Below, in pieces: positions 1-64,000 of a stretch of DNA of 64,000 bases (position 1 is its first letter; every line of letters starts with the position of its first letter). The position numbers and the translations under genes were made by a program. Below the pieces are notes generated by a model that was not told the DNA's origin, did no database searches, and was given only the letters and a program-made list of their open reading frames with translations. This DNA comes from a virus. Taxonomy: Duplodnaviria; Caudoviricetes. The stretch is from positions 1-64,000 of IMG/VR virus record IMGVR_UViG_3300028591_000106. One strand, given 5' to 3'.

Positions 1-92
1 CTGATTTCAAGAGAGAGTTTATATCGGAGACCTTACTTCCGGCTTATAGCCGGTGGTCTTGCCGTTCGGGTTTCCGTTTCCCTTTCCCCTGT
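1..92 (-). ncRNA. Putative structured non-coding transcript, truncated by the window edge
   Basis: Lies downstream of the promoter at 99-127 and starts ACAGGG like the two RNA cassettes. No ATG in the first 92 nt. Nested stems: agacc 28-32 / ggtct 55-59 enclose ccggct 39-44 / agccgg 48-53. Confidence 0.45.
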
Positions 93-98
93 GATTAT

Positions 99-127
99 AT
101 TATATCACATCCTAGGGAAAAAGTCAA
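99..127 (-). promoter_or_regulatory. sigmaA/sigma70 promoter, cassette 1
   Basis: Minus strand TTGACT-17 nt-TATAAT with TG extended -10 and an upstream A/T tract. Confidence 0.9.
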
Positions 128-157
128 GCCTTTTTGAAAAAAAATATCGGTTCTCTG

Positions 158-200
158 TTTTGCACAAAAATATTCAACGATCCGAATAATTTTTGTGCAA
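158..200. repeat. TTGCACAAAAA...TTTTTGTGCAA inverted repeat upstream of the promoter; related copies near 1168-1210 and 2001-2050
   Basis: Visible directly upstream of the promoters of cassettes 1, 3 and 5. Confidence 0.7.
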
Positions 201-231
201 TCTGCACGGCGCCGCACAATATGCTTTAGTG

Positions 232-279
232 ATTTAGCTTGCTAAAGCGTCGCCTGCGCCTTACTTTATCGCTTTAAAG
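232..279. repeat. Paired palindromic site CTTTA-N6-TAAAG x2, copy 1
   Basis: ATTTA-gcttgc-TAAAG 232-247 and CTTTA-tcgctt-TAAAG 264-279, with a GC-rich linker. Confidence 0.85.
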
Positions 280-297
280 CGTGAAAGTCAATTTGTT

Positions 298-324
298 AAA
301 AGAAAAGGCGCATTTCTGCGCCCT
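298..324 (-). terminator. Intrinsic terminator of cassette 2
   Basis: GGCGCA/TGCGCC hairpin followed by a U-tract on the minus strand. Confidence 0.75.
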
Positions 325-677
325 TACAGATTGATATAATGGAGCGAACCGTCAGGACGATGATAAACAATCATATTAACTATATCATCTTCTACTGTTT
401 CGGTGTTCATGTCATAGAAATAAACATCATAAACGCCGCCGGAAACTGTCTCAATGCCTACGCGCCAGATATTGCCGTCAGGAGTAATTATGCAGTCATT
501 GTCACAACCGACACCGCCCGAAACTGTATAAGAATCGCCGTAGTCAGTCATGGAGCGAGTGTAGACGAAATATGTGCCAGTGATGGACTTGGTGCGCGGC
601 TCGGGACGATTGAAAGACGGAACAGAGAACGAAACGAGAACAAGAATCAGAACCAGAATAGACTTGATGTACTTCAT
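324..677 (-). CDS. Hypothetical secreted or membrane-anchored protein (117 aa)
   Basis: Own promoter, GGAAAGGGG RBS and terminator; basic-then-hydrophobic N-terminus MKYIKSILVLILVLVSFS. Confidence 0.8.
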   Translation of the reverse strand: MKYIKSILVLILVLVSFSVPSFNRPEPRTKSITGTYFVYTRSMTDYGDSYTVSGGVGCDNDCIITPDGNIWRVGIETVSGGVYDVYFYDMNTETVEDDIVNMIVYHRPDGSLHYINL

Positions 678-703
678 AGTAACAACCCCTTTCCTATGGT
701 CTT

Positions 704-732
704 ATTATACCACATTTTCCGTGATTTGTCAA
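704..732 (-). promoter_or_regulatory. sigmaA promoter, cassette 2
   Basis: TTGACA-17-TATAAT with TG extended -10. Confidence 0.9.
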
Positions 733-774
733 CCCCTTTTTGAAAATTTCTCAAAAAAATTTTTTCTTTTCATG

Positions 775-822
775 CTTTAACTCGTTAAAGTGCCGCCCGC
801 GCCACGCTTCAACACTTTAAAG
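775..822. repeat. Paired palindromic site, copy 2
   Basis: CTTTA-actcgt-TAAAG 775-790; CTTCA-acactt-TAAAG 807-822. Confidence 0.85.
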
Positions 823-840
823 CACGAAAATCAATTTGTT

Positions 841-875
841 AAAAAAAACTGATCTGCGAGAGACTCACAGATCAG
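841..875 (-). terminator. Intrinsic terminator of cassette 3
   Basis: 12-bp stem (849-860 / 864-875) followed by U8 on the minus strand. Confidence 0.85.
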
Positions 876-1053
876 CCGCCATTTCACCGACCCAAGACAG
901 GAACTCTTCGGACTCCAGAACGGACTCGCCGAACCGCTCGACCAACTTGTCCTCAACAACGGAGAACTTGTCGGAGTCAAACAGCTTCCACCAACCGGAC
1001 AGACCGAACATTTCCATAACTTCCTCGAAAACTTCCTCAAAAACCTCAAACAT
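865..1053 (-). CDS. Small, very acidic protein (62 aa)
   Basis: GAGG RBS, own promoter and terminator; 17 D/E versus 4 K/R. Confidence 0.8.
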   Translation of the reverse strand: MFEVFEEVFEEVMEMFGLSGWWKLFDSDKFSVVEDKLVERFGESVLESEEFLSWVGEMAADL

Positions 1054-1108
1054 TTTAATTTCCTCACTTTCATTTATTGGGTTTGTCTTACCTCTTCCCT
1101 GTGATTAT

Positions 1109-1137
1109 ATTATACCACACTCTAGGAAAAAAGTCAA
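1109..1137 (-). promoter_or_regulatory. sigmaA promoter, cassette 3
   Basis: TTGACT-17-TATAAT with TG. Confidence 0.9.
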
Positions 1138-1240
1138 TACCTTTTTGAAAAAAATATCAGTTCTATGTTTTGCACAAAAAGTGGAGCAGCTAGGAATATT
1201 TTTTGTGTATTTTGACAGCGGCGCACAATTTGCTTTATTG

Positions 1241-1288
1241 CTTTAACTCGCTAAAGTGCCTGCGCCGCCGCGCTTTAATGCTTTAAAG
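1241..1288. repeat. Paired palindromic site, copy 3
   Basis: CTTTA-actcgc-TAAAG 1241-1256; CTTTA-atgctt-TAAAG 1273-1288. Confidence 0.85.
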
Positions 1289-1308
1289 TGTGAAAATGAG
1301 TTGTAAAT

Positions 1309-1546
1309 TAAAAACGGCTTGGTTTCGTCAAGCCATTAGAACCCGTTGACCTTTTAGCGCTGACTTTTGTTTACAGAGGAAGCAGAATCAAAGCAATCAA
1401 GACATTCTGTTATCACGAAACCTCTATTCTCGCCCTTGTGGTGGAACGAATCCCTCTTGATATTCTAGAAATCAAGGAAACTGTAACGATTCTAGTATGT
1501 TACCCACTGGAAGGAACCGCTTTGGGAGCGCCTTCCCTCTCCCTGT
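1309..1546 (-). ncRNA. Unassigned structured ncRNA, copy A (~235 nt)
   Basis: Lies between the promoter at 1553-1581 and a terminal hairpin (1316-1334) plus U-tract. No convincing ORF. Colinear with copy B, with several compensatory base changes. Confidence 0.75.
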
Positions 1547-1552
1547 GATTAT

Positions 1553-1581
1553 ATTATACCACACTTTAGGCGATTTGTCAA
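1553..1581 (-). promoter_or_regulatory. sigmaA promoter, cassette 4
   Basis: TTGACA-17-TATAAT with TG. Confidence 0.9.
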
Positions 1582-1622
1582 CCCCTTTTTGAAAATTTCT
1601 CAAAAAAATTTTTTCTTTTATG

Positions 1623-1669
1623 CTTTAACGCACTAAAGTGCCCGCGCCGCCTGCTTTACCCATTTAAAG
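1623..1669. repeat. Paired palindromic site, copy 4
   Basis: CTTTA-acgcac-TAAAG 1623-1638; CTTTA-cccatt-TAAAG 1654-1669. Confidence 0.85.
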
Positions 1670-1689
1670 TGCGAAAGTCGAAATGCAAA

Positions 1690-1935
1690 ATTAAATCCGG
1701 TTTGTTTCGTCAACCGGTAAACCGCCGCACTATTAGCCCAGATTTTTGATTACAGAGAGAACAGAAGCAAGGCAAGCGGGACGATCCTCACAAACTCTCT
1801 ATTCCCGTCCGTTTAGTGGAACGGATACTGCCGATATTTTAGAAATCGTGCCAACTGCAACCTCTTTAGAGCGTTGCCGCCTGAGAAGAACCGCTTTAAG
1901 GGGAAGACCCTTGGGAGCGCCTCTCATCTCCCTGT
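1690..1935 (-). ncRNA. Unassigned structured ncRNA, copy B (~245 nt)
   Basis: Lies between the promoter at 1942-1970 and a terminal hairpin at 1697-1717. Paralog of copy A with one extra inserted hairpin (AAGGG-ucuuc-CCCUU). Confidence 0.75.
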
Positions 1936-1941
1936 GATTAT

Positions 1942-1970
1942 ATTATACCACACTCTAGGGAAAAAGTCAA
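1942..1970 (-). promoter_or_regulatory. sigmaA promoter, cassette 5
   Basis: TTGACT-17-TATAAT with TG. Confidence 0.9.
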
Positions 1971-2051
1971 CCCCTTTTTGAAATTTTTTTCGGATCTCCG
2001 TTTTGCACAAAAAGTCCGTTTTTTTCTCGTTCGATTTGGCTATTTTGCGAA

Positions 2052-2080
2052 TAGACAAAATCAGAAAAAAGTGGTATAAT
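2052..2080 (+). promoter_or_regulatory. sigmaA promoter, cassette 6 (divergent)
   Basis: TAGACA-17-TATAAT with TG. Confidence 0.85.
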
Positions 2081-2133
2081 ATAATCAACAAAGGGAGAGA
2101 AAAGCCCTAATAAATGAAAGCGAGGAAAATACA

Positions 2134-2241
2134 ATGATGACTAAGATGATTGAGAACTGGCAGAACAAGGTAATCCGCAAGTACGGCTTCGAGAACTGGC
2201 GCACCCTGCTGGTGTTCCGTCTGACCCGCGTGATCTTCTGA
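2134..2241 (+). CDS. 35-aa basic peptide MMTKMIENWQNKVIRKYGFENWRTLLVFRLTRVIF (below the ORF-track cutoff)
   Basis: GAGG RBS; leader AATAAATGAAAGyGAGGAAA shared with cassette 3; own promoter and terminator. Confidence 0.75.
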   Translation: MMTKMIENWQNKVIRKYGFENWRTLLVFRLTRVIF

Positions 2242-2265
2242 GGGCTGAAAAGCCCTCATTTTTTT
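2239..2265 (+). terminator. Intrinsic terminator of cassette 6
   Basis: TGAGGGCT-gaaa-AGCCCTCA followed by a T-tract. Confidence 0.85.
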
Positions 2266-2282
2266 ACCTCTGTTATTTCGTA

Positions 2283-2332
2283 CTTTAACGCGCTAAAGCG
2301 CCCGCCCCGTCCCCTACTTTACCCCTTTAAAG
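2283..2332. repeat. Paired palindromic site, copy 5
   Basis: CTTTA-acgcgc-TAAAG 2283-2298; CTTTA-cccctt-TAAAG 2317-2332. Confidence 0.85.
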
Positions 2333-2445
2333 CGTGATCATTTACGGGTACGGCGGCAAATGACATAATTAAAACTTTTAACTAAAGACTACCTTTTATT
2401 TAGAATCAGAAAAAGATTTTACAAAAAGTTTTTTTTCAAAACCTC

Positions 2446-2474
2446 TTGACAAATCAATATAAATGTGATATAAT
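2446..2474 (+). promoter_or_regulatory. sigmaA promoter, cassette 7
   Basis: TTGACA-17-TATAAT with TG. Confidence 0.9.
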
Positions 2475-2500
2475 AGAATCATGGAAAGGATGTTGATACT

Positions 2501-2938
2501 ATGACTAATAAACCTACTCTCTATACACTCGTTGGCTTGCCTGCTTGTGGCAAATCTACCTACTGTATGAATAACAATGATTGTGTTATTGTCTCTACTG
2601 ATGCAATCCGCAAAGAACTGTATGGTGACGAATCTGCACAGACCAATAACGCAAAGGTGTACCATATCGCACATGAACGCATTGCGCTTGCTCTCGCATC
2701 TGGTAAGAATGTTATTTTTGATGCTACAAATATAAACAAGAAAGCAAGAAAAAGAGTATTGAAACACAATGCATATCATATTGCTGTTTGCTTTCTTATC
2801 TCTTCCTATGAGTGCAAAAAACGAAATAAAAAGCGTTCTCGTCATGTTCCTGAATCTGTAATTGATGATTATTACAAACGAATGACTATACCTTCTAAAG
2901 CAGAAGGCTTTGATGAAGTCTTATTTGTTTATAAATAA
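2501..2938 (+). CDS. P-loop polynucleotide kinase (AAA_33 / PseT kinase-like)
   Basis: GLPACGKST Walker A, STDAIR, IFDATN, and lid motif RNKKRSRHVPESVI. Confidence 0.85.
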   Translation: MTNKPTLYTLVGLPACGKSTYCMNNNDCVIVSTDAIRKELYGDESAQTNNAKVYHIAHERIALALASGKNVIFDATNINKKARKRVLKHNAYHIAVCFLISSYECKKRNKKRSRHVPESVIDDYYKRMTIPSKAEGFDEVLFVYK

Positions 2939-2954
2939 AAATAATGTGAAACTA

Positions 2955-2983
2955 TTGACAAATCACTCTATTTGTGATATAAT
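2955..2983 (+). promoter_or_regulatory. sigmaA promoter, cassette 8
   Basis: TTGACA-17-TATAAT; leader almost identical to that of cassette 7. Confidence 0.9.
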
Positions 2984-3009
2984 AGAATCATGGAAAGGAT
3001 GATGATACT

Positions 3010-3417
3010 ATGAGTAGAAAGAATGAGCGAATCCTCTATACTGGAATCGAATGCGTCGTTGACGGAAAAGTCGTGCATTGCACACTTGCTTATCTGAATC
3101 TTGATCCTGATTCTTATGGTGCAAGAAACTATTTTCCGTTCTTCCCTTATGGCGAAAGCGTCAAACTGCATCTTGTTCGTAAAGGCTCGAACGCAACGCA
3201 TTCTGGTTATCAAGTCGAACTGCCTGCACACCTCATCGGCTTCTTCAAAGAACACATACCACATATTACAATGTCTGTTGCTGATGGTTGCAAACCTGTT
3301 GACACTTGGAAAGTATTTGCTACGCAAAGCAATAGTGTTGATTGTGACATAACTGTTGTTGGCACTGTTGGCTACTGGACAAGTAAGCACGGATTCCAGA
3401 CAAAACCCCTTATATAA
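3010..3417 (+). CDS. 2H phosphoesterase (cyclic phosphodiesterase-like)
   Basis: Two HxT motifs: VHCTLAY and PHITMSVADGCKPVDT. Confidence 0.7.
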   Translation: MSRKNERILYTGIECVVDGKVVHCTLAYLNLDPDSYGARNYFPFFPYGESVKLHLVRKGSNATHSGYQVELPAHLIGFFKEHIPHITMSVADGCKPVDTWKVFATQSNSVDCDITVVGTVGYWTSKHGFQTKPLI

Positions 3418-3423
3418 TGAACT

Positions 3424-3454
3424 GCACAGAACGCTTGTTCTGTGCTTTTCTTTT
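3424..3454 (+). terminator. Intrinsic terminator
   Basis: GCACAGAAC/GTTCTGTGC stem followed by a T-tract. Confidence 0.85.
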
Positions 3455-3764
3455 GCATTGTAATAATTAAAATATTTAACTAAAGCCTGCATTATTATAT
3501 AGCCCCATGGGAGCAGCTAGCAATCTAAATCAAACGAATGAATAAAAATAAAAGTTTGTTGTTTGTATAAATTAAAATAATAAATAAATAGTTATTGACT
3601 GTGTGCTGTGCAAATAAAAACTGTCGTGCTTTAATGTGTTAAAGTGCCCGCCCCTGAATCTAAAATGCAGGGCGTAGGTCTAGGTCTAGGTCTTAGCTCA
3701 GGCAACCCGGGGGTACCTTTGGGAAATTTTTCGCTTTAACTTGTGAAAGTGGGGGCGGCTGCTA

Positions 3765-3840
3765 AAAAACACACGGGGAAAAAATTTTCAGACACCCTCC
3801 AAAAACACACGGTAGAATTTTTTTCGAACACCCTCCAAAA
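3765..3840. repeat. 36-bp period tandem repeat (AAAAACACACGG-N15-ACACCCTCC) x2
   Basis: Units start at 3765 and 3801. Confidence 0.75.
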
Positions 3841-3898
3841 GTAATCTTACCTATTTTCCCTCTCTCTAAAAATTTCCCTAGGTCGCGTCCCCGAAATG

Positions 3899-3927
3899 TT
3901 GACTTTTTCTCGAAACTGTGCTATACT
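3899..3927 (+). promoter_or_regulatory. sigmaA-type promoter upstream of the lysin/terminase cluster
   Basis: TTGACT-17-TATACT with TG. Confidence 0.8.
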
Positions 3928-3940
3928 TATTTTAGAAAAT

Positions 3941-3956
3941 GAGAGTTAACTCTTAG
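3941..3956. repeat. 16-bp inverted repeat, left arm (GAGAGTTAACTCTTAG)
   Basis: Exact reverse complement of 4854-4869. Confidence 0.9.
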
Positions 3957-3983
3957 ACTATAGGGGAGGTGAGTAAAGACTAA

Positions 3984-4844
3984 ATGAAAGAAGTTAAGTG
4001 GAAAGGCTACGATATAAGCTACTGCCAACCAAGAATTAACTGGAATAAAGTTAAGGCTGACTTTGTGATTATTAAGGCTGGTGAAGGCTTAACCATTAAG
4101 GACGGATATTTTGAATAGCACTACAAGAATGCTAAGGCGAAAAATATCCCTGTAGGAGCTTACTGGTATAGCCACGCTTTAAATACCGATACTGCAAGAA
4201 AAGAGGCTAGAAAATTTGCCGAGGTTGTCAAAGGTAAGCAATTTGAAATGCCGCTATTCCTTGATATCGAAGCTAAGGAGCAATAGAAACTAACTAAATA
4301 GCAACTTAGCGATATCATGAGAGCTTTCCTTGGAGAATTGGAAGGTCTGGGATATTGGGTTGGATTGTATCACTGCTACGCCGATGCCATTGCAAGAGTT
4401 GATGAGAATATCAGAAGACGCTATACTTTCTGGCTTGCTTGGTGGCTTGGTCCAGATGGGAGTACAAAGAAATATAACTGTCCAATTGGATTGTGGCAGT
4501 ATGGGGTTGAAAAGAACAAGGAAGCATTTAACGGTGATGTTGATGCAGATTATTGTTACTATGACTATCCAACTGAAATTAAAAAGAAAGGACTTAATGG
4601 ATTTGGTCCTTCTCCTACACCCGTGCCGCCGCCATAGTTTGAGCCAATCAAGAAAGGCGACCATGGAGATAGGGTAAAAGAAATGCAATCGCTTTTAGTT
4701 AAGAAGGGTTATCTTAGAGCAAATGAAGTTGATGGAAGCTTTGGAAAGATTACGCTGAGTGGACTTTTGGGCTTCCAGTTTGAGAATGGCTTGAAGCCAG
4801 ACGGAATTTGTGATGAAGATGATTGGACTAAGCTAAATAGCTAA
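3984..4844 (+). CDS. Endolysin: GH25 muramidase plus peptidoglycan-binding domain (286 aa, code 15)
   Basis: GYDISYCQ, VGAYWYS, FLDIE, LWQY and DVDAD motifs; Pro-rich linker; PG_binding_1-like C-terminus; in-frame TAG at 4116, 4284, 4299 and 4635. Confidence 0.9.
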
Positions 4845-4853
4845 AATTTAAGG

Positions 4854-4869
4854 CTAAGAGTTAACTCTC
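4854..4869. repeat. 16-bp inverted repeat, right arm (CTAAGAGTTAACTCTC)
   Basis: Exact reverse complement of 3941-3956. Confidence 0.9.
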
Positions 4870-4893
4870 TAAAAATAAAGTGAGGTGAGGCAA

Positions 4894-6129
4894 ATGCCTA
4901 TGAGATTTAAATTAGATTTCTCAATCCCAACCTCTGATGCCCGAATGGAATATTTACAGAATAATGTAGATTTTTCAAAACTAACCAAAAAGGACCTAGA
5001 ATTATGTTGTGACTATGTACTTTATGGTAAAGATCCAGAAGGACCAAAAGACATTCATGGTAATTTAACGAGTGCTGCGGATCGCGGCGAAGTAATTATG
5101 AAACCAAAGTACAGCTCATATCAGAAAGTTGAGCCAGTTTCACTTGAAGGTCTTATGGAGTCTCCGACATTTGATGAAACCATTTTTAAGACAGGTAAGA
5201 ACATTTATAAGAATCCTAAACCAGAACCAATTAGTAAGAACAGAGAAAAATACGGACATATCCCTGGAATGAAAGAGCTATGGGCAGAGATTGATAAGAT
5301 TGAACACTTAATAGGGTTGGCTAAAGGGACGATAGAGCCTTAGCCAGGGGAAGTTGTTCCTCAATTAGACTCTAAACAACTCTATCACCTTAATCATTAG
5401 AAAATTGATTTGTATAAGTAGCAGTATATTTTGAAAGATATGGTTATGCCTGAAATGAAGGCATAGAAGAACTATGGAAGTTTTTATAGTAGTATTGTTG
5501 ATAGCTAGATGAACTATCCCGTATTTCCTTGCGGAACAATGAGCGAAGAAAATGACGGAGATTTTAGATGCCCCATGAATTCATCGAGAGAGTTTTTGGC
5601 GGCGGATCTTGAAAAACAAATAGAAGAACTAGATAAAGCTGGAAAACCATATTTTAATTTTTTGAATAAGGAGCATGTGTATTAGCTTTGCTTAAATTAT
5701 TATGATATTAAGGATAGCATTGCTAAACATCCTGATTCGCCGCTGTGGAATTTGTTGTGGACACTTGACTTCTATATTGAGAAAGCAAATTTAAGTGAAT
5801 AGCAATTATTGATTACTGAATGTAAGAAGAAGAGAATGCTTAACAAAGAAATTTGTGAAGAACTAATGAGCAAGTTGGGAATTTATCATTAGGAAAACTA
5901 CATTAGTACAATTTGGAATAAGGTTTGCCAGCTCATTGCTGATGCCGCCGACCTTAATTACGATGAATGGTGCTGTAAGGATTATGTACCAGCTTGGAAA
6001 AAGTGTAATTGTTGTGGTCAGTGGCTTTTGAGAGATAATAGAAATTTTGTTAAGAAGAGTAAAGCTCCAGATGGACTTACAAATAGATGTAAGAGATGCG
6101 ATTAGAAGAAGCGTAGGGGTGAAATTTAA
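4894..6129 (+). CDS. 411-aa protein with a sigma-region-4-like HTH and a C-terminal CxxC...CxxC zinc ribbon (code 15)
   Basis: Open to TAA at 6127 when TAG=Q; NLSEQQLLI...NKEICEEL...ENYISTIW; KKCNCCG...RCKRC. Confidence 0.7.
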
Positions 6130-6389
6130 TGCTTAAAAAGATTAGTCAAGAAGAGCAGCTTATGAACTATCTTACTAAGTTCAAACCTCTTGATATCCTC
6201 GGATTCGCCGCCTTACTTAAGGTTGAACCACAAGATGATACTCAAGAGTTTATTGTAGATATTGTTGCTAAGTTTAGCTCACTTGATCGTACTCATAGAC
6301 GCCAGTTATTAAAGTTGGCGAGAGATGTCGCAAGAGCAAATTCTGATTTGTTTAAAGACGATAATAAAGAAGAGTTACCTAATTCTTGA
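6129..6389 (+). CDS. Hypothetical protein (86 aa)
   Basis: TAATG coupling to the upstream gene; ends in TGA. Confidence 0.75.
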   Translation: MLKKISQEEQLMNYLTKFKPLDILGFAALLKVEPQDDTQEFIVDIVAKFSSLDRTHRRQLLKLARDVARANSDLFKDDNKEELPNS

Positions 6390-6400
6390 GGTGATGTCTA

Positions 6401-7327
6401 ATGGCACAGAAGACTTGTATTTTGTGCAAAGAAGATAAGAGCCTGGCGAATTTTATTGGAACAAGAAGTCCACTATTGGGAGGAGCCCTTCCAATTTGCA
6501 GGACTTGCGTTGGAAACTATTTGAAGAATAAAACAGAAGATGAAAGATGGAATGCAGCTAACAAACTCTGTTAGTTAGCTGACATTCCTTTTATTCCAGA
6601 AGAGTTTGAGAAAATTTACTAGGCAAAAGGCTATAATGAAGCGTTTGGTATTTACTGTTCAATTTTTAGAGATTAGCAATATAGCAGCTTAGATTGGACG
6701 ATGTATAACGATGCTTATAATTAGCTAAAAGAAGAAGAAAGAGTCGAAGATGCATTGCCTGAAGTTAAGGCGGCGAAGCGAGAGAGCCTATTAAAGAAAT
6801 GGGGACCCTAGTACGACGATTAGCAAATTGAATATCTTGAAAATTTGCATGAAGGTATTATGAGTTCCGTTGGTGTTGTCTCTCCAATGCAGGAAGACCA
6901 AATCATTAAGTTATGTAAGGTTTCTTTAATTATCGAAGAAAAGATCAGAGCAAGTATGGATATCGACAAGGATTTAAAGAGCTATGATAGCTTAACTAAA
7001 CTCGCAGGTATTACCACTGAACAAATGAAGGAAGGTAATGAGTTTAGTTCTACTGGAGAAGTCTTTGCTTTCCTTGAAAAACTTGGGTATAAGCCAAAGT
7101 ATTATTCTGGTGCCGTCAAGGATGAAGTTGATAAATCCATGAAGGATATCTAGTATTGGCTTAGATACTTATATATTAACGAAACTGGTATCGCAGAAGA
7201 TATTAAAGAAAGAATGGATGCACTTAAAGCTAGCGATAAGCTTGCTAATGAGGGCTTCGACTGGGGAGAGTATTAGTCTTATGCAGATGAGTTCACTCTT
7301 GACCAAGACTTTGAAATTGATATTTGA
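6401..7327 (+). CDS. 308-aa protein with an N-terminal zinc finger; positional candidate for small terminase (code 15)
   Basis: CILC...CRTC; GAGGTG RBS; directly upstream of the large terminase. Confidence 0.65.
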
Positions 7328-7336
7328 GGTGATTGA

Positions 7337-9190
7337 ATGGCTGAATTTCACATTCCATTACCAAAACAAATATTGATGGACACTTCTTCAATTTTTAAAT
7401 CCAAGACTGAAACTTATTACAGAGATGGAGTTCCTATTGAAAAAGGAGCTGTTTTAACTCAAAAGCGAATCAGAAAACATTTGCAACTCTATTAGCAATA
7501 TATGGATTTGTTTATTTGCTATCCTGATTTGTATTTGGATTTGATTAAGCCACCTGATTCAAAATTCTAGTTAAAATTTTTCTAGGTAATGTTCTTGCGA
7601 GCCTGTCTGCGCTATGGTCGTGTTCTAACTATTGCGCCGCGTGCCGCAGGTAAATCATTTATCTGTATCTTAGCATTGTATTTAATTTGTATCTTTCGTC
7701 CAGGTACTCACGTATTCTAGTGCGCACCTGGTAAGGCTCAAGGTGCAAAGATTGCAAGCCAAAAGATCCATTAGCTTTGGGATTTCTTCCCATTACTTAA
7801 ATCTGAAATCGTGGGCAATGGAAATTTTGGTAATGACTATGTACGACTTACATTTAGAAATAAGTCTTGTCTTGATATCATGAGTCCTTTGAATTCTACT
7901 CGTGGTAACCGTGCAAATGCAGGTATCCTTGACGAGTTCCGTGACCATGACTCTCACGATATTAACGAAATTATCTTGCCTTTACTTAATGTCGATAGAC
8001 CTATGGTAAACGGTGATAAGAATGAAAATGAACCTCAACAGGTTCAGCTGTGGATTACTTCCGCGTCAGAGAAGAATACTTTCTGTTATGACAAAACAAT
8101 CGAAATGCTTGAGCAGGCTATTTTGCGACCTAGCCGAGTATTTTGTTGGGGATTCGATTATCGTATTCCAGTATTAACAGGATTGCTTTCTAAAGACTTC
8201 CTTACAGAATTGAAACTGTCTCCGACATTTAATGAACTTGGTTTTGCAAAAGAGTATATGTCTAGGTTTATTGGTGGTTCGGACGAAGCGTGGTTTGATT
8301 TTGAAAAACTTTATAATGCAAGACGACTTGTTAATCCAGAAACTCATGAAAAACTTAGAGAGGGTATAGAGTCATTCTACATTATAAGCGTGGACGTAGC
8401 TCGAATTGGTTGTTAGACTGTTGCTACTGTTTTAAAAGTTTTTCCAAATAATGTCGATGGTTACAAGATCAATCTTGTAAACATCTTTATTCTTGGTAAA
8501 ACGCTTGAAGAGAAAGTTTTTGATAAGTAGGTTATCGAATTAAAACGACTAATTAAGGATTTCAATCCTAGAGAAGTCGTTATTGATATTAACGGTTTGG
8601 GTGTCGCTTTTGCTGATACTATGATTAAAGAGAACATTGATACAACAACGGGAGAAGTTTTCCCTGCATATGGTTTCTTTAATGAAGAAAGTAAATATTT
8701 GACTACTCAGCCGCGTAATGCTATTAAGATTCTTTATGGTATTAAAGCAAGTGGATAGATTAACAGTGATATGCACTCTGCTTTATATGCAAAAGTTTAT
8801 TCAGGTCATATGAAGTTCTTAATTTCAGAGTAGAGCGCAAGAAGCAAGCTTTTAGCTACTCGTCGCGGACAGCGAATGAGCCCAGTTGAAAGAAATAAGC
8901 GATTGCTTCCTCATGAATTAACAACTATTTTGATCAATGAAATAATGAATCTAAAAATTAAACCTACCGGAGTCAGTAACTAGATTGCAGTCGAACAAAT
9001 TAATGAACGAATGCTAAAGGATAAATTCTCCGCTTTAGAGATGGGAGTTTATCGTATCGTCCAAATTGAAAATGAACAATTGACCCGCCGCCGTAATCGC
9101 GGATTAAAGCGTCAGCTTGTTTTTACTTCAACTGGCTCTGGAGGCGGTAATGTTCATAGAAAACTTGGGAGAGGAGGTGGTAGAAGGTGA
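7337..9190 (+). CDS. terL: Terminase large subunit (617 aa, code 15)
   Basis: APRAAGKS Walker A, RGNRANAGILDE Walker B, ITSAS coupling motif, SVDVAR and KDKFSA nuclease motifs. Confidence 0.9.
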
Positions 9191-10752
9191 ATCGCTAGTT
9201 CTATAGATATACTAATAAGAAAACTGAAGAAGAGCGTTAGCAAAGAATTGATTTATTTAAAAGTCAGATCGCAGCTATGATTGCTACTTCTTAGGATGCT
9301 TATTCTAAACTTACTGGAAAAGAAAGTCGTAATAGATCACACACAGAATTTAGTAAAGAGCGTATCCATGAGATAGTTGTTAATGGAAATTCTATTGAGC
9401 AAGCACAGCTTTCTAGGTACTTCTTTGATGTTAGTGGTCTTTATAAAAGAATTATAGTCCACTATGCAACATTTTTAACCTATTCTTGGTTAATGATTCC
9501 GCATATGAGAAAGTATGAAGATAAAATTAAGGATAAGAAATTTAAGAAGATTTATTTCGATGCCGCTGAATTTTGTTCTACTTTTGGAATCGAACGCTAG
9601 TGTGGAAAATTCGCTTTAAAAGTTCTAATTGATGGCGGATATTATGGTATTATTCATGACAATGGAACTTCTGTTGCTATTCAGAATTTGCCTTTTGAAT
9701 TTTGCCGTAGTCGCTTTAAGAACCAGTAGGATGTAAATATAGTAGAATTTGATATGAGATTTTTTGATACCATTCGAGACGAGGAACTAAGAAAAAACAT
9801 TTTAAAAACCTATCCTGCTGTTGTTCAGAAAGGCTATAGAGCTTTTAAAAACGGAAAAGATCCGTGGATTTTCTTACCTGCCGAGATTGGTTTTTATTTT
9901 TGCTTTTTTGCTGAAAGACCATTTTTCCTTGACTTGATTCCTCTTATTGATGACCTTGAGGATTACAAGTAGATTGATAAGGATAGAAATCTTTAGGCTT
10001 TAAAGCGTATCATCACTTAGGAAATGCCACATGATGGTATGCAATTAGTTTTTGAGCCTGAAGAGGCGGCAGAAATGCACGCTGGTCTTATTGACATGCT
10101 CGCTGATAACCCCGATGTTGATGCAATTACTTCTTTTGGTAAAGTTGGTTTACTTGATTTAAGTGGTACTGCTGATGATCGTACAGAAGTCGAGGATGCA
10201 CAGCAATTAATTTATGATTCTGCAGGCGTATCAAAAGAGCTTTTTAGCGCCACTACCGAAGCTGGTATTAATTATTCTTTGAATAATGACTTATCAATGA
10301 TGATGGTACTTGGCGAACAATTTGCACACTTTTTTACTGCCTTGTTAAATAATAAATTTGGCAATCGTAAGATGTCATTCCTATTTAAGATTTTACCGGT
10401 TTCTAACTACAATAAGGACGATTTCGTTTCTAAGGCAAAAGACTTGGCAGCTTTTGGCTATCCGTTCTTAACACCTGTTTCAGGTTACGGATTAGATCAG
10501 ACTTGTCTTGCCGACCTTAAGAATCTTGAAATTGATGTCCTTCAATTGGACGAAGTACTTAAGCCGCTTCAATCAGCATATACTTAGTCCGGTAAAACCA
10601 ATGCCGTTACTGCTGCGGCTTCTAAAGATTCTACTGCTAACGCGGGAGATAAGCAGACTGAACAAAAGAAAGATACCGATTCAGCTTCTAGCTCGTCTTC
10701 TACTGATGACAAGCAAGTAAAAAGCGATACTGCTGCAGAAAAGAAAGAGTGA
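9187..10752 (+). CDS. Portal protein (521 aa, GTG start, code 15)
   Basis: Position after TerL, size, and PLQSAYT(Q)SG before a low-complexity tail; joins track ORFs 9754 and 10024 in one frame. Confidence 0.8.
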
Positions 10753-10770
10753 TGGAGGTGAGAATACAGA

Positions 10771-12321
10771 ATGGATATAAATGATAGTATGCGTAGGCTT
10801 GATGTTACCCTTTATGGTAATGTTGAAACTCTTACTCCCACTCTTTCCAAGTGCAGAGTTCGCATTTTTTATAGAGGATTGAATCGAAATCGTACATATA
10901 TAGATGATAGCTTCGCTCAACAGCTTATTGACTCTTTGCCATATGCTCCTGTTAAGGGTATCTTTGATAAAGATGGTCTTGATTTTAAAGATCACGGCGA
11001 AGATAATACTGATGGGCGTATATATGGAATCATCGCTGCAGATCCAAACTTTGCATGGGAAAAGCATGAGGATGAAGATGGCGTCGTAAGAGAATATGCC
11101 TGTGCAGATGTTATTCTCTACACCGCTCTCTATCCTGAAGCTAATCTAATTTCTGGAAAGTCTCAATCAATGGAGATTCACAAATTAGGACTTACTGGAG
11201 AATGGAAAATTTGGGCTGGGGACAAGCAACCTTATTACCACTTCTATAAAGGACATCTGCTAGGACTTTAGGTACTTGGTGATGAGGTTGAACCTTGTTT
11301 TGAAGGTTCCGCATTCTTTAGTTTGTATAAAGATGCTAAAGATTTGTATGACTATTTAAAAAATTCTAAAGTAAAGGAGGAGAGCAAGAAAATGGACAAG
11401 AATCTATTTAAATTGTCTGATAGTGCTAAGTGCGACTTACTTTGGGATGCGCTTAATACAGAAGCAGATTCTTATACTATCGTATGCGATATTTATGATG
11501 AATATGCTATTGGTTATGATGCTGTAAATCGTAAGTACATTCGTGCTTATTACACTAAAGATGATAATGCAGATAGTGTAACAATCAACAATGTTGAAGA
11601 TTGCTACATTGTAGACATTAACGCAGCAGAGAAGGCTGCTCTTGATGCTCTTAAGTCTCTTGGCTCTTATTCTGATATTCAGAGTAAAGTTGAGAACTCT
11701 GATGCTGAAATTGCTAGAATTACTGCTGAATATGAATCTAGTGCCGCCGCACTCCAAGAGAAGATTGACGCTCTTACTGCTGAACTTGAATCCTACAAGA
11801 AAGCAGAGGGAGAGCCAAAAGATGATGTTCAGACAGACAATGCTAAGAACGATGATGACGAGGATAAGAAGAAGGACGACGATGATGACAAGAAGGGCGA
11901 TAAGAACTCTCTTGAAAATTCAACTGTCGATACCACAGCTGAACTCGTAAGTTCTTATGAAGCAAAACTTGCAGAAAAAGATGCTGAAATTGCTAGATTA
12001 AATCAAGTCAATTCCGACATTACAAATGAGAAGTCAGAGTTAGAAAACTTCAAGAAGTCAGTTGACAATGAAAAGAAGACTGAAATTCTTAACAAGTTCT
12101 CAGCTCACTTAACAGAAACTCAAATTACCGACTATACTTCAAAAATGGAAAATTATTCTGTTGAGGACTTTGAGAAGGAAGTTTGCTTTGCCGCCTATCA
12201 GTCAGATGCATCTGTTCTTACAAAGGATGCTTCAAAAGACTCTGATCTTATTTGGGATAATAGCGGTAAGAGCTTCGAAACTGGCGCTCTCGCACTTTTG
12301 AGAAAACATACAGGGAGGTAA
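10771..12321 (+). CDS. Prohead protease-scaffold fusion (516 aa, single TAG at 11269)
   Basis: N-terminal domain with NRNRTYI, QSMEI and GL(Q)VLGDEVEPCFEGS; acidic coiled-coil C-terminal half; position between portal and capsid. Confidence 0.75.
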
Positions 12322-12327
12322 TGAATA

Positions 12328-13077
12328 ATGGCTATTGTTAAGTTTGATCGTGGCCTTTATAAGACTGGTAAAAAGACTGCCCGTCCTGGCTATGGTCAGA
12401 TCGAGCCTAACCAGGTATGGTTTAACCGTGCTGGTATGGTCGAAGCTCAGTGCTTCCTCGATCCTGAGCAGTTCTCCGATGTTCAAGTCGGACCTTTAAC
12501 TAAGTTTACTGCTGAGACCGCTCCTGGCGCAGGAGATGCAGTAAAGATTGTAGCACAGAATGGTGCATTCCTTATGGTCGATAAGGCAAATAAGAACCTT
12601 ATTATTCCTGATACCGCTAATAGTGAGCTTGGTTTCCCAATGGGTATCAATTATTCTAGTGAGCAGATGTATGATGAAAGACTTCGTGGTCGTAGAAACT
12701 TCTTCTTGACTACCAAGGATTGGCTCCCTAGAATTGGTTACACTGAAGTTGGTATGAGAATTAACACAAACTGCGTACAGTGGGATAACACCTTTACTGT
12801 TACTGATACTGTTACTGGTGCAGCTCTTGACCTTACTCAGTTCAGCACTACTGCTGATTCTTATGATATGTATCAGGCATTGAAGGCTTACTTCGATGCA
12901 GGCGCAAAGGCTCCTGTATACGCTTGTGTTGTTGACGGTTCTGATGGAGAGCTCGTTATTGGTGCAGATCCTGACGATGCTCTTGGTAATGTTTATGCTC
13001 AGCTTGTTAAGATTTGGGATAATGCAGATAGAACCTGCTCATTTATGTTCCAGATTATTAATAAGCCAACAGCTTAA
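12328..13077 (+). CDS. Capsid-associated / head decoration protein (249 aa)
   Basis: Between scaffold and major capsid; highly biased codon usage; no TAG. Confidence 0.6.
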   Translation: MAIVKFDRGLYKTGKKTARPGYGQIEPNQVWFNRAGMVEAQCFLDPEQFSDVQVGPLTKFTAETAPGAGDAVKIVAQNGAFLMVDKANKNLIIPDTANSELGFPMGINYSSEQMYDERLRGRRNFFLTTKDWLPRIGYTEVGMRINTNCVQWDNTFTVTDTVTGAALDLTQFSTTADSYDMYQALKAYFDAGAKAPVYACVVDGSDGELVIGADPDDALGNVYAQLVKIWDNADRTCSFMFQIINKPTA

Positions 13078-13096
13078 TTTGGGGAGGTGACAAATA

Positions 13097-14356
13097 ATGG
13101 ATAAAAATGCTATTCGCGAGTTATTTGTTCATGCTTATAAGGGTACTTCCCCTGATGTAACAAAATACTCCGCAAAAGATGTAAAGGATACTCTCGCAGA
13201 GAAGATCCACGAGATCGCTTATGATCTTAATTCTTATCGTAGAAATAAGCTTGACCTTTTCCAGATTCTCCAGGAAGCATATGATGAACTCATTCCTGAG
13301 TATGTTGGAAACTTTGTAGGTCAGTTTGCAGAAGTTAAGACTGTTCCTAGAAACACCAAGGCTATGTTCACTGTAAAGCGTGGTCGTCGTCGTGCAAAGA
13401 CCTTCATCACTGAAGTCGGTCTTTCTGGTGTCTATGAGAGCTTTCGTCTTGACGTTGATACTTTTGAAGTTGCTGCAAAGGCTATCGGTGGTGCTGCTTA
13501 CATTGACTTCGAGCGTTCACTTACTGGCGACGAAGATATCACCGAGTCTGCAAATCTTCTTCTTGAAGGCCTTCAGGAGGCTATCTATCGTGAAATCATG
13601 AAGTGCTTGATGGCTACCGTTCTTAATGGCGATATGCCTGCAGCAAACCAGATTGAGTCTGATGGTTTCGATCCTGAGTCTATGGTAAAGCTTTGCAACA
13701 TCGCTAAGTCTTATGGCGGCAGCGCAGTTATTTTTGCAACTCCTGAATTCGTTGCAAAGATGGGACCTGATGCAATTGGTATGCCTGTCTACGGTGCTCA
13801 TGCATTCGCAGGTGCAGGTGGAGCAGCTACTTTCGTTCCTCCAATTCCTCAGACCGCAGGTTATGCAACTCCTGTTTACAGCCCAGCTGATATTGCTTCT
13901 ATCGCAGCAACTGGTTATATCACCATGTTCCGTGGTACTCCTATCGTTCAGCTTCCTCAGCAATTCACTGATGAAAATAACGATACTTATCAGATTCCTA
14001 GCTCTTTCGCATATATCTTCCCAACTGGTGGAGAGAAGATCGTTAAGGTCGTATTCGAAGGAGAGACCCAGGTTGACGATTGGCAGCACAGAGACCGTAG
14101 CTTCGAGGTCGAAGTCTACAAGAGAGTCGGTGTTGCAATCCTTACTACCAATACTTGGTGCGTATACAGAAACCGCGAACTTGAGACTGCTGAGTATGCA
14201 ATCTCTGACGAAATGAAGAGAATCTTCGCTCAGAACGGCGCAACTTGGGGCGCTTACTACGACAGAGAGGACGCTTCTTCACTTCTTGTTCCTGTTACTG
14301 GTAATACCGCTCCTGCAGGTACTGTTATTGGTGGCGAGCAGACTGTCGAGCCTTAA
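13097..14356 (+). CDS. Major capsid protein (419 aa)
   Basis: Position, size, biased codon usage, GYITMFRGTPIV HK97-type motif, downstream terminator; no TAG. Confidence 0.85.
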   Translation: MDKNAIRELFVHAYKGTSPDVTKYSAKDVKDTLAEKIHEIAYDLNSYRRNKLDLFQILQEAYDELIPEYVGNFVGQFAEVKTVPRNTKAMFTVKRGRRRAKTFITEVGLSGVYESFRLDVDTFEVAAKAIGGAAYIDFERSLTGDEDITESANLLLEGLQEAIYREIMKCLMATVLNGDMPAANQIESDGFDPESMVKLCNIAKSYGGSAVIFATPEFVAKMGPDAIGMPVYGAHAFAGAGGAATFVPPIPQTAGYATPVYSPADIASIAATGYITMFRGTPIVQLPQQFTDENNDTYQIPSSFAYIFPTGGEKIVKVVFEGETQVDDWQHRDRSFEVEVYKRVGVAILTTNTWCVYRNRELETAEYAISDEMKRIFAQNGATWGAYYDREDASSLLVPVTGNTAPAGTVIGGEQTVEP

Positions 14357-14391
14357 TTTTAATTTAGCTATTAAAATTTTATAATATCACT

Positions 14392-14427
14392 AGAGGGTGA
14401 GTGAGTTTTACTCACTTGCCCTCTTTT
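14392..14427 (+). terminator. Terminator after the capsid gene
   Basis: AGAGGGTGAGTGAG / CTCACTTGCCCTCT followed by a T-tract. Confidence 0.85.
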
Positions 14428-14458
14428 CTATAAATGAGTTTAAAGGAGGAGATTTTTA

Positions 14459-15004
14459 ATGGATAATGCAACTCGTATGGTACAGCTGGTTAGTACAGTT
14501 GATAGAACTATTGTTGTGAACAGACCGGAGTATGGAATTCGTAGACAGTGGGTGGCAAAAGGTCAAGCACAAAGCCTTCCTTTTGATATCGTTCAGAATC
14601 TTTATTTCACTGTTGGATTCCAGAATTTGATTAATGAAGGTATTTTGTACATTCCAAATATGCAAGATAAAATTGATCTTAATATTGAGCCACAAAATGC
14701 TACACAGCCGACTCGTGTTATTGTGCTTAATGATCAGCAGATGAAGACATTGCTAACAGTAACTCCATATAATGATTTTGTTAAGCAGCTCGCTCATTTG
14801 CCAATGTCTTAGGCTCATGCTCTTGTTGATTACGCAGTTAAGAATGATATTATTGACAATATGAAGGTCCAGTACTTGAAGCAGGTTACTGGTAGAGATA
14901 TTGTCAGAATCATTGCTCGTAAGAGAGAATCTGAAGAAATTGACAAGATTTAGGCGGCTAGAGAAGAAGCCTATAAGCAGGAGAACGCTGGCAGAATTTT
15001 TTAA
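14459..15004 (+). CDS. Hypothetical virion-cluster protein (181 aa, code 15)
   Basis: AGGAGG RBS; TAG at 14810 and 14951; TAA stop. Confidence 0.75.
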
Positions 15005-15016
15005 TAGGTGATGTAA

Positions 15017-15487
15017 ATGGTCGCTTTAATGGATGTTTATGATGCTTTTTTGGCAAAAGTAAACGAAGACGACTGGTCACGCTGTTACTCAAAAGAAGAT
15101 TTGGAATGGTTTGTTAAGGATTGGCGATCTTTCCTTAACTCAGCCATCCCTTATTTCAAATTTCCTAGATGTAGATTAGATATTGATGAAGCAACTCAAA
15201 CTTTCACAGATGAACGAATGGGACAAGATGAAATCTAGATTCTTGCAACTTACATGAAAGCAGAGTGGATTAAGCGTACTGTTGATTCTTGGGAGAATAT
15301 CAAGACACAGTATGATGAAGCTGATTTTTCTTAGGCAAATCTTTTACGCCAGTTTATGGCATTGAAAGATTAGGTTAGTCAAGAAGCTAGAAATCTGGAA
15401 TCTATTTATTATCGTTCTGTAAAAGATAATCCTTATAGATTCCGTAAATTGGCAGGTGGTAGACATGGAAGAACGCTACGCCGCTAA
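15017..15487 (+). CDS. Putative head-tail adaptor (156 aa, code 15)
   Basis: Position and size; DFS(Q)ANLL motif. Confidence 0.6.
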
Positions 15488-15731
15488 GCATAAAGAAGTT
15501 TATAAAAATCGTTTATACGGTTTACTCTGTGAAAGAGAGAAAGAAGGCTCTTGGGAAGAGTTTTTAGATAATATCTTGTTAGACCTTTAGAAATAGCCGC
15601 AAGAGGATAGAAGTTATGAATATTGCTTATTGATAACTAAACTTGTTTCTTGCAAATATTTGGCTTATAAGTATTATCGTAAAACAATTTTTGAGTGCAT
15701 GAATTTAATTGACAAGGTGAATGACCTATGA
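15465..15731 (+). CDS. Hypothetical protein (88 aa, code 15)
   Basis: Open frame with 2 TAG; overlaps both neighbours (ATGA coupling downstream). Confidence 0.65.
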
Positions 15732-16456
15732 GTTACTTTGAAGATGTTTATTTAAAGAGGATGAATAGGGAAGGCACTACTATCTAGGAAAGAGTAAAGA
15801 CCAGAAAAGAGAAAGAGTTTGATTAGCTCTTTCTTCAAAAAACTAAATATCAAGCAGCCATATACTAGCTAAATGACGACAGTGTAGAGATACTTGGTTC
15901 GCTATAGCCGAATAAATGGAATCAAGATAAAATCGTTTCAAATCTCTTGGTTTCAACTCATTGCTAGAAATTTAAAGCTGGTGATATTGTAAGAACATAT
16001 TAGAAAAATAAAGAGGTTGAACTAGACAAAGTTTGGTTAGTCATGTTTGTCAATGAAGATATTACTCATGGATATTAGAAATATGAAGTAATTGAACTTG
16101 ACGATACGATTAACTATTGTGATGAATACGGCGAAACTATCGCAGTATTTCCAGTTAAATTTGTTAGTGAGACCTCTGTTTATGTATAGGACAAATTTAA
16201 TTCTTACGGTAGCGTCTCCTATAGAGAGCCGCTTGCCCATAGAAAATTTATTACAAAAGATTACGATTTCTTGAAAAAGGAATTGTATTTTGATCATAAA
16301 AACAGAGGTTGGGAGATTGCCGGAATTGATAATATAAGTATTGAGGGTGTAGCTTATGTTTCAATTCAGGAGAGGTTAAAGAGAGACCCTGAGCCTGATA
16401 CTTCAAAAGATATTGTCGTTGGAGAAAATGATAATTTCTGGTTGAATGGAAGGTGA
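15728..16456 (+). CDS. Putative head closure / neck protein (242 aa, code 15)
   Basis: Open frame under TAG=Q; includes track ORF 16271; position. Confidence 0.6.
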
Positions 16457-16462
16457 TTTGTA

Positions 16463-16966
16463 ATGGAGTCAAAAGTAAATTATGGTCAAGAACTTGGACC
16501 TAATCTTATGAAAGTTGTAAAGAAGCTATTGAAAAATTAGAATCTTTGTAAGTTACTTATCAATACAGATGTAGATCCAATCAATCCAGAACTTCATTAG
16601 GATATTGAGGATCCAATAAAGGAAATTTATAGAGCGAGAAATATTCGCACAATTCCTTTAGTAACTACAGAAGATTAGACTACAACAAGTAAACTCGTAG
16701 TTATTTTTGAATCTGGTACTCCTACAGATAATGCAGATGTTGAAAAGCTTAATATGTTGATTTATGTATATAGCCCCTTTAAAGAATGGGAGATTACAGG
16801 AGATTAGTTACGACCTTTTGCAATCATGTCAGAAATAAGAAGGAGCTTATAGGATAAAAGAATCAACGGTTTAGGTGAAATTTCTTATAAGGGTTTTGAT
16901 ATTGCCTCTTTAACTGACCAAATGGGCTGTTATTTAATGAGGTTTACTATCAATGCTTTCAAGTAA
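16463..16966 (+). CDS. Putative tail completion / terminator protein (167 aa, code 15)
   Basis: Open frame, AGGTG RBS, position before the tail genes. Confidence 0.55.
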
Positions 16967-17699
16967 AGAAATTTCAATGATTAAAGAACAAGCATACTGC
17001 GGTTATCCCTCATAGCTAAAAGGTGTGTGTGATATATATCCAAGTATGATGAGAGATTATCTGAAAAACACTATTTAGTTTAGTGGAAGGCTTGGAATTT
17101 TGTTGTTAACTGAAACTGATATTGCTAATTTAATTAAGGAAAAGAGTGGAAAAGATGTGCCGCCGGAAGAAATTCATGTTCTGGATTATCTGCTTTAGAG
17201 TGCAGATCATGATGATAATTTTTTATTAGATCTCAACGCGGCACTTTCTACTTTTATTAAGGAAGATATATACATACTTCCTTCTTATCATGCTGTGGTA
17301 GTTGGACCTCCAGAGGACAAACGATGGATTACAGAAGATAATTTTGGAGATTTCCAAACGATACTTAGAGTTCAAAATCGAAAAGAGGTTCCTGAACCTC
17401 CGCCTGAAAATGAATCAGCAATCGCTCGTAAGATGCGCTTGTTAAAAGAAAAACGCGAAGCAGTAAAGCGTAAATAGCAGTAGAAAGAGGGCAAGGAACA
17501 GGAATTAGCAGAACTTCTTGAGATTGCAGAAGTTTTTGGTATCAATCCTATGGAAAAGTCAGTTTATGCTTTTTATGGTCTGGTACAGCGTCACAGGCTG
17601 AGAGAGAAATGGGATCAAGATCTTGCCATGTTGTGTGCAGGAGCTGATCCGAAAAAAATCAAAGTTGAATATTGGGGTGACAACTCCAAAGAAAATTAA
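16953..17699 (+). CDS. Tail-cluster protein, possible assembly chaperone (248 aa, code 15)
   Basis: Open frame including track ORF 17295; C-terminal CAGADPKKIKVEYW. Confidence 0.55.
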
Positions 17700-17717
17700 T
17701 AAAGGGAGGTTGATGAA

Positions 17718-20700
17718 ATGGCTACTAACCTTTTTGAAAAATACGGTATTAAAGAAGTTGCTGATGTAACTCTTTATCGTATCGAAAGAAAGGATGAAAC
17801 CTATGAATCTCAGAGAAAGATTTCAATTTCCTCTATTCTTAAAGGCGCTCTTACTAAGCAAATGGTTTACCCACTTGACGAAGATGGAAAGGGCGAGTCT
17901 GAAGGCTATGAGGCTTATGTCTTCAAGGATGCCGATATTTTAACTCATTTCAATTATGACTGTGATGACAAGGCAAACCTTAAAGGTACAGCATTGTTTG
18001 TTGATAAGGAAGATAAGGCAGAGGGCGGCAGCAATGTCGAAGCTCTTCTTAGCTACCTAACCACTGCAGCAGACGGATCTTATCCAATCTTTACTGATCC
18101 TAATTCTACTATTCTTTCTCTTGTAGATCTCGACGATAATACTGATATGCTTGGCCGCTATGAGAATTGGCTTGCTAATGGTTATGAACTTACCATTAGT
18201 GAAGAGGATGCTCAGTCAGCTACTATCGTTCCAAATGGTGAAGTTTCTATTTCTAGTGGTACAATTACTTCTACAGAAATGGTCACTTACAAGGCAAAAG
18301 TTGTTGAAGAGCTCAACTATGCCGATGTTTCTGGAATTGATTCCATCATCGAAGAAGGTGGAGAGAAGTACATTACTTTCACCGCTCCAAGATATGCATC
18401 TCCTGATGTTGTAAGAGCAAACTTTGCTATTAAGCAGGCTGAGATTTATCAGGCTCTTGGAATTATTGCTCGTTTTACTCAACCAGTTATTGTAGATGAT
18501 GCAGGTTCTGTTCTTGACGGTGAGCTTACTATTACTATTAGTGATGGTAATACTACTGAAACTGCAACTGTAACATTTGTTGAGGCAACAGTTTCTAATG
18601 CTGACGCTTCTATTATTCGTAATGGCGTTACTACAAAAGCTCAAGCAGAGCAGATTCTTGCTCTTGCTGATGGAGAGAGCATTGTTGTTGTATATGGAAC
18701 TACTGAAGCTGCATTTGAAGCTCTTCTTGCTGATGCAACTGAGATTTCAAGTGCTTTTGCTGCACAGACCTATAAGACTTATCTTGTAACCTTTACTGCT
18801 ACTATTTCTTCTGAAGAGGAGCAGGATACTGGTATTTACGGATTTAGCTCTGAAGAGAGTGGACATTATCACATGGATCCTGATACCGATAATGCTGGTA
18901 CTCACGAGTTTACTTATCCTGAGCAGATTTGCATGCTCTTTGCAAAGCACCAGAATCTTATTACTAAGGCTGGTACAAGATATAAGTTCGCAAATCCTAA
19001 TGCTATGTTTGGTGGCTTCGAATTCAATGATGATTTCGCCGCAGCACCTAATAGTAAAGAAAAGGTTGTTGTTGTTGGTCTTGCAGGTAGAATTTCTGAG
19101 AATCTTTACGATGAAGCAGAAATTAACGAAGCTATTAAAGAGCTTACTGATACTATCGAAGCTAAGGCTTACGATATCACATATACTGATTATGCAGAAG
19201 TTGTTGTTGAAGATGAGATGGGTTATTACCTTCCTCAGCAACTCGGTTATGCTTATGATAAAAAGACTAAGTCTATTTCATTGTTCAATAGCGGATATAC
19301 TTACAAGCAGTATGCAGCTTCTAAGAAGGGCGAAGATCTTGGTATTGGTTCTGCTATCTTCACTTGGGGAGACGGAAAGCACTACAGCATCAATGATGCT
19401 ATTGACGCATTAAAGTAGGAAAAGCAGGTTATTGATAACAGTGTTGATACTGCTACTACTGGTTACACCAGAGTCTTTGGTGGACATAAGGTTACTGGTA
19501 GAAATACAGAGACTGATCCTATTCTTGATGATAAGAACAACATCTATGATGATTACACCATTAATGGCAATGTAATCAATAGTCTTGTCACTGGTAAGAA
19601 GCTTGATTCTGGAGTCGCTCTTGATGATGTCCTTAGTGCTCTTGCTGTTGCAGATCTTGGTGGTCTCGTTGGTCAGGTAAGAATTACTTCTACCGCTCCA
19701 TTCGAGTCTAACCGTGCAATCTATGTAAATCCTGAAAATGGCGTTCTTGCAAACCGCGGCAATATTTACATTCTTAAGAATGTTAATGCTCGTATGCTTG
19801 CAGTTGATAAGACTGGTATCTTCGAGTTCTATGACAAGAAGGGTAACAGATTGTACTATCAGGATAAGGTCTTTGCTGGTACTAAGACTCTTGCTCTTGT
19901 AACCATTGGTTCTATGGGTCTCATCTTCGTAGTTGAGAAGTATGGTACTAAGAACATTAATAAGATCGCTTGGATGGTCAAGGATCATGGTTATGTCACT
20001 GATAAGCAGGCTGAGAGAATCGTTAAGAACGGTCTTATCCACACTGTAGATGTTACCGTTTGCGACGAGACCTTCGATGCAACCTGCACCGTTGGCGCAA
20101 TCAAGGTTCGTAAGATTAAGAAGAATGTTCTTCATTATGTCCCTGTATTGTTCCTTGATACTCTTAAGGTTTCTACCCTTGAGCAGGCTACCGAGACCAC
20201 TGACGCTCGTGGCGGCCGTGGAAACTCTAAGCTTATCACTTGGGACTATGGTAAGGAAATTACCTTGTCTATTGAAGACGCATTGTTCACTCCTGCTTCT
20301 ATGGCAGCTATTTGGGCTGGTGAAAACGGAGATCTTAAAAACGGCGTAAAGGATGCTAAGAGAATCGACAGATTCCAGAAGTATGTTGCTGCTAAGGCAT
20401 TTATCGTTCCTGCAGGTAACCACGAGGGTACTCCTACCGAGGGTGACAATACTGCATAGGCAGTTTACTACGATCCTAAGACAATGGAGCCTTATCAGGA
20501 TGGTACTCCTATTGCAGAGGGTGAGGTTTACTACAAGTTCGCTCGTTCTGTTGCTTATGGAGAAAATTCTCTTGGTAAGAAGATTGAAATCTCTGCTGAT
20601 AAGTTCCCTGGAACTTACCGTGTCGTTGGCGAAACCTTCGTTCGCGCTAAGGAAGGCGGAAAGGATCAGAGATTCCAGTTCATTATTCCAGAGGCTAAGA

Positions 20701-20960
20701 TGTCTGCATCTGATGCTTCTATCACTCTTGAAGCAGATGGAGATCCCACAGTCTTCAGCTTCACTATGGATGTTCTTAGACCTGAAAGCGGTAATATGAT
20801 GGAGTTCATCCAGTTCGATGTTGAGGATAATGAGGCTCAGGGCGATGGTTCTGATATGGTTAAAGACACTGAGGACCTTAACCTCGTTGATGACGCTGAG
20901 ATGTTCAGAACATCTGGTTCAGATGACGAAGAATTGGTGATTGGTGCTACTGAGTATTAA
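17718..20960 (+). CDS. Tail tube-like protein, paralog 1 (1080 aa; TAG at 19416 and 20457)
   Basis: YGIKEVADVTLY ... PVLFLDTLKVST ... GGRGNSKLITWDYGK ... FPGTYRVVGETFVR ... LEADGDPT; biased codon usage suggests it is the major subunit. Confidence 0.75.
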
Positions 20961-20977
20961 TAAAGAGGTGAGTATCA

Positions 20978-23299
20978 GTGAATATTTTTGATCAATATGG
21001 TATCAAAGAAGTAGCTGATGTAACCATTTATAGTATTCATAAATAGGCAGATGGTAGCGGGGACGTATACTACGTCCCTGCCCTCTACCTTGATACTTTA
21101 AAGGTTACTACTACTGAAAAAACCGCTGAAAACACTTGGGCATAGGGTGGACATGGTAACTCAAGACTTATCTCTTGGGACTATGGAAAAACAATCAATT
21201 TGACTCTTGAAGATGCACTTTGCACTCCAGCTTCTCTTGGTTTGTGCTGGGGAGGTATTCTTAGTTCAGATTGGAAAGATGGTCAAGTTCAGCATCAATT
21301 TGGTATTAAAGATTCTAATCAGTGCGGCGGTACTGAAAGAATTTCAAGAATGGAGAAAGCTTTCTATCCTAGAAACGATACTGTTAATGCGGTTGTAAGT
21401 AACTTGCTTCCTAGAGATGGAAAGGAAGATATTCTTCCAGATCAGAATGGTGATCCAGTTTATCTTCAGCGTTCTTCAATCCTTGATGGTACTGAAATTA
21501 GAGGCTTTGGATATTGTGAGGGTCATCCTTACAAGTGGAAGGTTGAAATTGAGTCTGCTATGAAATCTCTTGTAGTTGTCCCTGATAGATTCTTCTCTAT
21601 TTATGGTAAGAGCTATCCAATTAAGAGAATGCAGACTGTTGGAATCAATCAGCCTTCAGAAGCATTTAAATATGAAATCATTTATCTTAGAGGATATGAT
21701 AAATATGATGACGAAAAGATTACCGCTAGAGTAATTTATAATCGTCAGTACGAAGAAGATCTTAAACCTTATGTCTGCTCCACAGATGAAGAGGCTCTTG
21801 ATATTCTTAATCAGTTTGAAGAGTATCCTTACCTTAAGCTTCGTGTTTGCATGGATGGTTCTATCAGAGCTTATCTTGGTAAAAAGGAAGTTGGTTGGGA
21901 TTACACCAGACAGATTAGTGAAGATACCAATGCCGCAGAAGCTAACAGATACTGGGTTGAGATTCCTCAGATCAACACTGAACAGTTTAGAGGAATTGAT
22001 CTTTGGGTTAAGTTTGATAGCCTTAATGCATTAAGCTATTACATTATTACAAAGTATGAAAATAATATTTTCAACATTTCTCCTAAGACCATTTCTGGTG
22101 GACTTCAGAATGTTGAGAGACCTTCTGTAAAGAGAACTATTGAAAATAATGAGATTATTTACACAGTTGAGGCAGGTAAATATAATATTCGTGTTGGTAA
22201 TACTGATATTGCTTTTGTTGCCGGTGCGCCTGGTCCAAATGCATTCCTTCAAGATGTTGCGTCAACCGATGCATCTGGAAATGTTATGGATCCTTGGAGA
22301 AAAGACTACTGTGAATGCTCTGTAACTCTTGATAACAGTTATAGCGTTAAAGCTGATAGTGCAAACGAAGCCTTAATTAAGTGCTTCTTAGCAGATGCTG
22401 GTTATGGTACTATTTCTAACAGAGAGTGGTCTTATACTCCTGCAGTTCCTAATCTTGAGGCTTCAAAGATTCAAGTATTCTCAAGAATTGATGAGCCAAT
22501 GACTAGTGAAGAGAAAGAAGAGGGCGCTATTGTTCCAACTGGTAAACGAGCAGTTTACGGTATTGAAATCGGTTCTGCAGGTTTCTGGGAAAAGGGCGAT
22601 TTAATCCTTACTCATGAAAGATGGATGCTTGTAATTTCTGAGCCTTTTGACAATGGACTTGGTGCTTCACTTCCTACTCTTAGCGAAGACTTCGCACAGG
22701 ATTTGCTTGATAAGGTAGCTTCTCAAACAGCTTCTATGAGCGTTGGTCTTGAAGTTGATGATGTAGTTGGTAAGGATTATGACTTAAATACTCCTGCAGA
22801 TCTTGATGAATCAGATCCTTGCACTCCTTGCTGCAAGAAGTCTAACCTTAGTCGTTCTATTTGGGCTTATGTTAACCCAAGAACAATGACACCTTATGAT
22901 GATGACTATTGGTTCCATCAGGGTGAGCCTTATTATAAGAAATCTTTGACCTTGTCTACAAAGAGCAATCCTCTTAAGGCACAGAGAATTTTTGTTGAGT
23001 AGGGTGTATTCCCAGGTATGTATAAGATTGTTGGTGAAACCTATATCCGTAACCGTGATACCGGAAAGGATGAAAGAGTCCAGCTTACATTCCCTCTTTG
23101 CAAGATCAAGTCTGATCAGACATTGACTCTTCAGGCGGATGGAGATCCAACAACATTCAATCTTGATGTTGAAGTTGCTGTTCCTTAGAATGGTATTCCT
23201 ATGGAAATTACTTTCTATGAGGTCGAAAAAGAAATGAAAGCTGGCTGCGGAAATGGAATGGTCGAGAAGGACGGTTCTACAAGAATCTCTGCCGGCTAA
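20978..23299 (+). CDS. Tail tube-like protein, paralog 2 (773 aa, GTG start, code 15)
   Basis: Same motif series (YGIKEVADVTIY, LDTLKVTT, WDYGK, FPGMYKIVGETYIR, LQADGDPT). Confidence 0.75.
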
Positions 23300-23320
23300 G
23301 ACGATAAGGAGGGGTGATAG

Positions 23321-25696
23321 ATGAACATTTTTGAGCAATATGGTATAAAGGAAGTCATGGATGCTTGCCTTTATGCTATCGAGCTTGACGAAAATGAAAA
23401 TGAAATCTATGTCCCTGTACTCTACCTGGACACCTTAAAGGTGTCCACGGTAGAGCAATCCGCTTAGTCCGTATCTGCGCAAGGCGGACTTGGTAATCCA
23501 AAATTGATTACTTGGGATTATGGAAAAGATATTAAAGTTTAGCTTGAAGATGCTTTGTTTACTCCTGCTTAGTAGAGCATGACTTGGACGGGTAAACTTG
23601 GAGCTAAAGGGCTAAAGTTGTATTTGAGAAATTTTTGGGATAGAACACAACAGATGCCCGCTGAAGATGAAATCAATTAGATTATTGAGCTTCATCCTGA
23701 GTGGGTTATTAATTTATCTAGCGATAATTATTATTTAGCCTATAAAGAATGGCTGAATAAACATGGCCGTGGAGCAACGCTGAACATAAAAAATTTTTCT
23801 GATTTTTGTATTATTCCTGACAGAATTGGGAAGCAGAAAAATAAATATGTGGGAGGCACATCAATCTTCTGTTGGTTATGCGATGGCTATGTGATTGCTA
23901 ATGATGACTAGAACAAAATAGTATTTAATGATTTAATTGTCTTTTTCAGAGAGCAGACTTAGAAATGGTATTTCTTTAATGGTGGCGGCACAATCAAACG
24001 CTATAAAGATAATTTCCCGACAACAGACTATAAACATTATGGAATAGGCTATCAGTATGGAAAAGATACTTTTTAGTGGATTCGAGAAAATTTAACTAAA
24101 ACTAAATTTGATCTTAGAAGCTATGAAGGGCACACTTATCAAGTAAATGGTGTTAAAGATGCCCCTGTTTTACTTAGGTTTAGTAGTGATACAGAACTTG
24201 TTGTAAAAGAACATCAATATATGTATGGCTCTTTCCATAACGGTATTGTCACAGTATATAATAAAGATTCTTTAAATGGTCAAGAGATAGATTCAAAATG
24301 GGAATTAGAAGTTGATCCTTCTCCAATTCGTTTTAAATAGCCTGTCTATGCAGATAATGATAATGACTTTTTCGCTTATGAAAACCTAGCTGCACTAGCT
24401 ATTGGAAAAATAGAAAACAATATATATCTGCCGCCCATGACAATTAATGATCGCACCCCAGATGGTGGCTATTATGGATATACATATGATGAAAAAACTA
24501 ATCGTTGGTATATGCCTGGAGGCGGCTTAGTAACAATTGGAAGCTGCAGCTACAGAGTATATCTTCCAGTTAGTGAAATCGGTTAGGATTATCAAAGCAT
24601 AGTGAATTTTGTTTTGACTCATCATAACTTTATTGGAGACGGGACACCAACAACTGTCGAAGAAAAAGAATTTGATTGGGAACCTGTCAGTGCTGCAACG
24701 AGAAGAGCATGGGGAGAGAAAATTGACACGGCAAATACTGAAGATGATTATGATTAGATTAATTTCTTAACTTAGAATCTTTATATTGATGGATATAAAA
24801 TCAATGAATGCGTGAAATCATTAAAGTTCTCTGAAGATATTGAAACAGAATTATTAACAACTAATTAGCCTTGTAGATATGAGGCGTCAGTAGATTTGGA
24901 ATATAATACCAATATTGCATTGCCGGCTGAAGCTTTATATTAGATCGAGCATGGCTATGAGAAAGTAGACTTTTTAGAGCGCATTGAAAAATGTATTACT
25001 AAAAAGTAGTTCTGTATAAATACTGATGTAAACTTAAAACATGGAGAGCAAAGATACCTCCATCAGTATGACGAGAAAGAATTGACTGTTTACATCAACC
25101 CTAAAACTATGCAGCCTTATGTGCCAAATGGCTTTGAATATATAACTAAAGATAATAAGCGTATTACTGGAAATTTGAAGATCTTTAAGTAGGGTGAAAC
25201 CTATTATAAGTGGACTCGTACAAAAGCAAAAAGATGTGAATCTCTTGGAGATAGACTTATTATTGATGCTTAGCATTTTCCCGGAGTTTATCGTTTCGTT
25301 GGAGAGACTTTCATTAGAAGTAGAACTGACGGAAAAGACTACCGAGCCTAGTTTGAAATTCCAAAATGTAAGTTAACAGCTAATAACAATATCTAGCTTC
25401 AAGCAGACGGAGATCCAACTACATTTAATATGGAGTTAACTGCTTTACAGATGTTTGATGGAACTATGATGAAATTAACATTCTATGAAATTGATGATAA
25501 GGTTTGTAATGGAAGTACTAAGGTAATACCTCATTTTACTCGTCCTGATTTTGAAGAAGTTAATGCTGATTGGAGAATTGAACCTTCATTTGAGATAGAT
25601 GCTCCAGAAACTATTGATTTGGCGGCGTTTCTTCTTGAACCAGAAGATGATGAATATAAATCTGGTCTTAATAAATAGCGCAGAGGAGATGATTGA
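23321..25696 (+). CDS. Tail tube-like protein, paralog 3 (791 aa, code 15)
   Basis: YGIKEVMDACLY, LDTLKVST, WDYGK, FPGVYRFVGETFIR, LQADGDPT; frame open except for TAGs. Confidence 0.75.
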
Positions 25697-25873
25697 ATGC
25701 TTGATGAAAAAAATTATCCAGTATATGCAAGAACTTTTAATCTTTGCGCTGTAAGAAGTGATGACACTCCAGAAGAGCCACATCGAATTTTACTAGGTGA
25801 ATAGAGTGGAAAAGTAGAATTGTCTCCTTCAGAATTTGAAGCAGAAATTGAACGAGAAGAGGTGATTGAATGA
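25697..25873 (+). CDS. Small hypothetical protein (58 aa, one TAG)
   Basis: GAGGAG RBS; ATGA overlap with the next gene. Confidence 0.5.
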
Positions 25874-27216
25874 ACTATTTCGATAGATTTGGTATCAAAG
25901 AAGTAGCTGATGTAACTTTTTATTCAATCACCCGTATTGGAGATGAAGAAGTATATACACCTGTTTTATTGCTTGATAGCTTGAAAGTTTCTTCACTTAG
26001 TAAGTCTTCAGATACTGTTACTCAAAAAGGTGGATATGGTAATGCCTCAATTTTAAGTTGGAGCTATACTAAAGATATCAAGTTAAAACTTGAAGATGCT
26101 TTGTTTTCTTAGGCTTCTCTTGGATTATATCTTAATGGTAGATTTATGTCAAAACATAAAGATCATATGAGATTAATTATGAAATTAAACATTGCAAATA
26201 AATATGGTAAATATCACTACTCTCCTGTGGCTAAGCAATCTCCAATCTTAACTGAAGATGAACAAAACATTCTCTTTGCCGCCGCGCAAAAGGCTGGTAT
26301 GGTCGTCCATCATGGGTTGACATTTAATGCAACGAAATATGTGCCGACAAGAAGTGGCGCTTATGATGAAAATTATTATGTCGCTGAAAATAGAAAACTT
26401 CTTTTAGAGAGATATTACACTAGGACATAGGTTAATTATGCGGGTGCTCCGCCTGATATTATGTTCTGGACTCCACCACCCAATGTCGCTATGCCGCAAG
26501 AGGTAATAGATATAATTCTTGAAGAAATTGACTCTTTAAAGAAGATAAATAGTTTTCATAACGATATCTATAAGTCATAGTCAATAGATCGAATGGAGAA
26601 ATGCATAGTTAAGAATAAAAGTGGCTTAACTATTAACGCCGCTCAATAGAAAGAAAACTTAGCTCGTTTCTACGCAGATGATCATAGTAGCTCATTTACT
26701 ATTTATTACGATCCAAAAACAATGCAGCCGTTTTTCGGATTGAATAGTAATCTTGATTTCAACTCTGATAGTTTCACTTTAAAATAGGGAACTATTTATT
26801 ATAAATTCACAAGAACAATTGATTTAATTGAAGTGCCTGATATGTTGATCGGTACTGAACTGACAATCAATCCTGAAACATTCCCCGGTGAGTATCGTGT
26901 AGTTGGAGAAACCTATGTTCGCTCACAAACAGACGGAAAAGATCATAGAATGCAACTTACTCTTAATCGAGTAGCAATTTCTCCTACTACCAATATCGAG
27001 TTAAAAGCTGATGGCGGCCCTTCTACTTTTTCTATGGATATTAGTGTATTAAAGCCAAAGAATAATCAAGACATGGTTATGCTTAGACAATATTATGTCG
27101 AGGATGATGAATTCTATGGCGGCACTAGAATTACTCCTTAGAATAGCAGACATGTTTATACACCTGTTGCGGATATGCTTGTTGATGAAGTTGAATCTAA
27201 CGATGAATTCTATTAA
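25870..27216 (+). CDS. Tail tube-like protein, paralog 4 (448 aa, code 15)
   Basis: FGIKEVADVTFY, LDSLKVSS, WSYTK, FPGEYRVVGETYVR, LKADGGPS. Confidence 0.75.
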
Positions 27217-27220
27217 AGTC

Positions 27221-27249
27221 AAGACCAGTCCTTTTGGGGCTGGTCTTTT
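27221..27249 (+). terminator. Intrinsic terminator
   Basis: AAGACCAGTCC / GGGCTGGTCTT followed by Ts. Confidence 0.8.
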
Positions 27250-27320
27250 CCTATTTTATAGAGCCTGTCCTTTAGGAATTTACATATATTAAGAGAGATT
27301 TCCACATTGGAGGTGGTATA

Positions 27321-28226
27321 ATGGAAGAGCAGCTTGTCGGTATGAAAGAAATGTTTGATGTTAATATTAGACTTAACTCTCCCATTGAAATTGGAAAAAG
27401 AAAGTATGATATTAACGAAACCGTTTTAAGTTTTGATAAAGCTGAAATAGGTTAGTTATAGCAATAGAAATCTGTTAAAACAGCACGCGGCGGATATGGG
27501 AATAGAGCACTTGTTGATTGGGAGATGGATAAAGAATGTACTTTTGCAATCACTCATGGACTTCTTTCCTTGACCAGTTGGGCTATTTTAAGCAATTCTA
27601 AAATTAACGATCGAAGAACAAAATCAGTAAGCTATAAGGAAACTCTTGATGTTATTGAAGATGACGACTTTTGGTTTGTTGATTTAAAATATATGCCAAA
27701 TCATGTGGATGGCGAGTTTGGATTGTAGTATAATCCAGAAAATGAACCTATGCCAATGGGAAGAAAGCCTTGGCTTCCACTTAAGCCATTGCCGCCATAG
27801 AAAGATAGATTTATCTTTTGTTATGATGGTTAGACCGGCGGCAGAATTATGAATTTTGATGTCTGTGGGAATAGAATTATTTTTCATGGTGATCATAGGA
27901 AAGTTGTTGTTGATTATACTTTTGACTATGATGATGGATTCAGAGAGCTTAATGTTGGTAATAGATTGTTTAATGGATACCTCAATCTTACAGCTAAAAT
28001 GAGCGTAAAGGGATTTAATGATGGTGAAGTAACAACAGCTATTTTAGAAATTCCTAAGATCAAATTGAATAGTAATCTTAGTATGAGGCTTGGTTCTAAT
28101 GTCGAAAATCCTGTTATAAGTGATTTTTATTTTACTGGATATCCAGGCGAGGGCAGAATGGAAAGTGACTAGACAGTATGTAAGTTAACATTTTTGGATA
28201 GGGAACTTACAGGAGATTATTTGTGA
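27321..28226 (+). CDS. Diverged tail tube-like protein, paralog 5 (301 aa, code 15)
   Basis: GMKEMFDVNI, VLSFDKAEI, ARGGYGNRALVDWEMDK, FNGYLNLTA and EIPKIKL align with the family motifs. Confidence 0.65.
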
Positions 28227-28232
28227 TGTTGA

Positions 28233-30566
28233 ATGGCTGAGAATCTTGTATAGCTTCAAAATGATTACAACTATATATATTATCTTAGAGATCCTTCAAA
28301 TGAAAATGAAATAAGTGATCCTCAAGAAAGAGATAATTTTTTAAGATTCAAGAGCTATGCCGCTGAATCTTAGAAAAAAGCTTATCAAGCATTAGAATTA
28401 GTTAAAGATGAAGGATTGGATAAAGGAATAAATATTTTATTAGATAAAAGAGCAGAAGAAAGTTTTGATATTGAGTTAGGTTTTTATAATGCTCTTTTTG
28501 GAGAGTAGTCAGATTTTGTTACAACTGTTAAAGCAGCTTTTTCGACGAAAAAGCCAAATTATATGTCAGCAGAAATTCAAAATGGAGATTAGAAATAGAC
28601 TTTATATTAGGCTTTAGTATATAAAGTTTTAGGTATTGAAGATAAAGATCAAGATAATGGCAAATGGAATTTTATAAATATTATTTCTTCTTTATCATTA
28701 CAAGATATTGCCTCTAATGCTATTGCAGATCCAAGAAAAGTCGTTGAATCTATTTTAAGAAAAAGTATTACAGGAATATTAACCGATTAGAAAATGAAAA
28801 GAATTTCTGTAGTTAAAAATATTGATAATTTAAACGCAATTGAGATTGCAAATTAGATTGTTGTAGAAAACTTAGTGTTCTCTAATAAAGCATTAGAAGA
28901 CGAAAATGTATTAAGGAAACTTGTTACCGATGCCCTAAGAAAAGGTCAGTATCCTGCTTAGCTTGCAAGAAGGGATAATTCAGATATTGTTCCTATTATT
29001 GTTGAAAATATTTAGCGAATGACTTCAGACTGGGTTGAATAGATGGTAGAACAAATAAAGATTTATCTAAGAGATGATTTAGATGAAGAATAGATAAGAC
29101 AGCTCGTTATTGGAATGTTGACGAAATAGCAAGGCGAAGCAAATACAGCGACCCTTGTTCAGTCTGGAGTTATTAAAAAAGAAAATCCAACTATTGTTTA
29201 GCAGGCTGGTCTTAAGAAAACATTTGATTCAAGATTTGAATCTCTTTTTAATTCAAGTCTCTTTTCATCTGGTAGTGGAGAAGGAGAAATTCAAAGTGTA
29301 ATTAATTAGTATTAGTTTAAAGAGACAGATCCTTAGTTAAAAGGAATGATGATGTCATTTCATAAAAATATATTATCAATTCTCTCTAAGCGTGGTGGCG
29401 GCGTAAACGGCGCTATTGAATATTATTAGTCAATAATGAATCAAATAGATAAAGAAGTCTATAATGACTTGATTCAAAAAGTAGCAAATAGCGGCTTAAA
29501 AGAAGAAACTGAGTATACATTAAGAGCATTTACGGAGATTAATGATCTTAATACAATGATTTCTTTTTTATCAGAGTTTATCAATAATTTAAATGACTCT
29601 ATAAAACTTACTGATACTATAAAAGAAAAATTGAAAGATATAGCAAAAAAAGTTTTTAGTAAGCATAAAGCAATTACAATAAAAGAAAAAGGCGGCGATA
29701 TCAATATTTCTTATGAAGAGTTTCTTAGTTTTTTTGATAAGCCAGATGCACAAGCCGTTTTGGAGATACAAAAATATATTCCTTATTTACAAAAAAGACT
29801 AGAAGCATCTGTAATAGGTTTTGTTAGTAATATCTAGGGTTCTATTGGTGAAATTATTTATCCAATTTTACTAAGAATTACACTTGGAGAAGGTTACAGC
29901 GTTGCACAGTTAGGTAGAAGTACAAATGAAAGTGGACAATAGGAACATGGAGATATAACGGTTAGATCTGAAAGCGCTAAATTTGCAATTCAGTCAAAAA
30001 TTTATAAAAATAATGATTTGGAAATATATAAAGATACTTCTATCTCTCTTAGTAATAATGACGCATAGCGTTATTTTGGCTCAAGAAGTGGATTAGATGC
30101 TTTTAGATATTTTTTAATAAATAACACTTGTTTATCAAAAATTGGATTAACTGATAATAATATTGTAGATGAAAATGGAAGTAGCAAAGGCGTAGCTACT
30201 TTTTAGGATGTTTTAAGATAGAGAGTAGATTATTTTATTCGTTATAGCGATGGTCTTAATAAAGACGCGTTAAAGAATAATTTTTATATGATTAATTTTA
30301 ATTTGATTCCTTCTTCTGCAATATTCTTTTTGTTAAAAGACGCTATTGAAAAAGACATAAAAGAAGCTAGTTCAAAAAAAATGTTTAAATTCAATTATTA
30401 GGAAAAATTATTTAGACAGGATTCAGATGAATATAAAAAATTAGTAACAATAGGGCGCTATCCAAAAATTTCTGATAACTTAAATATTTTAGAAAATGAT
30501 AGAGTAACTTTTAGTGGTTTAACTATTAAATTAACTGAACTAGGAGGATCTATCTTTAATAAATAA
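28233..30566 (+). CDS. 777-aa protein with a C-terminal PD-(D/E)xK-like nuclease motif (code 15)
   Basis: Frame open except for TAGs; (Q)GSIGE ... HGDITV ... FAIQSKIY. Confidence 0.65.
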
Positions 30567-30578
30567 GGTGGTGAGTAA

Positions 30579-33500
30579 ATGGCAAAACAAGTAATCAAGC
30601 TTGGTCTTGAATTTGATACGAAATCTGCGATAGCTAGCTATCGTGATTTAATATCAGAAATGTCAAAGGGCGGCGCAGACCCCAAAGCAATAAAATAGTT
30701 TACTGCTGCAATTGAAAAAGCAGAAACTGAATTGGCGTAGCTCGCCGCCGAAGGTTCTACTGGTTTTACCGATAGTAAAGGAATAGAACAATATCAAAAG
30801 AAAGTTTTGAAAACAGTAACCTCTATGCAGTAGCTTGCATTACGAATGCAGGAGTTTAGTAAGAGTGGAGATAACTTTCCAACTTCTGAAGTTAAGAAAC
30901 TTGAAGCTGAAATTGAAAAGTTAAAGAAATAGATTACTGATGCATAGAAAGCTGCTAAAGAGGGACTCGTTAAATCTTTAACTAATAACGGCGGTTTTAC
31001 TAAGAAAGAAGCAGAAGCTATTGCTGAGACTGTGAAAACTTAGAATGAGCTTATTGCTAAACTTGAAGAAGAAAAAAGACTTAGAGATGAAATCAGAAAA
31101 GCCGCAGAAGAGCCTGCTAAAAAGGCAAAAGCATCAATTCAAGATAAAGCCATTGCTAAGACAACTTCAGGCAGCGAAGTTGTTATGGAAGCAGTAGGCA
31201 TGAAGGGTAAGAAGGGAGTTAAAGAGGCTCGTGAAGCGGTTGCTGCTGCTATCTAGCAAGGTATTAGAGATGGTTGGAGCGCAGAAGATGTCAAGAAAAA
31301 AGCTATTGAATCTCTCTAGGCTTCTAATCTTAGTGATACTGTTAAAAAGAATATAGTACAAGGATTAGAAGCGGGCTTTGACACTGACACTGTTAGAAAG
31401 TATTTAGATGCAGTTGATAAAAAAGTAGCCGCAAATCCAGCAGTTAAAAAATATAATGCTGCAAACGAGAGCTATGGTAAAGTTGCTAATGGCTCATTGG
31501 AAAATTATTCTTAGTTTATAACTAACTCAGAAGCTGCAGCAAAGGCTTAGCAAGAATTAGCTGATGCTCAGAGCAAAGTTAGACAGACAGCGGCAGATTC
31601 TGCGGCATCATAGAAAAAAATATCAGACGCTGCAGGGCAGGCGGCCAGTAAAGCTGAATAGGCTGCAGACGGCTTCATGTAGATGTCTGATGCATAGAAG
31701 AATGGTGTAAAATCTACCGAATAGCTTGAAGGCGGATTTAATAGACTTGCAGATAGATTAAAGTATATGTTCGGCTTTACAGCTATGTTTAATAGACTTC
31801 GTTAGATTATTCGTTCTACTTTTAATGACATCCAAGAACTTGATAAGGCTTACGCATCTATCGCATATGTCACTAATGAAACAGTTGGAGACTTGTGGTC
31901 AACATATGGTGAATATGCAGGAATGGCAGAGAAATTAGGATAGTCAACGGCCGATGTCGTTAAGGCTTCTGCAATTTATCGTCAGCAAGGTCTTGATACT
32001 GCTGAAGCTCTTGAATTGACAACGGATACCATGAAACTTGCAACTATTGCAGGTAATGATTATTCAACTGCAACTTAGGAAATGACTGCCGCACTCCGTG
32101 GTTTCAAAATGGAAATGGACGAAGGTAGCCATGTTTCTGATGTCTATTCTGAACTTGCTGCTCATGCAGCCGCATCTGTTGATGATATCGCACAAGCTAT
32201 GTCAAGAACTGCATCTATTGCTAATTCTGCAGGTATGAGCTTTGAAAATACATCTGCATTCTTAACATAGATGATTGAAACTACACAGGAATCTGCTGAG
32301 AATATCGGTACTTCTATGAAGACTATCATTGCTAGATTTACTGAATTAAAAAAGAATATAGCTGGTACTGCAGATTCTGAATTTGATGATCTCAATTTTA
32401 ATAAGGTTGACGAAGCATTAAAATCTGTTGGAGTTGCTTTAAAAGACACTACTGGACAATTTAGAAATCTTGATGATGTTTTCCTTGAACTAAGTGGTAA
32501 ATGGGCTTCTCTTGATCGTAACACGCAAAGATATATAGCAACTGTTGCTGCAGGTTCTCGTCAGCAGTCTCGTTTTATTGCTATGATGGACAACTATGAT
32601 AGAACAGTTGAACTTATTAATACGGTTGCTGATTCAGAAGGAAAAGCAGATGAATAGTTCGCAAAAGCTGCGGATACTGTTGATTTTAAATTAAATGCTA
32701 TCAGAACAAAATGGGAAGAATTTAAACTTTCTATTATGGATTCAAGTTTTGTTAAAAGTCTTTTAGATAGAGCTAATTCTTTAATGGATGGAATAAAAAA
32801 TGTTAAAATGCCTTAGCTCGCAATAGGGTTGACTATCGCTGCTCCGGTAATAAAGCGTTTTGTTTTAACATTGATTAATTCTATTAAAAATAGTGCAAAA
32901 CAATGGCAATCTTTAGGTTCTAATATAACTAATTTTATTGGAAAAGGAATTAAAAAACATCCAGTAAAATTAATGGCTCAATTAGAAATGGATAAAAATA
33001 AGTATAAAGAGCTTGAAGAAAAGAAAAAATAGCTAGAACAAAGTATTGCTTCTCATCCAATAAAAATATCTGCAAATGTAGATGAAAATTCATTAGAAAA
33101 ATTGAATGAAAGATTGACTGAATTAAAAACAAAATTCGGCGATTCTGAAATGACGGCAGAATAGTGGAGCGAAGAGCTTAAAGGTTGCGGTATTGCTACA
33201 GAAGATTTAGTTCCTATGTTAGAGAGACTAGCGCAAGGAGAAAAGCTCACTAATGAGCAAATAGCAGGATCTATTAGAAGTTTACAAGAATAGGAAAGTG
33301 CATTAAAAACTACTGATACCACAATGCAAGAAACTTCTACTAAGATATAGACGGCTTAGACAAAAATAAATGGATTAAGAAATGGTGTTGCAACTGTCGG
33401 TGCAGCTTTTACAGTTTTTGCTACATCATTATTTAGTGGTGTCGGAGCAGTAGAGAGTTTTTCTGCAGCAAACTCAATGTTAATAGCATCTTTAGCAAGC

Positions 33501-36500
33501 TTAGCTTTTCAAGCAATTCCGCAAGTAGTTGCAGCAGTTAAGATTGGAGGAGCTGAAACAAAAGCTGCTTTAGCATCTACTGGCATTGGAGCTGCGATTG
33601 TTGCAGCAGGTCTATTAATAGGAGTAATTGGTAAGGCTATTGCAAAAGCTAAACAACATTAGAAAGAGATGACAACAGAATATAAACTTTAGCAATAGTT
33701 AAATAAAATTTCAAATTTACAATAGTCAACCAGTTAGGCAAAAAGTGATTTATAGAATGCTAAAGACGAATTAAAGACAACAGAAGAGAAGTTAGATAGA
33801 TTCAAAGAATTGTCTGAAATGCAGGTAAAAACAACTGAAGAGCAAGAAGAATACAATAATTTAGTTGCAGAAATCAGATCTGAATACCCTTCAATTGTTT
33901 AGTATTATAACAGTATTACTGGAGAACTAACTATTCAAGAAACAAAAACTAAAAATATATTAGATATGTAGAGATAGCTTGTAGTTGAACAACAAAAAAG
34001 CTATGCTATGGCGTAGAATAATTTATATGATGCTAATATAAGAAAAGCACAATTAGAATCTATGCAAAAATTAGAAAAGTATGGAGAACTTTCATCATTA
34101 ACAACAACTAAAAAGAAAGATAAGTATGCAAGCTATAGGGGAGATGTTAGTGATGCTAGAAACACTCCTTCCAACTTTATAAAAGAATCTATTTTCTCTG
34201 GCGGAATTGCAAATGCAAAAAATGCAGGTTTAAGTTCTGAAAAAGCAATTGAATATAATTTAAATAGATATGGTATAGATAAAAATACATTTTTGAAATA
34301 GGCTGGATATAATACCACTTTGACAGATGAATAGTGGGATGATTTGGCTTCTAGTTTAATAAACAATTCGAATGAAATTTATAAAACTATTGAGGAAACA
34401 ACCAAAAAATCTATTAAGGCTATTGAAGATGAACGAGATAGTGCTATTTAGTATTATAAAGATATGAAAGCCGCCTCTATTAAATAGACATTATTAACTG
34501 AATTTGAGAATCTTGGAGAAGCAAGTGCAGATGCAATTTCAAAAGGAGCTTTAGATAATGTTTATTAGGTAATGGCGAAAGAAGCGACTTCTGACTATAT
34601 TGGACAGATGTCTACAGGATTTGTTAATGATCGTTATAATTATATAGAAGGAGGCCAAAACATAGGCAATCTCTTTGGACCTTTAGGTAGTATCATAGGT
34701 ACAGGAGTTGGCGCCTGGATTGGTTTAGCTAAGGAAGATAATCTTGCTGCTTGGGAAGACCTCGATAGTGATATTTAGAATATTTGGAAAGAAGTAGGAA
34801 AACAAAATGGTCATGAAGATGTTGTTGCTTGGTATGAAGAAATTAGATATGATGATGAAGATTATCAAAAATATCTTGAAGACTTTGCAAGTGTTGCAGA
34901 GACCTATTTTTCAGAAAAAATTGCAGAAGATATAGCAACAGCATTAGAAAGTAATCCAAAATTGGCTTAGACATTTGAAGATTTTAGTTCTAAACTTGCA
35001 ACAGGCGATTTAAATGAACAATAGCGCCATGATTAGTTTATAGCTACTCAAAATGCAATTAAAGAAGCTGGATTAGATCCTGAAACTGAACAGTCCCTTC
35101 TTAGATCTTTATATAATGAAAATAATTAGTATAAAAATAAGTTAGAGTAGCAAAAAAACTCTGTAAGAGGGCTATTTGGTAATGATGATGATGCTAATAA
35201 CTATCTTGAAAATTTAAGCGGAAAAGAATTAACTCAAATAAGTGATGCTGTCAATAAAATTATTGAATCTGCGGGAGAAGAGGCTGGACAGAAATATCTT
35301 AATAAATTATCTGACATGATGAAAGATTAGGGCCCAGAAATGACAGCTTAGTTAGCATTAATGCTTGATTTTTCTGAAGCAAATGATTATAATTGGGAAG
35401 ATTTTAAAGAAAAAGGTATTCAATCTATTATAGACACAGCAAAGGTAAGTAAGGACGAAGCTACTTCTATGTTTAATGAATTAGCTGATGCAGCATCTAA
35501 AGCTGGAATTTTAAATAAGCTTATGAGTATCGGAGATGTTAATTCTTTACAGGAGCAAATAGCCGGTAGAGAAGAAGCATTAATGAAGCATAAAGATATC
35601 GTAGAAAAAATCATGGGAACAGATAAGCCATTAAAATTAACATAGCAGGAAATTAAAAAATTATAGAAAGCCGTTTCAGACTTAGGAGACCAAGGCGTTA
35701 AATTAGATTTATCTAAATATTTAAAGGGAGATACTTTAAATGCTTAGGCTTTTAATGATGCTTTAACGACAGGCTTATTATTCTCAATACAAGACATTGA
35801 AACTGCCATTAAAAATCTAAAAGCTGCTGGTGGAGAAGATAATCTAGCTGTTGCCGAATAGCTAGGAGAAGTCTTGAATTTAGCTAAAGCTTTTAACATT
35901 AATGCAAAAGAAACATTCGAAAATTGGGATGATTTAGATAGAGTTATTAATGATGCTGCAAATAGTTTAGATAAAGTTGATAAAGTTATGAATCAATTTA
36001 TTTCTGATGGTTATGTTAATGCAGAGAGCATAGAAATCATAAGTGGGCTGCTTGAAGATCAAAATGATCTATATAAGTATGTTGATAACAATCTTGCTCT
36101 TAATGTTGAAGGACTTAAAGAATTAATTCATACCGAGATAGAAGATATTAAAGTTAAATATGCTCATGGAGAAGCTACAGCATATTAGCTACTTAAATTA
36201 GCAGCTCTTGAAAAATAGCTTTCTAATACAGAAAAAGAATGGAATACTTAGTCAAAAGATTTAGAAGATAAACATAAGAAAGCTATGGAAGATTATGCTA
36301 AGGCATAGGAAGATGTAACAGAAAAACAAAAGGCTCTTAATGAAGCTATTGCAGAATACAATAAACTTCTTTATGGTTCAGAAAATCGTCAATCTGGACT
36401 TGATCTTCTTTATAACTATAAAGAAGCAATATCTGCATTTTCTGATGAAATGGCTCGTGCATAGGAGCTTATTGAAGATTCTAAATCAGTAGATGATTCT

Positions 36501-38504
36501 GTTGCCGCGTTATCTCGTTATACTAATGCTGCTCATCAGAGACTCGCATATATGAATGCTTAGAATGAGCGCTATGATGCAGGACTTGCTGCTCGTAGGA
36601 ATCAGCTGCTTAGTGGAGCTACTTCTTATACTAATGAACTAACTGGAAATACAACAACAATTAACTTTGGTGATTATGTAAAATACAATGCAGATACCGG
36701 TTTGATTGCACTTGATTAGAAACTTATTCAAGATGCAAAAATTGCAGACGAATGGAAAGACTATATTGAAAAACAGGTTGATGATTATAATAAGCTTAGT
36801 ATGGAAAGCTTAAAGAATCAAGATGAAATTAGAAAACTCGAAAAAGAAATTTAGAAGCGTAGAGAAGATGCTATTAAGAAATATGCAGATTTTGAGAAAG
36901 ACATTGCAGAAACACTTAAAGAGGCTTATCAGAAACAAGTTGATGATTTAAAGGATAGATACGACTCTATGAAGGAAGCCGATGATGACTATCTTGATGC
37001 TCTTTAGGAAGCTATTGAAAAATAGAGAAAACTTAGAGAGCGTGAAAACAAATGGGAAGATTTAGCATAGAAGTAGAAAAAATTATCCCTTATGTAGAGA
37101 GACACCTCTGGAGCCAATGCTCTTGAAAATCAAAGACTTCAGAAAGAAATTGAAAAAGACCAAGAAGCTATGCTTGATGAGTCTATTGATTCAGCTATTG
37201 AAAATATGCAAAAACTTGCTGAAAAGTAGGATGAACTTAGATAGACAGAAGTTGAACTTAAGGAAGCTCTTCTTGATAATACCATGTATTGGAATCAACA
37301 AGCTGAAGGAGTTGCTCAAGGTTTCGAAACGGCTAAAGATTATGTTGAATGGTTTAAAAATACAGCAGTAGGATTAAATGAACAAACAGCGGCATAGTTT
37401 GAAAATACTATGAATGAAGCTCGAAATAAATTTGGGGAAGCTTCTGAAGAAATTGCTTGGCGTATCCAAGATGATATGACTTAGACGGGAGATGCAGTTG
37501 CTGAAACTATTGATGTTACAGCTGATGAAATTAAGAATATCGTCGCTACTACATCTGATACTTTTGTAGATGAGGTTAGCAACACTTTTGAGAGAACGAA
37601 ACGATCATTTAATGAAAATATGGATTCAGCAATCGAAAAAGTTCATAGTGCTCAAACTGCTTTACAAGAAGCTATTAATAAACTTAATGAAGCATCTGCT
37701 GCAGCAAAAGCAGCTTCTGAAGAAATTGCAAGACTTGAATATTAGATGTAGCATTAGCCACAAACTTCTTCTACATCTACGACAGATGCTGAAAATTATG
37801 GTATGACTGGTACATATGAAGCTCAAAAAGGTATTGCTGCCAATTTGGCTAATAATCTAACAAAATCTACAATAGACCAGTATATGTAGACATATGATTA
37901 GAGCATTATGAGTGGCGCAGTTTCAACTGCATTACATGATAATAAAAATATGTCATGGGATAATGCAAATAGAGCTGCTGATTATGCGACTGGTAGTGGA
38001 GGATATTCTTATTATACAGAACCTTGGGATAATAATACAGTATAGACTTTAAAAGATATTGGATTATGGGTAGCATCTTTAGGAAATTCATTACTTTTTG
38101 GTGATAAAGATTATTCTTCTTAGGCTTATTCAGCATATATGACATCAACTTATGGATAGGGTAAAGATAAAATTAAGCAATATTTAACTGGCGGACTTGT
38201 AAATTATACGGGTCCAGCTTGGGTTGATGGAACTTCTGATCGTCCTGAAGCATTCTTGTCTTCTGAAGATACAGAGCGTATTGGTAATGCAGCTAAACTT
38301 CTTTCTGATATTCCTGCTCTTACTCGTTCTAATATTTCAACTTCTAACTAGACTTATGGTGATACAAATATTGAAATTAACCTCAATATTGATCATATTT
38401 CTTCCGATGTCGATGTCGATGAAATGCTCGAAAGAGTTAAGCAAGAAATTGTTGATGTAGCTCGTCCTATTGGCACGAATGTTATTTTACAACAACAGGT
38501 TTAA
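30579..38504 (+). CDS. Tape measure protein (2641 aa, code 15)
   Basis: TP901-type TMP core (AMSRTASIANSAGMSFE, ENIGTSMKTIIARF, AAGSRQQSRF), hydrophobic segments, coiled coils, C-terminal GGLVNYTGPAWVDG; the matching track fragments share one frame. Confidence 0.9.
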
Positions 38505-38559
38505 TTATTAGCCGCCATAGGCAAGACTTATGGCGGCATAATATAAATGAGGTGATATA

Positions 38560-39294
38560 ATGGCATTTATTCCTAGATTCACAAAACCAGAAGCCGGCAA
38601 TAAATATTATATTACTAAAGCCAAGGGCGGCTGGTCTACAGCAATTGTTGGTAATCCAACAGATCCTGATTGTAATGTTCTTCATAATTGCGTTGGATAC
38701 GCTTTTGGAAGATTTAATGAAATCATTGGCGATACAAAGATGACACATTTACAGCCAATTAACGCAGAAAACTTTTATGCCGTCGCTTAGTCACAAGGTC
38801 TTAAAACTGGACAAGAGCCTTAGCTTGGCGCTGTTATGGTTTGGCAAAAAGGACCAACCCTAAGCTATACAGATGGAGCAGGTCATGTCGCGGTAGTAGA
38901 ACAGATTAACGATGATGGCTCTATAATTACATCAGAGTCTGGATATGGCTGCGCATCAGCTTTCTGGACTTAGACTCGTAAAAAGGGTAACGGTAACTGG
39001 GGCGCAAATAGTAGTTATAAGTTTTTAGGTTTTATCTATTTGCCTGATGGTTCAGAAGTTAAGCCTACTCCACAACCAGTAATCCCTTCTCGTGTAATCA
39101 AAAAGGGAATGCATGGTGAAGATGTTAAACAAATGCAGACCAAGTTAGCAGCTAATGGATATCTTAGACAGACTGAAATTGACGGCGACTTTGGTAAGAT
39201 TACTCTTGGAGCGCTTCTTGCTTTCTAGCTTGAAAATGGACTTGAAGTTGATGGTCATTGCGGACCTGCAACAAAGAAAGCCTTGGGTATTTAA
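38560..39294 (+). CDS. CHAP-domain peptidoglycan hydrolase plus PG-binding domain (244 aa, code 15)
   Basis: NCVGYAFGRF (catalytic Cys), GHVAVVE (His), SESGY; C-terminal domain paralogous to that of the GH25 lysin. Confidence 0.85.
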
Positions 39295-39301
39295 TTAAAA
39301 T

Positions 39302-39330
39302 GGGAGGTCTTTTATAGACCTCCCTTTTTT
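39302..39330 (+). terminator. Intrinsic terminator
   Basis: GGGAGGTCT / AGACCTCCC followed by a T-tract. Confidence 0.9.
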
Positions 39331-39372
39331 AGATTAAAGTCATAGCATTATTACATTATTTTAGATGAAGTC

Positions 39373-39401
39373 TTGACTTCGTTTCTGGATTATGGTATAA
39401 T
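39373..39401 (+). promoter_or_regulatory. sigmaA promoter upstream of the baseplate genes
   Basis: TTGACT-17-TATAAT with TG. Confidence 0.8.
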
Positions 39402-39420
39402 AAAGAAAAAATGGGGTGAT

Positions 39421-42400
39421 ATGATGCAGCCAATAGATTTTCGAGGTTTTCGTTTTGGCAATGTGCATTCTAGTGATTTACAGCTAGAAGTTGTAAGTAC
39501 ATCCAATAGATATGAAGCTCGAACACTTCCTGCCCCTACTGATACGGTACAGGATGTGCCGGGCAGCGACGGACAGTATTATTTTGGTTCTGTCTTTAAG
39601 AATCGAGAAATTACTGTTAATGTGGCTTTTGATAATGTATCTGAATAGATTTATAGAAAAATCAGATAGCTGTTTGCAACAGATAAGCTACAAGATTTAG
39701 TTTTCGATGAAGAACCCTATAAGACTTGGAAAGCTAAATTGAAAGCAAAACCTGAATTTAAATCTTTGTGCTTTAAAGACGATGACGGGAATAGAATTTA
39801 TAAAGGCGACGGCAAATTATAGTTTATCTGTTATTTCCCTTATGCTTTTGGTTTTGATAAATATATTGTTAAAGCCGCAGATTACTATATGCTAAATACG
39901 CCAGAATAGATTCTTTGTGAGTTGTCCAATGATGAAGATAATTTTTATTTCGCTTCTCGCAGCTTGCCAGCTCCAGCATGGATTCCACAGGATTTGCGTT
40001 ACCATTATAATGTCAATCCTAAAGATGGGATGTATCAAGATATACAGGGCATAAGAGGTCCTTATATTGAAAGACCTAAAGACTATCAAAATAAAGGTGA
40101 TAGATATTGGGATCCAAATGATGGACTTTCTTGGAAGACTGGCTTCCCTACTATTGAGTAGGTATAGAACGGAGAGCTTTATTTTGATTTAAATGGAGAT
40201 ACTAAAACTTTAATTACAACTAGAGGATATTGGGATAATATTCCAGATTGGCAATCTACAGCAAAGTTATTGACAACACCAACATTGGATTACGAATAGG
40301 GGCTTATGTATATGCCGCAATACTCTAAGACAAACTATGTTAATATGGAGGTCGGCTTTGACAGTAGCCGTCCATTGATTGGTACAAGATTACTAGTATA
40401 TAATCCTGGCGACCTTCCAATTGATTGGTAGTTAAAAATCAATGAAAATAAACGAAGTTTCTGGTCTGGTCGCGGCAGCGAGAAATTCCGTATCAGAAGA
40501 TTTAATGTCGAAAGACTTTCTATTCCTGAAGCTGTTGATTGGTGTATGATGACTCCATATTATCAGAGAGATAAAGATGTCTTTAAATATGGTAATAAAT
40601 ATTTTAGAAGAAAGAAGTTTGATGTTGGAAAAATAATTGATGAAATTTACAAGGCAGAACAGAATGGCAGCCCTCTTGAGTTTACTGATGGTAATGGAAA
40701 TCTATTATCAACAGATGATTTAGTTTATATGATTCAACATGGATGCTTCCCTGCAGACAAAACTTGGGGGATCGAAGTTACTATCAACTTTAAATGTAGG
40801 AATAAAAATACTGGTAAAGAATTTCCAGTAGTGTACCAAAGTTTAATGGCAGAACTTCCAATAGATCTTATTAACAAAATTAAAAGTTATAGATTATATG
40901 AAAATGTTCAATGGAATGAAAATGAGTTATCTCCTACAGATTTAGAAGCCTGCTAGGTAAAAGATTTCACCAGATCTGAAGGAATAAAAGTTGCATATTA
41001 TTTAGGTTTTCCTCCTGATGAAGAGTGGGCTTAGTAGCACTATTATAATGAAAAAACTCATTATTATATTCAAGATCCTTATGAAGTAGTGTCTTTATTT
41101 ATTGGACTATTGCCAGATAGCAATCGTATGGATTATGACTATGATTATGAAAAATTTGATAGTGATCCAATTACTATAAAAGATGATGAGGCTCTTCGCA
41201 AGGCTAGCGAGTCAGGAGCAGTTACAGAATATCGTCCAAAGTCTCCAAGAGTTGCTTATAATCTTCATTTAGATAATCCTCGTTCTGGCGGACGCTTATT
41301 TAACAATAACAATCAAAATGACATCTTCGTTTATGAAGAGCTAGGAGACGCTCATCCCAAATATTGCTATTATGCAGAGCCAATTCCAAGACAGAAATTA
41401 GGAGAATATATCCGACTGTTCTATTGGCAAACAAAGCAATTATCTGAAGGAGAAATTGTTTATAATGATGTAAAGCTCAGAGAATTTGCAGACTGGGTTA
41501 ATAAAAACTTCTATATGTCTAATAAGATTAACTATGAAAAAGGAATTAAGCTAGCAGATAGATATGAAGAAGTCTTTAAATAGTGCATTGATGAAAAAGA
41601 AGAATTTGAACTATATTGGGATACATTAAAACAGTTATTCCAAGACTTTATCCCTATTTCAGAGGATGCTAGCTGGCAAGAATTATTCTATGACTATGTT
41701 AATGCACCGCTAGAATATGTTCCCACAGATTCAAGAGACTTGGACTATGGACAGGAAATATTTAATGCTTTTAAATATCCAGCTTGGATGACACCAGACT
41801 ATTTAGAGATAGATTCAAGTAAATTAGGCGCAATTCCTCTTATAACAGAATATATGAAAGCTATTAACTTAGATGAAAAGAGTTTGTTTACCGGTAAGAA
41901 GGTTTATTATGATAGCTCTTTACTTTCTGCCGCAAAATATTAGTAGTTAAGACTGAAACTTAATAAACTGCTTAATGACGGAGATTGTATCAACGACTTG
42001 ATTGATGATTGTTATTACATCAATAGTGATACAAGAATGCTTTATGCACTTGAAGAACCAAAAGGTTCTGAATTCAATTATAAGCCAAATAAAGTAGTAA
42101 TGAATGAAGCTATTACTAAAGGAAAATGGTTTAAACTCCCTCCTGGATGGTCACTTATTACTATTGAGCCTGTTATGGATGAAGACTTATATGGCGGAAA
42201 GCGTTGGGTTGATGCTCGTCCATTTGATTGGGGCTATGGCGGCGATATGAATAACAATGCAAAAGAAGTAGAACAGCTATTTGAATTGATCTATGATTTT
42301 GCAGATACAACATTTAGGACATTAAAATATCAAGAAATGAATGTTGCAATTCCAGAAGAAGATAGAGAAACCTACTGGGAGACTCCTTTTAACAAATGGT

Positions 42401-42774
42401 ATGAAAATAAAATTGATGGTAATGAAAATCAATTTATGGTTGAATATTATTATCATAAGCGTTCTCGTGCCGAATAGGAATTCTTATCTATTATTGATGA
42501 CTACTGGAACATGGTTGCTCCTTATTATACTTGGACTTCACGAAAAGGAGTATATCAGTAGGCAGATAAAGAGACGGCGGCAAAAGATGGCGTACTTTAT
42601 CTTGATCAGAAATTTGATGTAAACGGAGTTCCAATTCATAGTATTACAAATCATATTTCTGATTGGTGGTGGTATGCTTGTAACTATTTGTGGGGTAATT
42701 TCCCTCCTATTTACTGGACTGCCGCTGATATGTTAAACAATATGAAAATTGAGTATACACCATTATTCTATTAA
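39421..42774 (+). CDS. Distal tail protein (Dit) with large insertions (1117 aa, code 15)
   Basis: GFRFGNVHSSDL, DVPGSDGQYYFG, LVFDEEPYK, YNPGDLP, WFKLPPG and IEYTPLFY motifs; follows the TMP. Confidence 0.75.
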
Positions 42775-42786
42775 CGGGGTGATTAA

Positions 42787-45700
42787 ATGGGTATGATAAA
42801 ATATCCTTATGAACTATCCGTATGGAAAGAAGAACTAAATGGTACAAACAAAAAGATTGAGTCAAAGGGCGTCATTATTGGCGCCCATGACATGAATTAT
42901 CTTGGTAAGGCTACAAGTATCACTTTAACAAGAAAACTTAATGGTACTAATGTATTAGTCTTTTCAATGCCAGATAGATACTTCGATTCATTAACTGGTG
43001 AATTTGTTCGTAATGAGTTAATTGATGTTCTATCACCAGAAAGTAAAATTAAATTTCATTATAAAGATAGATGGTATGAGTTCTTTATTAAAAAAGTAGA
43101 CGAGAAGAAAATTTTTAAAAGCTATATAAAAACATTCACTTGTACTGACGCTTTTATTGATGAACTTTCTCGCAATGGTTATGGTATTACTTTTGATACT
43201 GAATTAAATAACAATGTTGAAGAGCTTGGTACTTTTACAGAAGAAGTCCTTGAAGATAGCATTTGGGCTTATGCTCCACAATATAACTGGGGAGATTTTA
43301 CCGAGTTTAAAGAAGAAAAGTTATTTAAAATACCTGTCAGTTAGTTCAAAAATTTAATTGGATATAAGCTAAGTTTCGGACTATCTAATAAACAATTAGA
43401 GTCTTTTGATGATTAGGAGATTACAAATGTCTCTACTGGTGATAAGCGTCCTATTGTATTGAGCGATGACATCGCTAGAAAGTGTTTTTGGGATTAGAGA
43501 GATGACTCACGCGGAACGCCAGATAATCAATTAAAACAAAAATTGGTTACAGATATTCCTAATGATGGATATATCTATGTACCTTATTCTTGTTTGAACT
43601 TCTGCTATGGAGCAGATGAGCCTAGTAATGAAAAAATTAAATATGATAGGGCGGCAACAGAAGTAGCTCTTAACTACCCTGGCACAGAAAAGCTCGCAAT
43701 CGCTCCGCCAAGCGTAGATCCTAGAACTTTAATTTAGTTCTATGCTATTCCGACAGATATGCCAATAGAGATTGACGATGCAGGAGTCATATTGAATACA
43801 GACTTTTGTTACTTTATGACTTTGAAATAGTGGAATGAGAATGTAGCAAACGATAATTGGTATTTCTTTGAAGATACTAGATTAGTTAGTGCAGAGGTCC
43901 TTGGATCTGTAGATTTGGAAGATGCTACTATTAGTCACACCTATCGTTATATTAAAAATGATACCGATGTTTTAGGTACTGCTAAAGAGGCTCTAGGAAA
44001 TAAATGTTTAACATATGATGGATATTTAAGCGACATCAATGATACAAATATAATTAAGGGAAAGAAATTTTCAATTACTAATAGAACAGAAGTTAATATC
44101 TCTGAAGACATTGATCAATATGTTACAGTATATAATAATCATGCCAATGAATTTGCAGGAGAATATACCAGTGACACTTGGGAGTATTCTACCTCTGATC
44201 CTGTTCCTTATAGAGTTTGTTCAAAACTTGAAACTAGATAGATAATCCCTCAGCTTGCTAGAAACCTTATTTAGAACGGCATTAAGATGGATTCAGAAGA
44301 TGGATGGGCGCCGATGTCATATATTTCTTTAGAAGACCGTCTTGTTTAGAATCCTTCTTTCCATCTTAGAACTATTAAGTATGATAGTGAAGAGAATAAT
44401 GACGATATTATTGATGATACAGCTTTATTATATGCATCTTCAAGAAGCGCAGTTGGATATCAATATAGATATGTTCCAAAGAAAATTGATAACACAGACA
44501 AATACTATACCGAAGAAAATTTGGTTATAAAATTTAGTCGAGAAGAAACAGTCTCTTATCCTTTTGCCGATGATATTAACTATGTATTCAATCAAATCTT
44601 TTCTGGAAATCCATTAATAAAAATGGGAAAGAAATATTATTTGTATGGTTATTAGAATCAAGAAGATAAAGAGAATAACCTTCTAAAATATATATTCATC
44701 TGTGAACACGCCACAAATAATCCTATTTATAAGGCACTTAATGAATTAGGTAGTATAATCAAGAATAATTCAGAAGCTGAAACTGTTTGGTATGAATATC
44801 CTCAGAAGATATCTTCAGACAGCGGAGAAATTGAAGGAATCTCATATATAATCCAAGATAGAGATTGGTATTACAAAGAAGGACAGTTAAAATATACTCC
44901 GAAAGATATGCCTCAGCAAAGTTCAGAAGATTTATCTAGTGCCTGCTCAATCGTAAATTTTGGTATTGTTGGTCAATAGAAAACAATTGAGAAGAACAAA
45001 ATTTACTGTGTAGGAATAGCAGCATTTTCTGAAATAAATCAGGATGGAGCTAAAGAAGGAGCGTTTGAGATATATATCGGTGAAGGGAGTCTTGTTCAAG
45101 ACGGCATCTACAAGATTGATGAAAAGAACTCTATAAAGTTAGATTCTACTTGTTTTTATCCTGTCGGTGAAGTATATAATAACTAGCCAAACTGGGATAA
45201 TTTAGACATTTTAACTGATGATATCTCTATTGGAAAAATGCCACCATAGCGTTTTATCTTCTTGAAATCAAATATGACTATTTAGAACCCATACTTTGTT
45301 ATTAAAACAAAGAAAAAGATGTTGATTTTTGAGCTTTATCTTTTTGAATGTTATACGAAAGGTAGAGACAGTTTTGCAGACGATAGTTTAAAATATCGTT
45401 ACAGTGGAAGAGATTTGTTCTGGCCTGTGACTAGCGAAGTAGAAACTGATGAACCTAGATTTAAATACTCTCCTTTTATGAGTAAAGAAGAAGCATCCCA
45501 TTATGTTATTTTTGAAGATGACATTATGCTAGGATCAACCTATACTTATTAGCATTATTTTATCCAGAGATTAAAAGCTATAAAGATCATAGATACGAAT
45601 GGTAAAAAATAGGAATAGATTAGTTATTATGATACTTGCGGAAAGAAGAGCTTTATTGATACTAAAGACTTCGTAGCTGGTGAACTTCCTTTAGATGAGT

Positions 45701-48700
45701 CTGAATATAGTATGGATGATTGTGAAGTTGAAACAAACTATATTGATCTTAATAAATGTGAATACTATGATCAAAACGCCGAACCTGAAGAATGCGATTG
45801 TTCTTGCGGCGGCAAGCATTTATGTTTCTATCAAAGATTTGGATATTGTCCTTATCGCTTCGAAACAGAAAAACATGATAGACGAATTAGAACTTTAAGT
45901 GTTTCAAAGTCTAATCGTTTTAATATTATTTAGAGTGAAAGTAAGGTATTTGAAGTCTATCCTTAGTTTTACATCTAGCATAAGGAGAATGGAACAGTAG
46001 TTTAGGATGAAAATGAATAGTATCTAAAGCAAGTATATTTTATCGCAGAAAAAGGAAATGAAAATAAAATAGGTTTTAGATATGAAAAGAATCTTAAAGA
46101 TATTAGTAGAAATATAACAAGTGAGAATATTGTTACTAAGTTATATGTCTTAGATGTTGATAGTGAGCTTTCTAAAACTGGTCTTTGTTCTATAAAAACT
46201 GCTGAGGATAACCCTTCTGCAGATTCATACATTATTGATCTATCTTATTATATTGAAAAAGGTATGCTTGATGAAGATGAAGTTCAGCAAGATTTGTATG
46301 GCGTTTATCCAACTTCATCTAATTCAGAAATTCCTTCTGGCTTCTTAAGATAGCTTGGATACTATAATAAGAGATATGATGAATTAACAAATAAAATCAT
46401 CAATCTTTAGGATGCTTCCTTCAATGAACTTGAAGCTAATTTATAGGTTAATTTGCAAGGAATTATAACCGCTTAGGAGCAAATCTTAAAAGCAAAAAAG
46501 CAAATTGAAAGTTATAAATAGCTTTATGCAGCGAAGGGCGGCACGGAAGCCGATTATAAAGATCAGGCTACATATAAAAATTATCTAACTAAACTCCATG
46601 AATAGCAAGCTACATTAAGCCAGCTTATTTCAGAAACATTTTTCACAAATAAGAAAACAGATACTAGACGCTCAGTTTATTTCTCAAATGAGGGTTAGCC
46701 ATATGATGGACTAATTGAGCAGTTCTCAAGCCAAGGGTTAGATTTTGACGCTCTAGTAAATGTAACAAATCCATTAGAGTTTTTTGAATTGATTGATGAT
46801 TTTAATAAGATTTAGAAGACTTGGGTAGATAAGCATATTTATAATGCAGGTATCCTTGGCTAGTTTAACAAAGAGTATCTTCAAATTCAATAGTGGAAAA
46901 AAGAAAGAGCAAGTTACTTAAAACTAATCAATTAGATTAGCTCAGCTTTCTATAAGAAATATGAGCCTTATCTTAAAGAGGGAACTTGGTCTGATAGTAA
47001 CTATCTTACTGATAATGCTTATTACTTTGGAGCGCTTGATGTGGCGGCACAAGGAGCAATCCCAAAGGTTTCTTACAATATTTCTGTTATTGATATTTCT
47101 TAGCAGAATGAAGAATATGAATCTGCTTATAACTTTGATCTAGCTGATTCCACTTATGTCGAAGATATTGGTATGTTTGGAATCAACAAGAAAACAGGTT
47201 TTCCTAATAAGCTTAAAGTATTGATTAGCGAAGTCTCTGAAAATCCTGACGATCAGAGTAAGAATGGAATTAAGGTTTAGAACTTCACAACTCAGTTTGA
47301 AGATTTATTCTAGCAAGTAACAGCTAGCGTTTAGTCTTTGACATTTAATGAGAATATTTATAAGCGTTCTTCTAATTTCACTTCTTTGCAGAACATTTCT
47401 AATGATAGCTTGCAAGGAGCTCTTGATACAAATGACCTTACGCTTCTTGATACCGATGAAAACAATATTAAAGTTGACAATAATGGTACAAGTGGTAGTG
47501 ATATCAACAATCATGCTAATAAATATAAACTTAATGGTCAAGGATTATATTTCTCTAACGATGGCGGACAACATTGGAGCGTAGGTGTTGGACCAAAAGG
47601 TATCAATGCAGACTATATTAAGGTCGGTAATCTTGATGCAGGTAAGATAAGAATTGCTGATAGTAGCTATGTTTATTTCTCTTGGGATAAAAATGGTATT
47701 GTAGCATATAGAGATCCTGCAGGTATAAATACAGATGATCAGAATATCAATGATATGGCTATATTTAATAAGTACGGTTTAAGTATTGTTCAAAATGGTA
47801 AAATTAAACTTCGTGCAGGCTATGGCTACAATATTGATGAAGATACTATGAATGGAGATATAGACAAAGAAAAAGATTAGGAAAATCATATTGGATTTTA
47901 TTTATATAACGATATGGGTGTTCCTATTTTTGCTACGACAGAGTATGAGGGCGGCGCAAGATTAAGTTTAAGAGGAGAAATTTATGTTACTAATAAAGAT
48001 ATTAATTCAGCAGAAGGATCTTAGGTTGAAACTTCATACATATATAGTAAAAGATTAATTACTCAAGTCCAGCCTTATTATGATTTAAAGTCTGAAAATG
48101 GTTCAACAATTGTCGAACATGGTACATATGATTAGTATTTGATTCTAGCATAGGGAGACGAAATAATTATAGATGGAGAAAATTATACTGTAGATAGTCA
48201 TATTACTGATGATACTCATTATGGAGAAGATTATAAAACAGATATGTATAAAATTTTAATCCATAAAATATCTTTACATAAAACGGATGATGCATCTATC
48301 ATAAAGCAAGTTGATTTTTGCCAAGGTTATAGTTTAATAAATGATAATGAAGTGGCAAATAATTATTACTATTTTGTAAAAAATTATAATTAGAATACAG
48401 TAGTTTTTTATAAAATTACTAATGAAGTTAAACCAGAAGTTATAAAACCGAATCCTCTTACTGGATATTATTATAGCGCATAGTATAATATGGATAGTAG
48501 ATCTATAGATAGTTAGACTAATAGTATTTATTTTAGAGATGCACATCTAGCAAATAATCGTATTCTTGCTTATAAAGATAATGACGACTTGCATTGGACA
48601 GAATAGACCGTTAGAACTGGTAGCGTTGGTTCAAATACTCCAGTATCTTTATATATGAATAATAGTAAACCAGCAACAAATACTTAGGAAGATAGAATTT

Positions 48701-49188
48701 TTTCTTGTGTTAAATGGAGAGATAATCCAAGCACTGGTAGCTCTCATGTTGAAAATTTGTTTACTATTTTAAAAGGTGGTTCACTTTATATTGGAGGAGA
48801 TGTATGGGAATATACTTCTGATACTGGAGACGCCTATAGAGACCCTTCAGACTTAGATAATTTAGGACATAGAGTGTATGTAACGAATCCAGGTATTTCA
48901 ATTATATAGGGAAAATTACACTTAGCATTTTCTTCTGTAATTGATACAACATCTAATCAAAAATTAGATGATTTTGTTCGAGAAGCAGTATCTTAGGGAA
49001 CAAGTGAATTAATTGGACATCATGATCATAGAATATATGTAGATGGAGCAAATACAAAATAGTTTGTAATAGATCCAGAAAGTTAGATAAGTCCAGGAGA
49101 TTAGGTCGCCGCATTTTTAAATGGCGTTTCTATTATTATATTAGCTCCAGGATATGGATATGATATAGGATATACATCTTATTATTGA
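42787..49188 (+). CDS. Tal / baseplate hub-tail spike protein (2133 aa, code 15)
   Basis: Follows Dit; SKSNRFNII, NIVTKLYV, IPKVSYNISVI, LYFSNDGGQHW and GINADYIKVGNLDA motifs typical of Firmicutes siphophage tail-tip proteins. Confidence 0.75.
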
Positions 49189-49198
49189 GGTGAAAGGA

Positions 49199-49579
49199 AT
49201 GGTTTACAGCAATGGAAATTTATATGCTTTAAAATCACTTTTAGATAAAATTAAGAAGCTTCATTTTTCAGTTCAAACACAATATAAGTTTCTTAAAATT
49301 AATAAAGTGGTTTTAAGTGAGATTGATATTTTTGAGCAACAAAAGCAATCTCTCATTGAGAGCTATGCTGAGTTTGATGAAAATAATAAGCTCATTGTAT
49401 CAGAAAATGGAGGAATCAAGATTAAAGAAGAATGTCTTTAGGAGTGTGTTGATAAAATAAATGAAATTAATGCTCTTCAAATTACATTTCCAGACATTTA
49501 CTTCTCTCTTGATGAACTTGAACCTCTTGGCTTAACCCTTGAGGAACTTGAACTTCTTGATCCATTTATTAAAGACTAA
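49199..49579 (+). CDS. Small tail-end protein, DUF1617-like (126 aa, one TAG)
   Basis: Open to TAA at 49577; position after the tail tip gene; family resemblance recalled, not searched. Confidence 0.55.
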
Positions 49580-49580
49580 C

Positions 49581-49615
49581 AAAAAAGGGGGTAGGTTTTA
49601 AACCTACTCCCTTTT
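49581..49615. terminator. Bidirectional terminator between the convergent structural and replication arms
   Basis: A-tract, GGGGGTAGGTTT / AAACCTACTCCC stem, T-tract. Confidence 0.85.
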
Positions 49616-50336
49616 AAAATTCTATCATTCGATTTTGTTGTCCATCATCTGCCGCCCAGCGGCCAATTAAAATCGCATCGGCTTCGTCCTAAGTGACTTG
49701 CACATCATACAATGTTTTTACTAGAATCTAAGCATTCTTCTTTTTGTCATTTCTTTCCTTACCACGGATATTATTAAATGCTCGCCAAGTAGAAGGTGAA
49801 ACGATTTTATAAATAATGCCATTTTCATAGCAATAATTCTTCAAAACTCCTTGAAGATGAGCTAGCTTTTTGTAAGTTACAACAGCTTCACCGCCATCAA
49901 ACTTCTAAAGCTAAATATCTTCAAAAACAACAAGATCAGGCTTCCAAGTTTGAATCATATTTGCAACCCAGTGTTTTGTTTGAGCAATTTTTTCTGTACT
50001 ATGACTTCCAGAAGATGTCCATTTACCAAACTTAACTAAAGTTAAATTATCAAATACTGACCATCCACTTGTGTTTGCCGCCTAGTCAAAAGCTAAAATT
50101 CTATGAGCTTTTCTATCCTTCTTCGGCGCAGTATCATTCATCTAATAATACTTATTAGCTTTACAAATTGGACATTCTTTATGGCGGCGCCAGTATTCCA
50201 TTGTTAAATAATTGTCATGCTTGTTTGGACACTAAAACTACATTTGAGTTTTCAAATTGGTATATGAAGTGGAAATCAGCCTCCATCCGGCTGACTCCAC
50301 TTCTAATTTTATATCTTCGTACTTTAATCGTGCCAT
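49614..50336 (-). CDS. ruvC: RuvC-like Holliday junction resolvase with an N-terminal zinc ribbon (240 aa, code 15; absent from the ORF track)
   Basis: ILAFD(Q)AANTSGW, VVFEDI(Q)L(Q), LAHLQGV, PSTWR, DEADAILIG; CPNKH...CPIC. Confidence 0.85.
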
Positions 50337-50343
50337 TAAAGCA

Positions 50344-51195
50344 TCAACTCTTTACTCCGGTACTTCCAAAACCACCTTCACCGCGCTCTGTTGTACCGAG
50401 GTCTTCAACAGTTTCTACCTCTTCCCACTTGATACGAGGAACAGGAGAAATAACAAGTTGAGCAATCTTCATTCCCTTATCAATTACATAAGGAATATCT
50501 TTTGTATTAGTCATGATAATACCAATTTCACCACGATAATCAGAGTCAATAGTGCCTGGAGCATTCGCAATTCTAAGACCAGACTTCAAGCTTAATCCGC
50601 TACGAGGACGGACTTGAATCTCATAACCGACAGGAATTGCAACTGCAATACCAGTCTTTACAATCTTAGTCTCTCCAGCGGCAATAGTTGTTCCTTCAAC
50701 AGCGTAAACATCTGCACCAGCATCAGTTGGATGAGCATATTGAGGAATAATTGCTTCAGGATCGAGCTTAGTAATTTTTACCTTAACATATTCTCTACAG
50801 CCGCCCTTAAGGATCTCCTCGGCAATATCAATAGAGTTTGTAAAGATAGATGAAATAAGATCCTTCTTGTTTTCAGAAAGTGATTCATCATCAGTAATCT
50901 CAGAGAGAAAAACTGAAAGTTCTGCTCTAAGCATCTTTAAATCTTCAGGTGGATTCATTTTCATTTGAGAAACAAGGTCTCTCTGTGCATCAGGATTCTC
51001 AAAGAGTCCTTTTACTCTTTCCTTATAAGTCGGATAAATTGCATCAAAAGCAGGATCGGGAAGTTCAAGAACATAAACGAATTGCTCTAAAGAGGTTGGA
51101 TCTAGTGCCAGAGCATTACCGATTGCCTACTGAAGTTCTGGCTTTAATTTGACTTTCTTATTATCGTTCTTATGTTGTTCAATATTAGCCTTCAT
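50344..51195 (-). CDS. dut: Trimeric dUTPase with a ~135-aa N-terminal extension (283 aa, one TAG)
   Basis: AGADV, RPRSGL, GTIDSDYRGEI, IAQLV, RGEGGFGSTG; GGAGG RBS before ATG at 51195. Confidence 0.9.
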
Positions 51196-51943
51196 TATTA
51201 TTGTCCTCCGTATTTTCATTTGGGATGCCATTTATATTGGTACAAATGTCATCAATAATGTTATATTTAATAGCACTTTTTACATCAAAATACCAATCAT
51301 CTGTCTTATGCTTATCATAAAGCTCTGGAGAAATATCTGTATGTCCCAAAACATACTTTTTAATTTCTTTTAACATACCCTTATAATTATCAGATTGCTG
51401 TAAAGCCTTATGTGCATCTCCTGAAATTAAAGTAGAACCCTAATGGAACATAAAGGAAGCGTGTGGGAAAGCATATCTCTAATGACCAGCAAGAGTAATA
51501 AAGAATCCTCCGCTATAAGCAGTACCAGTAACAATCGTTACAACAGGTGTTTTAGAATTTTCAATGCAATCAATAATTAACCAAGTCGCATAAAGATCGC
51601 CGCCTGGAGTATTGATATAAAATTGAATAGCAGGTCTTAATTCTTCTGGTACCTCATTAAAAATATCTTGTGCATTCCAGAACTAAATCTGCTGTAAGAT
51701 TCGCTGTGCAATCTCATCGGTAATTTCTTCATTAAGATAAATCTTTCTATCTACGAAATGAAATTTCTGTAATACATCAATAGGATTATAGTCATTCTGT
51801 GGACCAGTTAGCTCTTTGATAAAATTATCTGCCTAAATACCTTCAAGCTATTCATAAACCTATCTAAGTTCTTCACTGAATGTTTCAAATGGTTTAAGGT
51901 TCCCCTGTGAGTCAAAAAAGTCAAGTCTAATTTCTTTATCCAT
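51185..51943 (-). CDS. clpP: ClpP-family protease (252 aa, code 15)
   Basis: YINTPGGD, AYSGG (catalytic Ser), FMFH(Q) (His), DWYF...AIKYNIID. Confidence 0.85.
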
Positions 51944-52103
51944 TTTGTTCCTCCTCAAGAGCAGCGATCTGGTCTTTTATTGCAGTAATCTCATTCACTA
52001 GCTCATTAATTTCTGGATTTAAAGTAAAGATGTGTAACTCAAGCTTTTGCAGCTCTTCCTCTTTTTGCTTAAGCTCGAATTTTAGTTGATCAAGAGTTGT
52101 CAT
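51936..52103 (-). CDS. Small coiled-coil protein (55 aa)
   Basis: AAGGAGG RBS; first gene after the promoter at 52127-52155. Confidence 0.7.
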   Translation of the reverse strand: MTTLDQLKFELKQKEEELQKLELHIFTLNPEINELVNEITAIKDQIAALEEEQNG

Positions 52104-52126
52104 TATCATCCCTCCTTTATAATAAT

Positions 52127-52155
52127 ATTATACCATAAAATGTGAATTAAGTCAA
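52127..52155 (-). promoter_or_regulatory. sigmaA promoter
   Basis: TTGACT-17-TATAAT with TG. Confidence 0.85.
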
Positions 52156-53079
52156 GTATTTAAGGTATTTATCCTTAAATTGCTGTGGGGTTATATCTTG
52201 TGGGTTTTGATATAATAGCTCTTTCGGTTTGAAATTAAAATGAAAGCTATCAATAGGAAGATATCCACTATATTTTTTTCTAAAATCCACATAACTATTT
52301 TGTTCACGGTTCTAACCCCAGTGAATAATAGTTGTACCTAATTCATCATTAGGGCAAGGAAAATGAAAAGGAATCCTTTCATTTGAAAAGGTTTTAACAA
52401 AGGCAATGAAAGCTAACAGCTCTTTGTGAGAAACGGTTAAATTGTTAAAAAATATATTTTTAGTATCTAGCAATTCTCTTACAAGTTCTTCATCAAAAGA
52501 TATAGGAACAACAATCTTCGCGCCTGCATAGTTTTTATGCATAAGACTTTTTATCTGATCTTCGCCGGGATATAGTGTATAGATAAATTTAATATTATTG
52601 TCAAAATGATCAAATAACTCTTCCCAGTCATAATTATCCATGAAGTCTCGATCAGCAACATATGTAATGCCCGCGCCGGTTCTTACTCCTGAAAAATCTT
52701 TATCTCGCCAACTAATAAGGCTGTTCTGTCGAATTGACTTAAATAGCGTCTTATTTTTAATACGATCATAATTCATTTCATATGGCGTGAAGTCTGGCGG
52801 CGTAGCTAATGTTTCTGCAAGAAGATTTGATTTACCATAGAAGCCATATCCAACCATTTTTCCTTTTTCAGTATTGATTGTTAATCCTTTTGGAATAGGA
52901 TTCTTTCCTTCTTTAAAGTAGAAGATTTTATTGTATCGTCCTGTATTTTCATAAGGCTTCATCATAATAACAATATGACCTTCATCAGAAAGCTTTCTAT
53001 AAGCCTTCATCAAAGGAAGGCTTATAGAAAAATTTTGTCCATGATTAAAGTCGATATCATAAAGTCCAATTGTTGCCAT
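52147..53079 (-). CDS. Hypothetical protein (310 aa with TAG 52312-52314 read as Q)
   Basis: TAATG-coupled to dnaE; frame stays open for a further 54 codons to TAA at 52147. Confidence 0.7.
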
Positions 53080-56000
53080 TATTCATCTACCTCCGCACGC
53101 TCTGTTGTAGACTTGGTGATAAATCCATCTGCATCCATTTCTTCGATTTTTTCAAAAAGAGGGAAGCTAGTGTTTTTATATTTCTTCGGAACGAAATCGT
53201 CTTCTCTTCTAATACCAGTTATAATCAATTTATTACCGCGTGCGAAGAAACTCTTTTCAATAACAGTTTTTGTACCGTCTGGATTCTTTCGGCTAATTTG
53301 ACGATCCCATTTAGCATACTGATTCTTCCAAACTTTTACATTAACTACCTGCATTTCCGGTGTTAAGATCGTTACTGTACTTTTGTTCTTATCTTTATCA
53401 ATAACCGTACCACAAATACGACTGATCTCATAAAGACGAATGATTCCACCATCTTTAGATTTAAATTCGCTTGCAATTTTTGGCTGTTCATCCAGATACT
53501 CAAATGGAGTAATATTATAGGCTCCAAATTTCAAATCTTTCAACTCATGTTCATGACAATAAGTTCCAAGAGAATCCATATCCCATTTATCAATTGAGCC
53601 AAGAGCATACTTCTGTCTCACTTCTTCATAAAGTGCATTATTAAGTTGAGTAAGAATCTCCATTTGATTCTTTTTCATCCAAGCCCTGACTCTATCCATT
53701 GACTTCTGATAGATTGTTTCCCATTTAGTTTGCTTAATCAAAGCATAAGATTCAAACAAGCTAATATTCACAGTTTCAAGCAAATCTGGATCAAAATGGT
53801 CTGTGAAGAACTTTACTGCGGCATCATCAAGACGGTAACAATCACCTTCAACATTGCCCTTCAAATACTTATTGAAGTTATAGACTTTTGCTTCAAATAC
53901 AAGATCATCTGGGATTAAATCTTTTTTCATCAGCATCATCATATTTTGAAGTGTGATTCTCTTTTTCTTATCTGCGATAAGATCAAGATACTTCATCATT
54001 ACTTCTACTCTATTGCCGCGATAAAGATTATCAAAAGCACCAGATTTAATTAAAGACACCATTTGAGTTTTATTAACCTTAACTTTTGCCATAAAATCTT
54101 CCATTGAAGTGTAAGGTCTATTTGCAATAATTTCATAAACAAGCGCAGTTCCAATTCTATCAATACCTTTAAGTCCATAAATAATAGCATTTGCTTCGAC
54201 ATCAGGCTTAAAGATAAGATCAGATTTATTTATGTCTGGCGGCAAAACATTAATGCCGGCTTTCTTTGACTTACCGAGAGCAACACTAATCTTACCATAG
54301 TTAACAGACTTATTCTTTTTCTTCTTTGGAGTATCTTCACTTTCGTCATCTTCTTCTTCTCTATCGACATCGTCTGCATCAAGAAGATCTGCACCACCTG
54401 CATTTGTAATCAAACAAGCACAATTCCAATAAATATCATTATACTGCGTTGCAAGTACAAGTGTTTGAATGCCTACATAAGAATAAGCTAATGCGTGAGG
54501 CTTTGCAAAAGAATACCCCATTTGAGGTCCCATTGTAGTTTCCCACACATACTCTCCGAAGTTCTTTGTTTCACACGCATTGATAAACTTTTCATGTAAC
54601 TCTGGAATCTTATCCATCTTTTTCTTAGCAACAATTTTTCTTGTTGCGTTAGCTTCAGACAAAGAAAAGTTTGCTACATGCTCGTCCATGCAAATCTCCA
54701 TCATATCTTCCTGAGATGCAGGAACACCATAGTTAGGGAGATAATATGGTTCAAGAGTTTTAATTTGAGATTCAGTCAATCCTGCCGTTCTACATTCTTG
54801 ATACCAAGCACTCATATCTTCCTTTAATCTACAATATCTATCAAGAGGTCTCTCCTTATCTTTTTCTCCCATCAATCTCATTAGAGCATTTGCAGACATC
54901 ATCTCAGTAGGATTACGAGGCTTAACCTGTTTTGCTGTTGCAAGACCAACACCAGTACTGAACTGGAATACATCAAGAACTTTACCTTCGCCAAGTGCAT
55001 CCCAAATTTCAGAATTGTTCAAATCAATAACATCAGGATTCAAATATTTATCATATGCTTCTCTTAAACTTAAATTCGGATCCATAAGACCATCTTTTTG
55101 TAACAGGTTAACTGCAATAGTGATCTTATCACAAATTTCTGTAACAAGGAAGTCATACTTAACATCGCCCAATGATTCTGCTTCATGAAGTGAATATTGC
55201 GTAGTTAAGTCTCCATTAGGACTTCTCATGATTGCTCCAGTTTCAAATGGGCTTTCATTATAAAGAATAACACCAGATGCGTGCTGTCCTCTTTTATTTA
55301 CAAGACCATCAATAGACTCAATGATGTCAAGAAGCCCCGGATATTTATTCAGCTCATTTACAAGAGCTTGGATTGGCTTTCTTTCTTTCTCTTCATTGCC
55401 ATAAACTGCATCATGAATTGACCACAAGAAACCACGCTCTTGAGGAATCAAAGAGCTAAAATATAGAGCCGTATCAGAATCAATTCCTTCAGGATATGCC
55501 TCAGAACGATAACCTCTACATGCCGCGGCAATAGCTGAACGAGTTCCTTCTGTACCATAAGTACAAACCTGAATAACATTCAGTTCTCCACGCTCCTGAC
55601 GAATCGCTTTAAAGATTGAACTTCTCTTTGAAGGAGTAAGGTCAATATCAATATCAGGCAACTCTACACGCTCTTCATTAAGAAAACGCCAATATTTAAG
55701 TCCCCACTTCAGAGGATCAAGTTGAGTAATTCCAAGAAGATAATTACTTAAGAAACAAACTGCAGAACCACGCCCAGGTCCAACGATTGAACCATTATCC
55801 CAGAACAAGTCAATATAATGCTTAAAAGTATTAAAATATTCATAAAGGCAGTTGCCGAGCTTTTCACCAACAACTTTAATAACTCTAGCTTCTGTTTCAA
55901 GTCTCTTTAAATATTCAGAGTTAATCAAGTTCTTATCTTTTAATGAAATAAAGCATTCATTTACCCAATATCTTTCCTGCTCATTATCACTCATAAACAA

Positions 56001-57014
56001 TTGGATAAGAGTCGGATAATCCCCTTTAAATGTCATTGGGATTTTAGGATATTGATGAACTGTGACTTTAGGAATGATTGGCTGCCTAAATAAATCGTAA
56101 GTCTCAATTTTGTCATAAATTTCCATTGAGTTACGGCACATTTCAAAAAACTCTTCCAAATCAAAAGTTCCTTGAAGATTGCCAAATGCTTCTTCATTAT
56201 CCATCATATGAGAATAAGCATAAAACTCGTCAACTTCTCGCTCTGCTTCTTTTGAGTTAAGATATGCTTTATGAACCTGACGCTCTTTTGCAGTTAAATA
56301 GTGGGCATCAGAACCAATAACAAGTTTTCTTCCATATGCTCTCGCAATAGACTTAACACGCTCATTAAACTTTATCTGGTCCTTTGATGCCGCGGCGGCA
56401 ATTTCAATATAAAAGTCATCACCAAACAAATCTATGTTCCAACGAATAAACTCGTCAATTTTCATTTTCCAATCATAGATCTCTGCTTCACTATTATTAT
56501 GCTCAGCTTTGATCAACTCAAAAACAAAATGAGGAAGTTCTCCACCAATACAGGCTGTTGTTGCAATTAAAGTATTCGGATACTTTCTTACAATTTCTTC
56601 AAGCTCATTCTTTTGAGTCGGCACTCTCATAATACCACGAGAGTTAAAACCATTATACCATGCGATAGAACTAAGTTCTCTTAAGGCTCTATGTCCTTCA
56701 GTATTCTTCGCAATAAGAATGTAGTGCCAATATCTTTCAATATTGGTCCTATCATCAACCAAATAAATCTCATTGCCGCAAGCACATTTAAATTCTTTCG
56801 GAATCAAACCTTTTTCCTTTAATTCCTTTTCACACATCAGCCATTCGACATGACCGGCAACAGTCTCGTGGTCTGTCAATGCAATACCAGCCATTCCAAG
56901 TTTGTGTGCTGTTAAAATCATATCTTTTGGACGATTGATAGAATCAATCAATCTAAAATTTGAAAACATGCTATGGCTATGGTCATCAAATCTAGGTACA
57001 CTATTAAGATCCAT
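53079..57014 (-). CDS. dnaE: DNA polymerase III alpha subunit (1311 aa)
   Basis: PHP domain (HSHS, ALTDH, SDAHY), GPGRGSA, LPDIDID, GQHASGV, KYDFL, YSFAKPHA; no TAG. Confidence 0.95.
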   Translation of the reverse strand: MDLNSVPRFDDHSHSMFSNFRLIDSINRPKDMILTAHKLGMAGIALTDHETVAGHVEWLMCEKELKEKGLIPKEFKCACGNEIYLVDDRTNIERYWHYILIAKNTEGHRALRELSSIAWYNGFNSRGIMRVPTQKNELEEIVRKYPNTLIATTACIGGELPHFVFELIKAEHNNSEAEIYDWKMKIDEFIRWNIDLFGDDFYIEIAAAASKDQIKFNERVKSIARAYGRKLVIGSDAHYLTAKERQVHKAYLNSKEAEREVDEFYAYSHMMDNEEAFGNLQGTFDLEEFFEMCRNSMEIYDKIETYDLFRQPIIPKVTVHQYPKIPMTFKGDYPTLIQLFMSDNEQERYWVNECFISLKDKNLINSEYLKRLETEARVIKVVGEKLGNCLYEYFNTFKHYIDLFWDNGSIVGPGRGSAVCFLSNYLLGITQLDPLKWGLKYWRFLNEERVELPDIDIDLTPSKRSSIFKAIRQERGELNVIQVCTYGTEGTRSAIAAACRGYRSEAYPEGIDSDTALYFSSLIPQERGFLWSIHDAVYGNEEKERKPIQALVNELNKYPGLLDIIESIDGLVNKRGQHASGVILYNESPFETGAIMRSPNGDLTTQYSLHEAESLGDVKYDFLVTEICDKITIAVNLLQKDGLMDPNLSLREAYDKYLNPDVIDLNNSEIWDALGEGKVLDVFQFSTGVGLATAKQVKPRNPTEMMSANALMRLMGEKDKERPLDRYCRLKEDMSAWYQECRTAGLTESQIKTLEPYYLPNYGVPASQEDMMEICMDEHVANFSLSEANATRKIVAKKKMDKIPELHEKFINACETKNFGEYVWETTMGPQMGYSFAKPHALAYSYVGIQTLVLATQYNDIYWNCACLITNAGGADLLDADDVDREEEDDESEDTPKKKKNKSVNYGKISVALGKSKKAGINVLPPDINKSDLIFKPDVEANAIIYGLKGIDRIGTALVYEIIANRPYTSMEDFMAKVKVNKTQMVSLIKSGAFDNLYRGNRVEVMMKYLDLIADKKKRITLQNMMMLMKKDLIPDDLVFEAKVYNFNKYLKGNVEGDCYRLDDAAVKFFTDHFDPDLLETVNISLFESYALIKQTKWETIYQKSMDRVRAWMKKNQMEILTQLNNALYEEVRQKYALGSIDKWDMDSLGTYCHEHELKDLKFGAYNITPFEYLDEQPKIASEFKSKDGGIIRLYEISRICGTVIDKDKNKSTVTILTPEMQVVNVKVWKNQYAKWDRQISRKNPDGTKTVIEKSFFARGNKLIITGIRREDDFVPKKYKNTSFPLFEKIEEMDADGFITKSTTERAEVDE

Positions 57015-57090
57015 TATTTACCTCCATCAATGCCGCCGAGCTATTAAGCAGGGACATTCATTTAAGTCTTTTTTACCTCTTTATATATAT

Positions 57091-57119
57091 ATTATACCAT
57101 ATTTTATAAAAAAAGTCAA
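57091..57119 (-). promoter_or_regulatory. sigmaA promoter for dnaE, overlapping the upstream terminator hairpin
   Basis: TTGACT-17-TATAAT with TG; AAGTCAGGGG / CCCTTGACTT hairpin near 57113-57140. Confidence 0.85.
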
Positions 57120-57124
57120 GGGTT

Positions 57125-57250
57125 TTAACGCCCCTGACTTTTCTTCTACTTATTTGATTTCTGGATTTCCTTATTGCGTCTTTCGATAGCATCCTTATTC
57201 TTTTCGATACGCTCAATCCACTCTTTCTTATTATCGGTTCTCATGCTCAT
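57125..57250 (-). CDS. Small basic protein (41 aa, one TAG)
   Basis: ATGA overlap with the upstream gene; fills the gap to the terminator. Confidence 0.5.
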
Positions 57251-57558
57251 TGAAATTCACCCCTAAATGGTTCTTTATCAAGGCTTAAAGTTCCAATTGT
57301 TGGAACGATGCCAGCTCCAGCAAGTAGCTGCTCTAAAACAGTATCTACATCATCAACAATTACATATGCGCTGAAGAATTTTCTGTCAATGACTTCCTGA
57401 ACTGTATGCACAGCGACTGGCGGCAAGCCAAGCTCTCTGCAGCGATCCTTATAAATCTTAGGATTCCATGCGGTCAAAATTGGACAATGAAGTCTTGCAG
57501 CTTCTTTACAAGCCCAAGTAGTTTTTCCGAATCCACGCGGCATAATAATAAATTTCAT
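57247..57558 (-). CDS. Minimal P-loop NTPase-like protein (103 aa)
   Basis: PRGFGKTT and VIVDDVD. Confidence 0.65.
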   Translation of the reverse strand: MKFIIMPRGFGKTTWACKEAARLHCPILTAWNPKIYKDRCRELGLPPVAVHTVQEVIDRKFFSAYVIVDDVDTVLEQLLAGAGIVPTIGTLSLDKEPFRGEFQ

Positions 57559-57578
57559 TCAATCAACTCCGTTAAAAA

Positions 57579-57782
57579 TTATTGCCATTTCTTTACTAAG
57601 GTTACAATAACCCATTCATCAATGATCTCACCCTTGGATTTCTTATCTTTCTTTACCATTTTATAAGAAACCAATTCATATCCCTCTCCTTCAGGATCAC
57701 GCTTAGCCTAGTCAATTAACGCCTAGGCTTCAGCTTCATTATTGACTCTCCATTCCTCTGTCTTCTTGCATAGTTCTCCCAT
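57579..57782 (-). CDS. Hypothetical protein (67 aa, two TAG)
   Basis: GGAG RBS; open frame to TAA. Confidence 0.65.
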
Positions 57783-57900
57783 TATCTTCTCCCTCCCAAT
57801 CTGGAACTTTTACATCTGTCAAAGTAGTAACATATTGCCATTCTCCATTATGAAGGCGGTATATATTTACTGATTCTATATCTTTTAATATAAATTCCAT
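57739..57900 (-). CDS. Hypothetical protein (53 aa)
   Basis: AGGAG RBS after the recJ stop. Confidence 0.5.
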   Translation of the reverse strand: MEFILKDIESVNIYRLHNGEWQYVTTLTDVKVPDWEGEDNGRTMQEDRGMESQ

Positions 57901-57909
57901 TATATCTCC

Positions 57910-59715
57910 TTAAAAGTCATAAATAGAAACAGGCTTAATCTCATACTGATCAACAATAATCTGTGGGGTAGTATTCCCTCTAAAGTGGTTTAAACTTGCC
58001 TTACCTGCAATATTTAATTTAATAGTATCCCCATCTGTATTATTAAATTCTTCAATAGCATCGGCGGCTTTAAAGAATAAATATGTCATTCGATTAAACT
58101 CAATCTTCATGGTATCACCTTTAGATCCCATAACTTTTACAGATGATTTTGGAATAGTTAAATCTTCTACAATAATGACTGGCTCTTTATTTCCTTGTCC
58201 CCAGTATTTACTCTTTTCTCCAATTGAGTAAACTAAATCATAGAGATCAGAATAGTTTGCCGGCACAACGAAATCTGCTTCATAGAAGTTTTCATTGAAG
58301 TTAATATCTTTTAATGCTTCGTTAGCATAATTTACCAGTCTATCAATATCATTCTTTTTGATACTAAAACCTGCAGCATTAGCATGACCTTCTACAAAAT
58401 CTGTGTAACCACTGTAATTTAAGAAACCTTTGAAATCTTTTAACTCGCTTTCTTCACGACCGCGAATTGATCCTTTCAAATATCCGCCAGGAGTTGTTCG
58501 ACCAAGCATTGTAGGCTTCTTATACTTTGCCGCGATACCCATAGCAATTAATCCTGTTAAGGTTGTTGGGACATCCAAGTCATCAGCATTTAGAATAAGA
58601 ATTTTATTTTCATCGAGACAGTTATTCATAATTTGAATATCAAGTAACTCAATAGCCTTATCCTTTTCTCGATTCTAGCGAGAACGAGCATTAGTACAAT
58701 TTCTTGCACTCTGCTCTGCGATAGTCTCCATAGTACCTGCGGCACCGCGTTTTGTTGATGCGATCTCATTTTTGCCATGAATAAAACTCTCAAACATGAT
58801 TTCCTTTTCATGCTGAGATCCTACTCGGATAAGTGCATTGATAAGAGGAGTTACATAAAATGCTACTTTAAGCTAAGTTACATCTCCGTTAGTGTAATAG
58901 CTGTCAGTCCATGCATCTTCATAGATACCAAACATTGAGTAACATTGCTTTTTAACAACAGTCCTAAAAAATTCATTGTTGATATGAGAAAGACCATAAT
59001 CACAAATAAATCTGTTTTCAGGAGTTTGCATCCACATCATATCACTAATTTCTCCGAGTGCTACTAAATCTAAGTATTTATCGCTTTCCTCGGCTCCGAT
59101 CTTTTCATCGAGTGCTTGTAAAAATTTATAAACAATACCTACACCACTAGCCATTTTATTCGGATAATCTTGTGAAAGCTGATTATTTACAACTACAGCA
59201 TCTTCACTATATTTCTCTGCATCATGGTGATCAAGTACAAGAATATCATAACCGATTTCCTTTAGAAGTTTATGATATTCATAATCATTACTGGAACTAT
59301 CTGGTAGGACAATTAAGTCACAAATCTATCCGTCTTTTGTTAACTCCTCCATAACAGTTTCAAGACCATGTTCTTTACCTTCCGGAATATGATAACTAAT
59401 TTTTACTTCCGGATAATCATGACAAACTACTTCCTGCATATAGTTAATAAATACGGCGGCAGAAGTAAATCCATCAACATCACAGTCCACATAGACTCTA
59501 ATATGACTCTTATTATCAATATGCTTTATAAGCAATTCTATTGCTTCATTCATATGATCGAGTGAATAAGGATCACATAGATTGTCTTTTGTAGGCTTAA
59601 AATACCAAGAGGCCCCCTATTCGATATCTTCCGGAGTTAGGATTCCTCTATCTATGAGCAAATTCTTGGCATAATCGCTTCTAATGTCATAAGTTGTTTT
59701 TCTTATATATTTCAT
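57910..59715 (-). CDS. recJ: RecJ-like ssDNA exonuclease, DHH family (601 aa, code 15)
   Basis: YVDCDVDGFTS, LVLDHH, DLVALGEISD, GSIRG, GHANAAG. Confidence 0.9.
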
Positions 59716-60776
59716 TAAAACCAGACTCCTTTTGAAATTAATTCTCTTGCTACCTCCGGTCCACAGTCAAAAGGAGACTGTTTCAACTTCAGCAGATGAC
59801 TATAGTCGTAAGTATATCCCATGATACAATAATTACGGTATTTTTGACACAATGATTCAAGTTTTTTAACATAAGCCTCTTGTTCAGCCCATGTTTCGCC
59901 TTCTTTATCATACGCAATTAAAATACGCTCTGCACCACAAGATATTAGTAAATCAAGCTAATATTTATGGAATGTACTTCCACAAGTTGCGACGACGATA
60001 TTATTTTCTTGTCCGAACATCGTTCCATATTGCATAGGACTTTTCTCGCCTTCTGCAACGATCGCCATCTTAAATTTCCTAATATTGTCTTTTACAAGAT
60101 TTAATCCATATAAGTTATATTGGAGAGGATGATTGTAGGTCTTTCCTTCAATCACTACTGGCATATATTTTCCAAAAACTAAATCTTCTTCATTTAATGC
60201 CCTTCCTCTAATTCCAATAAGCCTATCGTTAATATCATAATGAGGAATGATAATTTTATTTTCAGAAATTGAATAAAGGATATTATATTTACGCATAATC
60301 TCTTCTGAAATGCCGTCATTTAGCCATTCAGGAGTAGGATTAAAAGTATAAACATTTAACACACCTTTATTTATTTCAGGCAATTCAATATTAGTTTCCT
60401 AATGAGATAAATTGTATATTGACTCATATCTTTGAGTAAAATCTGTCAGTCCAAAAGTTCGATGTTTCTTTCCGCCGCCAATCTTTAATACAATGTCTTT
60501 ATAGAAATCATATGTAATGCCCAATAATTCATATCGTTTCTTGAACATTTCAATGACATTAAATGTAGAACAACAATCAGTATAACAATGGAAAGTTTTT
60601 GTTTTTGGATAATAGTATAATTTCATACTTGCTTCGGCGGCATCGGCATTATGACAAATAGTAGGAAAGATAATGGCATTATGTGTCTATTCATATCTAT
60701 CTGCTCCAAGTGATGTCATAATCTCAATGATCTGTTCATCTGACAAACTTTTTGCAAGTTCAGTCAACTCACTCAT
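59715..60776 (-). CDS. dnaG: DnaG-type DNA primase (353 aa, code 15)
   Basis: Zinc motif TICHN...FHCYTDC, IIIPH...GIRGR, TOPRIM VAEGEKS and AYDKE. Confidence 0.85.
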
Positions 60777-60787
60777 TTAATCACTCC

Positions 60788-62494
60788 TTACAGAAAATCT
60801 GAAAACTTTTTGCCATGGACTCTCGCTCTTCTATCATCCATGTCATCAAATGCTTCTGACATATTTGTCATTAGTTCTTCTGGATCATCTGCCATTTCGC
60901 TCATATCAATCATTCCTGTATCGACTCCGTTATCTCCTTCATTCAAACTGTTGATAAAATCAATATCTTTATCAAATTCAAGATCTACAACTTGAGTAAT
61001 AACCTTGAAGTTTTCAATCGGTTTCATTTCAGGAGTTGTTACGAACAAGTCTTCTGTTCTCAAACAACCGGAATCATAATAAGACCATATCCTAACACGA
61101 TTCCATCTTCCGCCACGATTCTTAAACACATCTGTTACAAGAGTTGGGGCAAAAGAGAAATTCTTGATATAGCCTGCAAGTAAAGTCAATTCTTCTTGGG
61201 TTGGGCGGCTCATAATAGAACTGCAGTCAGACAAGTCATTGATTGCCTTAGATCCTCTAATGCATCTCTCATCTTTAAATCCACCCTTTGCAGCTTCTTC
61301 ATTTGTCAAACTTAACTGTGTAGCTGACATAATAAAAACATTCAGCTCTTTAGCAAGATTCTTGAGAGTTGTCGTAAACAATCTTAAAGCAACATCTTCT
61401 CTAATTCCAATATCACGATACTCATTCAGCATTGCCGGACAAGAGAAAATATAGTCATAGAAGAAATGCGTTACATCAAACTCAATAGCATACTGACGAA
61501 TAAGAGTTTTCATTATCTCGCCGCAAGGTTCAGGAACTTCAATCATTTCGAAATTCTCACGATATTGTTCCATGATTTCCATTGCCTTTTCGATACGAGG
61601 CATCTCTTCTTCGCCAAATAAACCATATTTAAACATATCTTCATTATAACCAGTAAGATATGCTAAAATCATTGGCTGGATTTCATCAATACTTTGCTCA
61701 GTCATAATATAAGCGACATGATAACAAGGTCCAGTTGAAACCCATTTATTACTTTTTGTATCAAACCTACAGGGATAAGCGAGATAACAGGCATCGCCAA
61801 CCATTCGACGAGTTTTACCAACACCAGACGCTGCACAACGAAGATAAAATTTACCAAGTCTTAAACCTCGACAAATCGTATGATATCTTTCACCTTGTGG
61901 AGTTGCTCCGATATCTGGCTTCTCTTTATAAGAAGCAACCAAGTCTCTGATACCTTCTGCCGCATTACCCTTCTTAATTGAACCATTAAGAATATATTTC
62001 TATTCTAATCGACCTACTTCAATTCTAAGATGATTAACTAAGTCTTGAAGAGTCATATGCTCAAAGCGTTCATTGATTTCATTATAACGACTATCAATGA
62101 TATTCTCACAATATAAATCGTTTGTATCTCTGCCGCTTTTCTGTAAGTCTTTGATAAAGTTTAGCTTTTTCAGCTTATTATAATAGTAATTGAAATTTTC
62201 AGGTTCGCCGGTCGCTTCACAGTCTTGCAAGAATCCTTCTGCATTCTCTTTTTCCAATAAAGCATTAGCTACCTCATTTGATTTGAGGTAGTTTAAAATA
62301 TCAATCGAACGAATGACCCTTGCTCCATCACCACTATTATACAGATTATTTATCGCTGAAAAGATAAATCTATCTAATGTGTTTGGGAAGTCATTAACTT
62401 CAAACAAATATCTATCAACTTCACTGAGAAAAGAAGGATGATGCATTAGACCACCAAGAACCTAAATAATAGTATGGCGGTCAATTTTTATCAT
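60788..62494 (-). CDS. dnaB: DnaB-like replicative helicase (568 aa, code 15)
   Basis: AASGVGKTR Walker A, IMTEQ, FFYDYI, LKNLAKELNVFIMSATQL, FKNRGG; TAG at codon 11 and at 62000. Confidence 0.9.
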
Positions 62495-63204
62495 TCGTCA
62501 TCACCTGTAATAGAGTTTAAATCAATTTGCTTACGCTTCTTCCTTCCGATATAATCACTCGGATTATATTTAATTTCTACTCTATCTTTCTCTAACTGTC
62601 TTTCAATAGCCTCTTCAATTTCTTTTTGTCTTTTATCCTGACTCTTATAATAAGCAGAAGCCTAATCATAAATATAAGGAATAATTCCGATTGTTTTATA
62701 TTTTTCTGTGACCTTATTACCTTTTACTTCATACCACCATTTCAATGTAAGAAGTTGAGATCTATAACTCATTCCTTCTTTTTGATGCTTTTGCATTTGA
62801 GCTACATTCCAGTCGCTTACTGGCTTATCTCCATCAGGTCCAAATAAACGATAAATATAAAACCACAAAGCGTCACGATCATCATTTATTTTTTCTTTCA
62901 ACTAAAGATTTTCTTCTGAAAGATGATTCTTAACGGTTGATGCAGAAATTCCAAGTTCTCTAGCTACTCGTGCCATATTTCGCCAAGCCGCAAAAAGTTC
63001 GTTAATCTTTTTGATCATTTCATCGTCAATTTTAACTCTTGCTTTTCTTACGACTTCAACCGGCGCGCCTTGATAAATATTTAAATACTTAGTAACAGAT
63101 GTCGTACTAATGCCAAGTTCTTCTGCTACCTTCTTTTTGCTATTGTATTTTTCATACAATACTGGAATTTGTGCGATAATTTCATCACTGATTTTTTTCG
63201 CCAT
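62491..63204 (-). CDS. Tandem-HTH protein, possible replication initiator / helicase loader (237 aa, code 15)
   Basis: KVAEELGISTTSV and RVARELGISASTV repeats; TIGIIPYIYD; coupled to the helicase gene. Confidence 0.65.
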
Positions 63205-63239
63205 CTTATCACACCCTTCTTTTAATTTCTTATATTTAT

Positions 63240-63268
63240 ATTATACCATATTCTATATGAAAAGTCAA
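63240..63268 (-). promoter_or_regulatory. sigmaA promoter for the replication operon
   Basis: TTGACT-17-TATAAT with TG. Confidence 0.85.
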
Positions 63269-63280
63269 GCATTCGCATAT

Positions 63281-63307
63281 AAAACGGCGGCAAATAATAT
63301 GCCGCCG
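63281..63307 (-). terminator. Terminator after phoH
   Basis: CGGCGGCA / TGCCGCCG stem followed by U4. Confidence 0.7.
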
Positions 63308-63313
63308 CTTACA

Positions 63314-64000
63314 TCATAGCTTATCCAAGTAGTCTGCAGCCGCCGCAACCATACTACGCTCAATTGTGACAAGTTGAATTGTAGAAAAAATACGAGACAA
63401 CTCTGGAGATTTGTGCAACTCAAGAAGTAATTGAAGTCCGTTACGATCCTTAAAAATTGCACTATCAGCCTGATGGATATCACCATCAAAGAAGATTCTA
63501 GTTCCTTCTCCACAACGACCGACAAGTAGCTTAATATGTTCTTCAGTTAGGTTTTCAGCTTCACTTACAATTACGATAGAATCAGTAAAGTTTCTACCTC
63601 TAATGTAAGCCATAGGAACAATTTCAAGCTTTTCCTCTTTAATCCATTCAAGTACAGTAATAATACCAACAATGTCGATAAGCGGTCCAATGAGAGGCTG
63701 AATTTTTTCAATCATATCTCCAGGCAATGCGCCAAGATCCATAGTATTTTGTGTATAAGAGTTATTTGGTACATATACAATCTTTTTAATCTTTTCTTTT
63801 TCAAGCTGGTTGATTGCATAGTGGTGAGTGCAATATGTCTTACCAGTTCCAAATGTTCCTCCGACATAAAGAATCTTATTGTCTTCATTTAAAATGGCAT
63901 CAATTAAGCAAATCTATTCTGGATTACGCGGTTTGATTATACCAGAATTATCATCCGTCCAATTAGATTCAAGTGTTTTGAACTTAACTGGTTCAAATTT
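63314..64000 (-). CDS. phoH: PhoH-family ATPase, 5' end beyond the window (code 15)
   Basis: PRNPE(Q), GGTFGTGKT, LGALPGD, YIRGRNF, EAENLT, GDIHQAD. Confidence 0.9.

What the first reader, a model, noticed from the sequence alone, without database searches (positions are those of the whole stretch)
1309..1935. Two paralogous, independently promoted ~240-nt structured RNAs of unknown family with tRNA/tmRNA-like parts and CUA loops in an amber-recoded phage
Seen: two minus-strand cassettes (A 1546-1309, B 1935-1690) have consensus sigmaA promoters and terminal hairpins with a shared ACGAAAC loop, but no shared ORF. They are colinear and differ by compensatory changes: GGAAGG/CCUUCC vs GAGAGG/CUUCUC; GUAAC/GUUAC vs GCAAC/GUUGC; UUGAU/AUCAA vs CGAU/AUCG closing a conserved loop UUCUARAAU (1457-1475; 1832-1848); UCGUUC/GGGCGA vs CCGUUC/GGACGG closing CACCACAA / CACUAAAC (1430-1449; 1805-1824); AGAGG/CCUCU vs AGAGAG/CUCUCU; and CGAGA/UCUUG vs CGGGA/UCCCG, which crosses the previous helix (pseudoknot) and competes with the ACCA hairpin. 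B also carries one inserted hairpin. Established: such covariation indicates selection on RNA structure. Inference (speculative): UU-CUA-RA fits the Y-U-NNN-R-N anticodon-loop pattern with the amber anticodon, and also reads as a T-loop with a 2-nt insert. The next helix resembles an alanine acceptor stem with a G.U at position 3-70 followed by ACCA/ACUA, in the permuted order of two-piece tmRNAs, although the 1-72 pair is mismatched. Possible roles are amber decoding or code switching, ribosome rescue, or decoys for host anticodon nucleases.
Basis: partly seen in the sequence, partly recalled or inferred. Interest (0 to 1): 0.88.

Follow-up and report, generated by a model that had tools for sequence, protein, structure and literature searches.

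The report
New phage early structured RNA family
Two neighbouring gene-sized cassettes in an amber-recoded phage make about 240-nt folded RNAs of a family not described before; they are real and under selection, but they are optional early cargo and not tRNA/tmRNA-like parts of the recoding machinery.

Summary
A (1546-1305, minus) and B (1935-1686, minus) each have a consensus extended -10 sigma-70 promoter and an intrinsic terminator. They share no ORF and differ largely by compensatory changes. I found 11 more copies on other metagenome contigs, including a third diverged type ("Gamma", L295:1424-1663).

On 10 distinct sequences, a seven-helix model (P1-P5, a pseudoknot, the terminator) is 98.8% paired. 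It has 19 covarying pairs against 4.8±1.7 in shuffles. The P3 hairpin (loop UUCUARAAU) and the P5/pseudoknot core are conserved; the P1, P2 and P4 stems are replaced wholesale between types.

Rfam and ARAGORN find nothing in A or B, although they call real tRNAs in sister cassettes. ACCA and the G·U pairs are not conserved. The phage has its own tRNA-Sup(CUA) at 144.9 kb. About 30 relatives, at least 16 of them amber-recoded, lack the RNA, as do strains with 99% identical neighbouring genes. So the tRNA/tmRNA and recoding readings are not supported.

The RNAs are swappable cargo in an early promoter-cassette array that elsewhere carries tRNAs, small proteins and other ORF-less RNAs. The array lies beside a polynucleotide kinase, and the genome also has an Rnl1 ligase and an orphan abiF antitoxin-RNA motif. 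My best guess is a trans-acting protein-binding or decoy RNA. Neither function nor expression is shown.

The parts
1553..1581 (-). Promoter of RNA A: -35 TTGACA, 17-nt spacer with TG extension, -10 TATAAT
   Evidence: 12/12 consensus match; part of a promoter block repeated 4-5 times against 0.01 expected
1305..1546 (-). RNA A (A type), about 242 nt from the inferred start to the end of the terminator U-tract
   Evidence: CM hit at 301.5 bits; no ORF shared with B or Gamma; 10 further A-type copies on other contigs
1942..1970 (-). Promoter of RNA B: -35 TTGACT, 17-nt spacer with TG extension, -10 TATAAT
   Evidence: 11/12 consensus match
1686..1935 (-). RNA B (B type), about 250 nt; 72% identical to A over aligned columns
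   Evidence: this is the only B-type copy found
1898..1912 (-). B-specific 15-nt hairpin (AAGGG-UCUUC-CCCUU) inserted in the apical loop of P1
   Evidence: Alignment gap in A and Gamma; folds as a local hairpin
1509..1536 (-). A: helix P1 (1536-1531 pairs with 1514-1509). B equivalent: 1925-1920 with 1888-1883
   Evidence: 3 covarying pairs, including the path A-U, G·U, G-C among A-type strains
1483..1503 (-). A: helix P2 (1503-1499 with 1487-1483). B equivalent: 1877-1873 with 1861-1857
   Evidence: 3 covarying pairs; the stem has a different sequence in Gamma
1457..1474 (-). A: hairpin P3 with the conserved 9-nt loop UUCUARAAU. B equivalent: 1848-1832
   Evidence: Stem core GAU/AUC and the loop are identical in all 13 copies apart from R = A/G; the closing pair covaries U-A/C-G
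1429..1450 (-). A: helix P4 (1450-1444 with 1435-1429), loop CACCACAA. B equivalent: 1825-1819 with 1810-1804, loop CACUAAAC
   Evidence: 4-5 covarying pairs; the stem is entirely replaced in Gamma (CUACUUG/CAAGUAG)
1373..1427 (-). A: helix P5 (AUAGAGG 1427-1421 with CCUCUGU 1379-1373) enclosing the conserved core. B equivalent: 1802-1796 with 1758-1752
   Evidence: 7 bp, 100% paired, 1 covarying pair
1346..1400 (-). A: pseudoknot helix (UUGAUU 1400-1395 inside P5 pairs with GGUCAA 1351-1346 in the 3' tail). B equivalent: 1779-1774 with 1730-1725
   Evidence: The strands are UUGAUU/GGUCAA in A, CCGCUU/GUGCGG in B and CCGAUU/GAUCGG in Gamma: 3 covarying pairs, 98% paired
1314..1336 (-). A: terminator hairpin with conserved loop ACGAAAC, followed by a U-tract. 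B equivalent: 1718-1696
   Evidence: Terminator scan; 4-5 covarying pairs

Best explanation
A and B are two diverged copies of an undescribed family of about 240-nt structured RNAs.

How they are made (inferred from sequence signals): host sigma-A RNA polymerase transcribes each one early in infection, from its own consensus extended -10 promoter to its own intrinsic terminator.

Fold (shown by covariation): four hairpins (P1-P4), a fifth helix P5 whose interior pairs with the 3' tail to form a pseudoknot, then the terminator. The P1, P2 and P4 stems change freely between types. The P3 hairpin (loop UUCUARAAU), the P5/pseudoknot core and the terminator loop are conserved in sequence.

Distribution (shown): the RNAs are accessory, swappable cargo of a divergent array of promoter-cargo-terminator cassettes. 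In sister strains the same array carries tRNA genes, small proteins and other ORF-less RNAs.

What they are not (shown): tRNA- or tmRNA-like, and not needed for amber recoding.

Mechanism (inferred, about 35-40% on its own): they act in trans as abundant protein-binding RNAs. The invariant P3 and core would be the recognition surface and the variable arms a scaffold or specificity element. They would serve host takeover or counter-defence, for example as a decoy or antitoxin-like inhibitor of an RNA-targeting host defence protein.
For: Promoters and terminators are in place. No ORF is shared and substitutions show no codon phase.

Structure:
- From A and B alone: energy z-score -4.4, 0/300 shuffles reach the compensatory count, and the transcribed strand scores better than its reverse complement.
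- From 10 distinct sequences of three types: 43 pairs, 98.8% paired, 19 covarying pairs against 4.8±1.7 in shuffles (0/500) and 0-4 when slid.
- Gamma was not used to derive the structure, yet it keeps P1, P2 and P4 with unrelated stem sequences.
- Strain-level variants follow A-U, G·U, G-C in P1 and G-C to A-U in the terminator.
- Many G·U pairs would be A·C on the other strand.

Accessory cargo:
- Present on 13 contigs.
- Absent from contigs with 99% or 86% identical kinase, which carry tRNA-Lys/Asn/Ala/Arg cassettes and other cargo instead.
- Absent from 29 relative records.
- Cassette order differs between strains.

Counter-defence context:
- The adjacent kinase resembles the RNA-repair kinase domains of Pnkp enzymes.
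- The genome has an Rnl1-type and an Rnl2-like RNA ligase.
- An abiF-motif RNA scores above Rfam's gathering threshold at G000 146235-146271, with no Abi_2 gene in the contig. That motif is an RNA that neutralises the AbiF toxin by direct binding (bioRxiv 10.1101/2025.04.15.648962).
- Phage tRNAs are known counter-defences (PMC11555353).
Against:
- Only three independent lineages exist. B and Gamma share the P3 and P5 sequences, so some covariation counts are not independent events.
- Alignments A4 and A5 are fitted to the model.
- Single-sequence folding energies are not unusual (z -0.3 and -1.5).
- The inner P1 helix is broken in four A-type variants.
- No partner protein is identified, and nothing ties the RNA specifically to defence. 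The context argument is guilt by association.
- The family was found only in one narrow sub-lineage, so it could be a young, weakly selected element.
Confidence: 0.55

Rival explanations
1. Base-pairing regulatory RNA. The variable loops of P2 and P4, or the A-rich linker, pair with host or phage RNAs (mRNAs or tRNAs), and the conserved core recruits or stabilises. The divergent paralogues would have different targets.
For: The scaffold-plus-variable-loop pattern, and the coexistence of divergent types in one genome (A+B in the window, A+Gamma in L295). Short complementarities exist to the phage tRNA region: 12 nt of A's P4 to G000 145788-145799, and 10 nt of B's P4 to nt 3-12 of tRNA-Sup.
Against: No complementarity in the 146.6-kb contig exceeds chance; all BLAST E-values are at or above 0.03, and dozens of equal-length matches occur elsewhere. 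The tRNA-region matches are roughly what its higher G+C would give. The host genome is unknown, so host targets could not be tested.
Confidence: 0.2
2. First reader's reading. A tRNA/tmRNA-like RNA whose CUA loop and ACCA hairpin serve amber decoding, code switching or ribosome rescue.
For: UUCUARAAU contains CUA and is conserved in all 13 copies. The phage is TAG-recoded.
Against: - ARAGORN and Rfam tRNA/tmRNA models are negative on A and B while positive on real tRNAs nearby.
- The loop has 9 nt, and there is no T- or D-arm.
- ACCA occurs only in the A type, and the G·U pairs are not conserved.
- The phage has its own tRNA-Sup(CUA).
- Recoded relatives and near-identical strains lack the RNA.
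Confidence: 0.04
3. Cis-acting leader or conditional terminator (riboswitch-like) that controls read-through into the next cassette.
For: A pseudoknot lies just upstream of the terminator. The terminator loop is conserved. Gamma's terminator has a poor U-tract and Gamma sits at the 3' end of a longer transcript.
Against: Every downstream cassette has its own consensus promoter. The downstream neighbour differs between strains. There is no Rfam riboswitch or T-box hit, and no alternative anti-terminator pairing with covariation.
Confidence: 0.06
4. No RNA function. The cassettes are decaying remnants of former genes, or double-stranded DNA elements such as protein-binding sites or recombination substrates of the shuffling array.
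For: Narrow distribution, presence/absence polymorphism, and unremarkable single-sequence folding energies.
Against: Compensatory changes persist across 65-72% identity. Strand-specific G·U pairs and whole-stem replacements keep the hairpins in place. A decaying sequence would not preserve 98.8% pairing.
Confidence: 0.06
5. The cassettes encode small peptides.
For: B has a 64-codon ORF if TAG=Q. Each copy has ORFs of 13-23 codons.
Against: No ORF is shared in frame among A, B and Gamma. The indels are 1, 2 and 4 nt long. Substitutions are flat across codon phases. No start codon lies at a proper distance from an SD sequence.
Confidence: 0.03

Closest known systems
abiF-motif antitoxin RNA (Rfam RF03085; RCd22 of Clostridioides difficile, bioRxiv 10.1101/2025.04.15.648962)
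   Same: A small structured RNA of Bacillota or their phages that acts by binding a protein (an RNA-targeting Abi toxin). One copy of this motif is present, without a toxin gene, in this same phage genome at G000 146235-146271. It shows that the phage carries RNA cargo of that kind.
   Different: A and B have no sequence or structure match to the abiF model. They are six times longer and have a multi-helix pseudoknotted fold. No cognate toxin is known.
Stable RNAs 'species 1 and 2' (rnaC/rnaD) of the phage T4 tRNA gene cluster (from my own knowledge, not checked here)
   Same: Phage-encoded stable small RNAs of unknown function that share a genomic module with phage tRNA genes, in a phage that also has polynucleotide kinase and RNA ligase 1.
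   Different: The T4 RNAs are co-transcribed and processed with the tRNAs and are partly tRNA-like. A and B have their own promoters and terminators, show no tRNA-like parts, and have no sequence relation that I could test.
Phage tRNA cassettes as counter-defence (PMC11555353; PMC13096335)
   Same: Same slot and same promoter-terminator packaging. Sister strains carry tRNA-Lys(CUU), Asn(GUU), Ala(UGC) and Arg(GCG) cassettes in the same array.
   Different: A and B are not tRNAs by any test used.
phi29 pRNA (Rfam RF00044)
   Same: A structured RNA of about 170-240 nt from an early promoter near a genome end and near the packaging genes of a Bacillota phage; sequence diverges while structure is kept.
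   Different: No Rfam hit. pRNA is essential and universal in its phage group, whereas A and B are missing from close relatives and even from near-identical strains.
tRNA / two-piece tmRNA
   Same: Only a CUA triplet in a hairpin loop, and an ACCA in one loop of one type.
   Different: No cloverleaf, no T-loop, a 9-nt loop, no conserved ACCA, no conserved G3·U70-like pair, and no tag ORF.

Membership tests
tRNA (RF00005 / ARAGORN) | Cloverleaf recognised by tRNA models | tested here: not met
   ARAGORN finds 0 genes in the window. Rfam finds no tRNA hit in 1-2300 even at E<=10. The same tools tRNAs at the other end of the genome and tRNAs in sister cassettes at 53-69 bits.
tRNA (RF00005 / ARAGORN) | 7-nt anticodon loop (Y-U-NNN-R-N) on a 5-bp stem | tested here: not met
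   The P3 loop has 9 nt (UUCUARAAU) on a 3-4 bp stem. The phage's real tRNA-Sup has the loop CUCUAAC on a normal arm.
tmRNA (one- or two-piece) | tRNA-Ala-like domain (G3·U70, T-arm, 3' ACCA) plus a tag reading frame | tested here: not met
   ARAGORN in tmRNA mode is negative on the whole genome. There is no Rfam tmRNA hit. ACCA occurs only in the A-type P4 loop. The P4 wobble pairs become C-G or U-A in other copies. No ORF is shared.
Any Rfam 15 family | Score at or above the gathering threshold | tested here: not met
   0 hits in the window at gathering thresholds. Only noise (E>2) appears in 1-2300 with permissive filters.
Structured non-coding RNA gene (generic) | Own promoter and terminator, no conserved ORF, significant covariation on the transcribed strand | tested here: met
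Structured non-coding RNA gene (generic) | A transcript of the predicted size is made | not testable with these tools
Type III / abiF-like antitoxin or decoy RNA | Recognisable antitoxin motif or tandem repeats, and a cognate RNA-binding toxin | tested here: not met
   A and B have no abiF, ToxI or other antitoxin hit. They are not short tandem repeats, and no toxin partner is known. 'Works like a decoy' remains an inference from context.
phi29-type pRNA | RF00044 match, and presence in all members of the phage group | tested here: not met
   No hit. Absent from 29 relatives and from near-identical strains.
Component of the amber-recoding machinery | Co-occurrence with TAG recoding across relatives | tested here: not met
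   16 of 19 relative loci tested show strong ORF gain with TAG read through (3 ambiguous), and all tested loci other than those picked as RNA carriers lack the RNA.

The most novel reading that the evidence does not exclude
The RNAs are modular decoys in an RNA-level arms race. The invariant CUA-bearing P3 hairpin and the pseudoknot core would bind and inhibit a host RNA-targeting defence protein, such as an anticodon nuclease or HEPN RNase that would otherwise destroy the phage's suppressor or other tRNAs. The interchangeable arms would tune specificity. This would make the left-end array an 'RNA arsenal' (tRNAs, an antitoxin mimic and new decoys) that protects translation in a recoded phage.
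Probability: 0.08. Interest if true: 0.85.

Novelty: new variant of a known kind. Interest (0 to 1): 0.5.

Why it matters
Few phage-encoded non-coding RNAs have a known role, and fewer are backed by covariation. This one gives three things:
- A clean new family with a pseudoknotted fold.
- A natural presence/absence polymorphism between near-identical strains.
- A genomic setting that groups it with tRNA cassettes, RNA-repair enzymes and an orphan antitoxin-RNA motif.

If the RNAs prove to be protein decoys, they would add an RNA class to phage counter-defence. They would also mark the promoter-cassette arrays of these large Bacillota phages as a place to look for more. The result also removes a tempting but wrong link between CUA loops and amber recoding.

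Tried and rejected
- Rfam at gathering and permissive thresholds, and ARAGORN: nothing in A or B.
- BLASTN of the region against 50,697 phage records: no match.
- IMG/VR pattern scans: none, or only chance or protein-coding matches. The excess of hits with a 13-nt gap came from conserved protein genes.
- GTDB genome pattern scan: two chance hits that the model did not confirm.
- nhmmer and the covariance models R1 and R2 on 39 terminase-flank loci and 29 whole relative records: no homologue.
- Antisense targets in the phage genome: only chance-level 10-15-nt matches. The matches to tRNA-Sup and to the tRNA-array spacer were considered and set aside as not significant given the local G+C.
- A P2-P3 kissing interaction (CUAGAA with UUCUAG) is possible only in the window's A copy and is not conserved, so I rejected it.
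- RF1 stop-codon mimicry by the UAR in the loops: considered, but there is no mechanistic basis or test.
- The 135-aa neighbour as a 2H phosphoesterase: two HxT motifs are visible, but there is no Pfam, PHROG or PDB sequence support.

Full report
**Setting.** The window is the first 64 kb of a 146.6-kb linear IMG/VR virus record, estimated 89% complete. Reading TAG as sense triples the summed length of long ORFs, from 19 kb to 60 kb, so the phage is amber-recoded. The nearest cultured phages are large siphoviruses of Bacillota (Geobacillus E3, SPbeta-like), with less than 40% terminase identity. The window has no tRNA. The other end of the contig has 11 tRNAs, including a Gln-like tRNA-Sup(CUA) at 144941-145014.

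**The observation.** Positions 1-3500 hold a divergent array of near-consensus sigma-70 promoters with TG extension, each followed by a short cargo and a terminator.
- Leftward cassettes are B (1935-1686), A (1546-1305), a 62-aa acidic protein, a 117-aa protein, and an ORF-less cargo that runs off the contig.
- Rightward cassettes are a 35-aa peptide, a polynucleotide kinase and a 135-aa protein.
- A and B are colinear and 72% identical. They share no ORF in code 11 or with TAG=Q.
- RNAalifold on the pair gives 55 pairs, 10 compensatory and none broken.
- Against 300 column-shuffled alignments the consensus energy has z = -4.4, and no shuffle reaches 10 compensatory pairs.
- The signal is stronger on the transcribed strand than on its reverse complement.
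- Single-sequence energies are unremarkable.

**Finding relatives.**
- Sequence and pattern searches of phage records and IMG/VR found nothing.
- A two-sequence covariance model found nothing near the terminase of 39 relatives, or in 29 whole relative records, 12 of them at least 90% complete.
- Going through neighbouring proteins worked. Homologues of the kinase and of the 62-aa protein led to short metagenome contigs of the same phage lineage.
- One metagenome pattern scan gave contig LXOW01340413.
- These contigs carry 10 further A-type copies and, in L295:1424-1663, a third type, Gamma. Gamma is 65% identical to A and 72% to B.
- B was found only in the window.

**Structure.**
- Gamma was not used to derive the model, so it tests it. 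P1, P2 and P4 are present at the same places with unrelated stem sequences. For example, P4 is UCGUUC/GGGCGA in A, CCGUUC/GGACGG in B and CUACUUG/CAAGUAG in Gamma.
- I enumerated all helices kept in every sequence. This showed that CCUCUGU pairs best with AUAGAGG (P5).
- It also showed that UUGAUU inside P5 pairs with GGUCAA in the 3' tail. The strands are CCGCUU/GUGCGG in B and CCGAUU/GAUCGG in Gamma. This helix crosses P5 and makes a pseudoknot.
- The seven-helix model has 43 pairs and is 98.8% paired. Nineteen pairs change on both sides, against 4.8±1.7 in shuffles (0/500) and 0-4 when partners are slid.
- Among A-type strains, one P1 pair runs A-U, G·U, G-C. A terminator pair goes G-C to A-U. 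Most other changes fall in loops.
- The inner P1 helix is broken in four variants and is doubtful.
It has a mismatch in Gamma and overlaps the better supported helix.
- Conserved in sequence across all types are the P3 hairpin with loop UUCUARAAU, GAAUAGAG, the stretch from CUCUGUAA into the A-rich linker, and the terminator loop ACGAAAC.

**What it is not.**
- Rfam and ARAGORN are negative on A and B even with permissive thresholds. They detect real tRNAs in sister cassettes and at the far end of the genome.
- The CUA loop has 9 nt on a short stem.
- CUA is not conserved in the P2 loop: Gamma has CACCAAAGA.
- ACCA is confined to the A-type P4 loop, and the P4 wobble pairs are not conserved.
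- The phage has its own suppressor tRNA.
- Of the 19 relative loci tested, 16 show clear gain from TAG read-through (3 ambiguous), and the relatives lack the RNA.
- Contigs whose kinase is 99% identical have other cargo in the same slot.
- The tRNA/tmRNA and recoding readings therefore fail their defining tests.

**What the surroundings say.** The array architecture is shared by relatives, but the cargo differs. In the closest strains the leftward cassettes carry:
- tRNA-Lys(CUU), Asn(GUU), Ala(UGC) and Arg(GCG), behind a structured leader of about 200 nt;
- small basic proteins;
- several further ORF-less cargos unknown to Rfam.

Cassette order is shuffled between strains: B-A-C-D-E in the window, C-A-E in L284, and A-C-Gamma-E in L295. 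The kinase next to B matches the kinase domains of bacterial RNA-repair Pnkp enzymes. The genome encodes an Rnl1-type and an Rnl2-like RNA ligase, and no RtcB. At G000 146235-146271, just past the tRNA array, there is an abiF-motif RNA scoring 39.0 bits against a gathering score of 37. The contig has no Abi_2 gene. That motif is an antitoxin-like RNA that neutralises AbiF by direct binding (bioRxiv 10.1101/2025.04.15.648962). Phage tRNAs are themselves documented counter-defences (PMC11555353).

**Interpretation.**
- Shown: a new, selected, strand-specific RNA structure in independently promoted cassettes; accessory and mobile among strains; not tRNA-like, not tmRNA-like and not coding.
- Inferred: early, abundant expression by host RNA polymerase, and action in trans.
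- The pattern of a conserved hairpin and pseudoknot core with freely changing arms, together with the coexistence of diverged types in one genome, fits a protein-binding scaffold with variable specificity. It also fits a base-pairing RNA with a common core.
- Given the company the RNA keeps, I favour a protein-binding decoy or antitoxin-like role in host takeover or counter-defence (about 35-40%). A base-pairing regulator comes next (about 20%). Neither is tested.
- No above-chance antisense target exists in the phage contig. The host is unknown. Expression could not be checked.

**Limits.**
- There are three independent lineages only, and B and Gamma share the P3/P5 sequences.
- The alignments are fitted to the model.
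- The searches that found copies were anchored on neighbouring genes, so the true distribution is unknown.

**Verdict.** This is a real and new RNA family, of moderate interest.

Noticed in passing
G000 146235-146271 (+), outside the window; L311:9236-9272: An abiF-motif RNA (Rfam RF03085, 39.0 bits against a gathering score of 37) lies just after the tRNA array. No Abi_2/AbiF gene is present in the 146.6-kb contig. It may be an orphan antitoxin-RNA mimic used against host AbiF abortive infection.
   Followed up: partly
window 1-88 (-), continuing off the contig; full copies at L284:2447-2735 and L295:1866-2074: The fifth leftward cassette carries another ORF-less cargo of about 290 nt. It is conserved between strains (84% identity to L284) and unknown to Rfam. 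It is a second candidate RNA family.
   Followed up: partly
L284:2925-3065 and L284:3210-3350: Two more ORF-less cargos of about 140 nt share a 3' module (GAAAGTGAGGATAGAAAAAACTTGCCGC...) before their terminators. The array seems rich in small RNAs.
   Followed up: no
L275:4434-4965 (-), L284:4017-4391 (+), L273:3907-4110 (-): Sister strains have cassettes with tRNA-Lys(CUU), Asn(GUU) and sometimes Ala(UGC). These tRNAs sit behind a GC-rich leader of up to about 200 nt (short in L273) and are separated by structured spacers, in the same array that holds A and B here.
   Followed up: partly
window 2501-2938 (+) and 3010-3417 (+); G000 138467-139051 and 115211-115693: The genome has an RNA-repair-type polynucleotide kinase (best PDB matches are Pnkp kinase domains). 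Beside it is a 135-aa protein with two HxT motifs but no family hit. Elsewhere in the genome are an Rnl1-type and an Rnl2-like RNA ligase. Together these look like a tRNA-repair toolkit.
   Followed up: partly
G000 about 145779-145920 (+): A stretch between tRNA-Glu and tRNA-Leu(UAG) starts and ends like an acceptor stem (TATCTATG...CATAGATA) and has a T-arm-like GCAGGTTCAAATCCTGT. It is about 140 nt long and is not called by ARAGORN or Rfam. It may be an odd or interrupted tRNA.
   Followed up: no
window 232-2332, between cassettes: Every cassette boundary carries repeated CTTTAAAGC / TTAAAGC motifs around a GC-rich core, and a TTTTTGTGCAAAAC box upstream of the -35 element. These are likely regulator sites or recombination handles for cassette shuffling.
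   Followed up: no
window 865-1053 (-): A 62-aa, very acidic protein (rich in E, D and F) is conserved at 75-100% identity in many strains and often lies next to the A-type RNA. It also occurs without the RNA (L273, L291).
   Followed up: partly
L013, L025, L046, L048 and the window's own left end: Several independent contigs of relatives end within a few kb upstream of the terminase, at the promoter-cassette array. This suggests assembly breaks at the repeated promoters, or a true genome end.
   Followed up: no
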